Assembly (NCBI GenBank): GCA_049840735.1
Contig: JASGJN010000011.1
Coordinates: 32,001-96,000, forward strand
Length of the DNA stretch: 64,000 nt
Source of the DNA: Anaeromyxobacter sp.
GTDB taxonomy: Bacteria > Myxococcota > Myxococcia > Myxococcales > Anaeromyxobacteraceae
Reading direction: 5' to 3'
The first letter of the stretch is position 1. Each line of letters begins with the position of its first letter. Shown here one piece after another: positions 1 to 64,000 of the stretch. The notes under the pieces are model-generated. The model was not told the origin of the DNA. It ran no database searches and was given only the letters and a program-made list of their open reading frames with translations. The position numbers were made by a program, and so were the translations under genes.

Positions 1-102
1 CGCGGCGCGATCCTCCGCTGCGAGGACTGCCAGGTCCCGGCGCAGCTCGACGAGGGCGGCGACGCCCTCACCCTCGACGGCATCGAGATGGAGGTGCCCT
101 GA
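1..102 (+). CDS. hypA: Hydrogenase maturation nickel chaperone HypA, 3' fragment
   Basis: Frame 1 reads RGAILRCEDCQVPAQLDEGGDALTLDGIEMEVP* (second CxxC and G-x2-L-x-L-x2-IE end typical of HypA); its TGA overlaps the hypB ATG. Confidence 0.8.
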   Translation, partial: RGAILRCEDCQVPAQLDEGGDALTLDGIEMEVP

Positions 103-1016
103 TGTGCACGACCTGCGGCTGCGGCGACACCGAGCTGGTCCCGGTGGAGCTGCACGAGAAGATCCTGGCCGGCAACGACCGCGCCGCCCGCCACAACCGC
201 GAGCACTTCCTCGAGGCCGGCGTGCTGGCCCTCAACATCATGGGGTCCCCCGGCGCCGGCAAGACCGGCGTGCTGGAGGCCACCGCCAAGGCCGGCGCGG
301 CCCGCGGCTGGAGGCTGGGCGCGGTCTCGGCCGACCTGGCCACCGACAACGACGCGCGGCGCCTGGAGAAGGCGGGCATCCCTTCGCGCGCCATCACCAC
401 CGGCCAGGCCTGCCACCTGGACGCCGAGCTGGTCCACCGCTCGCTCCACGACATGCCCTGGCGCGAGACCGACGTCTTCTTCATCGAGAACGTCGGCAAC
501 CTGGTCTGCCCGGCCATCTACGACCTGGGCCAGGCGGCCAACGTGGTGGTGCTCTCGGTGACCGAGGGCGAGGACAAGCCGCTCAAGTACCCGGTGATGT
601 TCAAGGCCGCCGACCTGGTGCTGGTCACCAAAATCGACCTGGTCCCGCACCTGGACGTCGACCTGGGCAAGCTCCGCGACGCCATCGGGCGCGTCATGCC
701 CACCGCGAAGATCATCGAGCTCTCGGCCCGCAGCGGCGTCGGCATGGAGCAGTGGGTCGAGTGGCTTGCGGCGCTCAAGGCGGGGCTGCCCGGGCGCGGC
801 GCGAAGGCGGGCCAGGGCCACACCCACCCGCACGCGCACGGCCTGGACTTCTCGCACGCCCACACCCACCAGCACGAGCACGAGCACGCCCACGGCGGCG
901 AGCGCCACAGCCACCCGCACGCGCACGCCCACGCGCACGGCCACTCGCACGGGGCCGGCGAGGGGCACGACCACCAGCACGGCGGGGAGCACGGGGACCA
1001 CGACCACGAGCACTGA
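102..1016 (+). CDS. hypB: Hydrogenase nickel incorporation GTPase HypB with His-rich C-terminal tail
   Basis: MCTTCGC N-terminus, GSPGAGKT P-loop, CHLDA, ENVGNLVCP, EGEDKPLKYP, TKID. Confidence 0.97.
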   Translation: MCTTCGCGDTELVPVELHEKILAGNDRAARHNREHFLEAGVLALNIMGSPGAGKTGVLEATAKAGAARGWRLGAVSADLATDNDARRLEKAGIPSRAITTGQACHLDAELVHRSLHDMPWRETDVFFIENVGNLVCPAIYDLGQAANVVVLSVTEGEDKPLKYPVMFKAADLVLVTKIDLVPHLDVDLGKLRDAIGRVMPTAKIIELSARSGVGMEQWVEWLAALKAGLPGRGAKAGQGHTHPHAHGLDFSHAHTHQHEHEHAHGGERHSHPHAHAHAHGHSHGAGEGHDHQHGGEHGDHDHEH

Positions 1017-1081
1017 GGGACGCCGCCGGGTCTCGCCCGGCGGTCCCCGCTCGCAGCTCCCCTGAGCCTGCCGGCCCGTGC

Positions 1082-1741
1082 TCAGCGGCCGCGCCCGAAG
1101 AGCAGCGCCTCCAGCTGCCGCGCGCCCGACGGCGTGCAGTAGGGCCAGGCCAGGGAGAGCGCGCCGCGAGCGTGCACCTCGAGCCGCTGCGCCGGATCGC
1201 CTTCGGGGTCGGCGAGCAGCGCCGACGGCAGCCAGAACAGCACCTGCGTGAGGACCTGCTGCCGCAGCGCTGGCAGCGCCGCCTCGGTGCGCCTCCGCTC
1301 CAGCAGGCCGGCCTCCACCAGGCGGCCGAGCACCACGTCCACGCGCGCCTCGCGACCGCGGTGCATCCGCTCGTGCACCGGGAGCAGCGCCGGGATGGCG
1401 GTGAGCAGCCCCACGTAGTCGCGGAAGAACCAGCGGTTCTCCAGGTCGCGCCGCATGATGCCGCGGAGGATCGCCTCCAGCCCCGCGAAGTCGAGCGGGC
1501 CCTCAATCGCAGCCACCTGCGCGTCGTTCTGGGCGTGGACCTCCCGCACCAGCGCCAGCACGAGGTCGTCCTTGGTCGGGAAGTGGTACGAGACGTTGCC
1601 CGGGCTGAGCTCCAGCTCGCGAGCGATCTCGCGGATCCCCACCTTGGTGACGCCGCGCTCGTTGAAGGCCTCGCGGGCGTGGGCCAGGATCCTGGCCGGG
1701 GTGGAGCCGCTCCCCGTTTTAGTACGTTGACCTAGAGCCAT
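1082..1741 (-). CDS. TetR/AcrR family transcriptional regulator
   Basis: HTH motif ILAHAREAFNERG...IREIARELELSPGNVSYHFPTKDDL; start placed at ATG 1741. Confidence 0.92.
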   Translation of the reverse strand: MALGQRTKTGSGSTPARILAHAREAFNERGVTKVGIREIARELELSPGNVSYHFPTKDDLVLALVREVHAQNDAQVAAIEGPLDFAGLEAILRGIMRRDLENRWFFRDYVGLLTAIPALLPVHERMHRGREARVDVVLGRLVEAGLLERRRTEAALPALRQQVLTQVLFWLPSALLADPEGDPAQRLEVHARGALSLAWPYCTPSGARQLEALLFGRGR

Positions 1742-1751
1742 GTCGAGCACA

Positions 1752-1766
1752 TAGTACAGCGTACTA
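1752..1766. promoter_or_regulatory. Putative TetR operator TAGTAC-N3-GTACTA
   Basis: Perfect AT-rich inverted repeat between the divergent tetR and cupin genes; degenerate second copy TAGTAC-N3-GACCTA at 1720-1734. Confidence 0.75.
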
Positions 1767-1784
1767 GACGAGGAGCCTACCCCC

Positions 1785-2366
1785 ATGAACGAACGGACAA
1801 TCCACAATCCCGTCTCCGGCGAGACCGCCACCTGGATCGAGAGCTCGACCGAGAGCGGCGGCGCCCGGACGGTGATCGACTTCGAGGTGACGCCCGGCGG
1901 CGGCGTGACGGGCCACCGGCACACCAACCACCGCGAGCAGATCGCCGTGCTGGAGGGCGAGATCGAGGTGACCTGCGGCGGGACCACGCGACGCTACGGC
2001 GCCGGCGAGGTGGCGGTGATCGAGCCGCGGGCCGTGCACCACTGGCGCAATCCGGGCCAGGGCGTGCTGCGCTTCCGCGGGACCATGACGCCGGGCCACC
2101 CGGGGTTCGAGACCTTCCTGCGCGTCTGGTTCGGGCTGGCCCGCGACGGCGCGCTGCGCCGAAGCGGCCTGCCCCGGCGCGTCGCCGACATGGCGCTGCT
2201 GGTGGACTGGGATCCATCCATCGCCGCGGGGCCGCTCCGCCTCATGGCGCCGCTGCTGCGCCGCGCCGCGCGACGCCCCAGCGCCCGCGCGCGCGCCGGC
2301 GAGCTGCTGCGCCGCTACGACGCCCTGCCGTTGGGGCCCGGCGAAGCCGGCACGACCAGCCTCTAG
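1785..2366 (+). CDS. Cupin domain protein
   Basis: IHNPVSGE start, HRH-x4-E and P-x3-H cupin motifs; GAGGAG RBS upstream. Confidence 0.85.
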   Translation: MNERTIHNPVSGETATWIESSTESGGARTVIDFEVTPGGGVTGHRHTNHREQIAVLEGEIEVTCGGTTRRYGAGEVAVIEPRAVHHWRNPGQGVLRFRGTMTPGHPGFETFLRVWFGLARDGALRRSGLPRRVADMALLVDWDPSIAAGPLRLMAPLLRRAARRPSARARAGELLRRYDALPLGPGEAGTTSL

Positions 2367-2487
2367 CGTCGAGCACGGCACCACCTCGGCCCCCCCGCCC
2401 GCTCCAGGGCTCACTCCAGCAGCGTGTCCTCGACCCAGCCCAGGTAGCAGCGCCGCGCCGAAGGGATCCGACCCAGCGTCCAGACGT

Positions 2488-2503
2488 TGGCACCGTTCCA
2501 GCA
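2488..2503 (+). promoter_or_regulatory. Possible sigma-54 promoter upstream of the oxidoreductase operon
   Basis: TGGCACCGTTCCAGCA has GG-N10-GC spacing. Confidence 0.35.
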
Positions 2504-2519
2504 ACAAGGCCGCCGCGAA

Positions 2520-2538
2520 CGTTTGCGCTGCGCAAACG
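2520..2538. promoter_or_regulatory. Palindromic operator-like site CGTTTGCG-N3-CGCAAACG
   Basis: Perfect 8-bp inverted repeat about 100 nt upstream of the oxidoreductase start. Confidence 0.5.
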
Positions 2539-2639
2539 CTGCGCACGGGGTCCGTAGATCGCTGTAGAGCCTCGGAATCACTCGCCTTCGTGGCGAGCCG
2601 GTGGTTCAATCCCTTCGCCACAGGCACCGGAGGAACACC

Positions 2640-4071
2640 ATGGCCACCGTCGCTGATCGCCCGAGGCCGGTGCTGCGTCCGCTCTTCTGCAAGGGGTGCG
2701 GCCGGTGCATCGAGGCCTGCGCCCACCACGCCATCCGCGCCGGCGAGACGGTCGAGCCGGCCACCGGCCTGGTGCCGGTGGTCTTCGACCCCTCGATGTG
2801 CAACGGGTGCACGCTCTGCATCGACGCCTGCCCGGAGCCGTACGGGCTGATCTCGGAGGAGACGGCGGACGAGATCGAGGCCGTGCGCCGCCAGCGCCGG
2901 CCGGCGGCGCCGCAGCCGGCGGACCTGCCGGCGCAGCGGCTCCCGCTGCCGGAGAGCCGCCCGCTGATCGTGAAGGGCACCTACGCCTCGGCCATCGGCG
3001 CGCTGCTGGCCGGCTGCCGGCACGTCTACGGCTACCCCATCACGCCCTCCACCGAGGGCGCCGAGCTGATGGCCAAGCTGCTCCCGGAGCTGGGCGGCAC
3101 CTTCGTGCAGGCGCCCAGCGAGGTGGCCGCCATCAACATGCTCTACGGCACGGGGGGCGCGGGCCTGCCGGTCATGACCTTCACCTCCTCGCCGGGCTTC
3201 AGCCTGATGCTGGAGGGGATGAGCTACCTCATCGGCGCCGAGCTGCCGGCGGTGGTGGTCAACGTGATGCGCGGCGGGCCGGGCCTGGGCAACATCGCGC
3301 CGGAGCAGTCGGACGTGAAGCTGGCCTGCCGCGGCCTGGGGCACGGCTCGACGCACGCGGTGGTGCTGGCCCCGGCCACGCCCCAGGAGATGCTCGACTT
3401 CACGATCCTGGCCTTCGAGCTGGCCTTCCGCTACCGCAACCCGGTGGTGCTGCTGGCGGACGGCTACCTGGGCCAGATGACCGGCAAGGTGACGCTGCCG
3501 CCGGCCATGGTGCGCCCGGGCCTGCCGGGCTGGGCGGTGAGCGGCGACGCGGCCCACCGCAAGAACTACATCTCGTCCATCTTCCTCACCGAGACGGATA
3601 TCCGAGGCCCACAACCTGAAGCTCCTGGCCAAGTACGAGGCCATCCAGGCGGCGGAGCAGCGGGCGGACCTCTACCGCTGCGAGGACGCCGAGGTGCTGC
3701 TGGTGGCCTGCAACACGCCGGCGCGCAAGGCCAAGGGCGCCGTGGCGGCGCTGCGCGAGGGCGGGATCGCGGCGGGCCTGTTCCGGCCGCAGACGCTCTG
3801 GCCGTTCCCGGTGAAGCCGCTGCTGCCGCTGCTGGGCCACGTGCGGCGCATCGTGGTGGTGGAGGCCAGCGACGGGCAGATCGAGGACGAGCTGCGGCTG
3901 GCGCTCAGCCACGCGGGCGCGGGGCGGGACATCCCCATCGAGCACGTCCGGCGGCACGGGGGCGTGCTCCCGTCCCAGGAAGAGATCCTGACCGCGGTGC
4001 GGGGCAACCGGAAGTCCCCGGCCAGCGGCGCCGTGGCGGGTCGCGCCGCCGCGGGGGAGGTGCACGCGTGA
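2640..4071 (+). CDS. 2-oxoacid:ferredoxin oxidoreductase, ferredoxin (delta)-alpha fusion, Vor-like; one frameshift near 3600
   Basis: Two CxxCxxCxxxC motifs, YGYPITPST, SE(V)AAINM, MRGGPGLG; continues in the frame of ORF 3694..4071 (FRPQTLWPFP, VVE). Confidence 0.9.
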
Positions 4072-5513
4072 CCGCCTTCTACGACCGCTTCGAGCGGCAC
4101 GACCACGCGGCCGGGCTCAAGGCCCAGTCCACCCACTACTGCCCGGGCTGCGGCCACGGCCTGGTCCACAAGTTCCTGGCCGAGGCGGTGGACGAGCTGG
4201 GCATCGCCGACCGGACGGTGGCCATCTCGCCGGTGGGCTGCGCGGTCTTCCTCTACTACTACCTGGACGTGGGCAACTCGCAGGCGGCCCACGGCCGCGC
4301 GCCGGCGGTGGCGCTGGGCCACAAGCTGGCCCACCCCGAGAGCGTGGTCATCTCCTACCAAGGCGACGGCGACCTGGCCTCCATCGGCCTGGCCGAGATC
4401 GTCCACGCCGCGGCGCTGGGCGTGCCCATCAGCGTCATCTTCGTCAACAACGCCATCTACGGCATGACGGGCGGGCAGCTGGCCCCGACCTCGCTCATGG
4501 GCCAGCAGACGGCCACCAGCCCGGCCGGCCGCGACCGCTTCATGGGCCAGCCGCTCAGGATGGCGGAGCAGATCGCGCTCATGGACGCGCCCATCTACGT
4601 GGAGCGGGTGGCGCTCTACGACGCCAAGCAGCGGGTGCGCGCGCAGAAGGCCATCAGGAAGGCCCTGCAGCTGCAGGTGGAGAACAAGGGCTTCTCCTTC
4701 GTCGAGGTGCTGGCCGAGTGCCCGACGCACCTCAAGGCCACGCCGCAGGAGGCGGAGCGCTGGGTGAAGGAGCAGATGGTCCCGGTCTACCCGCTGGGCG
4801 TGAAGAAGGACGTGGCGCCGGAGACCTGGGGCGAGTGGCGGACGCCGGCCTTCGACGCGGAGCAGCTGCTGGAGGCGGTGGGCGCGCTGGAGCCGGCCGC
4901 CCCGCGCGCCTGCCAGGGCTTCCCGGAGAAGCCGTTCGGCAAGGACATCGCCATCAAGCTGGCGGGCGCGGGCGGAGACGGGGCCCAGACGGCGGCCATG
5001 CTGCTGGTGCACGCGGCCATCAACGAGGGGTTCGACGCGACGCACATCCCGAGCTACGGCCCGGAGTCCCGCGGCGGCACCTCCTACGCGGACGTGCGCA
5101 TCGCGCCGGAGGAGGTGCTCAACCCGGCGGCGCCGGAGCCGCACGTCCTGGTGGCCTTCAACGCGCCCAGCCTGTCCAAGTTCGGCCCGGCGGTGGCCCG
5201 CGGCGGCGTGGTGGTCTACGACTCGGCGGTGGTGACGGAGCCGCCGGCGCTGGACCCCTCGGTCCGCCTGGTGGCGGCGCCGCTGGCGGAGATCGCCCAC
5301 GGCCTGGGCGACCGGCGGCTGAAGAGCGTGGTGGCGCTGGGCGCGGTGCAGCGCGCGACCCAGCTCTTCCCGGCCGAGACCTTCCTGGGCGCGGTCCGGC
5401 AGGCGCTCTCGCACAAGCCCTCGTACATCCCGCTCAACGAGCAGGCCTTCGAGCAGGGCTACGCGCGCGCCGAGCCGGTGGGTTCGCCTGGCGACTTCGA
5501 GTGGTGGCGGTAG
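4068..5513 (+). CDS. 2-oxoacid:ferredoxin oxidoreductase, beta-gamma fusion
   Basis: YCPGCGHG, GDGD...NN TPP motif, YGMTGGQ, then gamma domain GAGGDG and SYGPESRGG; GTGA overlap with the upstream gene. Confidence 0.92.
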   Translation: MTAFYDRFERHDHAAGLKAQSTHYCPGCGHGLVHKFLAEAVDELGIADRTVAISPVGCAVFLYYYLDVGNSQAAHGRAPAVALGHKLAHPESVVISYQGDGDLASIGLAEIVHAAALGVPISVIFVNNAIYGMTGGQLAPTSLMGQQTATSPAGRDRFMGQPLRMAEQIALMDAPIYVERVALYDAKQRVRAQKAIRKALQLQVENKGFSFVEVLAECPTHLKATPQEAERWVKEQMVPVYPLGVKKDVAPETWGEWRTPAFDAEQLLEAVGALEPAAPRACQGFPEKPFGKDIAIKLAGAGGDGAQTAAMLLVHAAINEGFDATHIPSYGPESRGGTSYADVRIAPEEVLNPAAPEPHVLVAFNAPSLSKFGPAVARGGVVVYDSAVVTEPPALDPSVRLVAAPLAEIAHGLGDRRLKSVVALGAVQRATQLFPAETFLGAVRQALSHKPSYIPLNEQAFEQGYARAEPVGSPGDFEWWR

Positions 5514-5634
5514 GCGTTCGCCACCACCCGGCGGCCGCCGCCAGCCCCGCGGACAGGCACTCGGGGGCGACGGCAGGATGGGCCGCAGGTCAGCCCGGGG
5601 TGAGCTGTCCCACCCCGGGCGACGCTGGACCATG

Positions 5635-5664
5635 GCGGGTGGGGCGGCGCGCCACCCCACCCGC
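5635..5664. terminator. GC-rich hairpin between convergent genes
   Basis: GCGGGTGGGG...CCCCACCCGC stem; no U-tract. Confidence 0.4.
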
Positions 5665-5670
5665 TGACGC

Positions 5671-6939
5671 TCACTCGTCGAGGGTCCAGAGGCCGTAGAA
5701 GTAGCCGTCCATGGTGAAGCGAACGCTGGCCGTGTTGGTGACCGGATCGGTCTCGTACACCTGGCTGGTCGCGCCGTCGTCGCTCTCGCCCGTGAAGAGG
5801 TGTCCACCCATGGCCGCCCCGGTGAACCCGACCACCGAGAAGGGCGAGCCGTCCACCTCCTCGGCGACCGGCACGTCACCCAGGGTGAAGCGCCACAGCT
5901 TGTGGACGGGGATGCTCCAGAAGGAGAAGTCCACCGGCTCGACGCCGTCCGGCAGCAGGTCCTCGTAGAACAGCTTCGCGAACCCGACCCCCGCGCTGGC
6001 GCTCTGCAGCTCGTCGATGGCCTCCACCCCCCCGGTCAGGGCCGGGATGGCGTGGTACCAGTCCTCCTGGAAGTCGGTCTCCCCTGGCGCGATGCGGAGC
6101 AGGCAGTTCTGCGGGGCCTCCTCACCGGCCGCGTTCGCGTACATCTGGATGGAGTAGGTGCGGCCGTCCCCCATCACGTAGGCGTAGCCGTCCTCGTCGA
6201 AGACCGGGCGGCCGCCGCTCGCGCAGCGCTCGTCGTACGCCGTCCCCACCACCGAGAGCGTCGCCGGGTCGAGGATGGTCAGGGAGACCGCGGGGTAGAT
6301 GCGCCCACCGGTCCAGTCCGCCCACCGGCCGGGGACGTAGACCTTGCCCTCGTGCGCCACCGTGGTCCAGACCTCGAGCCCGTACCCCTCGCGCGACAGG
6401 AAGGACAGGTCGACGGTGCCCTTGATGGTCATGGTGCTGGGATTCCAGACCACGGCCTTGGGCGGATCGCTCAGCACGGAGACGGCGGTCTCGGCGTCCA
6501 CCAGCGCGTTGCCGTAGTCCACGGCGGTCGCGCCCGTGGAGGAGATGCTCATCCGCCCCGTCTCGGCGAGGTGACCCTTCGCGTCCACCTCGTACCTGAT
6601 CCAGAGCGGCGCGTCGGTCCGGCCCACGAACACCTGCCGTCCGCGGGCCAGGAGCACGGCGTTCCCGGGCACCTCGACCGCGTGGCTGTTGTCGAAGGGG
6701 CCCGCGTCCAGCGACTCGATGGCCTGCACGTAGGTGGTCCGACCCTCGGCGTCGATCACCACCGATCCCAGGATGTAGTGCGGGTCGATGGCCTCCTCCG
6801 AGCCCCCGTCCGACCCGCAGCCGGCCGCGGCCAGCCCCGCCAGCAGCACCAGCCCGACCGCTCCGCCCATGCTGCGCCTCGCTCTGCTTCCGATCATCAC
6901 GTGGTCCTTCCTCCAAAGGGCGCGCAGGCGCCCGATCAC
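5671..6939 (-). CDS. MxcI-like lipoprotein, partner of the TonB-dependent receptor
   Basis: Lipobox LAAAGC, D(E/D)RC and GD..Y...CLLRI motifs recalled for MxcI-like proteins; GTGA-coupled to the receptor (alternative starts 6897 and 6870). Confidence 0.7.
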   Translation of the reverse strand: MIGRLRALWRKDHVMIGSRARRSMGGAVGLVLLAGLAAAGCGSDGGSEEAIDPHYILGSVVIDAEGRTTYVQAIESLDAGPFDNSHAVEVPGNAVLLARGRQVFVGRTDAPLWIRYEVDAKGHLAETGRMSISSTGATAVDYGNALVDAETAVSVLSDPPKAVVWNPSTMTIKGTVDLSFLSREGYGLEVWTTVAHEGKVYVPGRWADWTGGRIYPAVSLTILDPATLSVVGTAYDERCASGGRPVFDEDGYAYVMGDGRTYSIQMYANAAGEEAPQNCLLRIAPGETDFQEDWYHAIPALTGGVEAIDELQSASAGVGFAKLFYEDLLPDGVEPVDFSFWSIPVHKLWRFTLGDVPVAEEVDGSPFSVVGFTGAAMGGHLFTGESDDGATSQVYETDPVTNTASVRFTMDGYFYGLWTLDE

Positions 6940-9522
6940 CGCTCCAGCGTCGTCTTGAGGTAGAAGCCGCGGCCGGGCCTGGGGACGCCGAACGTGTCGT
7001 AGGCCGCCGCGTCGGTGAGGTTCTGCGCCTCCAGCGCCACCGAGAGCGCGCCCCACCCGCCCTGGCACCGGTAGCCGGCCGAGAGCCCCTGGACGAACTG
7101 GCTGGGGATGACCTGCTTCCCGCCCCCCTGCCCCAGGCTCTCCCAGGTCCGGTAGAACTCGTGCACGTAGCGCCAGGTCCAGGAGAGCGACAGCTCGTCG
7201 TCGCCCCGCCGCAGCCCTGCCCAGCGCACCAGGGCGCCGCCGGCGCCGAACAGGTAGGGACGGTTGGGGATGCGATCGCCCTCCTGCCGCGCGAAGGTCC
7301 CGGTGTCCGACGTGTTGCGGAAGTCCTGGTAGGTGCCGCTCGCGTCCAGCTCCAGCCAGTCGCCGGGCGCGGTCCAGCGCAGCGCGCCCTGCACGCCGAC
7401 GGAGCGCGCGGAGTAGACGTTCTGGTAGCTCTGGTCGTTGTTGATGCCGAGCAGGATGATCAGGTCGTCGGCGTCGCGCAGGAAGGCGCCGGCCTCGCCC
7501 ACCAGCGCGCCCGCGCCGGTTGAGCCGCGCTCCACCTGGAGCGCCAGGTTCAGGTTGTGGCTCACCTCCGGCCTGAGCTCGAGGTTCTCGTGCACCAGGA
7601 CCCCGTCGCCGAACACCTCGTCCGGCCCGGGGAGCCGCGTGGCGCGCTCGTAGGACGCCTTGGCGCGGAGGCCGGGGGCCAGGTCGAACCGGAGCGCGGC
7701 GCCGCCTCCCAGCTCGCGGATCGTCCGATCACGCTCGGCGAAGGTGTCCTCGGCCACCAGCTCCTGCGCGCGCTGCTCCTGCAGGTAGTGCTTGAGGAAG
7801 GCGATCGCCTCCAGCCGCCCCTCGACGAGGTCGGCCTCGTACTCGAGCCCGCTCACCAGCGAGCGCAGGTCCCGGCGGCCCGAGAGCGGATCGCTCGCGG
7901 TGGTCTGCAGCCGCTCGTCGCCGGTCCGCCGCACGGCGGTGGGCGCCAGGAACAGCCGCAGCTGGTGGTCGGGGTGGAGCCTCCAGCCCAGCTCGACCCG
8001 CCCGAAGAGCGCCTGCTCGCGGAGCAGCTGGTCGTGCGGCGCGTCTCCAATCTCCCCCCCGGTCTCGTTGCGGGTGACGCACCGTCCGTACCAGTCGTAG
8101 ACGCAGGCGGAGACGTCCAGGAAGTGGCCCCGGGTGGCGGCCGCCCCCAGCAGCACCCGCGCGGCCAGGCGCCGGCCCGCGGGCGCCTCGTAGCGGAGCG
8201 TGGTCCCCACCCCCTGCTCTGCATACGTGACCTCGCCGTACGGGACCGTCATGGCGGGGCTGTGCGGGATCTCCTTGTCCTGGCGGTTGGCGTGGAACCG
8301 CAGCAGGAGGCGCCGCGCCCAGGACCGGTCCACCAGCCCCAGCTCCGCGCTGCCGCCGCCGGCGGCGTACGCGTCGTGGAAGCGGCGGACGCGCACGGTC
8401 CCGACGTGGCCCTCCTCGTCGAGCTGCACGTCCTGGACGGTCATCGGGTAGTCGTTCTCGGCGCGATCCAGGAAGCCCTCGGCGCGGAGGAAGAGCCCGC
8501 TCGGCGTGAACAGGTGGCGGGCCGCCAGCGTCAGCCGCTGCGTCCCGAAGGAGCCGGCCTCCCACGAGGCGGCCGCGTGCGTCCCCCGGAGCCCCTCGTC
8601 GGTCACCAGGTTGATCGCGCCGCCCAGCGCGTCGGCGGCGAAGCGGGCCGGGACGACGCCGGAGAAGATCTCGAATCCGCTCCACCACGTTGACGGGTAC
8701 GTCGGCGATGCCCAGCGGGTAGCCCGACCAGGCCAGCGGCACGCCGTCGAGGAACACCCGGACCTGCTCGTCGCTGAGCCCGCCCAGCGCCAGCCGCGAG
8801 CTCGACCCCAGGCCCCCCGAGCGCCGGACGCTGACCCCCTGCGTCCGGGCCAGCACCTCGCCCAGGTCGGCGGACTCGCGCTGCGCCCGATCCGTCTCGA
8901 CCACCGTCACCGCCTCGGCCGAACGGCGCAGCCGATCCCCGGCCGAGGTTCCCTGCACCGTCACGACCACCGGCGCCGGGTCCCCCGGCTGCGCCGCCGC
9001 CGCGGCCGGCGTGGGCGCCGCCCCGGCGGGCGGAGGCGGCGGAGGCGGCGCGGGCGGCGCGGGCGGCGCGGGCGGCGTGAAGGTCACGGCGAACTTGATG
9101 CGCGCGGCCACCGCGTGATCCCCGCGGCGCGCCGGCGCGAAGCGGGAGCGGAGGGCCGCCTCGCGCGCAGCCCGATCGAACGCCTCACCGGCGCCCTCGA
9201 GCACGTCGGCCTCCGTCACGTGCCCCTCCGCGTCGACGAGGAGCCGCAGGACCACGCGGGTGGTCCGCCCCTCGGCGAGCGCCTCGGGCGGATAGACGGC
9301 CTCGGCCTGCTCCAGCAGCTCGGGAGGGCGGGGGGACGTGGCGCCTTCGCCGGGCGGCGGGGCGCCGGTCTCCTCCGCGCGGCCGGGCGCGGCGGTGGTC
9401 GCAGCGGAGGCCCCCGGGGCGGCAGCGGCGGCGGACTCCCGCTCGGCGCCCGCCACGCCGCCGGCGAGGGCCGGCACCGCGACGAGCAGCAGGATGGGGG
9501 CGAGGCCGGCGACCGAAGCCAT
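6936..9522 (-). CDS. TonB-dependent siderophore receptor, MxcH-like, with fused N-terminal TonB-C domain; frameshift near 8675
   Basis: Signal peptide, YPPEA..G.V.LRLLVDAEG TonB domain, plug (VRRSGGLGS, FLDGVP, ALGGAINLVT), barrel end NLTD...PRPGRGFYLK. Confidence 0.9.
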
Positions 9523-9877
9523 CGGTCGCCGGGCCGCCGCCCTGGGGTCGCTGCTGGATACGGCCGTCGTCACGCGCGCCTCCCGAAAGGCGGAATCCGT
9601 CTCCACCCGTAGGGGTCTGAACCGCAAGGCCGCGGACGATACACGGTCTCATCAAGCGAGCGCAAGCCAGTCGGCTCGCCTGCCGCCAAGGCGACAGGGA
9701 TGCTCAGCAGCTCGCCTCAAGCGGCTGCGTTTACGATGAGTTTCCCTTGAGCCCCATTGGGCGCAGGCCGAACGCGTAATGAATCCGGGGTATTCGGCCT
9801 CGTCGCGAGTTGCGACGATGTCTCTCGAAACGAACGCTCACGTCTGCGTCGTTGGGACCCGGCCTGCCGAGCACGAG

Positions 9878-11153
9878 CTACCGCGCCGCGTGCTCGCGGA
9901 TCAGCTCGCCGAGCCGGGTCAGCGCCAGGTCGCAGGTCTCCATGGACGGGCCGAAGGAGAAGCGGACGTAGCTCTTGAAGCGCGAGCCGTGGCGCGAGCG
10001 CCGCTTGCCGGGGTTCACGTCGAAGAACTCGCCGGGGACCACGATCACCTTCCGCTTGAGCGCCTCGCGGAAGAAGCCCATGCCGTCGTTGAGCGGCGGC
10101 GGGAGGTGGCCGACGTTGCCCCAGCAGTAGAACGTGCCGTCGGGCGAGCGATCGAACCGGACGCCGATGGCCTCCAGCCCCTGCAGCATGCGGCGCCGCT
10201 TCTCCCCGAAGACCTTGTGGATGGCCTCGGTCTCGGCGCGCACGTTCTCGTCCGCCAGCAGCGCGCAGGCGGCGCGCTGCAGCGGCTTGGAGCCGCCGCC
10301 GTCCAGGAACGAGCCGGCGCTGGCCACCGCGTCGATGATGGGCTTCGGCGCCACGGTCCAGGTGACGCGCCAGCCGGGGTAGCGCCAGTTCTTGGTGAGG
10401 CCGTCGAAGAGCACCACCGGGTCGCGGTCCACGTCCTCGACGTAGCGCGCGGCGCTCTCCACCGGCAGCCGGCCGGGGACGCCGGTCCAGACGTAGTGCG
10501 AGTAGAACTCGTCCATGAGCAGCGCGCAGTCCAGCTCGCGCGACAGCTCCACCCAGCGGCTCAGCTCCTCGCCCTGCACCAGCTTGCCGGTGGGGTTGCA
10601 GGGATTGGAGAGGAGCAGCGCCCCCAGCCCGCGCCCGGTGACCTCCTTGCGCAGGTCCTCCGCGGTGAAGGCGTAGCCGCGCTCGCCCTCGAGCAGGATG
10701 GGGATGGGCGTGAAGGTGCGGAAGAGGTCGAGCAGCTCCTCGTACGCGGTGTAGTCGGGCAGGAAGTGGCCCAGGTTGACCGGGCCGAGCGCCGCCGCGG
10801 CGCGGGTCAGCGAGGCGCGGCCGCCGCCGGAGATGGAGACGTTCTCGGCCCGGTACTGCGAGGGCAGGCCGCGCCGGTAGAGCCGGTTGTAGAGGCCGGC
10901 CACCTCCTCGCGCAGCTCCCACAGGCCGACCACCGGGGCGTACTCCTGGTCGTCCACGTGGACCGGGACGGTGTGCACGCGCTCGGGCGCGCCGGTCAGC
11001 GGGCCGGTGTCGGGCTGCCCCTGGCCCAGGTTGCACCAGTCGGGATCGCCCATCCTGAAGCCGAGCTTCATGGCCTCGGCGGTCACGAAGAATCACGCCG
11101 GTACGCGGGACGGTCCGGAAGGAGGAGAGGCGGTGGGTGGTGTCGTCGCTCAC
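9878..11153 (-). CDS. PLP-dependent aminotransferase class I/II; frameshift near 11091
   Basis: NLGQGQP, SNPCNPTG, DEFY, GLTKNWRYPGWR, VRFSF; N-terminus lies in the adjacent frame. Confidence 0.92.
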
Positions 11154-11165
11154 GGGAGGCGCAGG

Positions 11166-12347
11166 TTAGCACGGGCGCGGGACGAGATCGCTCGCGTCCG
11201 GGAGCACCAGCACGTCCGGCGCGGGACGGCCGACGAGCTCGCGGGCGCGCTCCAGCGCGCCGGCCAGGTCCGGCGCCCAGCGGGCGTAGGTCTGCGCCAC
11301 GACCTGCTCCGGCATCCCCGAGACCAGGAACAGCGTGTAGCGGGCGGGCAGGTAGCGCCGCACGCCCAGCGCGAAGATCCCCTGGTTCACCACCTGCAGC
11401 GGGCCGACGCCGTCCGGGCACTCGGCGCAGAGCACCAGCACGCCGCCGTCGCGCAGCAGCGCGCCCCCCGGCGGCACCAGCTTCGAGGCCTGGTAGAGGC
11501 TGGCGCTGACCGGGAGCGGCGCCGAGACCACCACCACGTCTGCTGGCGACGCGGCCACTTCGCACCAGGGGGCGGCCAGCGCGGCGCCGGCCCGGTGCGC
11601 GGCCACCGGGTGGCCGGCCACCGCCCCCAGCACCGCCCCGCCCACCTCCACCACGTTGAGCAGGCACGCGCGCGGCGCGGCCAGCGCGGCCGCCTCCTCG
11701 AGATCCTCGCGGCAGGGGTTGCCGTCGGCGCGACCGAGCCGCGCGTCGGGCGCGGCCTTGAGCAGGTGGTTCTGGCGGATGTCGGCCTCGGCGCCCAGGC
11801 CGGGGAAGATCCCCTTGGCGCCGCCGCCCCAGCCGGCGAAGTAGTGCGGCTTCACGCGGCCGGTGGAGATCACCAGGTCGGCCTCGGGCAGGCAGCGGTT
11901 CACGCGCACGCGCGTGCCGCGCGCGGTCCGGCCCACCTCCACCAGCGCGGCCTCGTCGCGCGCGTCGTGGTTCACCACACGGTGGGCCCGCAGCGCCTGG
12001 GCGGGCAGGCCGAGCCCGTCGGGCGGCCCGGGCGCGTGGGTGCCGTTGGCGATGGCCAGCGTGAGGTGGTGGTCGGGGACGGCCGGGAGCGCGCGGCGCA
12101 CCGCCGCGTACAGCTCGGCGCGCGGCTCGTCGCGCGAGGCGTCGCTCACGATCACCAGCACCCGGTCCTGCGCGCCGGCGCCCAGCGGCGCCGCGCCGAT
12201 GGGCGCGGCCAGCGCGGCGTCCAGCGCTGCCGCGAGATCGGGCACCGCGACCGGCGTGGGCGCGCGGATGACCCGTGCCCCCACGTCCCTCGGGAACGGG
12301 AGCGGCGAACTGCCGTAGGGGAGCGTCAACTCGCCACTGCCTGGCAT
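11166..12347 (-). CDS. LarA-family (lactate racemase-like, DUF2088) nickel-pincer enzyme
   Basis: LPYG start, SDASR, ANGTH, NHD, PHYFAGWGGGAKGIFPG, NH, NPCRED, LYQASK, AECPDG. Confidence 0.85.
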   Translation of the reverse strand: MPGSGELTLPYGSSPLPFPRDVGARVIRAPTPVAVPDLAAALDAALAAPIGAAPLGAGAQDRVLVIVSDASRDEPRAELYAAVRRALPAVPDHHLTLAIANGTHAPGPPDGLGLPAQALRAHRVVNHDARDEAALVEVGRTARGTRVRVNRCLPEADLVISTGRVKPHYFAGWGGGAKGIFPGLGAEADIRQNHLLKAAPDARLGRADGNPCREDLEEAAALAAPRACLLNVVEVGGAVLGAVAGHPVAAHRAGAALAAPWCEVAASPADVVVVSAPLPVSASLYQASKLVPPGGALLRDGGVLVLCAECPDGVGPLQVVNQGIFALGVRRYLPARYTLFLVSGMPEQVVAQTYARWAPDLAGALERARELVGRPAPDVLVLPDASDLVPRPC

Positions 12348-12420
12348 GGCCCCGGAGCATATACCAGGGGCGCCCCCGCCGGCCGCTCCTGGACCGGCGT
12401 GCGATGCTGCGGAGGATGGC

Positions 12421-13890
12421 GTGCCGAGGAGCAAGTGGCGACATGGTGGGATGCTGATGGCGGGCGTGGGGACGGGCCTGGCGGCCGCCGCGCTGGTGAC
12501 GAGCAAGCGGCAGCGCCGCGAGCTCTCCCGCGCGCTGCGTGAGCAGCCCCTGCCCCGCGTGGTGATCGTGGGCGGCGGGTTCGGCGGCCTGTCGGCCGCC
12601 CGCTCCCTGGCCGGCGCGCCCGTCAAGGTCACCCTCATCGACCGCCGCAACCACCACCTGTTCCAGCCGCTCCTCTACCAGGTGGCCACCGCCGGGCTGA
12701 ACCCATCGGACATCTCGGCCCCCATCCGCCACGTGCTCCGCCACCAGCTCAACGCCGAGGTGGTGCTGGGCGACGTGAAGGGCATCGACCCCGACCGGCG
12801 CACGGTGCGGCTCGCCGACGGCGCCGCCGTGGGCTACGACTTCCTGATCCTGGCCACCGGGGCCACGCACTCCTACTTCGGCCGCGACGACTGGGCCCCA
12901 CTGGCCCCCGGCCTCAAGACCATCGAGGACGCGCTGGAGATCCGCCGCCGCGTGCTGCTCGCCTTCGAGCAGGCCGAGCGCGAGACCGATCCGGCCGTGC
13001 GCCAGGCGCTGCTCACCTTCGTGGTGGTCGGCGGCGGCCCCACCGGCGTCGAGCTGGCCGGCGCGCTGGCCGAGATCGCCAAGCACACGCTCGCGTCCGA
13101 CTTCCGGCACATCGCCCCGGAGAGCGCGCGGGTGGTGCTGCTCGAGGCGCTGCCGCACATCCTCCCCGCCTTCTCGCCCGGCCTGCAGGAGAACGCCCGC
13201 AAGCAGCTCCAGAAGATCGGCGTGGAGGTCCGCACCGGCGGCCGGGTCACCGGCATCGACGCGGCCGGCGTGACGGTGGGTACGGATCGCATCGCCGCGC
13301 GGACCGTGCTGTGGGGCGCCGGCGTGGCCGGCTCGCCGCTGGCCCGCGCGCTGGGCGTGAAGCTCGACCGCGCCGGGCGCGTGGAGGTCCAGCCGGACCT
13401 GACGGTCCCGGGACGGCCGGAGATCTACGTCATCGGCGACCTGGCGGCGCTGAAGCAGCTGGACGGCTCGCCGGTGCCGGGCGTCGCGCCGGCCGCGGGC
13501 CAGGAGGGCCGCCACGCGGCGGACAACATCCTGCGCTCGCTGCGCACCGAGCCGCGCCGGCCGTTCAAGTACCTCGACAAGGGCATGCTGGCCACCATCG
13601 GCCGGGCCGCGGCGGTGGGCGCGGTGCGCGGGTTCGAGTTCCACGGCCTGACGGCCTGGCTGGCCTGGCTCTTCGTCCACGTCTTCTTCCTGATCGGCTT
13701 CCGCAACCGCGTGGCGGTGACGCTGCAGTGGGCCTGGTCGTACCTGACCTTCGCCCGCGGCGCGCGGCTCATCACCGACACGGCCGAGCAGTGGCGGCTC
13801 ATCGCCGAGAAGCGCGCGCCGGAGCTCCCGGAGGCGACGCCCCCGCCCGCGGCCGAGGGCGCCCGCGCGCGCGAGGCGACGCTCCAGTAG
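12421..13890 (+). CDS. ndh: Type II NADH dehydrogenase (NAD(P)/FAD oxidoreductase)
   Basis: VVIVGGGFGG, HLFQPLLYQVAT, VVGGGPTGVELAG, F.YLDKG..ATIGR; GTG start after GGAGGA. Confidence 0.92.
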   Translation: MPRSKWRHGGMLMAGVGTGLAAAALVTSKRQRRELSRALREQPLPRVVIVGGGFGGLSAARSLAGAPVKVTLIDRRNHHLFQPLLYQVATAGLNPSDISAPIRHVLRHQLNAEVVLGDVKGIDPDRRTVRLADGAAVGYDFLILATGATHSYFGRDDWAPLAPGLKTIEDALEIRRRVLLAFEQAERETDPAVRQALLTFVVVGGGPTGVELAGALAEIAKHTLASDFRHIAPESARVVLLEALPHILPAFSPGLQENARKQLQKIGVEVRTGGRVTGIDAAGVTVGTDRIAARTVLWGAGVAGSPLARALGVKLDRAGRVEVQPDLTVPGRPEIYVIGDLAALKQLDGSPVPGVAPAAGQEGRHAADNILRSLRTEPRRPFKYLDKGMLATIGRAAAVGAVRGFEFHGLTAWLAWLFVHVFFLIGFRNRVAVTLQWAWSYLTFARGARLITDTAEQWRLIAEKRAPELPEATPPPAAEGARAREATLQ

Positions 13891-13977
13891 GTGGCTGCCG
13901 CACCTCCGCGCCGCGGGGATCGCCCCCTGCCCTTCCGGCCGCTTGCCCCGGCGCACGGGCTCGCCTATGCCCGGCCC

Positions 13978-14385
13978 ATGAACTCGGCCGAGCTGGAGGT
14001 GCTGGAGGCCAACGCGGCCTTCTACCGGGCCTTCGCCCAGGGCAACGCCCTGGCGATGTCGCGCCTCTGGTCCGAGCAGCTGCCGGTGGCCTGCATCCAC
14101 CCGGGCTGGGACGTGCTGGACGGGCGCGAGGAGGTGCTGGAGAGCTGGCGGCAGATCCTCGAGCCGGGGAACTCGCCCGAGGTCGCCTGCTCGCTGGCCG
14201 AGGCGCGCGTGCTGGGCGACGTCGCCTACGTCACCTGCCGCGAGTCGATCGACGACGCCCGGCTGGCGGTGACCAACGTCTTCGCCCGGGAGGGCGGCGG
14301 GTGGCGGCTGGTCCTGCACCAGGCCACGCCCATCGCCCCGGGCCAGGCGCGCCCGGAGCCGACCGGGGGCGGGCTGCAGAACTAG
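13978..14385 (+). CDS. SnoaL-like / NTF2 family protein
   Basis: ANAAFYRAF, CIHPGW, V..SW..I, TNVF, WRLV.HQA. Confidence 0.88.
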   Translation: MNSAELEVLEANAAFYRAFAQGNALAMSRLWSEQLPVACIHPGWDVLDGREEVLESWRQILEPGNSPEVACSLAEARVLGDVAYVTCRESIDDARLAVTNVFAREGGGWRLVLHQATPIAPGQARPEPTGGGLQN

Positions 14386-14417
14386 GCGCGGCTGCTGCAG
14401 CCGCCGCCCGCCTGGAT

Positions 14418-14467
14418 CCGGTCAGCCTGAGCGTAGCCGCCGCGGAGCGGCGGCGGAGTCGAAGGCC
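14418..14467 (+). repeat. REP-like hairpin repeat, family A
   Basis: CCGGTCAGCCTGAGCGTAG-[hairpin]-GGAGTCGAAGGCC; related copies at 20658, 20738, 26109, 42417, 42478. Confidence 0.8.
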
Positions 14468-14487
14468 GGCCCGTTGCGCTCGAGCCC

Positions 14488-15264
14488 CTACGCCTCCCGC
14501 TCAGCGGTCGCCGTCCCTGACACGGCCACCGGCGCCGCCTTCCCGCGCAGCTCCTGCACCGCGGCCTCGATGCGCGCGCGCACCGCGTCGCGCAGGGCGA
14601 CCGCGTCGTCGCCGAAGGGCTCGATGGCCATCGGCTCGAGGATGCGGGCGGTGGCGCGGCAGGGGCGGACCCACGGGTTGCCCTTGGGCAGGCCGCGGGC
14701 GGTGCCGGCCACGGCCACCGGGAGCACCGGGACCTTGGCGTCGAGCGCCAGCCGGAAGGCGCCGGACTTGAACGGCAGGAGCGTCCCGCGGGTGGAGCGG
14801 GTGCCCTCCGGGAAGATCATCACGTTCATGCCGTGCGCCAGGTAGCGGCGCGCCCTGGCCAGCGCGGCGCCGCCGCTCTCCGAGTTGCCGCGGGTGACGG
14901 GGATGTCGCCGGCCAGCCGGAACATCCAGCCCACCCAGGGGACGTCGAAGAGCGACGCCTTGGCCACCCACTTCATCTCGCGGGGGATGTGCGAGATGAG
15001 GAGGATGTCGAGCATGGACTCGTGGTTCGCCACCACGACGTACGGCCCCTTGCCCGGGAAGCGTCCCTCGACCTGGAGCCGCCAGGGCGGGAACGTCTTG
15101 GCCATGCCCACGGCGGCCAGGCGCAGGAAGCGCCCGGCCACGGCGCGGTTCCGGTCGAAGGGCCAGGTGACGAGCAGCAGCAGCGCCTGGAGCGGCAGCG
15201 TCACCAGCACCAGGAGCAGCGAGACGAGGTAGCCGGCGGCGGCGACGGGGGCGTAGGCGTACAC
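14488..15264 (-). CDS. 1-acyl-sn-glycerol-3-phosphate acyltransferase (PlsC family)
   Basis: NHESMLD (NHx4D) and FPEGTRS motifs. Confidence 0.92.
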   Translation of the reverse strand: MYAYAPVAAAGYLVSLLLVLVTLPLQALLLLVTWPFDRNRAVAGRFLRLAAVGMAKTFPPWRLQVEGRFPGKGPYVVVANHESMLDILLISHIPREMKWVAKASLFDVPWVGWMFRLAGDIPVTRGNSESGGAALARARRYLAHGMNVMIFPEGTRSTRGTLLPFKSGAFRLALDAKVPVLPVAVAGTARGLPKGNPWVRPCRATARILEPMAIEPFGDDAVALRDAVRARIEAAVQELRGKAAPVAVSGTATAEREA

Positions 15265-15288
15265 GCGGCGGATCCTGCGCGAAGATGG

Positions 15289-16725
15289 TCACCACTTCGT
15301 CACGGACGCCACCGCCGGCCCGGCCGGTGGCCGGGCCTGGTGGTGCGCCGTGCGCGCCTGGAAGAGCGCCGCGGCCGAGAGCAGCCGGACCTCCTCCAGC
15401 GGCGCCCCCACCAGCTGCAGCGAGACCGGGAGCCCGCCCGAGAACCCCATGGGCAGCGCCACGGCCGGCAGGCCGGCCAGGTTGCCGGCCGCGCCCAGCG
15501 GATCCGGGAAGTCGAAGAGCGGGTCGAAGTCCTCCTCCACGCGCGGCGGCGGGTACGGCAGGTTGGGCGCGAGCACCAGGTCGTACCGCTCGAAGAAGCC
15601 GACCAGCTGCCGCTGCAGCTCGCCGCGCACGCGCATGGCGCGCACGTAGTCGGACGGGTTGCCCTTGGGCAGGTAGTCCCCGGGCGACTTCTCCTGGTGC
15701 GAGCGGTCGGCCAGCTGCTTCGTCCGGCCGCTGCGGATCAGCTCCTCGAAGGCGGTGGCGGCCTCGGCCTCGATGAAGAAGGAGGCCAGCGGCTCGAAGG
15801 GCAGCGCCGGCAGCTCTGCCGGCGCGAGCAGCGCGCCGGCGTCGGCGAAGACCTGCTGGGCCTCGGACCAGGCGCGCTCGGTGGCCTCGCCCACCGGCCG
15901 CTTCGCCGGCATGGGCAGCACGGCCACCCGCAGGCCGGCCACCACCTCGGGCTTGACGCGCTCCAGCCCGGCGGGCGGCGGGAGCGTGGAGGGATCTCGC
16001 GGGTCCACCCCGGCGATGGCGGCCAGCACGCGCGCGCAGTCCTCGGCGGAGCGGGCGATGGGGCCGAGCTTGTCCATCGACCAGGAGAGCGCCATGGCGC
16101 CGTGGCGCGAGACCAGGCCGTAGGTGGGGCGCAGGCCGGTCACGCCGCAGAACGCGGACGGGCAGGTGATGGAGCCCCAGGTCTCGGAGCCGATGGCGAA
16201 CGGCACCAGCCCGGCCGCCACCGCCGAGGCCGAGCCGGAGGAGGAGCCGCCGGCCCAGCGCGCCGGATCCCACGGCGTGCGGCAGGGGCCGTTCAGCGCG
16301 GCCTGGCCGGTGTGGTAGCCGAGCCCGCCGGCCAGCTCGACCATGGAGAGCTTGGCCACCAGCACCGCGCCGGCGTCGCGCAGCCGGCGCGCCACGGTGG
16401 CGTCGCGGGCCGGCACGCGGTCGGCGTAGGGGGCGGCGCCGAAGGTGGTGCGGATGCCCTCGGTGTCCACCAGGTCCTTGAGGCCGTAGGGGATGCCGTG
16501 CAGCGGGCCGCGCCAGCGACCCCCGGCCAGCTCCGCCTCGGCGGCGCGCGCCTCGGCCAGCGCCCGCTCGCGCGTGAGCGTCACCACGCAGCCCAGGGCG
16601 GGGCCGCGCCGCTCCAGCCGCTCCAGGCAGGCCTCGGCCAGCGCCACCGGCGAGAGCTCGCGCGCGCGCAGCGCCTTCGACAGCGCGGCCAGCCCGGAGA
16701 AGAGGACGTCGTCGGAGATGGTCAT
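15289..16725 (-). CDS. Amidase signature family enzyme (GatA/AtzE-like)
   Basis: GPLHGIPYGLKD, GGSSSGSA, IGSETWGSI.CP. Confidence 0.93.
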   Translation of the reverse strand: MTISDDVLFSGLAALSKALRARELSPVALAEACLERLERRGPALGCVVTLTRERALAEARAAEAELAGGRWRGPLHGIPYGLKDLVDTEGIRTTFGAAPYADRVPARDATVARRLRDAGAVLVAKLSMVELAGGLGYHTGQAALNGPCRTPWDPARWAGGSSSGSASAVAAGLVPFAIGSETWGSITCPSAFCGVTGLRPTYGLVSRHGAMALSWSMDKLGPIARSAEDCARVLAAIAGVDPRDPSTLPPPAGLERVKPEVVAGLRVAVLPMPAKRPVGEATERAWSEAQQVFADAGALLAPAELPALPFEPLASFFIEAEAATAFEELIRSGRTKQLADRSHQEKSPGDYLPKGNPSDYVRAMRVRGELQRQLVGFFERYDLVLAPNLPYPPPRVEEDFDPLFDFPDPLGAAGNLAGLPAVALPMGFSGGLPVSLQLVGAPLEEVRLLSAAALFQARTAHHQARPPAGPAVASVTKW

Positions 16726-16729
16726 GGCG

Positions 16730-16975
16730 TCAGTCCGGGCGCACCGGGAGGGCGCGGAAGATCAGGGCCGGCTCGGCCTCGAGCTCGAGCGGGAAGGCCC
16801 GCAGCGGCTCGAGCGCGTCGCCGCCGCCGGCGGGCGCCTGGCCCGCGCCGGCGGGGGCGGCGCTGGGCGCGGCGGCGGAGGTGGTGGCGCAGCCGGCCGC
16901 TGCTGCGGCGGCGGCCGGCGCCAGGGCGAGCGTGCGCAGGAAGCTGCGGCGGGGGGTCCCGGATCGGCTGGACAT
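16730..16975 (-). CDS. Small Tat-signal (lipo)protein, probable amidase partner
   Basis: PRRSFL twin-arginine motif, AAGC lipobox, C-terminal LRAFPL...EPALIF; AGGAG RBS; ends 4 nt before the amidase start. Confidence 0.7.
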   Translation of the reverse strand: MSSRSGTPRRSFLRTLALAPAAAAAAAGCATTSAAAPSAAPAGAGQAPAGGGDALEPLRAFPLELEAEPALIFRALPVRPD

Positions 16976-17074
16976 GCCGATCTCCTACCACGCCCCGGAA
17001 CGGGCGGCGGCGCGGCGCGACGGGGGGCCCTCGCCGGTGTGGCCCGGCGGGCCGTCCCGGGCCAGAATCACCGG

Positions 17075-18004
17075 GTGCCCGAGCTGCCGGACATCCAGGT
17101 CTACGTCGAGGCCATCGCCGCGCGGGCGCAGGGGCTGCCGCTGGAGCGCGTCCGGCTGGGCAACCCGTTCCTGCTGCGCTCGGCCGACCCGCCGCTGGCG
17201 GAGGCCTCCGGGCGGCGGCTGGAGGCGGTGCGCCGGATGGGAAAGCGGATCGTGCTGGCGCTGGAGGGCGACCTCTTCCTGGCGCTGCACCTCATGATCG
17301 CCGGCCGGCTCCACTGGAAGGACCCGGGGGCCAAGCTGCCGGGCAAGGTGGGGCTGGCGGCGTTCGACTTCCCCAGCGGCACGCTCACGCTCACCGAGGC
17401 CGGCACCAAGCGGCGCGCGGCGCTCCACCTGGTGCGGGGCGAGGCGGGGCTGCGCGCGCTGGACCGCGGCGGGGTGGAGCCGCTGGAAGTGGACCTGCCC
17501 GGCTTCGCCGCCGCGCTGCGCAGCGGGAACCACACGCTGAAGCGCGCCCTCGACCGACCCCGCGCTCTTCTCCGGGATCGGCAACGCCTACTCCGACGAG
17601 ATCCTCCACCGCGCCCGGCTCTCGCCGGTGAAGCTCACCTCGCGCCTCACCGACGAGGAGGTGGCCGCGCTCTTCGCGGCCACGCGCGAGCTGCTCGACG
17701 CCTGGACCGAGCGGCTGCGGCGCGAGGCCGGCGCGGCCTTCCCGGAGGGCGTGACCGCCTTCCGCGACGGCATGGCGGTGCACGGGCGCCACCGCCAGCC
17801 CTGCCCGGTCTGCGGCACCGCCGTGCAGCGGATCGTGCGCGCGGAGAACGAGGTCAACTACTGCCCTCGCTGCCAGACCGGCGGGCAGATCCTCTGGATC
17901 GCTCGCTGGCGCGGCTGCTGAAGCAGGACTGGCCGAAGACCATCGACGAGCTGGAGAAGAACCCGGCCCTGGGGCTCCGGGCCCCGCCCACGGAGCAGGC
18001 ATGA
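17075..18004 (+). CDS. Fpg/Nei family DNA glycosylase; frameshifts near 17550 and 17893
   Basis: MPELPD start, RMGK, HLMIAG, GIGNAYSDEIL, zinc finger CPVC...CPRCQ. Confidence 0.9.
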   Translation: MPELPDIQVYVEAIAARAQGLPLERVRLGNPFLLRSADPPLAEASGRRLEAVRRMGKRIVLALEGDLFLALHLMIAGRLHWKDPGAKLPGKVGLAAFDFPSGTLTLTEAGTKRRAALHLVRGEAGLRALDRGGVEPLEVDLPGFAAALRSGNHTLKRALDRPRALLRDRQRLLRRDPPPRPALAGEAHLAPHRRGGGRALRGHARAARRLDRAAAARGRRGLPGGRDRLPRRHGGARAPPPALPGLRHRRAADRARGERGQLLPSLPDRRADPLDRSLARLLKQDWPKTIDELEKNPALGLRAPPTEQA

Positions 18005-18481
18005 CGACCCGCGAACAGTCGGTGGCGGCGCTGCGCGAGCGCGCCCGGATCCTCTACGAGGGGAAGGTGGTGGCCCACCGCAGCTGCGGCATCGCGGTGG
18101 CGGCCACCTTCGGCCGGCCCACCGGCGCGTACCAGGCGCTGCGCAAGGGCGGCCTCACCGGCGAGGGGACCTGCGGGGCGGTGCTGGCCGGCCAGCTGGT
18201 GCTGGGGGAGCTGCTGGGCGATCCGGATCCCGGCCGGGCCGCCCACGCCGGCGCTGCGCGAGGCCATGCTCCGCTACCGCGCCGAGATCGCCGGGCGGCT
18301 CGACCGCGGCGGCGCCGCCACGCTGGTGTGCAACGACCTGACCGCTCGCTTCCCCGTCTTCCAGGGGCCGGAGCGGGCGGCCTTCTGCACGTCCCTCGCG
18401 GCCACCGTGGCCGAGATCGTGGCCGGGATCGCCTACGACGCCGGCGTGGTGATCGAGCCCGGGCCGCTGCCGGAGCGGTGA
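18001..18481 (+). CDS. C-GCAxxG-C-C family putative redox protein; frameshift near 18230
   Basis: SC...GTCGAVLAG...LVC...FC across two frames; ATGA overlap with the glycosylase. Confidence 0.75.
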
Positions 18482-18482
18482 C

Positions 18483-18537
18483 GCAGGGGTGGAGCCCCGA
18501 CGGCTCAGCCGGGCGGGGCGGGGGGCGCAGCCCCCGT
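18483..18537 (-). repeat. Intergenic hairpin repeat, family B
   Basis: Reverse complement closely matches 53462-53514 (ACGGGGGCTGCGCCCCC...GCCGTCGGGG.CCACCCCTGC). Confidence 0.75.
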
Positions 18538-18736
18538 GTGATTGACCGCGCGCCCGCCCGGCGGCGCTCACCTCCGCCGGAAATCGCTGACATTGCGCAC
18601 ATATATCGTGCTTGCGCCCGCTCGCCCGTCCGTGGCGTCGACGGGTCTGTCCATGCAACAAGGGACAGACCCAACTGAGGCGCCCTGGGAGGACGGCGGC
18701 TGAATCGCCGGGGGAGCGCCCTTCGACCCGGGAGGC

Positions 18737-20648
18737 GTGCCCTTGTTCGTCCGTTCCACCGCTCGATTCCTGTCCGTGGTGCCGGGATTCACCCGGCGCG
18801 AAACCCGCCGCTCGAGGGCCCGCCTGGTGGCGTGGACCCTCGCCGTCCTGGCGCTGCTGGGCGCCGCGGCGGCGCCGTCGATCGCGCTGCCGGCGCAGGC
18901 CTGGACGGCCAGCTCGCTGGAGAAGATCCGTCCCTCGGCCGCGGCCAGGAGCACCACCTCCGCCAGCGTCTCGGCGGCGCGCAACGAGAACCGAGGCCTT
19001 CCAGGTGGTGGTGACCGGCCCGGCCAGCGGCGTGTCCGCCACGGCGACCACGCTCTCCGGCCCGGGCACGCTCCCGGCCCCCGCGCTCTACCGCGAGGCG
19101 CTCATCAACCTGCAGAACGCCTCGGCGCTGGACGGCGGCACGGGCCGCTGGCCCGACGCGCTGGTGCCGGACGTGGACGCGTTCGCCGGGGAGCGGCGCA
19201 ACGCCTTCCCCTTCGACGTGCCGGCCGGTGAGAGCCGCGCCATCTGGGTGGAGGTGAAGGTCCCCGCCGACGCGGCGCCGGGCAGCTACCAGGGCTCGGT
19301 GCGCGTGACCTGGAGCGGCGGCTCCGCCGACGTGCCGGTCGCGCTCACGGTCTGGCCCTTCACCCTCCCCGCCACCGCCTCGCTCAAGAGCGCGTTCAGC
19401 TTCTCCTGGGGCGCCATCCCCTCCGAGCACGGGCTCTCCGCGGGCGACGCCTACTCGCGGCTGCGCGTGCGCTACGGGCAGCTGGCGCTCATGAACCGGG
19501 TGACCCTCTCCCACGTGGACGACGGCAACGCCTCGCTCGCCCACCTCGACCAGTTCTACGGCGCGAGCCTGGACGGCACCGACCCGGCGCTGGACGGGGC
19601 GCGCATGACCAGCTTCGAGCTGATGGGGCCGGCCTCGAGCTGGGCGCCCTACTTCCAGGGCCAGGGCTGGCTGGACCGGCTCTTCCAGTACACCTGCGAC
19701 GAGCCCCCGCTCACCTGCGCCTGGAGCGACATCCCCGCCCGCGCCAAGGTGGCCCGCGACGCCACGCCCTCGGTGCGCACGCTGGTCACCACCACCATCC
19801 AGGAGGCCAACGACCACGGCGTGGCCTCGTCCATCGACATCATGGTGCCGGTGGTGAACTACATGGAGGACCGGCCTGGCATGGGCCGCTTCTCCGGCTC
19901 GCAGCGCGCGGCCTACGACTCCTTCCTGGCCGCCTCGCCCAGGCGCGAGCTCTGGATGTACCAGAGCTGCATGAGCCACGGCTGCGGCGGCACCGTCAAC
20001 TTCGGCTCGCCCAGCGCGTCCGACCAGTACTTCACCGGCTGGCCCAGCTACGTGATCGACGCCTCGGCCGTCCGCAACCGCGCCATGCAGTGGCTCGACT
20101 TCCGCTTCGGGGTGACCGGCGAGCTCTACTTCGAGACCGCCATGGCCTACGGCCACGACCCGTGGACCAACCAGTGGGACTTCTCCGGCAACGGCGACGG
20201 GACGCTCTTCTACCCGGGCACCCCGGCCAAGATCGGCGGCACCACGCACATCCCGGTGGCCTCGCTGCGCCTGGCGCAGATCCGCGACGGCATGGAGGAC
20301 TACGAGTACCTGAAGCTGCTCTCCGACCTCGGGGACGGCGCGGGGGCCCAGGCGATCGCCGCCCGCCTCTTCCCGCACGCCTACCAGACCGAGGCCGCGC
20401 CCGCGGACCTGGCGGCGGCGCGGCAGGAGCTGGCCGAGCGGATCATCGCCATCGTGGCGCCGGGCACGCCGACCGATCCGCCCAACCCGGGCGATCCCAC
20501 CCCCACGCCCACGCCCGACCCGGGCACCGACCCGGTGCCGACGCCGGCGGCCTCCAACGCCGCGGGCGGCTGCAACGCCGGCGGCGCCGCGGGGCTCTTG
20601 GCGCTGCTGGGGCTGGCGGGCGCGCTGCGCCGGCGGCGGCGCAGCTGA
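18737..20648 (+). CDS. DUF4091 / GH123-like glycoside hydrolase with MYXO-CTERM anchor; frameshift near 18989
   Basis: Signal peptide, ARNE.EAFQVV, WPDALVP, DEP, NGDGTLFYPG, SLRL..IRDGMEDYEY, Pro/Thr linker, GGC-hydrophobic-RRRRR tail. Confidence 0.82.
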
Positions 20649-20657
20649 CCTGCGGCG

Positions 20658-20790
20658 CCCTTCGACTCCGCCGCGGCGCTGCCGCGGCTACGCTTCGGCT
20701 ACGCTTCGGCTACGCTCAGGGCGAACGGTCTACCCATCCGGTCGGCCTGAGCGTAGGGCCCGCCGGCAGGCGGGCCCGGAGTCGAAGGCC
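20658..20790. repeat. Inverted pair of family A repeats (BIME/REPIN-like)
   Basis: Reverse copy 20658-20728 (with internal GGCTACGCTTC x3) and forward copy 20738-20790 between convergent genes. Confidence 0.85.
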
Positions 20791-20839
20791 AGGCCTCGAG
20801 CGTCGACGCGAGAGCGCGGCGCCTCGAGGCCTGCCTCGG

Positions 20840-23497
20840 TCATTCGCGCCTGCGGCGGAGGGCGAGCAAGGCCAGGAGCCCGGCCAGCCCCGAGCCGCCG
20901 CTGCTGCAGCCGCCGCTCCGCGGGTTGCTGGGCGGGGGGTCCTCGGGTGGAGGAGGCGGTGGCGGAGGGGGTGGTGGAGGAGGAGGAGGAGGAGGAGGTG
21001 GTGGTGGTGGTGGTGGTGGTGGCGGCGGTGGAGGTGGCGGCGGGTCTGCGGCGAGCCCGACCGCGCGCAGCGTGGACGCGCCCTGATCCACCACCAGCCA
21101 GCGTCCATCCGGGAGCAGGGCGATGCCGGTAGGCACCGAGAACCGCGCCGTCGTGCCGTCCCCGTCCAGCGCGCCGGGGTCGCCGGTGCCGGCCCAGGTG
21201 CCGACCTGCCCGCCGGAGAGCCGGCGCAGCCGGGCGTTGCCGCCGTCGGCGACCAGCACGTCGGCGCCGTCGGCGGCCAGGCCGGCCACCGGCATGAAGC
21301 CGGCCTGCGCTGCGGCGCCGTCGGCGAAGCCGCCCGGCGGCGCGCCCGCCACCGTGGTCACGAGGTACGGCGGCGCGAGCTCGACCCGGCGGAGCGCGCG
21401 GTTGCCGGAGTCGAGCACCAGCAGGGCGCCGTCCAGCGCCAGCAGGTCGCCGGGGAAGCGGAGCGCGGCCTGCGCGCCCGGGCCGTCCGCCAGGTACTGC
21501 TGCGCCGGGCTGCCGGCGAGCGTGGTCACCTCGCCGGCCGGGGTGACCTTGCGGACGGCGCAGTTGCGCCGGTCGGCGAAGTAGAGGTCGTCGCCCACGA
21601 AGGCCAGGCCGGTGGGGCCGTCGAGCCGCGCCGCGGCGCCGGCGCCGTCGCTGAAGCCGGGCCACCCCGCCGCGCCGGCCAGCGTCTCGACCGCCCAGCC
21701 GCCGCTCCCTGGCCGCAGCCGAACCAGCCGATCGTTGCCGGTGTCGGCCACCACCACGGCGCCGTCTGGCGCCACGCTCACGCCCTGCGGCGAGCTCAGC
21801 CGCGCGGTCCGCCCCTCCCCGCCCCCGGGCGTGCCGTCGCCGACGATGGTCGTGACCACCCGCTCCCCGCCGGCGTCCATCCGGCGCACGGCGTGGTTGC
21901 CGGTGTCGGCGATCCAGACGTTGCCGGCGGCGTCCACCGCCGCGGCGGTGGGGCGGCGGAAGAGCGCCGTGGCCGCGGGGCCGTCGCGCAGCCCCTCGGT
22001 GAAGGCCTGGCCGGCCAGCGTGGCCACCGCCTCGGCGGCGCCCTGGAAGCTGACCTGCGGGAGCTGCGCGGGCAGCGGCCCGCCGTCGGTGGTGGGCGCG
22101 AGGCCGGCGCGGCGGAACAGGTTCTCCGTCATGCGCTGCACGCGCGCGTCGGCCCGGTCCGGATCCGAGAGCCCCCAGGTCCACTGGATGGTCCCGGCGG
22201 CGAAGACGAAGCCGCCGCCGGGCAGCTCGCGCGAGGCGGCCTCGTGGCGCTCGGGGAGGCCGTCCACGGTGGTGACGGGGGAGCGGGCCAGCACCCGCGT
22301 GCCGGCCGGCGTGCCGCTGCCGGCGTAGGTGCGGTCGCTCTCGTAGCCGACGATGCCGGGGATGGCGTCCCCGGGCGCGAGGCCGGTGCCGTCGAACAGC
22401 CAGTGCCCGGTGTCGCCCACCACCCAGGCCGCGTCCACCAGCTGCCAGCTGGCGTACATCGCGCCCATGAGCGCGTTCTCCGGCCAGGCCAGGGCGGGCG
22501 CGCGGAACTGCACGGTCACGAGCGGCGTGCCCGCCAGCGGATCGCGGGCAGACTGGCCCTTGTAGCAGACCTGCGTGCGCTGCGGCCGGGTGGGGTCGGC
22601 GCGCGAGGGCTCGAGCCGGATCTGCCAGTAGACGCTGTTGCCGGAGAGGAAGGCCGCGCTCGCGCCGGCGGCGAGGGCGGCCTCGAGGTGCTGGCGCTGG
22701 GCGCGCGTCCAGTACTCGTCGTGGCCGACGGACAGGAACAGCCGCTGCCCCTGGAGCAGGAGGGGATCGCGGTCCAGGTCCAGGTCGGTGGCGTAGACCA
22801 GGTCGAGCCCGCGCCCCTCCGCCCAGCGGACCAGGTCGTGCTCGTAGTCGAAGTACTGCCCCGCGCCGGCGCCCTCGGCGAAGGGCCGGTCGTACGAGAC
22901 CTCATGGGCGGGGCCGACGTAGAGGCTCCGGCCGCCCCACGGGTTGTAGGCCTGGTAGGTCGTGAAGGAGAGCTGCACCACGGCGGCGCCGCGCCGCGCG
23001 TCGTCGCGCAGCACGAAGATGGCGTACTGCTGCGGGCCGTCCTCGCGGGTGAGCTTGAGCAGGTAGACGCCGCTGGTCCAGTCCGCGCGGGTGGCCAGGG
23101 TGAAGCTGACCGGCCACTGGCACTCGACCAGCCCGGTGTCGGCGGCGGGCGCAGGGGTGGGCTGCGGGCCCACCGCGACGGGTCCGCCGCGCGCCACCAG
23201 CCGGGCCTCGGCGCCGCCGTACCATCCCATCCGGAAGAGCTTCCAGGTGAGGGTGTGCGCGCCGTCGGCCCGCACGTGCAGGTCCACGGGCTCGCCGCCG
23301 GCCACGCTGGCCGCGCTGGCGTAGGCCTCCAGCTGCCCGGGGGCCGCGCGCTGCGTGAGCCGCCAGCTGGCGTCCCCGGGCAGCGCGTTCTCCGCGGCGA
23401 TGGGGTTCGTGGCCTGGGCCGCGGCCGGGCCTGCCAGCGCAGCGAGCAGCGTCAGCCCCAGGATGCGCCAGCGGCACCCGCTCGTGCCCACGCCCAT
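20840..23497 (-). CDS. Surface protein: N,N-dimethylformamidase beta-subunit-like domain + NHL repeats + poly-Pro + MYXO-CTERM
   Basis: [37 protein letters not shown] motifs ([10 protein letters not shown]); 33 prolines; GGC...RRRR tail. Confidence 0.85.
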
Positions 23498-23721
23498 CCA
23501 CCCTCCCCCGCCTGGCGCAGCTGCAGCCGCCCCCACGTCTGCACGAGATGCGTGCGCAGGCGTCCCCGGGAAACTGCCATGCCGGAGGTTGGCCGCGTGC
23601 GGGACGGCGCGCGGCGCCTGGGACCATTGACACAGGGCGTCGTCGGGGGCTCTCCTCACCCCGAGCTTTCGCCGCTCGCCGCAGGTCGCCTGCGGCTCGA
23701 CCCCGCCGAGGAGGGCGCACC

Positions 23722-26031
23722 GTGGCCACCGACTTCACCCCCCCGAAGAACCCGCCCGAGGCGCCCGTCCAGAAGAAGGGCGTGAAGCGCGAGGAGGCGC
23801 TCGCGTACCACGAGGCCGGAAGGCCGGGGAAGATCGAGGTCGTCCCGACCAAGCCCTGCGCCACGGCCCGCGATCTCTCGCTGGCCTACTCGCCGGGCGT
23901 GGCCGAGCCCTGCCTGGCCATTGAGAAGGAGCCGGACCTCTCCTACCGCTACACGGCGCGCGGCAACCTGGTGGCGGTGATCTCCAACGGCACGGCGGTG
24001 CTGGGGCTGGGCGACATCGGCGCGCTGGCGGGCAAGCCGGTGATGGAGGGCAAGGGGGTCCTCTTCAAGAAGTTCGCCGACATCGACGTCTTCGACATCG
24101 AGGTGGCGGAGAAGGACGTGGACCGGTTCTGCCAGGTGGTGAAGGCGCTGGAGCCCACCTTCGGCGGCGTGAACCTGGAGGACATCAAGGCGCCGGAGTG
24201 CTTCATCGTCGAGGCGCGGCTCAAGAAGGAGATGCAGATCCCGGTCTTCCACGACGACCAGCACGGCACGGCCATCATCTCCGGCGCGGCGCTGCTCAAC
24301 GCGGTGGAGCTGGCCGGCAAGAAGATCGACCAGGTGAAGGTGGTGGTCTCCGGCGCGGGCGCGTCGGCCATCGCCTGCACGCGCTTCTACCTCGCGCTGG
24401 GCGTGAGGCGCGAGAACGTCGTCATGTGCGACACGAAGGGCGTGGTCTTCAAGGGTCGCAAGGAGGGCATGAACGAGTGGAAGGCGGAGTTCGCGTCGGA
24501 CACCAAGGCGCGGACGCTGGCCGAGGCGGCGGTGGGGGCGGACGTCCTGCTGGGCTGCTCGGTGAAGGGGCAGTTCACGCCGGAGATGATCGCCTCGATG
24601 GCGAAGGACCCCATCGTCTTCGCGCTGGCCAACCCTGATCCGGAGATCGGCTACCCGGAGGCCAAGGCGGTGCGCCCCGACCTGATCATGGCCACGGGCC
24701 GCTCCGACTACCCGAACCAGGTCAACAACGTGCTGGGCTTCCCGTACATCTTCCGCGGCGCGCTGGACGTGCGCGCCAAGGCCATCACGGAGGAGATGAA
24801 GATGGCGGCGGCCCGGGCGCTGGCGGCGCTGGCCCGCGAGGACGTGCCGGACTCGGTGTCGCGCGCCTACGGCGGCGAGCGGTTCACCTTCGGCCGCGAC
24901 TACATCATCCCGAAGCCGCTCGATCCGCGCGCGCTGCTCTGGGTGGCGCCGGCGGTGGCGGAGGCGGCGGTGGCGGGCGACGTGGCCCGGCTCACCCTGG
25001 ACCTGGATCGCTACCGCGAGGCGCTGCGGAGCCGCCAGAGCCGGGCGGCGCAGGTGATGGGCGGCATCTTCTCCAAGGCGCGGGGCAAGCCGGCCCGCAT
25101 CGCCTTCACGGAAGGTGACCACCCGAAGGTCCAGCAGGCGGCGGCGATCCTGCGCGAGGAGGCGATCTGCGAGCCGGTGCTGCTGGGGCCGGTGGAGACG
25201 ATCCGCAGCGCCATCGCCGACCAGGAGGCGCTGGAGGGCGTGACGGTGATCGACCCGCACGGCCACCCGGACTTCGAGCGGTACGCGGCCCGGCTCTGGG
25301 AGCTGCGGGCCCGCCACGGCGTCACGCTGGAGGACGCGCGGCGCCGGCTCCGCGGCCGCTCCACCTTCGCCACCCTGATGCTGGAGACGGGCGCGGTGGA
25401 CGGCCTGGTCTCGGGCCTCACCACCAGCTACGGCGAGGCGATCCGCGCCCCGCTGGAGGTGATCCGCACCCGGCCGGGCCGGCGGGCGGCGGGCGTGCAC
25501 ATCGTGGTCACGAAGAACGACTTCAAGTTCTTCGCCGACTGCACGGTCAACATCGACCCGACCGCGGAGGAGCTGGCGGACATCGCGGTGGAGACGGCGG
25601 CGCTGGCGCGCTCCTTCGAGGTGACGCCGCGGATCGCCTTCCTGAGCTACTCCACCTTCGGCTCGGCGCGCGGCGCCAGCCCGGCCAAGATGCGCGCGGC
25701 GGCCGAGCGGGTCCGCAAGCTGCACCCGGACCTCGAGGTGGAGGGCGAGGTGCAGGCCTACGTCTCGCTCAGCGAGGACGTGCGGCGCACGGAGTTCCCC
25801 TTCTCGACGCTGCAGAGCGACGCGAACGTCTTCGTCTTCCCGGACCTGGACGCCGCCAACATCAGCTACCAGCTGCTGCAGCAGCTGGGCGGCGCCGAGA
25901 CCATCGGGCCGGTGCTGCTGGGCATGAGCAAGCCGGTCAACATCCTGCAGATGGGCTGCTCGGTGCAGGCCATCGTCAACATGGCGGGGCTCACCGCCCT
26001 CAAGGTGCAGGGCGAGCAGTTCGACTACTGA
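23722..26031 (+). CDS. maeB: NADP-dependent malic enzyme with phosphotransacetylase-like domain
   Basis: [42 protein letters not shown]-like C-terminal domain. Confidence 0.97.
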
Positions 26032-26108
26032 CCGTCCGGGCCGGCCAGGCCGGCCCGGACCGCCTCCGGCGTCGAACGCGCGACCGCTCCAGCCGGCTGC
26101 GGTCGATT

Positions 26109-26202
26109 CCGTTCGGCCTGAGCGTAGGGCGCGCGCCCAGCGCGCCCGGAGTCGAAGGCCAAGGGCTCCAAGCAAGCCGTTCGCCCTGAGCCTGTCGAAG
26201 GG
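26109..26202 (+). repeat. Two family A repeats: long form 26109-26160, short form 26177-26202
   Basis: CCGTTCGGCCTGAGCGTAG...GGAGTCGAAGGCC and CCGTTCGCCCTGAGCCTGTCGAAGGG. Confidence 0.8.
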
Positions 26203-26352
26203 CGAGCGGGACGGCTTTCGGCATCGTCCCTGCGCGCCACCGGAACGGCCGCTTCGCTCGGACTTGCTGGAGCTTTCGCGGCGCAGTCGTGCGTCGCGCT
26301 CCGGGAGCTGCAGCGCTCTCGCGGCGCTGGCCGTGGCCGACGCCTCGCGCCT

Positions 26353-27120
26353 TCAGGGCGCTCGCGCCGCGCCCGCCCCTTCGCCGTGATCGAACGCCCC
26401 GCGCTCCAGGAAGCTGAGCACCTGCCGCTGCACCTCGGCGTCGTCCATCATGAAGGTGTGCGTCACCGGCAGCACCAGGTGATCGGCGGCGCCCTCGAGC
26501 CGGGTCCGCTCCACGGTCACCTTCCCGTCGTCGGGGCCGGGGAGCATGAGGCTGTTGATCAGGTTCCAGGAGCGGTTGCCGGCCACGATGCCGAGCGGGA
26601 AGGTGGCGGGGCCGAGCCGGTTGGGGAGCGAGCCGGGGCCGGTGCCGAGCTCGCCGCCGGCGGGGCCGTTCACCTTGCGGAAGAGCCAGAGGTCGCCCAG
26701 CCGGTCCACCACCTCGCTGCCGCGGTTGGGCGGGCCGAGCATGACCACGCGCCCGAGCTCGGGGAGCGGGTGGCGGGCCAGCCAGCTGCGCACCAGGATG
26801 CCGCCCATGGAGTGGGTGACGAAGTGGACGCGGGTTGCGCCGGCGGCGCGGCGGCGCTCCACGGCCGGGCCGATGGCCTGGTCGGCGAGCGCCTCGGCCG
26901 CGGCGCTGGTGGAGGGGTAGTCGACGTTGTCTACCTGGTAGCCGGCGTCCTCGAGCGCGCGCGCCAGCCCGGACATGGCGCCGGCGGAGCGCGCCAGCCC
27001 GTGCAGCACGATGACGTGCTCGCCGACGTGCGCTCGCGGCGCGGGCTCACCGGCCTGGACGGCGGGGCCGGCCAGCGTGAGCGCGAGGGCGGAGAGCAGG
27101 CGGCGGGCGCGGAGCGGCAC
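26353..27120 (-). CDS. Secreted alpha/beta hydrolase (lipase/esterase-like)
   Basis: Signal peptide, LHGL, THSMGG nucleophile elbow, PPNRGS, DGKV, HTF. Confidence 0.88.
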
Positions 27121-27161
27121 GCCCGGCAGTCTACCGCGCCGCCGGGCGCCCCTGCGCGCGA

Positions 27162-27359
27162 TCAGCGGCGGGTGGGGCCGCCCTCGTCCTTGCCGCCGCG
27201 CCGCTGCGCCGGCTCGCCCTCGTCGCCGTGCTTCGCGTGACGCGTGGAGCGCTCGGCCCTGGTCCGCGCCTCCTCGGCCGCCCGCGCGCGGGCCGCAGCC
27301 TGCTCCGGCGTGTCCTGGTGCGGCGTGGCGCTGCCCTTCCCCAAATCCTTGAAGCCCAT
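27162..27359 (-). CDS. Small hydrophilic hypothetical protein
   Basis: 65-aa ATG ORF with GC3-biased codons, filling the gap between same-strand genes. Confidence 0.5.
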
Positions 27360-27478
27360 GGTTCGCCCCCGGCGTGTGTCCTCACCGGTGGTCTAACCAC
27401 CGCCCGCCAGCAGCGCAGCGAGCGGCCAGGGCGTGAGGCGCCCCTCCGACCGCGCGGCGGGCGGAGGGGCAGGCCAGG

Positions 27479-29554
27479 TCACCAGACCCGGACGCGCGCC
27501 TCCGGCGCGAGCCAGAGCGCCTGGCCCTCGCGCACGCCGAAGGCCGGGTACCACGCGTCCAGGTTGCGCACGGTGAGCGCGCGGTAGTGCCCGGGGGCGT
27601 GACCGTCGGTCATCAGGGCGCGCCGCGCCGACGGCTCGCGCTCCTTCTCCTCCCAGGTCTGCGCGAAGGCGAGGAAGAACTGCTGCTCGCCGGTGAAGCC
27701 GTCCACCACCGGCGCGTCGCGCCCGCCCAGCGAGGCGCGCCACGCGTCGTGCGCCGCCGCCAGGCCGGCCAGGTCGGCGATGTTCTCACCCAGCGTCAGC
27801 TTGCCGTTCACGCCCAGGTCCGGAAACGGGCGGTAGGCGTCGTACTGCTTCGACAGCGCGAGCCCCGCGGCCTGGAAGTGGGCCAGGTCCGCCTCGGTCC
27901 ACCAGCTGGCCAGCCGGCCCTGCGCGTCGAAGAGCGCGCCCTGGTCGTCGAAGGAGTGGCTGATCTCGTGGCCGATCACCGCGCCCAGGGCGCCGTACTT
28001 GGCCGCCGGCGTGGCGCGGGCGTCGAAGAAGGGCGGCTCCATGAAGCCGGCGGGGAACTGGATGCCGTTCCGGACCGGCAGGTTCACGGCGTTGACCTCG
28101 TGTGGCAGGAAGCACCACTCGCCGCGGTCCGGCGCCTGGCCGAGCTTGGCCAGGTTGCGGCGGTACTCGAAGCGCGAGCCGCGCTCCACGTTGCCGAACA
28201 GGTCGTCGGCCGCGATGGTGAGGCCGCCGTGGTCCCGCCAGCGGTCGGGGTAGCCGATCCCGACCTGCAGCGCCGCCAGCTTGGCCCGCGCGCTGGCCCG
28301 GGTCTCCGGCGCCATCCAGTGAAGCGCGTCGATGCGCCGGCCGAACGCGGCGCGGATGTTCTCCACCATGACCAGGATCTCGGCCTTGGAGCGGGCCGGG
28401 AAGTACTGCTCCACGTAGAGCTGCCCCAGCCCCTCGCCGATGACGCGATCCACCACCTCCAGGCCGCGCTTCCAGCGGGGGAGCTGCTCGGGCGTGCCGC
28501 TCAGCACCGTGCCGTGGAAGGCGAAGCTCTCGTCGGCCAGCGCGCGGGTCAGGTACGGCGCGGCGCGCTCGACGGCCCGCACGGCCAGGTAGTCGCGCCA
28601 GGTCTCGAGCGGCTCCTGCGCCGCCGCCGCCGCCAGCCCGGTCACGGCGGTCGGCTGCCAGACGACGAAGCCCGGCTGCCGGTCGAGCCCCGCCGCGGCC
28701 AGGAAGGCGGCCCAGTCCAGGCCGGGGGCCCGGGCCTCGAGGTCGGCGCGGGTCCAGCGGTTCCGGCCGCGCTCCACCTGGCCGGAGTCCTCGCGGGAGG
28801 CGTGGGTGGCCGCGAGGCGCGTCTCGAAGGCGACCACCCGCTCCGCCCGCGCCTCGGCGCGGTCGAAGCCGGCCAGCAGGAACATGCGCGCCAGGTGGGC
28901 GCGGTACTGCTGGCGCCCCTCGGCCAGCCGCGGGGAGTCGTCCAGGTAGTAGCTGCAATCCGGCAGCCCCAGCCCGCCCTGCACCAGGTAGGCGGCGTTG
29001 TGCGCCGGGTCCTGCATGTCCTGCTCCACCCAGAGCCCCAGCGGACGGCTGGTCCACATCCAGGTGCAGTTCATGATGTCCACGTCGGCGCGCACCGTCG
29101 CGCCCAGCTCGGCCGCCAGGGCGCGCCGGTCGGCCAGCCCGGCGATCCGGTCCAGCGCCGGCCGCAGCGGCGCCAGCCCGCGGCGCTCGATGGTGGCCTC
29201 GTCCATGTAGCTCAGGTACAGGTCGCCCACCTTGCGCGTGACGGTCCCGGCGGGCGCGCCGGCCTTCGCGGCCGCCTCCACCAGCGCGCGGTTGCGCCCC
29301 TCGACGGTCTCGAACACCCGCAGGAAGGCGCCGGTGCCGGAGCGGTCGGGCGGGATGACCGCCGACTTCATGAAGCCGCCGGCCGCGTGCAGGTAGAAGT
29401 CGTCGCCGGGGGCGACCACCGGGTCCATGGCGGCGCGGTCCACGGCCACCGTCCCCTGCGGCACCGCCGCGGCCGGGGCGGACGCGGGCGGCGCCGGGCG
29501 GGCGCAGGCGAGGACCAGGAGCAGGGCCGGCAAGGGCGAGCGACGCAGCGACAT
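27479..29554 (-). CDS. M13 family zinc metallopeptidase (PepO/neprilysin-like lipoprotein)
   Basis: PGDDFY, VNA, GHEISHSFD, GENIAD, H-A-P; lipobox LAC. Confidence 0.95.
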   Translation of the reverse strand: MSLRRSPLPALLLVLACARPAPPASAPAAAVPQGTVAVDRAAMDPVVAPGDDFYLHAAGGFMKSAVIPPDRSGTGAFLRVFETVEGRNRALVEAAAKAGAPAGTVTRKVGDLYLSYMDEATIERRGLAPLRPALDRIAGLADRRALAAELGATVRADVDIMNCTWMWTSRPLGLWVEQDMQDPAHNAAYLVQGGLGLPDCSYYLDDSPRLAEGRQQYRAHLARMFLLAGFDRAEARAERVVAFETRLAATHASREDSGQVERGRNRWTRADLEARAPGLDWAAFLAAAGLDRQPGFVVWQPTAVTGLAAAAAQEPLETWRDYLAVRAVERAAPYLTRALADESFAFHGTVLSGTPEQLPRWKRGLEVVDRVIGEGLGQLYVEQYFPARSKAEILVMVENIRAAFGRRIDALHWMAPETRASARAKLAALQVGIGYPDRWRDHGGLTIAADDLFGNVERGSRFEYRRNLAKLGQAPDRGEWCFLPHEVNAVNLPVRNGIQFPAGFMEPPFFDARATPAAKYGALGAVIGHEISHSFDDQGALFDAQGRLASWWTEADLAHFQAAGLALSKQYDAYRPFPDLGVNGKLTLGENIADLAGLAAAHDAWRASLGGRDAPVVDGFTGEQQFFLAFAQTWEEKEREPSARRALMTDGHAPGHYRALTVRNLDAWYPAFGVREGQALWLAPEARVRVW

Positions 29555-29659
29555 GGGCACCTCCGGGTGGACGCAGGTAGGGAGCGAGGGGGCGAGCGTT
29601 CGTGACCCGGAATCGTCAGGTGGTGGCGGGTGGCCAGGGGGCGGCTCCCGCCCGGGCGC

Positions 29660-31147
29660 TCAGAGGTTGATGCGCGCCGCCACGCCCACGTCGATCACCG
29701 GCGCGCCGCTCGGCAAATCCGCCGCGGCCGCGATCTCGGGGGGCAGCGCGAACCTGAACTCGCCGCCCTTCTGGCCCAGGTGGCCGGCCACGTAGGTCTC
29801 GACGCGCAGGTAGGTGAGCGCCAGCACCGAGTGGTCGAGCCGGACGATGGTGCTCCGGTCGGACAGGTTCCCGATCACCGAGAGCGTGAAGGTGGTGTCG
29901 TTCCACGGTCCGGGGCTGGGCAGGAGCACGTAGAGGCCCAGGTAGTGCTGGCCCAGGTAGAACGGCTGGAAGCCGCTCGCGTCCTGGCTCAGCGCCGCGG
30001 AGGTCAGGAGCGTCGGGTAGACGCCCGCGTCCTCGTAGCCGGCCGCGTTGTAGAAGTACTCCGCGCCCACCGTGACCGCGTCCTCGTCGGAGTAGTTGGC
30101 CGACCAGGTGGCGCCACCCACCACCTGGGGGGTGAAGCCGGTGAGATCGTCCCGCACCCAGCTCGACCCGTTCCACGCATAGTGCGGCCCGTCGGTGCCG
30201 TTGCGCAGGGAGGCCTCGGCGTGCAGATCGAGGTCCCACAGGCCGCCGGAGACGTCCACGCCGAAGCGCGCGTCCCGGCCGTCCTGGACCATGCCGTCCA
30301 GGCCCAGCTCGGCCGGCCCCAGCACGATCTCGGCGCGTCCGCCGGCGGCGACCCGGCCCACGCGATCGGTGGGCTGGCGCAGGTCGCCGGCCAGGTCCTG
30401 GAACATCAGCACGCCTTGGAAGTTCCAGCCCCGCTTCTCCCAGGGGAGGTGGAGCTTGAGGAGCGGCGTCCCCTGGCGCACGTCGTAGACGGCCAGCGGA
30501 TCGCGCCGGACCGGGTGCAGGTAGTCGGTGGGGTTCCAGAACTTGCCGGTGCCCCACTTGGCGTGCTGCTTGCCGGCCGTGACGAAGGCCGTCCTGCCGA
30601 CGTCGAAGTTGACCCACAGCTGATCCAGCACGCCGGTGACGTCCGAGCTGGTGCCGGCGCTGCCGGGGAGCCCCGGCCCGGCCTCGGCCGGCGCGGTGGG
30701 ATCGTAGGAGAGGCGGCCCTGGACGAAGCCGCGGACCCGGTCGTTGGGCCGGGCGTCCAGGTAGACGTCGAGCAGGTTGGGCGAGGCCAGCGGCCACTCC
30801 CGCGCCTGGCCGGTGTCGTAGGCCGAGGCGTCCAGCCGGAGGTAGAGCTGCCCGCCCACGCTCAGCACCTCGCGGCGGGACCGCTCGATGAGCCGATCCG
30901 GCGGCGCGGGCAGCGCGTTGGGGGAGCCCTGCGCGCCGAACAGCTCCTCCTCCTCGGGGCGGGCGGGGCCCGCGGGCGGGGCCTGGCCCTGCTGGTCCTT
31001 GGCAGCGGCTTGGCCGTCCTGCGGTCCGCCCGGCTCGGACGCCGGCGGCGTCCCGAACAGCTCCTCCTCGCTGGGCCGGTCCTGGGCGGGCGCCAGCGCC
31101 GGCGCGAGGGAGGCAGCGAGCAGCAACGAGCGCAGGGTGCGGGTCAT
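29660..31147 (-). CDS. Putative outer-membrane beta-barrel protein of the ABC operon
   Basis: Signal peptide, repeated EEELFG, GKQ..KWGTG.FWNP, alternating beta-strand pattern. Confidence 0.7.
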   Translation of the reverse strand: MTRTLRSLLLAASLAPALAPAQDRPSEEELFGTPPASEPGGPQDGQAAAKDQQGQAPPAGPARPEEEELFGAQGSPNALPAPPDRLIERSRREVLSVGGQLYLRLDASAYDTGQAREWPLASPNLLDVYLDARPNDRVRGFVQGRLSYDPTAPAEAGPGLPGSAGTSSDVTGVLDQLWVNFDVGRTAFVTAGKQHAKWGTGKFWNPTDYLHPVRRDPLAVYDVRQGTPLLKLHLPWEKRGWNFQGVLMFQDLAGDLRQPTDRVGRVAAGGRAEIVLGPAELGLDGMVQDGRDARFGVDVSGGLWDLDLHAEASLRNGTDGPHYAWNGSSWVRDDLTGFTPQVVGGATWSANYSDEDAVTVGAEYFYNAAGYEDAGVYPTLLTSAALSQDASGFQPFYLGQHYLGLYVLLPSPGPWNDTTFTLSVIGNLSDRSTIVRLDHSVLALTYLRVETYVAGHLGQKGGEFRFALPPEIAAAADLPSGAPVIDVGVAARINL

Positions 31148-31178
31148 CGGGGAGGCCTCTGGGTGTCGGTCCGAGGTG

Positions 31179-31953
31179 CTAGCGGCTCTTCGACTCGAGC
31201 CAGGCCTTGGTGAAGATGTTCGCCTCCAGCGGCCGCAGGTCGATCTCCTTGATCAGGATGAGGGTGGCGTTTCCCTTCTCGATTCTCGTCGAAGACCCGC
31301 AGCTCCTCCGGGTACCAGACGTCGGCCTTCTTCGACTCCGAGAAGACCTTCTTCCAGCGCGGGTAGTAGGTCGTGCGCATGAGCCGGCCGGAGAGCGCCA
31401 GGTCCTGCCGCTTCAGGATGTTGAGCGTCTTCACGTCCACCCACAGGTGGCGCACCGGGTAGGAGACGTCCACCCCGGGCTTCACGTCGAAGATCAGGTG
31501 GTGGACGTCGAAGGCCCCCAGCTTCTCGTCTCCCACCCAGCGGCTGGTGAAGTCCTGCGCCAGGCGCGGCTCGGAGAGATCGTCGCGCCGCGTGTCGGTC
31601 CCGCCGATCCGCTCCCGCTCGGTCCGCCGCTCCCAGCGCCCGGTGGACGGGTCGTAGCTCCACAGGTTCTTCTCGATGCGGAGGTAGCCCTTGCCCGCCT
31701 CGGTGCGCGGCTGGGTGAAGAGGAACATCTGCTTGTCGTCCTCGTCGCGCCGGTAGACCAGGAGCTCGTAGACGACGTCGGTCTTCCCCTTCTCCTTGGC
31801 CTCCATGTAGGCCAGCGCCTTCCAGTCCCCGGAGTTGCGCTGCCGGTCGTCGAGCGTCTCCACCAGCTGCTGGAGCGCCGGGCCCTCGAGGGCGCGGGCG
31901 GCGGACGGGAGCAGGGCCAGGGCGGCCAGGAGGAGCGCGAGCGGACGGTGCAT
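31179..31953 (-). CDS. Outer-membrane lipoprotein-sorting (LolA-like) protein; frameshift near 31283
   Basis: F..P..EAGKGYL, LW.YDP, GTD....D; reconstructed end ANIFTKAWLESKSR*. Confidence 0.82.
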
Positions 31954-31958
31954 GGGGT

Positions 31959-33273
31959 TCACCCGATGTGATGCATGGCGGTGACCGGCCGGAGCCGGGC
32001 GGCGAGGAACGCGGGCACGAGCGAGACCAGCGCGGTGAACGCGGTCAGCCGGAGCGCCTGCACGAGGATGGGCAGGGGCTGGATCAGGAAGTGGAGCTTC
32101 TCCTGGGCCAGGAACATCTGCATGCTCTCCGGGATGGGCACGCCATGGGCGTTGAGCGCCGCCGCGATGGCCACCGCCACCGCCGCCCCGCCCAGCGTGC
32201 CGCACAGCCCCAGCAGCCCGGACTCCAGCAGCATCAGCCAGAGCACCCGCCCCCGCTGCATCCCGATGGCCCGCAGCGTGCCGATTCCGCGGGTCCGCTC
32301 CCGGACCGCGATGGTCAGCGAGTTGAAGATGCCGACCAGCACCACCGCCAGGAGCACCGAGACGACGATCAGCGTCAGCCACTGCACGCCCTTGATGAAC
32401 TGCAGGAACTGCCCCATCTCGTCCTTCCAGGTGGTGACGTCGAGCTTCTGGCCGGTCCAGTCCTCGCTGGGGATCTTCTGGAAGAGCTTCATCCAGTAGG
32501 GCTGCGGATCCGGCTCCAGCACCCGCCAGTGCGCGTCCGCCAGCCGCGTCCGGATCACCGCCGCCAGCGCCTCGGCCCGCTCCGGATCACGGAGGTAGAT
32601 TCTGGATGGCCCCGGTGGTGGTGGGCCGCAGGCCGTAGAGCTGGTTGAGCGTGCCGGCCTCGATGAAGGCCGAGAAGGCCGAGACCAGCCCCACGTTGCG
32701 CGCCACCACCGCCACGCGCACGTCGGCGGTGTTGTTGACGCCCCGCGAGGTGGGGGCCGAGAGCGTGATCACGTCCCCGGCGTGCACCTTGAGCCGATCC
32801 GCCTGCCCCTTGAACAGCAGCACCGTGCCCGGCTTGCCCAGCTCGGAGAGCGAGCCCTCCACCGGCTGGATCACCCGCGCGAACGCCGGCTCGTGGGCCA
32901 CGTCCACGCCGGCCAGCACCAGATCCATGGAGGAGGTCTCCGAGACCGCCTTGGCCCAGCCGCGGCCGCGCACGGACACGTACTCCACCTCCTCGGGCGG
33001 CAGCACGGTCCGGACCTCGGCCAGCACCTTCTCGTAGTCCGAGACCAGCGGCGCCGCGCTGCCGGAGGTGACCTTGAAGAACCCCCCCACGTTGACGTGG
33101 CCGGTGAGCAGCGTGGTGGCCGACTCCATCATGGCCGCCTCGATCCCGGCGGTCTGGCTGGAGAGCAGCACCAGCACGCCGGTGACCGCGGCCAGGGCGC
33201 CGCCCAGGAAGAGGTTGCGCCGCGTGTGGCGGAGCAGGTTGCGGACGGCGATCTGCAGGTCGGTCAGCAGCAT
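31959..33273 (-). CDS. ABC transporter permease (FtsX/LolE-like); frameshift near 32600
   Basis: IAVRNLLRH.RR N-terminus, ERTR(E)IGTLRAIG, PVTAM end. Confidence 0.9.
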
Positions 33274-33275
33274 GG

Positions 33276-35408
33276 TCAGTCCTCGGTGGACATGGCCTCG
33301 ACGGGCGTGACGCGCTGGGCGAGCAGCGCCGGGTAGAGGCCGGAGAGGACGCTGACCGCGAGCACGATCAGGATCGAGAGCGCCACCTCCCCGGCGCCCA
33401 TGGACGGGAAGAGCGCCGGCCCTGCGAAGAGGAAGGTGAGCATGTCGGTGCCGGCGGGGATGCCGCCGGCCACGTTGATGAGCCAGACCACCAGCCCGCC
33501 CAGCCACGCGCCGGCCAGGCCGAAGATCAGGCCGCAGGTGACGGTCTCCACCAGGAGCATCAGCCAGATGAAGCGCCGCTGCGCGCCGATGGCCCGCATG
33601 GCGCCGATCTCCTTCACCCGCTGGAGGGTGGCCATCACCATGGCGATGTTGATGACCACCAGCGCCACCACGAAGATGATCAGGATCGAGATGTAGAGGA
33701 TCCACCGCAGCATCACCACGAACTGCCCCACCACGCCGGAGGCGGTCTCCCAGTCCACCACCTCGAGCCCGAGCCCGGCCTGGTCGGCGGCGCGCTGCAC
33801 CGCCGCCTGCGCCCGGGCGATCGCGCGCGGGGAGCCGTCGTCGAGGATCACCGCCGCGTTGAGCGCCACCCCGTGCTCGATCTCCTGCTGCGTGTAGACG
33901 CGCGCCGCGGCCTCGACCGGCTCCTGCTCGCGCGGCGCCAGCAGGGCCGCCTCGTCCAGCCGGCCCTGCCTGGTCTGGCCCTCCAGCGCCGCGCCGCCGC
34001 CGAAGAGCGCCGCCTCCGCGTCCTCGCGCGAGAGGTCGGTGGCGCCCGCCCGCGCCTTGAGCTCGGCGATCTCCGCCGCCTTCTCCCTGGTGAGGAACCC
34101 GTAGAGATCGCGGAAGGACATCATGTCCATCACGCTCATCATCCCGGCGATGCCCGACTTCTCGATCTGCCGGAACTGGATGAAGCCGTAGACCTTCACG
34201 TTGACCGAGTTGAAGTAGCCGCTCTTGGAGGGCGCCTTGATGGTGATGGTGTCGCCCACGTCGATCACGTAGAGCCGGAGCAGCGGCGCCACCTCCTCGT
34301 AGAAGAGCCGGTAGCGCCGGTCGAAGGCGTCGTCGTCGGTCTGGAAGAGGCGCGCCAGCAGGGCGGGCAGCGCCTCGCCGGGCGGCGCCCCGAGCGCCGG
34401 GCGCAGCCGGTCGGCCAGCAGGTCCGCCTTCACGGGATCGAGCTGCAGCAGGATCTCCTTGATGCCGCCGCCGTTCTCGCGCACCCAGCGCTGGAGCTCC
34501 TCGTCGTCGGCGATGCGCCGGCCGCGGGCGCGCGCGTCGCGGAGCTGGTCGAGCCGGCGGGCGTTCTTGAGCTTCAGCCACTCCTCGGCGAACTGCCGGC
34601 CCACCAGGATGCCGCGCTGGCCGCGCGGGATCATCTGGCCCTGGGCCACCTCGGCCAGGGGGAAGGCCTGGAAGAACGCGTCCACGTCGGTGCCGACGTA
34701 GCGCAGGAAGGTGAAGCCGCCGTCCATCGACAGCTTGGCGATCCGGTTCTCCAGGAACTCCAGCGCGCCGTAGCGGTCCAGGTCGAACCGCTCCCAGAAG
34801 GCCGGCGCGGCGGCGTGGTCCAGATCGGCCCACTCCTTGCGCCGCTCCTCGCCGTCGCGGCCGTCCAGGTCGGCGATGGCGCGGGCCTGGGCCAGGTCGC
34901 CCTCGAGCAGCTCCACGATGCGCCGCGCGTGGGCCTTGTGGGCCAGGTAGGCGGAGAGGAGCTCCGGATCGCGCTCGCCCGCCTCCAGCCGGCGCACGTC
35001 CTGGCGCAGCCGCTCCAGGGCGAGGTCGATCACGTTGCCGGTGGAGACCATGGCCTGGTCGATGCCCATGGGCACCACCTGCTTGACGTGCGGCACCTGC
35101 TCCAGCGCCGCCCGCACCTTCGCGAAGTCCTCGATGGGCTCGAGGCGCGACTCGCCGCGGAGCCCCCCGTACAGCTCCAGCGGGTCGGGAGAGGCCGCGT
35201 TGTAGACCTGCAGGTGACCGCCCAGGCTGCCCTGCACCGAGGTCTGCATGCCCCGGTCGATCGAGCCCAGCAGCGCCAGCCCCAGCACCACCAGGAAGGA
35301 CCCGCCCAGCACGATCACCCCGATGATCGCCGTCCGGATCTTCGCCGCCAGCAGGTTCCGGTAGGCGATGCCGAAGAGCATCCGCAGCTGCTCGCGCCCC
35401 GCGCTCAT
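33276..35408 (-). CDS. ABC transporter permease (FtsX/LolE-like) with large periplasmic domain
   Basis: IAYRNL, QRVKEIGAMRAIG, LYPA...PVEAM; ATGA overlap with the ATPase. Confidence 0.9.
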   Translation of the reverse strand: MSAGREQLRMLFGIAYRNLLAAKIRTAIIGVIVLGGSFLVVLGLALLGSIDRGMQTSVQGSLGGHLQVYNAASPDPLELYGGLRGESRLEPIEDFAKVRAALEQVPHVKQVVPMGIDQAMVSTGNVIDLALERLRQDVRRLEAGERDPELLSAYLAHKAHARRIVELLEGDLAQARAIADLDGRDGEERRKEWADLDHAAAPAFWERFDLDRYGALEFLENRIAKLSMDGGFTFLRYVGTDVDAFFQAFPLAEVAQGQMIPRGQRGILVGRQFAEEWLKLKNARRLDQLRDARARGRRIADDEELQRWVRENGGGIKEILLQLDPVKADLLADRLRPALGAPPGEALPALLARLFQTDDDAFDRRYRLFYEEVAPLLRLYVIDVGDTITIKAPSKSGYFNSVNVKVYGFIQFRQIEKSGIAGMMSVMDMMSFRDLYGFLTREKAAEIAELKARAGATDLSREDAEAALFGGGAALEGQTRQGRLDEAALLAPREQEPVEAAARVYTQQEIEHGVALNAAVILDDGSPRAIARAQAAVQRAADQAGLGLEVVDWETASGVVGQFVVMLRWILYISILIIFVVALVVINIAMVMATLQRVKEIGAMRAIGAQRRFIWLMLLVETVTCGLIFGLAGAWLGGLVVWLINVAGGIPAGTDMLTFLFAGPALFPSMGAGEVALSILIVLAVSVLSGLYPALLAQRVTPVEAMSTED

Positions 35409-36124
35409 GGCTGCCGGGCCTCCGCCAGCGTGGCCGCGCCCAGCTCCTCCCGCTCCACCAGCTGCCCGTCCGCCATCCGCACCACCGCGCTGGCGTGCGA
35501 CATCACCTTGGGGTCGTGGGTGGAGAAGATGAAGGTGGTCCCGTCGCGGTGGTTCATGTCCTTCATCAGGTCGATGATGTTGGCGCCGGTCTGCGAGTCG
35601 AGGTTGGCCGTCGGCTCGTCCGCCAGCACCAGCCGCGGCCGGCTCACCAGCGCCCGCGCCACCGCCACGCGCTGGCGCTGGCCGCCGGAGAGCTCGCTGG
35701 GCCGGTGCGCCCGGTGGCTGTCCAGCCCCACCGCCTCCAGCAGCCCCATGACCCGCGCCTCGCGCTCCCGCCGGCCCAGGCCGCCCTGCAGCAGCAGCGG
35801 GAACTCCACGTTCTGGAAGACCGACAGCACCTGGACCAGGTTGAAGCTCTGGAAGATGAAGCCGATGGTGCGCAGCCGCAGCTCGGTGAGCGCCCGCTCC
35901 GAGAGGCGGGTGGTGTCGTGGCCGTCCACCGTGACCACGCCGGAGCTGGGCCGGTCCACGCAGCCGATCAGGTTGAGCAGGGTGGTCTTGCCGCTGCCGG
36001 ACGGGCCGGCGATGGACAGGAACTCGCCCCAGCCGATCTCCAGCGAGACCCCGCGGAGCGCCGGGACCACCGTGCGCCCGAGCATGTAGTCCTTGGTGAC
36101 GTTCAGGATGGAGACGATCGCCAT
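35405..36124 (-). CDS. ABC transporter ATP-binding protein (LolD/MacB-like)
   Basis: GPSGSGKT, LSGGQRQR, LADEPTANLD, STHD. Confidence 0.96.
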   Translation of the reverse strand: MAIVSILNVTKDYMLGRTVVPALRGVSLEIGWGEFLSIAGPSGSGKTTLLNLIGCVDRPSSGVVTVDGHDTTRLSERALTELRLRTIGFIFQSFNLVQVLSVFQNVEFPLLLQGGLGRREREARVMGLLEAVGLDSHRAHRPSELSGGQRQRVAVARALVSRPRLVLADEPTANLDSQTGANIIDLMKDMNHRDGTTFIFSTHDPKVMSHASAVVRMADGQLVEREELGAATLAEARQP

Positions 36125-36160
36125 GTGCGTCCTCGTGGTGCCGCGTTCCGCCCGGCCCTG

Positions 36161-36682
36161 CTAGCCCCTGCCCCGGCTGCGCGCCCGCGCCGGCCTCGCC
36201 CGGGGAGGCGGCGGCGGTGCGGCGCGGCGGCGCGCGAAGCGGGCCAGGAGCACCGGGAGCTCCTGCTCGAAGAAGGCGTAGAGATCGTGCAGCTCCCGCA
36301 CGCGGGCCTGGGCGCCGGGGGCGCGGCCGCGGGTCAGGTCCAGGCCGCGCTCCATCAGCCCCCGGACCTCGCGGAGCATGTCCATCCGCGAGGCCCAGAG
36401 CCGCTCGGCCTGCGCGGTCCGGAACCGGAAGTGGTCGCGCCGGCTGCCCGGCGGCCGCGTCCGCTCGATCAGGTCCGCGCCCATCAGCAGCCGGGTCATG
36501 GTGCTCATGGAGGCCTTGGAGCCCTGCAGCGCGGCGGCCAGGTCCTCCATGGTCTGCTCGGCCGGCTCGCACACCAGCAGCCAGCCCAGGATGCGGCCGG
36601 CCATGCGCGGCAGGCCGTCCCGCTCCAGCGCCATGGCCAGCTGCTCGATCCAGTCCCGGAGCCCGGGGTCCACGCGCCGCAT
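36161..36682 (-). CDS. GbsR/MarR family transcriptional regulator
   Basis: GLPRMAGRILGWLL, SKASMST..R.L, GSRRDHF. Confidence 0.88.
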   Translation of the reverse strand: MRRVDPGLRDWIEQLAMALERDGLPRMAGRILGWLLVCEPAEQTMEDLAAALQGSKASMSTMTRLLMGADLIERTRPPGSRRDHFRFRTAQAERLWASRMDMLREVRGLMERGLDLTRGRAPGAQARVRELHDLYAFFEQELPVLLARFARRRAAPPPPPRARPARARSRGRG

Positions 36683-36701
36683 GCGGCCGGATCTAGGCCG
36701 T

Positions 36702-36733
36702 TCGGTCTGTTCAGTCAAGACTGAACCGACCGA
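36702..36733. promoter_or_regulatory. Operator palindrome with TTCAGTC-AA-GACTGAA core
   Basis: 32-bp near-perfect inverted repeat directly upstream of the GbsR/MarR gene. Confidence 0.75.
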
Positions 36734-36790
36734 CCCGCCGACGGGCTCCCCCGCGGGAGCGTGCGCCCGGCCGGCCCACCCGTTCGCGCC

Positions 36791-37561
36791 CTACCTGCGC
36801 GCGCGCTCCGGGTCAGCGCCCCCGGTCCGCGCCGCGGCCCCCAGCACCGGCCCGGGGGGCGGCCGCGCGGCGGGGCGCGCCCCGGCGGCCAGCGCCGGCG
36901 GCGCCTGGACGCGCAGCTGCGCCACCGCGCGGTCCACGGCGGCGTAGTGGCAGATCGCCGCCACCACCACCAGGAGGTGGAAGATCTCGTGGTAGCCGAA
37001 CACCGCCGGGAAGGGATCCGGCCGGCGGCTCGCGTACACCGCCGCGCCCGCCGTGTAGATGAGCCCGCCCGCCAGCACCCACGCCACCGTGGCGTCGCCC
37101 ACCGCGGCCCGCATGGCCGGGAGCGTGGCCATGAAGATCCAGCCGAACGCCACGTAGACCCCGGCCATCAGCACCTTGGGCGCGTCCTCCCAGGCGAGCG
37201 CAAGCGCCACGCCCAGCGCGGCGCCGCCCCAGACCGCCGCCAGGAGCCCGTGGCCCGCGCCCGGCCCCAGCACCAGGCAGAAGGGCGTGTACGTGCCCGC
37301 GATCAGCACGAAGATGGCCGCGTGGTCGCAGCGCCCCACCAGCCCCCGCGCGCGCGGGGGCCACCAGGGCCGATGGTAGAGCGCGCTCACGGACAGCAGC
37401 GTGACCAGGCTGGCCCCGTAGGCCAGGGCCGCCACCCGCGCCACCCCCGATCCGGCCGCGGCCACCAGCGACACGACCGCCGGGACGGAGAGGTACGCCG
37501 CCAGCTCGTGGCTCACCCCGCGCAGGAGCGGCTTGGTGCGGGGACGCGGTGCAGGGGCCAT
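36791..37561 (-). CDS. Hemolysin III / PAQR family membrane protein
   Basis: KPLLRGVSH, SALYH, DHAAIFVLIAGTYTP, FGYHEIFH. Confidence 0.93.
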   Translation of the reverse strand: MAPAPRPRTKPLLRGVSHELAAYLSVPAVVSLVAAAGSGVARVAALAYGASLVTLLSVSALYHRPWWPPRARGLVGRCDHAAIFVLIAGTYTPFCLVLGPGAGHGLLAAVWGGAALGVALALAWEDAPKVLMAGVYVAFGWIFMATLPAMRAAVGDATVAWVLAGGLIYTAGAAVYASRRPDPFPAVFGYHEIFHLLVVVAAICHYAAVDRAVAQLRVQAPPALAAGARPAARPPPGPVLGAAARTGGADPERARR

Positions 37562-37656
37562 CTCTCCTCCCTTGGAGAGACGCTGCGCACGGCGCGTCAC
37601 CGGCGCGTCATCGATCGTACGGCCCTGCGTGGGGCGGGCGGCGGCCGGGCGCCGCC

Positions 37657-38817
37657 TCAGGGCGCGTGCGGGAGCACCAGCTCGAACCAGGTGCCGTCCT
37701 CGGACGTGGAGGTGAACCCCACCTGCCCGCCCAGCAGCTGCTCCCCGAACAGGCGCATCGCGTAGGTGCCGTGACCGCGGCCCGGCTCGCGCTTGGTCGA
37801 GAAGTGGCGCTGGAAGATGCGCGGCCGCACCGCCGCGGGGATCGCGCCCCCGTTCCAGGTCCGGAAGCGGACGGCGCTGGCCTCCTCGAGCACCTCGAGC
37901 CGGATGGCGCCGCCCGGGCGCGTGGCCTCGAGCGCGTTGAGCGTCATGTTGAGGAGCACGTGGTGGAGCGCGGTCGCGTCGGTGCGGAGCTCCAGCAGGT
38001 GCGGGACGGCCACCTGCACCTTCCGGCCGGCCGAGGCCGGGTGACGCTCCAGCGCCCGCAGCAGCAGCCCCAGCAGCGCCCCCACCTGCACCGGCCGGCG
38101 CTGCAGCGGCTCCGTCCCGCCGCGGCCGGCCAGCAGGAGGCGCTGCAGGGCCACCTCGCGCACAAGCAGCGCCGCCAGCGCGCGCGCGTCGGCGGCGGCG
38201 GTGGGATTGGAGGCCGGCCCCTCCATGGCCTCGGTGGCGGACTGCAGGCCGGTGGCCACGTTGGCCAGGTCGTGCAGGAAGGCCCGCGCCACGCCCTCGC
38301 GCCGGTGCGCCTCGGTGGCGTCGCGCAGCGTCAGGAGCACCCAGGTGTCGCCCTCCAGCGCGACCGGCGCGGCCCGCACCTGCAGCATCAGCTCCGAGCG
38401 TGCGCCGTCCGCGCCGCGGACCAGCGCGCAGGTCCGCTCGGCGACGTGGCCGCGATGGGAGGCGATCAGCACTGCGATGGCGGCGCCGCAGCTCGGACAG
38501 GCCGGCCCGGTGCCGCACCCGCCCCCGCCCTCGGGGACGTTGGCGCAGGCCAGCGCCTCGCCTGGGCGGAGCCCCAGCACCGCGGCCGGATCCTCCACCC
38601 CCACCAGGCGCAGGTAGGTGTCGTTGACGGCCACGATTTGGCGCTGCGGGTCGAGCACCGCCGCCGCGGTCCCGCTCCCCTCCAGCAGCGCCGTCACGAG
38701 CGGGCTCCCGGCTGCGCGGGCGATCTCGGCCGCGAGCCCCGCGGCCGGCGTGCGCTCCGGGGCCAGGTAGCCCGTACCGCCCATCGCGCCAGCTTCGCCG
38801 CCTGCGTGCTCGCTCAT
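37657..38817 (-). CDS. Cytoplasmic sensor histidine kinase with Cys-rich PAS-like domain
   Basis: FLHDLAN H-box, NM..NALEA, FSTK..GRGHG; input domain RPGEALAC..CG...C..CG. Confidence 0.88.
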   Translation of the reverse strand: MSEHAGGEAGAMGGTGYLAPERTPAAGLAAEIARAAGSPLVTALLEGSGTAAAVLDPQRQIVAVNDTYLRLVGVEDPAAVLGLRPGEALACANVPEGGGGCGTGPACPSCGAAIAVLIASHRGHVAERTCALVRGADGARSELMLQVRAAPVALEGDTWVLLTLRDATEAHRREGVARAFLHDLANVATGLQSATEAMEGPASNPTAAADARALAALLVREVALQRLLLAGRGGTEPLQRRPVQVGALLGLLLRALERHPASAGRKVQVAVPHLLELRTDATALHHVLLNMTLNALEATRPGGAIRLEVLEEASAVRFRTWNGGAIPAAVRPRIFQRHFSTKREPGRGHGTYAMRLFGEQLLGGQVGFTSTSEDGTWFELVLPHAP

Positions 38818-39020
38818 GATCCAGCCCCCGCCCGGGCGAGGATAGCGCACCCACGCGGCCCTGCTACGCCCGACGCCTTCACGGGTAGTCCGGGAGTTCC
38901 CCGGCTCGCTCCTCACGGGACCGGGTCGCAGCCTCGCCTGCGTGGCCAGGAGGGCGCGGGGGCGTGTCCGGCCCGCCGCGCCCGGACGAAAGTCCCAGGG
39001 AAGACAGGCAGCAAGCCTGG

Positions 39021-39036
39021 CGGCACTTCCATTGCA
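39021..39036 (+). promoter_or_regulatory. Sigma-54 (-24/-12) promoter
   Basis: CGGCACTTCCATTGCA matches GGCAC-N5-TTGC, 13 nt before the ATG at 39050. Confidence 0.6.
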
Positions 39037-39049
39037 AAGAGGCCGCCCC

Positions 39050-39592
39050 ATGCCCTCACTCGGACATGTCGCGGTCGGCCTGGCCGCAGGTCGCTTCCAC
39101 ACCGCTGGCGGGGGGCCGCGGCTCCGCGCCACGGCCGTCTTCACCGCGCTGGCCGTCTGGCCCGACCTCGACTTCAAGGCGCGCGCGCTCGGGGCCGCGG
39201 CCGGCTCGCCCTGGCTCCACCGCGGCGCCTCCCACAGCCTGCTCGCCGCCGCGGCCGCCGCGCTCGTGGCCACGGCGCTGGCCGGCGGCATGGGGCAGCC
39301 CCGCGTCCGCACCTTCCTCACCGCGCTGGCCGCCGCCGCCAGCCACGGCCTGCTCGACGCGCTCACGCGCGGCGCCGCCGGCCCCATGCTGCTCTGGCCC
39401 TTCACCGACGCGCGCTTCCTCGCGCCGCTGGCGCTCGTGCCCGCCTCCCCGTTCCTCCCCCGCCTGCTCTCCGCGCGCGGGCTGTCGGTGCTGCTCCGGG
39501 AGGCGCTGGTGTTCCTGCCGCTGCTCGCCTACGGGCTCTGGCCGCGCCGGCGCCCCGCCCTCTCCGCGCCGGACGCCGGCAGCCCGGGCTGA
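39050..39592 (+). CDS. YdjM-family membrane metal-dependent hydrolase
   Basis: GH, PDLD, HRGASHS, SHGLLD, LLWPF. Confidence 0.88.
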   Translation: MPSLGHVAVGLAAGRFHTAGGGPRLRATAVFTALAVWPDLDFKARALGAAAGSPWLHRGASHSLLAAAAAALVATALAGGMGQPRVRTFLTALAAAASHGLLDALTRGAAGPMLLWPFTDARFLAPLALVPASPFLPRLLSARGLSVLLREALVFLPLLAYGLWPRRRPALSAPDAGSPG

Positions 39593-39658
39593 CCCGCCCG
39601 GCCGGCGCGCCGCACCGCGGGCCTTTACAGCGGCGGTCCGAGCGGGCAAGCAGGTCGG

Positions 39659-40930
39659 GTGACCTCCAGCCCCGAAGACGCCGCCCCCGCTGCCCGCCTC
39701 GCCTGGGCGCTCGGCCTGGCCGCGGCCGCCGTCGGGGCCGGCCTCTTGCTGGCCCTCGCCGCGAGCGGCGTCGCGGGCGGCTTCTTCGACGTCTCCGACG
39801 TCGGCCTCTACCACGCCTACGCCGCCGCCATCGACGCCGGCCGGCGCCCCTTCCTCGACTTCCCGGCCGAGTACCCGCCGCTCGCGCTCCGGCTGCTGGC
39901 CGCGCCCGGGCACCCGGCCGCCGCCGGCGACTACGCCCGCTGGTTCGCCGGCTGGATGCTGCTCTCGCTGCTCGCGGCCGGCGCGCTGGTCACCGCCGCC
40001 GCGGGACGCGGCGCCCGCAGCCGCCGCCCCGCGCTCGTCACCGCCTGCGCCTTCGGCCTCTCGCTGCCGCTGCTCGGCGCCATCGTGGCCAACCGCTTCG
40101 ACGCGCTGGTCGCGCTGGCCCTGGCCGGCTTCGCCTGGTCCGCCGCCGCCCGCCGCTGGGGGTGGGCCGGCGCGGCCCTGGGGCTCGGCGCAGCCGTGAA
40201 GCTCACCCCCGCCGTCCTCCTCCCGCTGGCCCTGCTGCTGGCCGCCGACCGCCGCGCCCGCGGCCGCGCGCTGCTGGCCTTCGGCGCCGCCGCGCTCCTC
40301 CCCTGGCTGGCGGAGGGCGCCGCCGCCGGCCCGGCCCTGCTGGCCCTGGTGCGCTTCCACGGCGCGCGGCCGCTGCAGGCCGAGAGCGTGCTGGCCACGC
40401 CGGCGCTGCTGGCCCACCTGGCCGGCCTGTGGGAGGTCCACACCGGCAGCGCCTTCGGCTCGCAGTTCGTGGCCGCGCCCGGGGCCGGCGCGCTGGCCCG
40501 GCTCTCCGGCCCGCTGGCGCTGGCCCTGCTGGCGCTGGTGTACGGGCTGGCGTGGCGGGCGCGCGCGCGGCTGCGCGCGGCGCCGGGCGGCGCGGCGCTG
40601 GCGGCCACCGCGGCGCTGCTGGCGCTGCTGGTGCCGGCCAAGGTCCTCTCGCCGCAGTACCTGGTCTGGCTGCTGCCGCTGGCCGCCTGGCTGGCGCCGC
40701 ACGCGCCGCGGCTGGCGGGGCTGCTGGCGGGCGTGCTGCTCCTCACGCACCTCGAGTTCCCGGCGCGCTACTGGCGCTTCGTCCGGCTGGAGCCGGGGCC
40801 GGTCGGGCTGGTGGTGGCGCGCAACCTGGCGCTGGCGGCCGCGCTGGCCTGGGCGCTGGTGCTGCTGGCCCGCGAGGCGCGGGCCGCGCCGCCTTCGGCT
40901 CAGGGCTCCGACGCGCCGCCGCGCGGGTAG
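39659..40930 (+). CDS. GT87 / DUF2029-like polytopic glycosyltransferase
   Basis: DV.LY, PF.DF..EYPP, RFD, K..P, KVLSPQY..WL. Confidence 0.8.
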   Translation: MTSSPEDAAPAARLAWALGLAAAAVGAGLLLALAASGVAGGFFDVSDVGLYHAYAAAIDAGRRPFLDFPAEYPPLALRLLAAPGHPAAAGDYARWFAGWMLLSLLAAGALVTAAAGRGARSRRPALVTACAFGLSLPLLGAIVANRFDALVALALAGFAWSAAARRWGWAGAALGLGAAVKLTPAVLLPLALLLAADRRARGRALLAFGAAALLPWLAEGAAAGPALLALVRFHGARPLQAESVLATPALLAHLAGLWEVHTGSAFGSQFVAAPGAGALARLSGPLALALLALVYGLAWRARARLRAAPGGAALAATAALLALLVPAKVLSPQYLVWLLPLAAWLAPHAPRLAGLLAGVLLLTHLEFPARYWRFVRLEPGPVGLVVARNLALAAALAWALVLLAREARAAPPSAQGSDAPPRG

Positions 40931-41316
40931 GTGTCGGCGGCCCAGCGCAGCGCCTTGACCAGGCGCGGCTCGTCGAAGGGCTTCTGCAGGAAGCAGCAGG
41001 CGCCGGCCGCCATCATCTCCTGCTCGCTTCCGAACCGGCCCGAGACCGCCACCACCGGCAGCGTGTGCACCGCCGGGTTGGGCGAGGTGCGGGTCCAGCG
41101 GATGAACTCGGCCCCGGTGATGCCGGCCAGGATCTGGTCCACCACCGCCACCTGCACGTCCTGCTGCATCACCAGCCGGATGGCCTCCTCGCCGCTGGTC
41201 GCGATCACCGGCTCGAAGCCGGCCGCCGCGGCGATGTCGGAGATCATGCTGCGGGTGAGGGCGTTGTCGTCCACCACCAGGATGCGTCGGCGCTGGGGCT
41301 CGGAGGAGGACGTCAC
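40900..41316 (-). CDS. Single-domain response regulator
   Basis: ILVVDD, phospho-acceptor D (VVDQ), KPF. Confidence 0.85.
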   Translation of the reverse strand: MTSSSEPQRRRILVVDDNALTRSMISDIAAAAGFEPVIATSGEEAIRLVMQQDVQVAVVDQILAGITGAEFIRWTRTSPNPAVHTLPVVAVSGRFGSEQEMMAAGACCFLQKPFDEPRLVKALRWAADTYPRGGASEP

Positions 41317-41468
41317 CGGGTCACGCTACGCGCGAAGGGGGGCGCGGCGCCAGCCGCAAGATCATGGCACGGTCCCCTGCCGCAAGGCGAAGCGCCGCGG
41401 TAGGGGACCGCGGGGGACCGGGGCCGGGCGTGCAGGCGCCCGCCGCTCCGAGTGAAATCCCGCCGGCC

Positions 41469-41651
41469 TCAGTCGTCCTGCCGCCCCACCGCCACGGCGT
41501 AGCCGCCGGGCTCCTCCTCCACTGCGTGCACCACCCATGGGCGACAGCAGACGGGGCAGTCCTCCACGTACGTCTGCGACTCGCCGCCGCCCGGATCGAC
41601 GAAGATGGTGACCAGCTCGCCGCAGTACGGGCACTCGACCTCGGTGTCCAC
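41469..41651 (-). CDS. CPXCG motif cysteine-rich small protein
   Basis: CPYCGE...YVEDCPVCCRP; GGAGGGAG RBS. Confidence 0.88.
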   Translation of the reverse strand: MDTEVECPYCGELVTIFVDPGGGESQTYVEDCPVCCRPWVVHAVEEEPGGYAVAVGRQDD

Positions 41652-41704
41652 GCGCTCCCTCCGCCGGCCGCACGGACCGCGGCCCGCTCCGTTATAGTCC
41701 GTCC

Positions 41705-42374
41705 GTGGCCCAGAAGCCGTTCAACAACCCCTTCGGAAAGCTCAAGGATTCTCGCGAAGCAGGCCCGGGCCGAGCCCCGCCCGGCCCCGCGCCCGCCGCC
41801 CCCGCCCGCCCCGCCGCCGCCGCCGCGCGAGGCCACCGAGGACGAGCTCTGGGCGCAGGCCACCACCGGTGTCCGCAAGGTGGAGCCCGGCGCCGGCACG
41901 GTGCCGCCCCCGCCGCCCCCGGTGGCCGCGGGCGAGGTCTGGCACCCGGACCTGGAGGCCATCGACGCGCTCCGCGCCCTGGTCTCGGGCGACGCGCCGT
42001 TCGACATCGCCGACGGGGACGAGTTCATCGAGGGGCGCGTCAGCGGCCTGGACGCCGCGGTGGTGCGGAAGCTCCGGCGCGGCGAGTTCGCGGTGCAGGG
42101 GCACGTGGACCTGCACGGCCTCACGCGCGAGGAGGCCCGGCACACCGTGGACGACTTCCTGCGCCGCGCGCGCCTGGCGGGCAAGCGCTGCGTGCTGGTG
42201 GTGCACGGCCGCGGGATCCACTCCAGGGATCACCTGCCGGTGCTCAAGGACGCGCTGCGCACCTGGCTCGCGACCAACCGCTTCTCGCGCCACGTGCTGG
42301 CCTTCGCCACCGCGCGGCCGGTGGATGGAGGGGGCGGCGCCGTCTACGTGCTGCTGCGACGCGCGGGGCGGTAG
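41705..42374 (+). CDS. Smr/MutS2 domain protein; frameshift near 41750
   Basis: KPFNNPF N-terminus, DLHG, VHGRG, GG.GA.YVLL. Confidence 0.88.
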
Positions 42375-42416
42375 GGCGGAGAACGCTCGCAACGAGGGCC
42401 CACCGGCCCGACGGCG

Positions 42417-42527
42417 CCCTTCGGCTCCGCCGCGGCGTCGCCGCGGCTACGCTTCAGGGCGAACGGCCTACCCTGGCCCGTTCGGGCTGAGCGTAGCGAG
42501 CCCGCAGGGCTCGCGGAGTCGAAGCCC
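42417..42527. repeat. Inverted pair of family A repeats
   Basis: Reverse copy 42417-42466 and forward copy 42478-42527 between convergent genes. Confidence 0.82.
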
Positions 42528-42557
42528 AGCGCCTGACGCTCGGCGCGTGTGCGGCGC

Positions 42558-43250
42558 TCAGCCCCGCGCCACGTCCTCGGCGATGGCCCGCGCCGCGGCG
42601 GCGGGGTCCTTCCCCTCGCGCAGCGGGCGGCCGACCACGATCACGTCCGCGCCGGCGCGCACCGCCGTCCCCGGCGTGGCCACGCGCGACTGGTCGCCCA
42701 GCGCGGCCCCGGCCGGCCGCACGCCCGGCACCACCAGCAGCGGCCCCGGCCCCACCTCGGCCCGCACCGCCTCGACCTCCTGCGGCGAGCAGACCAGCCC
42801 GCCCGCCCCGGCGTCCACCGCCAGCCGCGCCAGGCGCAGCACCGCCGCCTCCGGCGGGCCGACCAGGCCCACCGCGTCCAGCGTGGCCGCGTCCAGGCTG
42901 GTGAGCACCGTCACCGCCAGCACCCGCACCCCCGGCCCGGCGCCCTTGACCGCGGCGCGGATCATGGCCTCGCCGCCGGCCGCGTGGACCGTGAGCAGCT
43001 GCGCACCGCTGGCGGCGGCCGTCCGGGCCGCGCCCTCCACGGTGTTGGGGATGTCGTGGAGCTTCAGGTCCAGGAAGATGGGCTTGCCCAGCCCGGCCAG
43101 CGCGCGCACCGCCGGCGGCCCCTCGGCCACGAACAGCTCCAGGCCGACCTTGAGCATCCCCACGTGCGGGGCGATGGCGCGGGCGAACGGCTCCGCCTGC
43201 GCCAGCGTGGGGAAGTCGAGGGCGGCGCAGATGCGGTCGGAGGGCGTCAT
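42558..43250 (-). CDS. pyrF: Orotidine-5'-phosphate decarboxylase
   Basis: [34 protein letters not shown]. Confidence 0.97.
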
Positions 43251-44530
43251 GGCTTTCCCATCTGCATGCGGCCCACCTCGCGCAGCAGCGCGTCGGCCTC
43301 GGCGCGGGGCAGGCAGTTCTTGACCTCGAAGAGCGCGAAGGCGAGCAGGTCCTCCAGCGCCTCCAGGGCCCGGGCCCGGGCCGCCGCCCCGCGGAACTGG
43401 CCGGTGGCGTTGACGTTGGCCAGCACCCGCGCCGCGTCCAGCTCGCCGCCCTCGCCGATGGTCACGCCTTCGAAGATGGGGCGGACCCGCGCCGGCAGCC
43501 GGTCGAAGTAGCTGTTGAGGCGGGCCCCGGCGTCCGGGTGGCCCGCCGAGAGCGCGGCGTGGACGCGCCGCAGGATGCGGCGGTAGGCGTCGAAGGGGCC
43601 GGCCGCCGCGGCCACCGGTGGGGAGGCAGGGCCCGGCGCCTCGGCCGCGGCCGCCTGGACCGGCGCCGCCAGCCCGGCGTCCACCAGCCCGCGCGCCGCG
43701 GTGAGCGCGTCGCGGAGCGGCAGCTCGGCCTCCAGCGCCGCGTCCTCCAGCGTGCGGGCGCCGTCCAGCGCCGCCAGCAGCGCCACCTGGTCGGCGGGCC
43801 GCCCCGCGCCGTCGCCGCCGCGGGCCAGGACCACCGCCCGCCCGCCCAGCCCCTGCGCCAGGCCGTCGACCTCCTCGACGCGCCGGATCCCCTCCAGCAG
43901 GAGGTCGCGGGTCCGCTGCTGCAGCCGGACCGCGTTCTGCTCGTCGGCCGGCCCCTCCAGGAAGGCGAAGGTGCCGCCCGGCTCGGTGAAGGCGGAGAGC
44001 AGGATCTCCTTCACCTGCAGCGCGATGCCGTCGAAGAGCTGCGCCGAGGTGAGGATCCCCTCGTCCACCAGCACCTGGCCGAGCGGGTGGTTGCTCCGCA
44101 CCAGGTGGGCGCAGCGCTCCAGGTCCGCCGCGCTGACCCGGCCCGCCCGCGCCAGCACCGCGCCCAGCCGGTCGGCCGGATTGGTGGACGAGGCGAAGAC
44201 CACCTGCCCGTCGCGGAAGTGGATGCTCTTGCGCCGCAGGCGGTGGGGCGCGGTCCTGCCAGGCGCCGCCCCCTCGCCGAAGGCCAGCAGCAGCACGCCG
44301 GTCCGCAGCGAGGTGAAGACGAACTGCACCACCTCGGCGACCGAGAGGGCCGCCAGCGAGCCGGCGAACCAGGCGCTGGGCGCGTCGCCCCGGGCCGGCG
44401 CCAGCAGCGCGAACGCGCCGTGCGCCGAGACCAGCTCGCCCTCGCCGCCGCCGATCAGGCCGAGCGCCTCGGCCTGGTCGGCCGGGAGCACCACCTCGCC
44501 ATCGGCCCCGATGCCCACGCGGATGCGCAC
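43247..44530 (-). CDS. DUF4388 domain protein with AbrB-like N-terminus
   Basis: GSL....EV.Q, TGVL, FRDG.VVFASS, RLG..L, G.F.F; ATGA overlap with pyrF. Confidence 0.78.
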
Positions 44531-44596
44531 GTGCTTGCGTCCTTTCTCCGCAGGGGCGGGCCGCCGGAGGCCCGGCCCCCCCCGGGCGTCCTCGAC

Positions 44597-46318
44597 TCAG
44601 CCGGCGCGCACCTGCGCGGCGACCTTCTTCGCCACCTCGGCCAGCGGCACCAGCTCCACCGCCCCGCCCTGGCGCAGCTTCCACTCGGCGTTGCCGCCAG
44701 CCAGGCCCTTCTTGCCCACCGAGATGCGGATGGGGATGCCGATCAGGTCGGCGTCCTTGAACTTCACGCCGGCGCGCTCGTCGCGGTCGTCGTACAGGAC
44801 CTCGACGCCCGCGGCGGCCAGCTCCGCCACCAGCTGCTCGGCGGCCGCCTTGAGCTCGGGCTCAGGCCCCAGCGTCAGCACGGTGGCCTGGAACGGCGCG
44901 ATGGCCAGGGGCCAGACGATGCCGTTGTCGTCGTGGTGCAGCTCGATGGCGGCGGCCAGGATGCGCTCCACGCCGATGCCGTAGCTGCCCATCACGATGG
45001 GCACCTGCTTGCCCTCGGCGTCGAGCACGGTGGCCCGCATCGACTCGGAGTACTTGGTGCCGAGCTTGAAGATGTGCCCGACCTCCAGCGCCTTGAAGAC
45101 GTCCAGCACCCCGTCGCAGCGCGGGCAGCCCTCACCGGCCTTCACGGTGCGCAGCTCGGCCAGCGTGGCGCCGTGCGCCAGCAGGTCGCGCTTCACCGAG
45201 ACGCCGCGCAGGTGGAAGCCGTCCTCGTTGGCGCCGGTGACCATGTCGGTCCGGTCGGCCAGCGAGGGGTCGACGAAGACCTTGGCCTTGCGGAACTGGA
45301 CCGCGCCCAGCGAGCCGGCCCGCGCGCCCATCAGCGGCGGGATCTCCTCCGGGTGCGCCGGGCGCACCTCCACCGCGCCGGTGGCGGTCATGAGCTTGGC
45401 CTCGTTCAGCTCCTGGTCGCCGCGGACCACGGCCACCACCAGCTTCTCGTCCGCCATGTAGACCAGCGTCTTGAGCTGCTTCTTCGCCGGGACGCCGTAG
45501 GGGGCCGCCGCCAGCGCCTCGATGGTCACCACGCCCGGCGTGGCGAACTTCTCCGGCGCCGCCGGTCCGGCCTGGTCGGCCTCGGCGGGCAGCTTCGAGG
45601 TGGCGGTCTCGGTGTTGGCCGCGTAGCGGCACTTCGGACAGGCCGCCACCAGGTCCTCGCCGGCCTCGGTCCGCACCATGAACTCGGAGGACTCGCTGCC
45701 GCCCATCGAGCCGGAGTGGGCCTGCACGGCCACGAAGTCGAGGCCGCAGCGGGTGAAGATCTTCTCGTAGGCCTGGCGCTGGTCCTCGTAGCGCAGGTCG
45801 AGGCCGGCCCGGTCCACGTCGAAGGAGTAGGCGTCCTTCATGGTGAACTGCCGGACGCGCAGGAGCCCGGACTTGGGGCGCGGCTCGTCGCGGAACTTGG
45901 TCTGGATTCGGTACCAGACCTGCGGCAGCTGCCGGTAGGAGCGCAGCTCGTCGCGGGCCACGGCGGTGAAGATCTCCTCGTGCGTCATGCCGAGGCAGTA
46001 GTCGCCGTTCTTCCGGTCCTTGAGCCGGAACATGTTGTCGCCCATGACGTCCCAGCGGCCGGACTCCTTCCAGATCTCCGCCGGGTGGAGCGCCGGGAGG
46101 TAGAACTCCTGGGCGCCGATGGCCTCCATCTCGTCCCGGACGATGGCCTCGATCTTGTTGAGGGCCCGCTTGGCGAGCGGCAGGTAGTCGTAGATGCCCG
46201 AGCCGAGCTGGCGGATGAAGCCGGCCCGGACCAGCAGCTTGTGGCTGGGCACCTGGGCGTCGGCGGGGGCTTCCTTCAGGGTAGGGATGAAGGCCTGGCT
46301 GTGGCGGACGACTCGCAT
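44597..46318 (-). CDS. proS: Proline--tRNA ligase (bacterial type with editing domain)
   Basis: [38 protein letters not shown]. Confidence 0.98.
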
Positions 46319-46344
46319 GGTCCGGGGGTTATACACTGGAACAA

Positions 46345-46740
46345 GTGAACGCGCGTTCCAGACCTGCCCCCCTCTTCCTGGCCGCAGCGGCGGTCCTCCT
46401 GGTCGCAGGGGCCGCGGCCGGACTCCTGGGCCCGGCAGCCAGCCTGCTCGACGCCGGCGGGCGGGCCCCGGCCGCCGCCGCCCCCAGCCCGCCCCCTACC
46501 CCGGCCGAGGCGACGCCGGCGCTGGTGGCGGAGGGCCAGGCCGTCTTCGCGCGCCGCTGCGAGCACTGCCACCGCGACGTGCCGCTGGAGCGGCGGGTCC
46601 GGGGGTGGGACCTGGCGCGCGCCCACGACGCGGTGGGCCGGCTGGACCAGCTCACGCCGCTCATGCCGCCGTTCCGCGGCACCGAGGCCGAGCGCCGGGC
46701 GCTGGCCGCCTACCTGGCCGCGCTGGGCCAGGCGCACTGA
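46345..46740 (+). CDS. Monoheme c-type cytochrome
   Basis: Signal/TM segment, CEHCH, MPPF axial Met, ALAAYL. Confidence 0.8.
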
Positions 46741-46944
46741 GGAGCCGCGCCCGCGGTCCGGCGCCGCGCTCCCGACACCGCGCCCATGCGCGGTGGGTCC
46801 GGCACACTGTCACACTCACAGTCCGGGCCGTCCCGCGGCCTCCCTTTCGGGCGTCCCGAGGAGACCGGGGAACCTTCACTCCCAGAGAGTGCTACCCTCG
46901 GCCGGTCGTGCGTTGGCCAGACCTTTTCTCACCTGGGAGTGTCC

Positions 46945-48365
46945 ATGCGTCGAATCGTGCTCGCGGCAGCCTTCGCTGCCCTCCTCGCCTGCAGCAGCAG
47001 CAGTGACTCCGGACCGAAGGCCGCCGCCACGGTCGAAGATCGCGGCTCCATGCAGCTCGGCCAGTTCCTCCCCGCCGGCACCGACGCCGAGGACGTCGCC
47101 ATGCCCGGCGCCCGGAACGTGTGGGACTTCTACCCGGACCTGGGCCTGGCCGACGGGGGCGACGACCAGTTCGACGGCGCCCTGCAGCTGGCGGTCGGCA
47201 CGCTCCCCACGCAGCCGCCCACCTTCGACAGCCTGGAGGCCGAGCGCGTGGAGCTGGAGTGGTACGGCGACGTCGACTTCACCTACGACGAGCTCACCTT
47301 CGGCCAGCCGCTGATGGGCAGCGGCGACGGGCTGGTCCCGGTGGCGCTCACCAACGCCGACTGGGCCGTCAGCGGCGACGTCACCGCCTTCCTCTCCCCC
47401 TCTGCCGCCACCGTGGTCCGCACCACCATCGACCTGACGGACGCGGTGGCGCCCATCTCGCTCTCGGCGTTCCGGGCCTACGAGCTGCCCGACGTGGACT
47501 CCGGCACGCTGCCCTACGGGGCGTACTTCGTGGTCACCCTCCGCAACGCCAGCAACCACGAGCTGCTGGAGACGCTCGAGGACGCCGGTCCGGGAGACAG
47601 CGCCGACGAGGTCGCCACCGTCGACGTGTCGGCCTACGCCGGCCAGCGCATCGAGCTGCAGGTGGAGTACCGCGGCTGGTGGGGCGCCTACCTCGACGAC
47701 GTGCACTGCGTCGACGACAACGCGGCAGAGTACGTGACCAACGGCGACTTCGAGGCCGGCACGACGCAGGGGTGGAACGCCTCCATGACGGCCAAGACGC
47801 CCTACGCGTTCTACGCCGCGGCCCGCACCGCGGCCGGCCTGGAGATTCGCGCGAGTTCTACACCAAGCCCAAGCTGGACTGGGGCCGCTTCGCCGACACC
47901 TTCCACAACCCCACCGAGGCAGACATCACGGTGGACGCGCTCTACTTCACGAACCTCGGCTCCGACGACAACGGCATGATCTACGCCACGCCGGGCGCCA
48001 CCGGGTCGCTGACCAGCTGGGACACCACCCGCGCCGGCGGCGCCGGCGACTACGGTGATCGCGACGTGGCCATCGTCTACGGCGAGGGCACGGCCTACTT
48101 CGTCCCGGTGGCCACGTTCAACGGCGGGGACGGCAACGACGACATCTACATCTTGCACCACATCACCGTGCCCGCCGGCGGCGACGTCACGCTGGTCCAC
48201 TTCGTCGTGCTGGGCGGCGACGACACCGGCCTCACCGCCACCGACCTGACCGCCCAGGCCACCGCGGTGGACGCCATCGCGGCCGGGATCGCCAACCACC
48301 CGTCCGACGCGAAGTACCGCGACTACCTCTCCGACGCCGCCAAGGCCTCGGTGACAAACTTCTAG
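46945..48365 (+). CDS. Acidic hypothetical lipoprotein; frameshift near 47846
   Basis: Lipobox LLAC, Asp/Thr-rich beta-type sequence (VTNGDFE, NLGSD); strong codon bias across two frames. Confidence 0.75.
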
Positions 48366-48383
48366 GCAGCGCCTGCACCGAGC

Positions 48384-48425
48384 CGGGGCGGGGGATCTCG
48401 CGAATCCCTCGCCCCGCTTGCTTTT
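48384..48425 (+). terminator. Rho-independent terminator
   Basis: CGGGGCG.GGGAT...ATCCC.CGCCCCG stem followed by TTGCTTTT. Confidence 0.65.
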
Positions 48426-48445
48426 CAGGCGCCCTGGGCGCCCAT

Positions 48446-48472
48446 CCGTTCGCCCTGAGCCTGACGAAGGGC
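48446..48472 (+). repeat. Family A repeat, short form
   Basis: CCGTTCGCCCTGAGCCTGACGAAGGGC, one mismatch to 26177-26203. Confidence 0.8.
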
Positions 48473-48482
48473 GGACGGGCCG

Positions 48483-49592
48483 CTACTTCGCCGCCCGCTC
48501 CGCGGCCAGCTTGAGCGCCTCGCCCACCAGGGCGTCCTCCAGCTCCTCGGCCTTCATGCGCTTCACGATCTGGCCGTCCTTGAAGAGCAGCCCCACGCCG
48601 CCGTGGCCGTAGGCCACGCCCACGTCGGCGGCCGAGGCCTCGCCGGGCCCGTTCACCTCGCAGCCCATCACCGCCACCGAGACCTCGCCCTTCACGGTGG
48701 AGAGCCGCTTCTCCACCCGCTCGGCGATGGGGATCATCTCCACCGAGCAGCGGCCGCAGGTGGGGCAGGAGGTGAGGGTGGCGCCCCCGAACTTGAGCCC
48801 CAGCGACTTGAGCAGCATGCGCGCGACGCGCACCTCCTCCACCGGGTCGGCGGTGAGCGAGATGCGGATGGTGTCGCCGATCCCCTCGGCCAGCAGGATG
48901 CCCAGGCCGGCCGAGCTCTTGACGGTCCCGGCCAGCAGCGTGCCCGCCTCGGTGATGCCGAGGTGGAGCGGGTAGTCGAACCGCTGCGAGAAGAGCCGGT
49001 TGGCCTGCACGGTCATGGCGATGTCGTGCGCCTTGAGCGAGACCTTGATCTCCCGGTAGTCCTCGTCCTCCAGGAACCGGATGTGCCGCTCGGCGCTCTC
49101 CACCATGCCGGCCGCGGTGGGCCAGCCGTGCTTCTCGACGATGTCCTTCTCCAGCGAGCCGGCGTTGACGCCGATGCGGATGGGGACCATCCGCTCGCGC
49201 GCCGCCTTGACCACCTCGCGCACGCGCTCGCGCGAGCCGATGTTGCCGGGGTTGAGCCGGATGCCCTGGATGCCCGCCGAGAGGGCCGAGAGCGCCAGCC
49301 GGTAGTCGAAGTGGATGTCCGCCACCAGCGGCACCGGGGTGGCCTTCACGATGGCCGGCAGCGCCGCCGCGGCGTCCTTGTTCGGCACCGCCAGCCGGAC
49401 CACGTCCGCGCCGGCCTCGGCCAGGGCGCGGATCTGCGCCAGCGTGGCCGCGGCGTCGGCCGTGTCGGTGGTGGTCATCGACTGCACCGCGATGGGCGCG
49501 TCCCCGCCAATCGGCACCCCGCCCACCTGGATCCGGCGGGTGGGACGGCGGACCCCCAGCGTGGAACCTTCCCCCTGACCGTAAGCACCCAT
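48483..49592 (-). CDS. ispG: HMBPP synthase IspG
   Basis: VQSMT, ADIHF, R.NPGN, IRIGVNAGSL, CPTCGR, GC.VNGPGE. Confidence 0.97.
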   Translation of the reverse strand: MGAYGQGEGSTLGVRRPTRRIQVGGVPIGGDAPIAVQSMTTTDTADAAATLAQIRALAEAGADVVRLAVPNKDAAAALPAIVKATPVPLVADIHFDYRLALSALSAGIQGIRLNPGNIGSRERVREVVKAARERMVPIRIGVNAGSLEKDIVEKHGWPTAAGMVESAERHIRFLEDEDYREIKVSLKAHDIAMTVQANRLFSQRFDYPLHLGITEAGTLLAGTVKSSAGLGILLAEGIGDTIRISLTADPVEEVRVARMLLKSLGLKFGGATLTSCPTCGRCSVEMIPIAERVEKRLSTVKGEVSVAVMGCEVNGPGEASAADVGVAYGHGGVGLLFKDGQIVKRMKAEELEDALVGEALKLAAERAAK

Positions 49593-49685
49593 TGAACGCG
49601 GACTCCTTGCTCGAAATGGCCACGGCGGCCGGCCCTGGTTCTAGGGCTCGGCCGCCGCGGATGCCACTGCGACAGAAGCGACCAG

Positions 49686-50736
49686 CTACTTCTTGGCGAC
49701 GCCCCCGCCCAGCTCCTCGTCGATGACCTTCTTGAACTGCTCGAGCGGGAGGGCGCCGGAGAAGAAGCGGCCGTTGATGACGAAGGCCGGCGTGCCGCTC
49801 ACGCCAATCTCCTCGCCCGCGTCCACGTGGGCCTGGACCACCTTGGCCTTGTCGCCGCCGTCCAGGCACTTGTCGAACTTGTCGCCGTCCAGCGACAGCT
49901 CGCGGGCGTAGGCCTTCAGCCGGTCCACGGCCAGGTCGCCGTTCACGGCGAAGAGCTTCGCGTGCATCTCCCAGTACTTGCCCTGGTCCTCGGCGCAGTA
50001 GGCCGCCTCGGAGGCCTTCTGGGCCAGCGAGTGCATGGGCAGCGGGAAGTCGCGGTACACCAGCCGGACCTTGTCCTTGTACTCCTGCAGCACCTGCTTC
50101 ACGACCGGCTCGGCGCGGGCGCAGTAGGGGCACTGGAAGTCGGAGAACTCGACGATGGTGACCTTGGCGCCGGAGGGGCCGGTGCTCGGGCCCTCGGCCT
50201 TCACCTTCACCGGCTCGGGCTTGTAGTCGCCCATCAGGATCTTCGACGCCGGCCTTGTCCTTGAGGTCCTTCAGGTACTTCTCGCCGGCCTGCGAGGCCT
50301 TCTGCTTCGTCACGTACTCGGCGATCTGGTCCCGCACCTGCTCGTAGGGCGGCAGCTGCTGCCCGCTCATCGCCGCCTGCTGGTAGAGCATCCTCAGCTC
50401 GTCCTCGCTGGGCGGCTGGACGGAGGCGGCCATCTCCTCCTGGATCTTCTTCTTGTAGTCCTCCACCGACAGGCCGGCGTCCTTGGCGTTCTTCTCGAGC
50501 ATCCGGTCGATGACCAGGCGCTCCAGGACCTGCCGGCGGGCGTTCCAGACCTGCTCCTGGTGCTCGCGCTCCATGCCGGCGAGCTGGCCGCGCGCCTTCT
50601 TGTCGAGCTCGGCGGAGGTGATCTTCTGGCCGCCGATCTTGGCGACCACGTCGGAGTCGGCCTTGGAGCGGCAGGCGGCGGCGGCGCCGGCGACGAGCAC
50701 GAGCGCGCCGATCAGCAAACGATGACGGTTCTGCAT
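49686..50736 (-). CDS. DsbA/thioredoxin-fold lipoprotein with SurA-like N-terminus; frameshift near 50242
   Basis: EFSDFQCPYC, DFPL..H, GTP; lipobox AAAC. Confidence 0.9.
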
Positions 50737-50927
50737 GGAACTCCCGGGAGGGGCGGCTAGGGTGAGAGGGACCCGGTCAGATAGCGCCAACCGGGTGCCA
50801 GGTCAATGCGCCACAGCGTGACCGGGGCGCGTTCCAGGAGAACCCACGGCGCCGGGATTCATTTCGCGCTGCGTCCGCCCGGCCCCCTGCCCGTCCCTCC
50901 CCCGGGCCGGAGGGCCCGGGCTGCCGC

Positions 50928-51554
50928 TCAGCCGATCAGCGCGCCCGAGCCGGAGAAGGCGATCACCCGCGCCGGCACGCCCACCGCCACCCCGCGCTCC
51001 GGCACGTGCGAGACCACCAGCGAGTTGGCGCCGATGACCGCGCCGTCCCCCACCTGCACCGGACCGGACAAGGTCGCCTTGGGCCCGACCCAGACCCGGT
51101 CGCCCAGCCTGGGCGTGCCGCGGCGGACGGTGCCGCCGATGCCCAGCGTGACGCCCTGCGACAGGTTGCACTCGCGGCCGATCACGCTCCCCGGCGCGAT
51201 CCAGATGCCGCCGGAGTGGCCGATGTAGAGGCCGGGGCCGATGCGCGCCGAGGGCGCGATGGTGATGCCGATGGCCAGGCGGATGGTCTCGCGCACCAGC
51301 GCGAAGGGCCACTTGAGCGCCAGCCGCAGCGGCGTGGGCGCCTCCTCCTGCAGGTAGCGGCCGAAGCGGTACAGCCCGGTGGCCCAGATGCCCTCGGTCT
51401 GGGTGACGATCCGCAGCCGCTCCCAGGTGCCCTGGGCCCGCGCGTACTTGAAGTAGCGGTTCACGTCGGCGCGGAACGCCTCCCACGCGCCCGGCTCCGG
51501 ACCGGCGCCGCCGCCCCGGTCCGCCTCCGGCGACCCCGGGGCCGCGCCGCTCAC
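50928..51554 (-). CDS. CysE/WcaB-like left-handed beta-helix acyltransferase
   Basis: ARIGPGLYIGHSGGI, QGVTLG, IGANSLV, GVPAR; GTGA overlap with the carrier protein gene. Confidence 0.88.
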   Translation of the reverse strand: MSGAAPGSPEADRGGGAGPEPGAWEAFRADVNRYFKYARAQGTWERLRIVTQTEGIWATGLYRFGRYLQEEAPTPLRLALKWPFALVRETIRLAIGITIAPSARIGPGLYIGHSGGIWIAPGSVIGRECNLSQGVTLGIGGTVRRGTPRLGDRVWVGPKATLSGPVQVGDGAVIGANSLVVSHVPERGVAVGVPARVIAFSGSGALIG

Positions 51555-51822
51555 GCGCCCTCCGCCGCCCGCCCGCGGGCCGCCAGCTCGCGCCGCACCG
51601 CGCCGGCCAGCCCGGCCACCGACTGGAGGTCCGCCGGCGAGCCCACCACCAGCAGATTGACGTGCCACCGCTCGTCCACGAACCCCAGGATTTGCAGCAG
51701 CCCCAGCGAGTCGATGCGCCCGGTGTCGATCAGGTTCTCGCCCGGCGAGACCCGGGCCTCCCCCCCGATCACCCGCCGCCCGATGAAGTCCGCCAGCGCG
51801 ATTCAATCTCACCGCCCGTCAT
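51551..51822 (-). CDS. Acyl/peptidyl carrier protein; frameshift near 51803
   Basis: LIDTGRIDSLGLL phosphopantetheine motif; N-terminus reconstructed as MTGGEIEIALADFI. Confidence 0.8.
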
Positions 51823-53440
51823 GTGCACCACCCCGTCCGCCATCCTCGTCCCCCCTCCGCTCCCACTGCGCCCGCAGCCGCGCGCGGTCCGCCTTCCCGG
51901 TGGACGTGCGCGGCAGCTCCTCCAGCACCTCGAACCCCGCCGGCACCATGTAGTTGGGCAGCCGCGCCGCCAGGTGGGCCCGGAGCCCCGGCGCGTCCAG
52001 CGCCGCGCCGGCGCGCGCCACCACCGAGACCACGATCCGGTTGCCCGAGGCGGGGTCGGGCAGCGGCACCGCCACCGCCTCGCGCACCGCCGGGTGGCCC
52101 GCCAGCACCGCCTCGATCTCGCCCAGCTCGACGCGGTAGCCGCGCACCTTCACCATGTGATCGCGCCGGCCGCAGAAGGTGTACGCGCCGTCCGGCCGGA
52201 GCCGCACCCGGTCGCCGGTGCAGCAGGCCACGCCCGGCCGCCCGCGCGGATCGGGCTTCAGCATGGCGGCGGTGCGGGCCGGGTCGTTCCAGTAGCCCAG
52301 CATGACGTTGCCGTCGCGCGCCCAGAGCGTGCCCTCGGCGCCGGGGCCGGTCACCTCGGCGCCGTCGTCCCCCATCACGAACGTCTCCATGTGCTCGCAG
52401 CCGATGCCGATGGGGATGGGCGCGTCGTCCCCCTCCGGCAGGACCGGCGGCACCACCTGGTAGGTGCAGACGTTGGTCTCGGTGGGGCCGAAGAGGTTCA
52501 CCAGCGTCACGTCCGGCAGCGCCCGGCGCAGCCGCCGCAGCTGCGGGGTGGGGAAGACCTCGCCGGCGAAGAAGAGCAGCCGCAGCCGCGACGGCGGCCG
52601 CGCCTCGAGCCCGCCCGCGTCCAGCAGCGCCATCAGGACCGAGGGGACCGAGTACCAGACGGTGATGCCCCACGGGTCGAGCATCCGGACCAGGTACGGC
52701 GCCAGCATCCCCTCGGTCGGGGAGATGAGCCGGACCGAGGCGCCGGCGCCCAGCGACGCGAACAGGTCGGAGATGGAGAGATCGAAGTGGAACGGCGCGT
52801 GGCTGGAGAAGACGTCGTCGGAGCGGATCTGGAAGCGGTCCTGGACCCAGCGCACGAAGGCGGAGGCGGAGGCGTGCGTGTGGGCCACGCCCTTGGGCGT
52901 GCCGGTGGAGCCGGAGGTGTAGAGGACGTAGGCCAGGTCCCCTGGATCGGGCCGGGCGGGCTCGGCCGGCGGGCAGGCCAGCGCGTCGGCCAGCGGCTCG
53001 CACGGCAGGCCGGGGGCCAGCGCGGCGGCCTCGCCCCGCCCCACCCCGTCCACCAGCACCAGGCGCGGCCGCTGCCCGGCCAGGAACTCCGCCAGCGCCG
53101 GGCGCCGCGCCGCGTCCACGATCAGCGCCGCCAGCCCGCAGTCGAGCGCGATGGTGCGCGCCCGCGGCGCCGGCGAGCGCGGGTCGATGGGCACGTAGGC
53201 GGCGCCGGCGTACAGCACCCCCAGCAGCGCCTGGGCGCAGGCCGCGGTCTTGTCCATCCACAGCCCGACCCGGTCGCCGCGCCCGATCCCCGCCTCGCGC
53301 AGCCGCGCCGCCACGCTGCAGGCGCCGCGGACGAGCGCGCCCCAGCCGAGCGCGCCGCCCGCGGCGGAGACCGCGATCTTGTCCGGGTGGGCCAGCGCGT
53401 GACCCGCCTCCAGGCACTCCACCAGCGTGCGGCGATCCAT
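51809..53440 (-). CDS. Stand-alone amino acid adenylation enzyme (PltF/RedM/DltA-like)
   Basis: AYVPID, YTSGSTGTPKG, FDLS, GPTE, TGD, GRRD..VKVRGYRVELGEIE, TGK. Confidence 0.93.
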   Translation of the reverse strand: MDRRTLVECLEAGHALAHPDKIAVSAAGGALGWGALVRGACSVAARLREAGIGRGDRVGLWMDKTAACAQALLGVLYAGAAYVPIDPRSPAPRARTIALDCGLAALIVDAARRPALAEFLAGQRPRLVLVDGVGRGEAAALAPGLPCEPLADALACPPAEPARPDPGDLAYVLYTSGSTGTPKGVAHTHASASAFVRWVQDRFQIRSDDVFSSHAPFHFDLSISDLFASLGAGASVRLISPTEGMLAPYLVRMLDPWGITVWYSVPSVLMALLDAGGLEARPPSRLRLLFFAGEVFPTPQLRRLRRALPDVTLVNLFGPTETNVCTYQVVPPVLPEGDDAPIPIGIGCEHMETFVMGDDGAEVTGPGAEGTLWARDGNVMLGYWNDPARTAAMLKPDPRGRPGVACCTGDRVRLRPDGAYTFCGRRDHMVKVRGYRVELGEIEAVLAGHPAVREAVAVPLPDPASGNRIVVSVVARAGAALDAPGLRAHLAARLPNYMVPAGFEVLEELPRTSTGKADRARLRAQWERRGDEDGGRGGAHDGR

Positions 53441-53461
53441 GCGGTGGCTCCTCAGATGTAA

Positions 53462-53620
53462 ACGGGGGCTGCGCCCCCGCCCCGCCGGCAAAGCCGTCGG
53501 GGCCCCACCCCTGCTGCGCGGGGCCCTGCGCCGTGCTCGCCGCTTCGCGGCTCCGCGCGGCTGCCCCGCGTGGAGGGGCTACGCCCCTCCCCCCTGCTTC
53601 GCAGGGGCCCCCCGCCCCGT
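53462..53620 (+). repeat. Family B repeat (53462-53514) within a multi-hairpin intergenic element
   Basis: Matches the reverse complement of 18483-18537; further short hairpins extend to about 53620. Confidence 0.7.
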
Positions 53621-53658
53621 GACGAAGTCCATCGTGTTCGCCAAGCCACGTTCACCCT

Positions 53659-54801
53659 CTACAGCCCGAGCAGCCGGGCGATGATCCGGCGCTGCATCTC
53701 GGAGGTCCCGGAGTAGATCGTGCCCGGGATGGCGTCGCGCAGCTCGCGCTCCACCCCGTACTCGGTGGTGTACCCGTACCCGCCGTGGATCTGCAGCGCC
53801 GCCAGGGCCTGCCGCACGTGGGCCTCCGACACGAACAGCTTGGCGATGCAGGCGTCCAGGGTCGCGTCGCGCCCGGCGTCCTTCAGGGCGCCGACCCGGT
53901 AGAGCAGGAGCCGCCCCGCCTCGACCGCGACCTTCATGTCCACGATGGCGCCTGCCACCGGCGGGGCCTTGGCGATGGCCTGGCCGAACTGCCGGCGCTC
54001 CTTCGCGTACGCGATGGTGTCCGTGAGCAGCCGCTCCATCGCCCCCAGGTGCGCGGCGAAGATGCAGGTCCGCTCCCACTCCATGGCCGCCCCGAACACC
54101 GCCGAGCCGGCCCCCTCCGCGCCCAGCCGGTTCCCGGCCGGCACGCGGCAGCCCTCCAGCACCACCTCGCCCATGGGCGAGGTGCGCAGCCCCATCTTGG
54201 AGACGGGATCGGAGAAGGTCAGCCCGGCCATGCCCCGCTCCACCAGGAACGCGGTCACCCCCGCCACCTTGGCGGCCGGGTCCACCGTGGCGAAGACCAC
54301 CGCCACGTCGGCCACCGGGCCGTTGGTGGCGAAGGTCTTCACGCCGTCGAGCACGTACGCGTCGCCGTCGCGCCGCGCGCGGGTGGTGAGCGCCATGGCG
54401 TCCGAGCCGGACGCCGGCTCGCTCATGGCGTGCGCCCCGATCAGCTCGCCCCGGCAGAGCGCCGGCAGCACCCGGCGGCGCAGCGGCTCCTGCGCGAAGC
54501 GGAGCAGCGGGAGCTGCACGGCCCAGAGCTGCGCGTTGAGCGAGAAGACCAGGCCGTTGTCGCGGCAGCTGCGCCCCAGCGCCTCCATGGCCAGCAAGGT
54601 GGTGGTGAGGGTCTGCCCGCTGCCGCCGTACTCGGCCGGGATGGGCAGGCCCAGGAGCCCCAGCTCGGCGCAGGCCTTCCAGCGCTCGCGGTCGAAGAGC
54701 CCGCGCCGGTCACGGTCCACCAGCCCGTCGTTCAGGGAGGCCCCGAAGGCCTCCACCGCGGCGCACAGCGCGCGCTGCTCCTCGGTCGGCTCGAAGTCCA
54801 C
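53659..54801 (-). CDS. Acyl-CoA dehydrogenase family, prolyl-carrier-protein dehydrogenase-like (PltE/RedW-like)
   Basis: EYGG.G, CRDNGLVFS, SEP.SGSDA, KMGLRTSP, RRQFG, QIHGGYG, IYSGTSE (S-G-T in place of the usual E-G-T). Confidence 0.9.
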   Translation of the reverse strand: MDFEPTEEQRALCAAVEAFGASLNDGLVDRDRRGLFDRERWKACAELGLLGLPIPAEYGGSGQTLTTTLLAMEALGRSCRDNGLVFSLNAQLWAVQLPLLRFAQEPLRRRVLPALCRGELIGAHAMSEPASGSDAMALTTRARRDGDAYVLDGVKTFATNGPVADVAVVFATVDPAAKVAGVTAFLVERGMAGLTFSDPVSKMGLRTSPMGEVVLEGCRVPAGNRLGAEGAGSAVFGAAMEWERTCIFAAHLGAMERLLTDTIAYAKERRQFGQAIAKAPPVAGAIVDMKVAVEAGRLLLYRVGALKDAGRDATLDACIAKLFVSEAHVRQALAALQIHGGYGYTTEYGVERELRDAIPGTIYSGTSEMQRRIIARLLGL

Positions 54802-54973
54802 GGCCCCCTCCCGCCCGCGCGCCGCGTGGCGCCCGAGGAGAGGAGTGCGAGCGCGGCGCACCCTGGGCAACCACCGGAACGGAGCCAGCGGGCGAGGCGC
54901 CCCACCTCCCCCTCCCGCCCGTGCGCGCACGCGACCCATGACAGTCACGCCTCCTCCAGCTAGAACACCCCGC

Positions 54974-55918
54974 ATGGCCCAGCACGAGAGGCTCGTCATC
55001 ATCGGCGGCGGTCCCGCCGGCTACACCGCGGCGCTGTACGCCGCCCGCGCCAACCTGAACCCGCTGCTGTTCGAGGGCCTGCAGCCCGGCGGGCAGCTCA
55101 CCATCACCAGCGAGGTCGAGAACTTCCCCGGCTTCCCGGAGGGGATCCTCGGCCCCGAGCTGATGGAGAAGATGAAGAAGCAGGCCGAGCGCTTCGGCAC
55201 CCGCTTCGAGACCGCCGAGATCACCCGGGTGGACCTCTCCCGCCGCCCCTTCCAGCTCTGGCAGGACGACCGGCTCTTCACCGCCGACACGGTGATCGTG
55301 GCCACTGGCGCCTCCGCCAAGTGGCTGGAGATCCCTTCCGAGAAGACCTATCAAGGCAAGGGCGTCTCCGCCTGCGCCACCTGCGACGGCTTCTTCTTCC
55401 GGGGCGTGGAGGTGGCGGTGGTGGGCGGCGGCGACACCGCCATGGAGGAGGCCCACTTCCTCACCAAGTACGCCACCAAGGTCCACGTCCTGCACCGGCG
55501 CGACGAGCTGCGCGCCTCCAAGATCATGCAGGACCGGATCCGCAAGCACCCCAAGGTCGAGCTGCACCTGGGCGTGGTGATCGACGAGATCCTGGGCGAC
55601 AGCAAGGTCGTGACCGGCGTGCGGCTCAAGGACGTGAAGGGCGGCGCCACCCGCGAGCTGCCGCTCAAGGGCGTCTTCATGGGCATCGGCCACGAGCCCA
55701 ACACCCGGCTCTTCAAGGGCCAGCTGGCCATGAACGACGTGGGTTACCTCACGGTGAAGTCGCCCTCCACGGCGACCAGCGTCCCGGGCGTCTTCGCGGC
55801 CGGCGACGTGGCCGACCCGAGCTACCGCCAGGCCATCAGCGCCGCCGGCTCGGGCTGCTGCGCCGCCATCGACGCGGAGCGGTTCCTGGGCGAGCACGCC
55901 ACCGAGCAGTGGGATTAG
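54974..55918 (+). CDS. trxB: Thioredoxin-disulfide reductase
   Basis: GGGPAG, VENFPG, CATCD, GGGDTA.EEA, HRRD. Confidence 0.97.
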   Translation: MAQHERLVIIGGGPAGYTAALYAARANLNPLLFEGLQPGGQLTITSEVENFPGFPEGILGPELMEKMKKQAERFGTRFETAEITRVDLSRRPFQLWQDDRLFTADTVIVATGASAKWLEIPSEKTYQGKGVSACATCDGFFFRGVEVAVVGGGDTAMEEAHFLTKYATKVHVLHRRDELRASKIMQDRIRKHPKVELHLGVVIDEILGDSKVVTGVRLKDVKGGATRELPLKGVFMGIGHEPNTRLFKGQLAMNDVGYLTVKSPSTATSVPGVFAAGDVADPSYRQAISAAGSGCCAAIDAERFLGEHATEQWD

Positions 55919-56715
55919 CGGCGCCGGGTCCGTGGGCCCAGCGCCCGCGGGTCCACCCGCAGGAACCCCACCGCGTTCCCGCCGCAGACGCGCCGGATCA
56001 CCGCGTCGGAGAGGCCCGCGCGCGCCAGCCGGTCGGCGGCGCGGGGCAGGGCCAGCCGGTCCCCGCCGCCCAGCCCGGCGTCGGACGCCAGCACCAGGCC
56101 GTCCGGCCCCAGCGTCCGCACCACCCGGACCGCCGCGTCCAGGCCGGCCGAGCCGGCGCCGGAGAGCACCAGGCCGGCCAGGTGGCCCAGGGCCCGCACC
56201 GACCGCACCGTCCGCGCGTCCACCCCGGCCACCAGCGCCTGGCCCGGCTCCAGCTCGGCCTCCTGCAGCACCCCCAGCAGCCGCCGCGCCAGCCGCTCCG
56301 GGCTGCCCGCCGGCAGGGTCACCAGCACCGGCCGGCGCAGCTCCGCGGCCAGCTGGAGCTGGCGCGCCAGCACCCGCTCCTCCAGCTCGGTCCCCTCCGC
56401 AAGCCCCACCGCGCCGAGGGCCGCCACCTCCGGCCTCCCCAGCGCCTCGGGCAGCTCCGCCAGCAGCGCCTCCAGGCCGCGGGCCGGGATGCGCCGCGGG
56501 TGGACCCCCACGGCGGCATGGCCCGCCAGCCCCGCCGCCCGCAGCCGCCGGGCGCCCTCGACCACCTCCTCCCACCCCCGGCGCACGCCCGCCGCGCCGG
56601 CCCGCCCCAGCGCGTCGTCGGTCGGGACCAGCGCCCCGGCCACGCCGAAGAAGCGCAGGTCGGCCAGGTCGCGGGGCGACAGGGAGCGGGCGTGGAGCAG
56701 GGCGTCGAACCACAT
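55915..56715 (-). CDS. TatD-related amidohydrolase-fold protein with degenerate metal site
   Basis: GVHPRRIP, A(L)G.VG, Q..LA.E...PV, NA..F. Confidence 0.75.
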   Translation of the reverse strand: MWFDALLHARSLSPRDLADLRFFGVAGALVPTDDALGRAGAAGVRRGWEEVVEGARRLRAAGLAGHAAVGVHPRRIPARGLEALLAELPEALGRPEVAALGAVGLAEGTELEERVLARQLQLAAELRRPVLVTLPAGSPERLARRLLGVLQEAELEPGQALVAGVDARTVRSVRALGHLAGLVLSGAGSAGLDAAVRVVRTLGPDGLVLASDAGLGGGDRLALPRAADRLARAGLSDAVIRRVCGGNAVGFLRVDPRALGPRTRRR

Positions 56716-56893
56716 CGGACGGATTCGTAACCAGAGGTGCGCTTCCGGCGCCTGCCTCCGCACGTCGCAGGGGGGCGCCCGGGGGGCCTGATCCGCGGCC
56801 GCGTCCTTCGCTGGACCCGCACCGGTGTGATAGATCAGGGACACTCGCCCGTCCGGAAAGTCCCGTCCGGACGCAGCGTTCCCGGAGGTCCTC

Positions 56894-57626
56894 GTGGCCC
56901 GAAGGCTGCTCCTCGCCGCGCTCGTCCTGGCGGCGGTGTCCACCGCCCAGGCGCAGACGTTCCCGACCGTGACCACGGACGCGCTCGCGAAGCGCACCGC
57001 CGCCGCGCCGGAGGCCTGGGACTTCACGCTGGTGGACGTCCGCTCGGTGCTCGAGTTCGACGAGGGGCACATCCCCGGGGCGCTCTCCATCCCGGCCTCG
57101 ACCATCGCCGACGGGCTGCCCAAGGCCGTGCTCGATCACGGCCGCGAGGTGATCTTCTACTGCTCCGGGCCCAACTGCCCCGGCACCCGCACGGCCGCGC
57201 TGGCCGCGGCCCAGGCCGGCTTCGTCAAGCTGGCCGAGTACCGCGACGGCATCCCGGGGTGGGCCGGCGCCCAGAAGCCGCTGGAGGGCCGGCCCAACCC
57301 GCCCTTCGCCGCCCGGCGCATCAGCACCTCGGCGCTCAACGCCCAGATTCTCGATGGGAGGCGAGCTCCAGCTGATCGACCTCCGGGATCCCGCCGAGTT
57401 CCGCACCGGCCACCTGCGCGGCGCCATCAACGTGCCCATCGACACCATCCCCGAGGCCGTGAAGAAGCTGCCCGAGGGACGCCTCTACCTGCTCGACCAC
57501 GCCGGACACCAGTCGCCGGTCGCCGCGCGCGTGCTGGCGAAGCTCGGCCGCCGGGACATCTACCGCCTCGACGGCGGGATGATCGCCTGGCGCACCGCTG
57601 GCCTGAAGGTCGTCACCCAGGACTGA
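56894..57626 (+). CDS. Exported tandem rhodanese-domain protein; frameshift near 57347
   Basis: Signal peptide, DVR...EF..GHIPGA, FYCSGPNC; second domain DLR...EF..GHL.GA...GG..AW. Confidence 0.85.
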
Positions 57627-57629
57627 CCC

Positions 57630-59203
57630 ATGAAGATCGCCACCCGCCTCCAGTTCTCCTTCGGCCTCCTCCTGCTCATCGTCGTGGGCCTCGGCGCCTT
57701 CGGCGCCCTGGCCATGTACAGCACCGGCGGCAAGGTGTCGGCCGCGCTGAAGAGCGCGTTCGCCGCCGACGCGGCGGTGCAGGACGTGTCCGACGCCGTC
57801 CGGCAGGCCAACATCCTGACCGATCTGCACTCCAAGGCCGGGACGATCCCGGAGTTCGACCTGGACCGGCCCGTGGACGAGACCCTGGCCACGCTGTCCA
57901 AGGCGGACCCGGCCGCGGAGCAGGAGCTGCAGCCGCTGGTGCTGGACGTCCGCAAGAAGGGCAAGGCCCTGCGCGACGCCTCCGCGAACCAGGAGTGGCA
58001 GCGCGTGGGCTCGCTCAGCCCCGCCTACAAGGTCGCCACCGACGCCCTGGAGGAGCGGCTGAAGGTGATGAGGACCGAGCGCCGCGCGGTCATCGACGAG
58101 GAGATTGACCGCTCGCGCACGCAGGCCCGGTTCTTCTGGGTGGTCTCCATCGTCGCGGTCATCCTGGGCGCCGCCTCGGTCGTCACCCTCTTCGCCTCCG
58201 TCCGCAACGGGCTCCTCCAGCCGCTGGCGCTCCTCTCCCGCACCGCCCGGCGCGTCTCGGCCGAGCGCGACCTCACCATCAAGGTCCCGGTGGCCGGCGA
58301 CGAGGAAGATCCAGGAGCTGGGCCACGCCTTCGACGGCCTGATGCTCACGCTGCGCAACATCACCGTCGAGATGCGCGGCGCCACCGACCGGCTGCTCGA
58401 GTCGGCCACCCACCTGGGCGAGGCCACCTCCGTGCACGGCGAGACCATCGCCCGCCAGGCCAGCGCCCTCGAGGAGGCGCGCCGGACCTCCAGCGTGCTG
58501 CGCGACTCCTCCCGCACCGCCGCCAGCCAGGCCGACGACGTGCTCCGCGTCGCCGAGCGCGCCGAGGAGCTGGGCCGCGACGGCGAGTCGGCCATGACCG
58601 CCAGCCTCACCGGCGTGCAGGCCATGCAGGATCAGACGCGGCAGGTGGTGGAGCGGATCGCCCGCCTGGCCTCCTCCGCGCAGCGCATCGGCGACATCAC
58701 CGCCACGGTGAAGGACCTGGCCGACCAGTCCAACGTGCTGGCCCTCAACGCCGCCATCGAGGCCTCCCGCGCCGGCGAGGCCGGCGTGGGCTTCGGCGTG
58801 GTGGCCCGCGAGATTCCGGACCCTGGCCGACCGCTCCATCCGCGCCACCGCCGAGGTGCGCACGGTGCTGGCGGAGGTCCTCGCCGGCATCCGCGACTCC
58901 GCCGCGCTGGTGGAGGCCGCCAACACCGGCCTGGAGGACGGCGCCGCCCGCACCCGCCGCCTGGGCGAGAGCCTCACCGGCCTCTCCGGCATCGTCCGCG
59001 AGAACCTGGGCGCGGTGCGCGAGATCGCCGGCGCCGTGGCCGGCCAGGACGGCGGCATCGGCCAGATCTCCAACGCCGTGGACGACCTGGCCCGCATGAT
59101 GGAGGAGACGGTCAAGTCGGTGAACACCACCGGCGACGCCGCGGGCGTGCTCCGCGAGGTCTCCGAGCAGGTGTCCTCGGCGGTGAAGGCGTTCCGGGTG
59201 TAG
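57630..59203 (+). CDS. Methyl-accepting chemotaxis protein; frameshifts near 58306 and 58815
   Basis: Two TM segments, HAMP domain, ADQSNVLALNAAIEASRAGEAG.GF.VVA.E. Confidence 0.92.
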
Positions 59204-59210
59204 GCCCGCT

Positions 59211-60008
59211 TCACCCGTCCTTCACCAGCAGCGTGACCCCGCCTTCCTCGACCGGCTCGAGCGGCAGCCCCTGCGCCAGCGGCAGCTCCACCGGGCCGAG
59301 CAGCAGCGCGCCGCGGGGGGCCAGCGCGTCGGCCAGCCGGCGCAGCGCCCGCTCGGCCACCGCCGGCTCGAAGTAGATGACCACGTTCCGGGCCAGGATC
59401 ACGTCGAACGGACCGCCGGCCGGCGGCGGATCGGTCACCAGGTTCTGCTGCTCGAAGCGGACCCGGTGCGCCAGCGAGGTGGCCACCCGCCGCCGCGCGC
59501 CCGGCTCCGGGGGACCGAACCAGCGCGCCACCCGCTCCGGCGTGAGCCGGCGCAGCGCGCGCGGTCCGTAGCAGCCCTCGCGCGCCGCTTCCAGCGCGCG
59601 CGCCGAGAGGTCGGTGGCCACCAGCGGCGAGGTCCGGTCCGGGGCCGCCTCGAGCAGCGCCATGGCCAGGCTGTAGGCCTCCTCGCCGGTGGCGCAGCCC
59701 GCCGACCAGAGCGAGAGCGGGCGGGGCGCGACCGCGGCGCGGCGCGCCACCGCCTCCAGCCCCTCGCCCAGCCGCCAGAACCAGGTCTCGCCCACCCGGA
59801 CGTGCTCGAGGAGCAGCGCCACCGCGGCCGGATCGCGGAAGGCCACCGCGGCCACCAGCGCCTCCACCGGCGCGCCGGCCTCGGCGGCCGCCGCGCGCAG
59901 CCCGTCCTGCAGCGTGGGCCCGAGCGGGCCGGCGAAGGAGAGCCCCGCCGCCTCGGCCAGCACCGCGGCCACCGCCGCCAGGTCCGGCCCCGACGGACTG
60001 GGCGCCAC
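59211..60008 (-). CDS. cheR: Chemotaxis methyltransferase
   Basis: GETWFWR, WSAGCATGEEAYS, TD, RNVVIYF. Confidence 0.92.
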   Translation of the reverse strand: MAPSPSGPDLAAVAAVLAEAAGLSFAGPLGPTLQDGLRAAAAEAGAPVEALVAAVAFRDPAAVALLLEHVRVGETWFWRLGEGLEAVARRAAVAPRPLSLWSAGCATGEEAYSLAMALLEAAPDRTSPLVATDLSARALEAAREGCYGPRALRRLTPERVARWFGPPEPGARRRVATSLAHRVRFEQQNLVTDPPPAGGPFDVILARNVVIYFEPAVAERALRRLADALAPRGALLLGPVELPLAQGLPLEPVEEGGVTLLVKDG

Positions 60009-60010
60009 GG

Positions 60011-61114
60011 CTAGCCCTTCGCCAGCTTCACCAGGGCCGGAGCGATCTCGTCCAGCTCCAGCTGCACCGCCGCGCCGCCCTTCTCCAGGGCCACGCGGGG
60101 CATGCCGAACACCACCGAGCTCTGCGGCCCCTGCGCCGCCGTCCAGGCGCCGCGGTCGCGGAGGACCTTGAGGCCGTCGGCCCCGTCGTCGCCCATTCCG
60201 GACAGGACCAGGCCGGCCGCCGACGGGCCGTACTCGCGCGCCAGCGACTGGAACAGCGCCGTGCCGGAGGGCTTGAACCCGCGCACCGGCTCGCCGGGCA
60301 CGAAGCGCACGAAGCCGCCCGAGGCGCCCATGTGCACGCCGGAGGGGGCCACGTAGGCGACGCCGGGCTTGAGCGCATCGCCGTCGTCCGGGATGCGCAC
60401 GCGCAGGCCGGTCTCGGCCGAGAGCCAGTGGACCAGGCCGGCCTCGAACCCCTCGGCGATGTGCTGCACCACCAGGATGGGGATGGGGTAGCCGCTGGGC
60501 AGGTCGCGGAAGATCTTGGCCAGCGCCGCCGGGCCGCCGGTGGAGGCGGCGATGCCGATCACCCGCGGCGCGGTGGCCGGCAGGAGCGTGATGGCGGCCG
60601 CCGAGCCGGGCGGCGGCAGGGGCTCGCGGGGCGCCGCGGGGACGCCGGGCAGGCCGGGGCCGGGCGGCGGGCGCGCCGCCACCGAGGGGCGGCGGTGGCG
60701 GGTCACCAGCTGGAGGCCCGCCACGGCGCGGACCGCCATCCGGATCTCCTCCGCCTCCTTCTCGAAGCGGCCGGGCACGTCGGCGCGCGGCTTGCCCAGG
60801 ACCTCGACGGCCCCGAACCCCAGCGCCTTGAAGGAGACCTCCTGCTTGTCCGCCCCGGCGCCGGCCTCGGACGACACCACCACGATGGGCGTCGGCCGCT
60901 GCCGCATGATCTCGTCGATGGCGGTCAGCCCGTCCTTGCCGGGCATGCGCACGTCCATCGTGACCACGTCCGGCCGCAGCGCCATCACCTGGGTCACGGC
61001 CTCGTCGCCGTCGGCCGCCTCGCCGATGATCTCGATGTCCGGGGCGCGCCCCAGGATCGTGCGGAGGATGGCGCGGAAGGCCCGCGAGTCGTCTGCGATG
61101 AGGACCTTGATCAT
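60011..61114 (-). CDS. cheB: Chemotaxis response regulator methylesterase
   Basis: Receiver domain + ASTGGP, VQH, GMGDDG, FGMP. Confidence 0.95.
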   Translation of the reverse strand: MIKVLIADDSRAFRAILRTILGRAPDIEIIGEAADGDEAVTQVMALRPDVVTMDVRMPGKDGLTAIDEIMRQRPTPIVVVSSEAGAGADKQEVSFKALGFGAVEVLGKPRADVPGRFEKEAEEIRMAVRAVAGLQLVTRHRRPSVAARPPPGPGLPGVPAAPREPLPPPGSAAAITLLPATAPRVIGIAASTGGPAALAKIFRDLPSGYPIPILVVQHIAEGFEAGLVHWLSAETGLRVRIPDDGDALKPGVAYVAPSGVHMGASGGFVRFVPGEPVRGFKPSGTALFQSLAREYGPSAAGLVLSGMGDDGADGLKVLRDRGAWTAAQGPQSSVVFGMPRVALEKGGAAVQLELDEIAPALVKLAKG

Positions 61115-63726
61115 GTCCGGGCCGGGAGCAGCTGCCGCACCAGCTCGAGGAGCTTACCGCGCTCCACCTCGCGCTTCACGAGGTACCCGTCGGCGCCGGC
61201 CTCCAGGCCGGCGGCGCGGTCCTCGGGGGCGTCGAGGGAGGTCACCAGGATCACCGGCGTGGAGCGCAGCCTGGCGTCCGCCTTGATCTTTCGGGCCAAC
61301 CCCAGGCCGTCGAGCCGCGGCATCTGGACGTCGGAGACGACCAGGGCGGCGCCCGAGGTGCCGAGCAGCTGGAAGGCCTCCTCGCCGTCGGCCGCAGGCA
61401 GCACGGCGTAGCCGGCGATCTCCAGCAGCGTCTTCATGGCGGTGCGGGTGGTGAGCGAGTCGTCCGCCACCACCAGGCGGACGCGCGACGGGCCGGCGGC
61501 GCGGGCCGCCAGCGCCGGCTGCGCCCGGCGCACCAGCTCGGTGGCCGAGAGGACGCCCACCACGCGGCCGTCGTCCAGCACCGCCGCGCCGGCCAGGTGC
61601 GTGACCTTGGAGACGCGCGACCCGAGGTCGCTCACCACCAGGTCCTGCTGCCCCAGCACCTCCTCGATGCCCAGCGCCACGCGCTGCGCGCCGGCCGCCA
61701 CCACCAGCGCCGGGCGGAAGCGGGAGCGCACGTCCGGCGCGGCCGCCGAGAGCCCCATCAGCGGGGCCAGCGGGGCGAAGGGGATTTGCGCGCCGCCCAC
61801 CTTGACGGTGGCGCGGCCGGCCACGGTGCCGATGTCCTTGTCGCTGAGCAGCAGCACCCGGTCCACGGCGTCGGCGGGGAGCGCCGCCACCTCGCGCCCG
61901 AAGCGGAAGAGCAGCGCCGCCGCGGCGGCCAGCGTGAGCGGGACCTCCAGGTCGAAGCGGGTCCCCTCGCCCGGGGTCCAGGCCACGTCCACCGTGCCCT
62001 GCAGCCGGGTCACGGTGTCCTGCACCACGTCCAGCCCGACGCCGCGGCCGGAGATCTCGGTGACCGCGGCCTTGGTGGAGAGGCCGGCGGCGAAGACCAG
62101 CCGCGCCGCCTCGTCGTCGCTCATGCGGGCGGCGGCCTCGGGCGTGACCACGCCCTTGCGCACCGCCGAGGCGCGGACCGCGGCCACGTCCAGGCCGCTG
62201 CCGTCGTCCTCGATCACCACGCCCACGCGCGTGCCGCGCGGCTCGACGCGGACCTTCACGTGCCCCTTGGCCGCCTTGCCCACGGCCCGGCGCCGGTCCG
62301 GCGTCTCCAGGCCGTGGTCCACCGCGTTGCGCACCAGGTGGAGCAGCGGGTCGCGCAGCTCGTCCACCACCCGGCGGTCCAGGCGGACGTCGCCGCCGGC
62401 GATGGTGAGCTCGACCTCCTTGCCCAGGCGGCCGGCCACGTCGCGCACGGCGCGCTTGAGCGGCTCCAGGGCCACGCTGGCCGGGACCATGCGCATGGCG
62501 CGCAGGTCGTCGCGCAGCACGGTGCCGGTCAGCTTCTGGCTGTCCGCGTCGCGCTGGCCGTCGCGGGCCAGCCGGGAGAGCTCGGTGGCCAGCACGCGCA
62601 GCCGGTCCAGCGCCGGCGGCAGCTCGGTGCGGGCGTCGTCCGGCGCGCCCAGCCGCAGCGCCTGGGAGGCGCGCTCCAGCCCGCGCACCACGTCGCGCAG
62701 CGAGGCCTCCGCCTCGCGGATCTCGCGGGCGCGGCGGGCGTGGCGGGCCTCGCCCAGCGCCAGCAGCTCCAGCTGCCGGGTGAGCGAGTCCATGGTGGAG
62801 GTGAGGACGCGGATCGACTTGTCGGCGGCCGGCGCCGCGTGGGCGGCCGGCGCCGGGGCGGCGGCCGGCGCGGCCGGCGCTGCCACCGGGGCCGGGGCGG
62901 GCTGCGCGGCGGCGACCGCGGCCGCCACGGTGGGCGTGCCCTCCGGCGGCGCCTCCAGCGCGGTGCGCAGGTCCACCAGGTCGCCGGCGATGGCGGCGGC
63001 GCCGCGCGCGCCCTCCGGGCCGGCGGCGGCCATGACCGCGAAGGCCTCGGCCACCTTGAGGACCAGCGGCGCGGCCGGGGGCGGCGCCAGCTCGGCCAGC
63101 TTGCGCGCGTCCTCCACCGCCCCCTCGGCGGCGGCGCGGCGGGCGTCGGGATCGAGCGGGCTGCAGAGGTTGGCGCAGGCCTCCTCGAGCTTGTCGAGCA
63201 GCGCCAGCCCGGGGCTGGCCGCCGGCGCCACGGGGGCGTCGGGGGCGCCGGGGGGCGGGCCCAGGAAGACCGAGGGCGCCGGCGGCGCGGCCGGGGCGGG
63301 CGGCGGCGCAGCGGCCGGGGCCGGCTCCTTGCGGTCGGAGGCCCGGACCGGCGCGCCCAGCGCCTGGAGCAGGTCCACGAAGCGCGGCACCACCGGGTCG
63401 GTGCCGGCGTCGCCGGCGGCCAGCGCCTCCTCGATGGCCTGGACCGCGTCCAGCGCGGCCTGCACGCCGGCGCGCGAGATGCCCTCCGCCGGATCGAACT
63501 TCGACAGCGAGCCCTCGATGGCGTGCGCCAGCCGCTCCAGCTCGCCCAGGCCGAGGCTGCCGGCCGAGCCCTTGAGGCTATGGGCGGTGCGCCGGACCAC
63601 GTCCAGCACGCCGGCGCGGGAGGGGTCCTCCTCGAGCTCGAGGACGCCGTCGCTGATGGCCTGGAGGTGCTCGCGCGCCTCGGCCGAGAAGATGGGCCAG
63701 ATCTGCTGCAGCAGCTCGCGTTCCAT
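61111..63726 (-). CDS. cheA: Hybrid CheA-receiver kinase (FrzE/WspE-like)
   Basis: AHSLKG Hpt, HLVRNAVDHG, SGRGVGLD, CheW domain, C-terminal receiver. Confidence 0.95.
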   Translation of the reverse strand: MERELLQQIWPIFSAEAREHLQAISDGVLELEEDPSRAGVLDVVRRTAHSLKGSAGSLGLGELERLAHAIEGSLSKFDPAEGISRAGVQAALDAVQAIEEALAAGDAGTDPVVPRFVDLLQALGAPVRASDRKEPAPAAAPPPAPAAPPAPSVFLGPPPGAPDAPVAPAASPGLALLDKLEEACANLCSPLDPDARRAAAEGAVEDARKLAELAPPPAAPLVLKVAEAFAVMAAAGPEGARGAAAIAGDLVDLRTALEAPPEGTPTVAAAVAAAQPAPAPVAAPAAPAAAPAPAAHAAPAADKSIRVLTSTMDSLTRQLELLALGEARHARRAREIREAEASLRDVVRGLERASQALRLGAPDDARTELPPALDRLRVLATELSRLARDGQRDADSQKLTGTVLRDDLRAMRMVPASVALEPLKRAVRDVAGRLGKEVELTIAGGDVRLDRRVVDELRDPLLHLVRNAVDHGLETPDRRRAVGKAAKGHVKVRVEPRGTRVGVVIEDDGSGLDVAAVRASAVRKGVVTPEAAARMSDDEAARLVFAAGLSTKAAVTEISGRGVGLDVVQDTVTRLQGTVDVAWTPGEGTRFDLEVPLTLAAAAALLFRFGREVAALPADAVDRVLLLSDKDIGTVAGRATVKVGGAQIPFAPLAPLMGLSAAAPDVRSRFRPALVVAAGAQRVALGIEEVLGQQDLVVSDLGSRVSKVTHLAGAAVLDDGRVVGVLSATELVRRAQPALAARAAGPSRVRLVVADDSLTTRTAMKTLLEIAGYAVLPAADGEEAFQLLGTSGAALVVSDVQMPRLDGLGLARKIKADARLRSTPVILVTSLDAPEDRAAGLEAGADGYLVKREVERGKLLELVRQLLPART

Positions 63727-63728
63727 GG

Positions 63729-64000
63729 CTAGTTGCCGCCCCGCGCCACCGGGGCGCCCACGCGAGAGAGATCCAGGAGCGCCAGCCGGTCCGGCGCGAT
63801 CCAGGCGAAGGGGCCCTCGGCCGCGTCGGAGAGCCCGTCCCGCGGGACCTCCAGCCGGCCCTCCAGCTCCTCCGCGGCGAGGCCGAACACCTCGCCGTCG
63901 TGCTCCACCACCACGACCTTCTGCAGGTCGCTCATGCCGCCACCCTCGAGCCCGAGCAGCGCGCGGAGGTCCAGCACCGGCACCACCCGCGTGCGCGCCA
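63729..64000 (-). CDS. cheW: CheW coupling protein, 5' truncated by the window edge
   Basis: R.RVVPVLDLRALLGL, VVV....FGL. Confidence 0.85.
   Translation of the reverse strand, partial: ARTRVVPVLDLRALLGLEGGGMSDLQKVVVVEHDGEVFGLAAEELEGRLEVPRDGLSDAAEGPFAWIAPDRLALLDLSRVGAPVARGGN

Follow-up and report, generated by a model that had tools for sequence, protein, structure and literature searches.

A proline-carrier cassette with a beta-helix acyltransferase in Anaeromyxobacter: a candidate route to pyrrole-type acylation of surface glycans

Trios made of a proline ligase, a carrier protein and a flavin dehydrogenase have the supply of starter units to PKS and NRPS systems as their textbook use, and the question raised by the locus analyzed here is what such a trio does when an acyltransferase gene stands beside it. 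The window is a 64,000-nt stretch of Anaeromyxobacter sp. (GCA_049840735.1, contig JASGJN010000011.1, 32,001-96,000), to which all coordinates refer (Table 1). As described in an earlier note on this DNA, four genes lie together on one strand, which is the minus strand (50928-54801), and the last three overlap, ligase and carrier genes sharing 35 nt, and those of the carrier and the left-handed beta-helix (LbH) acyltransferase 4 nt (GTGA). The flanks are housekeeping genes, as also claimed: upstream a divergent gene whose name, trxB, is a putative one read from the sequence (86% identity to its counterpart flanking the cassette at locus L021), downstream ispG and a SurA/DsbA-like gene, the latter split over two frames in comparison with an intact relative. 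The reading that we favor, with modest confidence, is that the cassette would acylate a surface glycan with a carrier-fed pyrrole- or pyrroline-carbonyl group.

Table 1. Features of the cassette and its surroundings, in coordinates of the window
Feature	Position	Strand	Remarks
Prolyl-carrier-protein dehydrogenase (acyl-CoA dehydrogenase fold)	53659..54801	-	380 aa, GTG start
Stand-alone adenylation enzyme, proline type	51809..53440	-	543 aa, pocket code DLSYFALVCK
Peptidyl carrier protein, GRIDS motif	51551..51843	-	one base missing near 51800
LbH acyltransferase, CysE/EpsC/WcaB fold	50928..51554	-	~208 aa
~160-bp palindromic dispersed repeat (MITE/REP-like)	53461..53620	.	between dehydrogenase and ligase
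Putative trxB, divergent upstream flank, outside cassette	54974..55918	+	sequence reading
SurA/DsbA-like gene, downstream flank, outside cassette	49686..50736	-	Thioredoxin_4/DSBA (Pfam); frameshifted in assembly

The adenylation enzyme exceeded the TIGR01733 cut-off in a profile search, and its pocket region gave its best matches with 6o6e (E 6e-35) and 7thn (E 1e-23), both of them solved proline:carrier ligases, and a weaker one with DltA (E 2e-18). Alignment to the solved proline ligases bore out the pocket code D-L-S-Y-F-A-L-V-C-K reported earlier. Being a single-domain A protein adjoining a carrier, the enzyme belongs to the stand-alone proline ligases of the PltF/RedM/CloN4/AnaC type, and it formed a clade of its own in a quick tree (SH-aLRT 100). 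Six of the eight positions agreed with the proline consensus L(L/F)YLALVC given in the available part of PMC3874040, the differing ones being Ser239 and Phe299. Across 119 homologues residue 239 was Ser in 104, Ala in 5 and Cys in 3 (112 without Leu or Phe), and on these alignments Ser239 is a trait of the clade. The ligase is likely to load L-proline onto the carrier.

The closest PDB entry to the dehydrogenase was 4irn ("Prolyl-ACP dehydrogenase", E 3e-115), which we take to be AnaB, and its nearest solved and curated families were the prolyl-carrier dehydrogenases (PigA/RedW/PltE/AnaB), among which it is placed, with scores below the NCBIfam equivalog cut-offs (PigA, 404/500 bits; RedW, 387/650 bits). 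It carries WER (WER or YER in the family, with the Glu, a putative catalytic residue of these enzymes, kept) and YSGT motifs. The sequence IYSGT, singled out earlier as unusual, is indeed present, but 4irn has the same YSGT and all 36 prolyl-type dehydrogenase homologues have S-G-(T/S), which rules out a deviation from the family. As for the carrier, the piece taken from the window gave no Pfam match and was 54-56% identical to the intact carriers of relatives; a profile of ten relatives came closest to prolyl/pyrrolyl-type carriers in the PDB (6cxt_A, 2my5, PigG, PltL). The placement of the trio in the prolyl/pyrrolyl-carrier families is upheld.

A different acyl group, namely a proline analogue admitted by Ser239 (hydroxyproline, pipecolate or alkylproline), a pyrroline at which oxidation stops, or a plain prolyl unit, would be compatible with glycan acylation and seems somewhat unlikely. 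Besides the loss of Leu/Phe at position 239, it can draw on the match to 4irn, AnaB being an enzyme that yields pyrroline, and on genome G008, where ligase, carrier and LbH are retained despite an internally deleted dehydrogenase; G008, however, encodes another prolyl dehydrogenase elsewhere, the cassette is accompanied by no gene for making an analogue, and seven close homologues have the canonical Leu239. Moreover, the only variable residues touching proline in a CcbC model are 236, 301 and 330 (PMC3874040, available part), which were L/A/V in 119/119 homologues. Since Ser239 is clade-wide and these three contacts are unchanged, the proline analogue at which the earlier note hinted is possible and not favored.

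The LbH protein matched Pfam Hexapep, and the model of a relative (pLDDT 92) resembled serine acetyltransferases (TM 0.70), yet all NCBIfam-type scores stayed below cut-off (EpsC 102/150, CysE 98/211 and WcaB 40/195 bits). The CysE score, together with GH and GTP in place of the DH and DRHP motifs, which we take to be the serine-binding sites of CysE, rules out a serine O-acetyltransferase. The conserved His is kept and the signature changes are W122, W159, G163K/N, K165T and L183; the clade-specific W122, W159 and L183 occurred in 20/20 trio-linked LbH proteins vs. 0, 3 and 4, respectively, of 75 others, and the trio-linked group had 70% support in the LbH tree. In the carriers, Arg precedes (V/I)DS in 13/13 LbH-linked cases and Leu stands there in AT3-linked ones; this pattern and the LbH signature residues are hints of co-adaptation, and the latter may also be plain ancestry. 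A complex predicted for the LbH trimer and carrier of strain L024 scored 0.50 (best control 0.02), at a mark reached by 116/157 solved and 2/215 mismatched pairs, of which only 18 solved pairs and both mismatches scored 0.60 or less, with at least 94% of contacts common to the runs and partner pLDDT of at least 76. The prediction is weakly suggestive of contact between LbH and carrier, and its score may stem from resemblance to complexes of LbH and ACP with known structure, for example LpxD-ACP. The nearest LbH relatives outside trios lie with glycan genes at 13/18 annotated loci. Among enzymes of similar fold, EpsC and ExoN have been proposed to be polysaccharide O-acetylases and the WcaB-like VpsG has been assigned the acetylation of Vibrio polysaccharide (available parts of PMC7484181 and PMC13463779, respectively).

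The gene order recurred in 8/9 loci compared, and of 363 genomes from the order, 13 encode a close LbH (E<1e-78), with carrier and ligase directly upstream in 13/13, so that the four-gene block is not due to chance. Related genomes are not independent samples, which weighs against the reading favored here; whether the LbH is conserved with the trio, a check proposed in the earlier note, is thereby answered positively. Among 80 metagenome loci, a carrier was upstream in 10 of the best 11 (for the eleventh, just 100 bp of upstream sequence is available), and the other 69 had no trio within the flanking sequence examined. All 16 clade loci in the ligase tree adjoin an LbH or an AT3 gene. The block is scattered among soil myxobacteria, cultured strains (L024, L026) included; a tRNA adjoined it in 1/9 loci, and a plasmid search matched six distant records. 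Most cassettes, including this one, sit among housekeeping genes and only one lineage of the clade, with Ser239 and LbH (L096, L098), adjoins a glycan cluster, being next to Wzy, Wza and Wzc genes; the LbH gene of this genome has around it no polysaccharide gene cluster of the kind by which EpsC and WcaB are located. In a search for co-occurring EPS genes within the genus, no glycan cluster tracked the cassette in 37 genomes, and co-occurrence pointed to no one acceptor glycan: one chain-length protein occurred in 29/37, including all 7 with the cassette, and another in 22/37 and not in two of the seven.

At the three Ser239 loci lacking LbH, a membrane AT3 acyltransferase was found directly upstream of the dehydrogenase in each case. 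Close AT3 homologues (E<1e-60) occurred in 5/401 genomes of the phylum, 3/37 of the genus and 1/5 further genomes, exclusively in genomes with the trio, including this one, where an intact copy is unlinked (contig C22). The idea that AT3 simply replaces LbH had to be revised, as four genomes have both (4/12 LbH-type genomes tested carried AT3), and both of the AT3-linked dehydrogenases included in the tree share a single nested branch, the exchange therefore counting as one event and not three. Tested AT3 donors have been acyl-CoAs rather than ACP, according to the available part of a review (PMC9558356). Independent pairings were seen elsewhere: at L039 and L218 a chain-length gene is followed by a WcaF-like LbH together with a canonical proline trio, and in a second phylum an LbH, AT3 or MBOAT-like gene was beside a proline-type ligase in 10/20 loci, seven of them with glycan genes, in a sample of 20 of 27 genomes picked partly for visible neighbors and against a rough baseline of 66/5418 genes (1.2%) for such acyltransferases in the present genome. 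At the remaining 10/20 no such acyltransferase was found, and L214 and L215 also had an NRPS; two long proteins of membrane type, encoded at L220 and L221, with no family match and MBOAT-like by eye, were left out of the counts.

Could the acceptor be a small molecule instead, i.e., a free sugar, glycolipid, amine or alcohol, with trio and LbH acting as proposed to give a secreted or signaling ester or amide? We consider this unlikely. The distance of most cassettes from glycan genes would fit it, as would the serine acetyltransferase fold of LbH, the activity of some AT3s on antibiotics (PMC9558356, available part) and the precedent of clorobiocin, where a small molecule receives pyrrolyl on its sugar (PMC11218499, available part); nonetheless, in none of the loci read was the cassette accompanied by a gene for an exporter, a glycosyltransferase or another tailoring function, most of the closest kin of LbH belong to glycan clusters, and related trios recur within such clusters.

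Two features of the locus, the dispersed repeat and the missing base of the carrier gene, were absent from the earlier note. The repeat, with internal direct and inverted repeats, occurs at 44 places in the genome (identity up to 97%) and is not part of the conserved cassette; the gap between dehydrogenase and ligase measures 218 bp here and 10-17 bp in most relatives. A promoter scan returned no sigma-70 match, and two terminator-like matches fell within the ligase gene. The single-base gap in the carrier gene, near 51800, was seen against three relatives and is probably an assembly indel, given that frameshifts also split 2/7 neighboring genes tested, as in an indel-prone assembly. Decay of the cassette to a productless state in this particular genome, whatever the family does, is suggested by the carrier gene, frameshifted at its 5' end, and by the inserted repeat, and is improbable in view of the split neighbors, of the full length and intact motifs of the other three genes and of the intact AT3.

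The statement that no PKS or NRPS is present held for the vicinity of the cassette and not for the genome, whose contig C20 carries a hybrid PKS/NRPS that starts with a Cys-bearing KS and in which a loading domain was looked for and none seen. A cognate assembly line elsewhere that consumes the carrier had been named as a potential refutation: an assembly line is present here and absent in a closed genome, G021, that has the intact cassette, one ketosynthase match (444-aa frame), one AcpS-sized PPTase and four FabH-like genes, and no modular PKS or NRPS and no condensation domain. That a PKS/NRPS or FabH-like enzyme elsewhere in the genome draws its starter in trans from the trio, LbH being an ordinary acetyl-CoA tailoring or self-protection enzyme, is very improbable, for although the C20 system, the trios feeding PKS at other myxobacterial loci and the FabH-like genes of G021 (a CloN2-type consumer is possible) are in its favor, G021 has no modular consumer, PKS-linked ligases and dehydrogenases were placed outside this clade in the trees, LbH or AT3 stands beside every clade locus, and the FabH-like gene near L026, rejected as a conserved consumer, has a best counterpart here of only 29%.

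In the carrier-fed glycan acylation favored here, the ligase would charge the carrier with L-proline and the flavoenzyme would likely oxidize the prolyl-carrier to a pyrrole-2-carbonyl (or pyrroline-carbonyl) thioester. LbH would then probably move this pyrrole-type acyl, in place of acetyl, to a hydroxyl group on a precursor unit of surface polysaccharide, likely on the cytoplasmic side at the lipid-linked repeat unit, as with WcaB-like enzymes, and the trio-restricted AT3 would probably be a second or alternative outlet of the same carrier. The observations are the gene content, the linkage, the family placement, the lack of PKS/NRPS in one closed genome with the cassette and the recurrent association of kindred trios with acyltransferases of glycan type; substrate, oxidation state, use of the carrier by LbH and AT3, and acceptor are what we infer in this scheme. 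Of the transfer to a sugar or polysaccharide proposed in the earlier note, the comparative context points to glycan acylation, while the acceptor and the carrier-dependence of LbH keep the conditional form given above. More tentatively, and with less than even confidence, at least two phyla may decorate surface glycans with pyrrole-2-carbonyl esters, some halogenated, through an antibiotic-type proline/carrier module joined to LbH, AT3 or MBOAT, three unrelated folds that would have given up acyl-CoA for a heteroaromatic donor bound to a carrier, and the myxobacterial Ser239 cassette would be the minimal stand-alone form, available in cultured strains.

If true, a heteroaromatic acyl group would join the known chemistry of bacterial envelopes, many orphan proline-carrier trios, otherwise filed by genome mining as broken antibiotic clusters, would gain a role, and a CysE/WcaB-fold enzyme and AT3 would accept acyl groups from a peptidyl carrier. 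The ester could alter how phages adsorb, how metals are bound, or the properties of the biofilm or spore coat. Top-ranked text matches, with few subscription journals among them, contained no report of pyrrole-type acyl decoration of bacterial envelopes. Having only four small genes and occurring in cultured soil strains, the cassette is directly testable.

Among known systems, PltF/PltL/PltE, PigI/PigG/PigA, RedM/RedO/RedW, CloN4/CloN5/CloN3 and AnaC/AnaD/AnaB comprise the same ligase, carrier and flavin dehydrogenase families. Unlike these thiotemplated pyrrole trios, the cassette forms its own clade with Ser239, often Phe299, a carrier GR(V/I)DS motif and PigA/RedW scores below cut-off, has no PKS, halogenase or condensing enzyme, and always comes with LbH or AT3. 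Ligase, carrier and acyltransferase also deliver amino-acid-derived acyl groups to the envelope in Dlt (DltA/DltC/DltB/DltD) and Vibrio AlmEFG, whose layout the cassette shares. It differs from them in its proline-type pocket, the extra oxidation and LbH or AT3 replacing MBOAT/DltD, and the Dlt-like route suggested earlier is not sustained in the sense of family membership: the DltA profile gave 221/560 bits for the ligase, the cassette has no MBOAT or DltD, and no MBOAT or SGNH gene was found in it or in the clade loci. CloN2 has a KS-III-like fold and CloN7 an alpha/beta-hydrolase fold. Clorobiocin biosynthesis (CloN2, CloN1, CloN6, CloN7; PMC11218499, available part) resembles the proposal in that a carrier-bound pyrrole-2-carbonyl made from proline ends as an ester of a sugar hydroxyl; in that pathway an antibiotic glycoside is acylated, on its noviose, and a second carrier, CloN2 and CloN7 take part, whereas beside the trio of the cassette, with its one carrier, only LbH or AT3 is conserved. 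With WcaB, EpsC, ExoN and VpsG, finally, the LbH shares a CysE-like helical domain, a beta-helix and the conserved His (available parts of PMC7484181 and PMC13463779), and it stands apart from them by its EpsC/WcaB scores below cut-off, its tie to a carrier-loading trio and its presumed non-acetyl donor.

The four minus-strand genes of the cassette encode a prolyl-carrier dehydrogenase, a proline-type adenylation enzyme (ligase), a carrier and a left-handed beta-helix acyltransferase (LbH) and, as the earlier note described, lie among housekeeping genes, with trxB (divergent) on one side and a SurA/DsbA-like gene and ispG on the other. The dehydrogenase scores under the NCBIfam cut-offs for PigA (404 against 500) and RedW (387 against 650), and for the pocket region of the ligase the strongest matches are two proline:carrier ligases of solved structure, 6o6e and 7thn. 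These two entries and 4irn we take to be PltF, PigI and AnaB, an assumption in which the names of the partners, PltL and PigG, among the carrier matches were a guide. As candidates for the LbH, CysE, EpsC and WcaB all failed at their cut-offs, and the CysE motifs DH and DRHP are absent. The carrier gene is one base short near 51800 compared with three relatives; frameshifts also interrupt two of the seven neighbouring genes that were tested, which makes an assembly error likely. These two are the SurA/DsbA-like gene (49686-50736) and a chemoreceptor gene (57630-59203), and the assembly is indel-prone. Three other copies of the palindromic repeat inside the locus are 95-97% identical, which suggests a recent spread of this family.

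Features of the cassette locus and the matches on which their assignment is based
Feature	Position	Strand	Basis or remark
Prolyl-carrier dehydrogenase	53659-54801	minus	best match 4irn, a solved prolyl-ACP dehydrogenase (E 3e-115)
Palindromic repeat, ~160 bp	53461-53620		between dehydrogenase and ligase; 44 places in genome
Ligase	51809-53440	minus	amino-acid adenylation model passed
Carrier	51551-51843	minus	top PDB matches of a profile built from ten intact relatives are prolyl/pyrrolyl-type carriers
LbH	50928-51554	minus	serine-acetyltransferase fold (relative's model pLDDT 92, TM 0.70)

The cassette is a real, conserved variant. Its gene order is repeated in eight of the nine loci compared, in several different flanking contexts, and two of the records, L024 and L026, come by their titles from cultured strains. 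An LbH profile matched 19 of the 363 genomes of the order at E<=1e-45; carrier and ligase lie directly upstream in all 13 matches with E<1e-78 and in none of the six weaker ones, and the coupling of acyltransferase to trio (dehydrogenase, ligase and carrier) claimed by the earlier note held in this neighbourhood search. In 11 of the 13 genomes an intact dehydrogenase gene adjoins the others (in one of these 11 the ligase is spread over two contigs); of the remaining two, one loses it at the end of a contig, and in the other, G008, it has an internal deletion. The remnant is 61 aa long and in frame (the same form at L025:7862-8047), with ligase, carrier and LbH kept; G008 has another prolyl dehydrogenase within a type II PKS-like cluster. 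Among 80 metagenome LbH loci, a set that overlaps the order-wide one and consists of its kin, the carrier is upstream in 10 of the best 11, and the trio was found in none of the other 69, many of which are short. Distribution is patchy, with the cassette in 7 of the 37 genomes of the genus. Ligases and dehydrogenases of the cassette loci form one clade each (SH-aLRT 100 in quick trees), separate from their PKS-linked counterparts; by the names in the list of 353 homologues, the ligase clade includes Verrucomicrobia, Rokubacteria and Krumholzibacteria sequences.

The ligase pocket code DLSYFALVCK, as read by the earlier note, is correct, and differs at positions 239 and 299 from the stand-alone proline ligase consensus L(L/F)YLALVC (PMC3874040, in part). 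Of the 353 homologues found, the best 119 were examined; 104 of these have Ser239, and positions 236, 301 and 330, modelled as proline contacts (PMC3874040, in part), are unchanged in all 119. Judged from these residues, the best guess for the substrate would be proline; a proline analogue, the meaning once offered for Ser239, is a live rival. The IYSGT motif of the dehydrogenase, formerly regarded as a deviation from EGT, proved to be no oddity: YSGT also occurs in 4irn and S-G-(T/S) in 36/36 prolyl-type dehydrogenases of the tree, EGT being found in two of three ordinary acyl-CoA dehydrogenases. The product of the trio is very probably a proline-derived ring thioester.

Several residues accompany the pairing of carrier and LbH. 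The residue before (V/I)DS is Arg in every one of the 13 LbH-linked carriers and Leu in the AT3-linked ones (AT3 being a membrane acyltransferase); W122, W159 and L183 occur in 20/20 trio-linked LbH proteins vs 0, 3 and 4 of 75 others. The G-x-K of most other LbH proteins, whose Lys presumably binds CoA, is replaced in the trio-linked ones. Such signatures may reflect plain ancestry. When the LbH trimer of the L024 pair was modelled together with its carrier, the complex scored 0.50, against 0.02 for the best control, none of the controls being another carrier, with contacts agreeing to at least 94% and partner pLDDT of at least 76. Of the solved pairs 116/157 came up to the score mark, and of the mismatched pairs 2/215, but in the range <=0.60 there were only 18 solved pairs beside both mismatches; the model weakly supports the pairing, and its score could come from resemblance to solved LbH-ACP complexes.

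The carrier might instead be consumed in trans by an assembly line. The genome of the window has a hybrid PKS/NRPS on contig C20 (C20:18000-65800; L249, L250) with a type II thioesterase and several frameshifts, whose first KS keeps its Cys and in which a loading domain was looked for and none seen. Contig C22 adds a second proline ligase, of canonical type, and a carrier (L050, C22:863000-869500), with no dehydrogenase beside them; together the two contigs make such a consumer possible in this genome. Around L050 there are a B12 radical-SAM gene, two KS-like matches and lower GC (62%), and the stretch may be either an island or a misassembly. The closed single-contig genome G021 speaks against this alternative, its intact cassette being accompanied by one ketosynthase match (a 444-aa frame) and no condensation domain, although it has four FabH-like genes; its one PPTase is AcpS-sized. 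Near the cassette itself there is no PKS/NRPS gene, as the earlier note had seen. On balance, an acyltransferase rather than an assembly line probably consumes the carrier-bound product. In the same genus, the proline trio of L044 and L045 is joined by one more ACP, two KS and a reductase, and in L045 by a B12 radical-SAM gene too; these are type II PKS-like clusters with a probable pyrrolyl starter.

All three clade loci lacking an LbH (G240, G039, G232) have an AT3 gene directly upstream of the dehydrogenase, and G240 had no LbH match at E<=1e-20. Close AT3 homologues (E<1e-60) occur in 5/401 genomes of the phylum, 3/37 of the genus and 1/5 further carriers; G232, unpublished, is counted in the 5/401 figure and in one row per tree group, the same arrangement being present in G240 and G039. 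Every genome with a close homologue is a trio carrier, including that of the window, whose AT3 (L281, C22:539029-540120, 50% identical) is unlinked to the cassette and has unrelated neighbours. Two more distant homologues lie in genomes without a trio; one of them, in L283:8120-11051, forms a single run with an AMP-ligase and an ACP-like gene, which precede it. Since AT3 is found in only 4 of the 12 LbH-type genomes tested, and the tree places its two AT3-linked dehydrogenases on a single nested branch, we read AT3 as an optional second outlet of the carrier and the swap as one event. In G039 the AT3-dehydrogenase-ligase-carrier block (L272:1035-5392) has low GC (41-46%) and immediately follows tRNA-Thr, which suggests that it was acquired horizontally.

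As to the acceptor, glycan genes occur in 13 of 18 annotated loci (long contigs chosen) of the nearest non-trio LbH relatives. EpsC and ExoN are proposed O-acetylases of polysaccharide precursors in myxobacteria (PMC7484181, in part), and the WcaB-like VpsG is assigned to Vibrio polysaccharide acetylation, already on the lipid-linked disaccharide (PMC13463779, in part). For AT3s, surface glycans are the main acceptors, some enzymes act on antibiotics, and the donors tested are acyl-CoAs (PMC9558356, in part). One clade lineage (L096, L098) adjoins Wzy, Wza and Wzc genes, and in a separate assembly (L039, L218) a chain-length gene precedes a WcaF-like LbH together with a proline trio of canonical type. 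A related ligase occurs in 27/401 genomes of another phylum, Acidobacteriota; among 20 of its loci, chosen partly by visible neighbours, 10 have an acyltransferase beside the ligase (LbH 4, AT3 4, MBOAT-like, a third class, 2, one weak), against 66/5418 genes (1.2%) that have such an acyltransferase no more than 3 kb away in the genome of the window, a rough and probably underestimated baseline from small home-made profiles. Seven of the 10 also have glycosyltransferase, export or sugar-transferase genes, and three of the AT3 loci flavin halogenase-like genes. Most loci of the clade, among them that of the window, lie away from glycan genes, and no glycan cluster tracking the cassette was found in the genus. 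Pyrrole-2-carboxylate, whose release from alkali-treated EPS/LPS the earlier note named as a check, can also be formed by alkali from amino sugars. We lean slightly towards a surface glycan as acceptor.

Other arrangements were also observed. L211, L213 and L216, candidates for halopyrrole decoration, carry one or two AT3 genes and flavin halogenase-like genes alongside a trio or ligase, and two of these three loci belong to glycan clusters; L214 and L215 read NusG-Wza-Wzc-LbH-trio-sugar transferase, then A-PCP, L214 also having a P450-bearing NRPS. A carrier-dehydrogenase-ligase set with the very different pocket code DLINMAVSSK has genes for an MFS-type transporter and for a glutamine amidotransferase next to it (L084, L085), and L150:7743-10215 holds another carrier-linked LbH, in a row with an ACP and a class II tRNA-synthetase-like ligase.

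We infer a likely sequence of chemical steps in which the carrier would be primed, the ligase would adenylate proline and load it, flavin oxidation would give pyrrole-2-carbonyl or pyrroline-carbonyl, and the LbH trimer, assisted by His, would move the acyl group onto a hydroxyl on a sugar in a glycan precursor, AT3 being the putative membrane alternative for the transfer. The literature searched yielded no paper on the cassette or on pyrrole-acylated envelope glycans; the cassette is apparently undescribed so far, and its glycan role, unproven, is testable. Its way of working resembles that of the clorobiocin module, by which pyrrole-2-carbonyl is attached to a sugar as an ester (PMC11218499, in part), and its logic is like that of Dlt, the parallel drawn by the earlier note, but it is a member of neither system.
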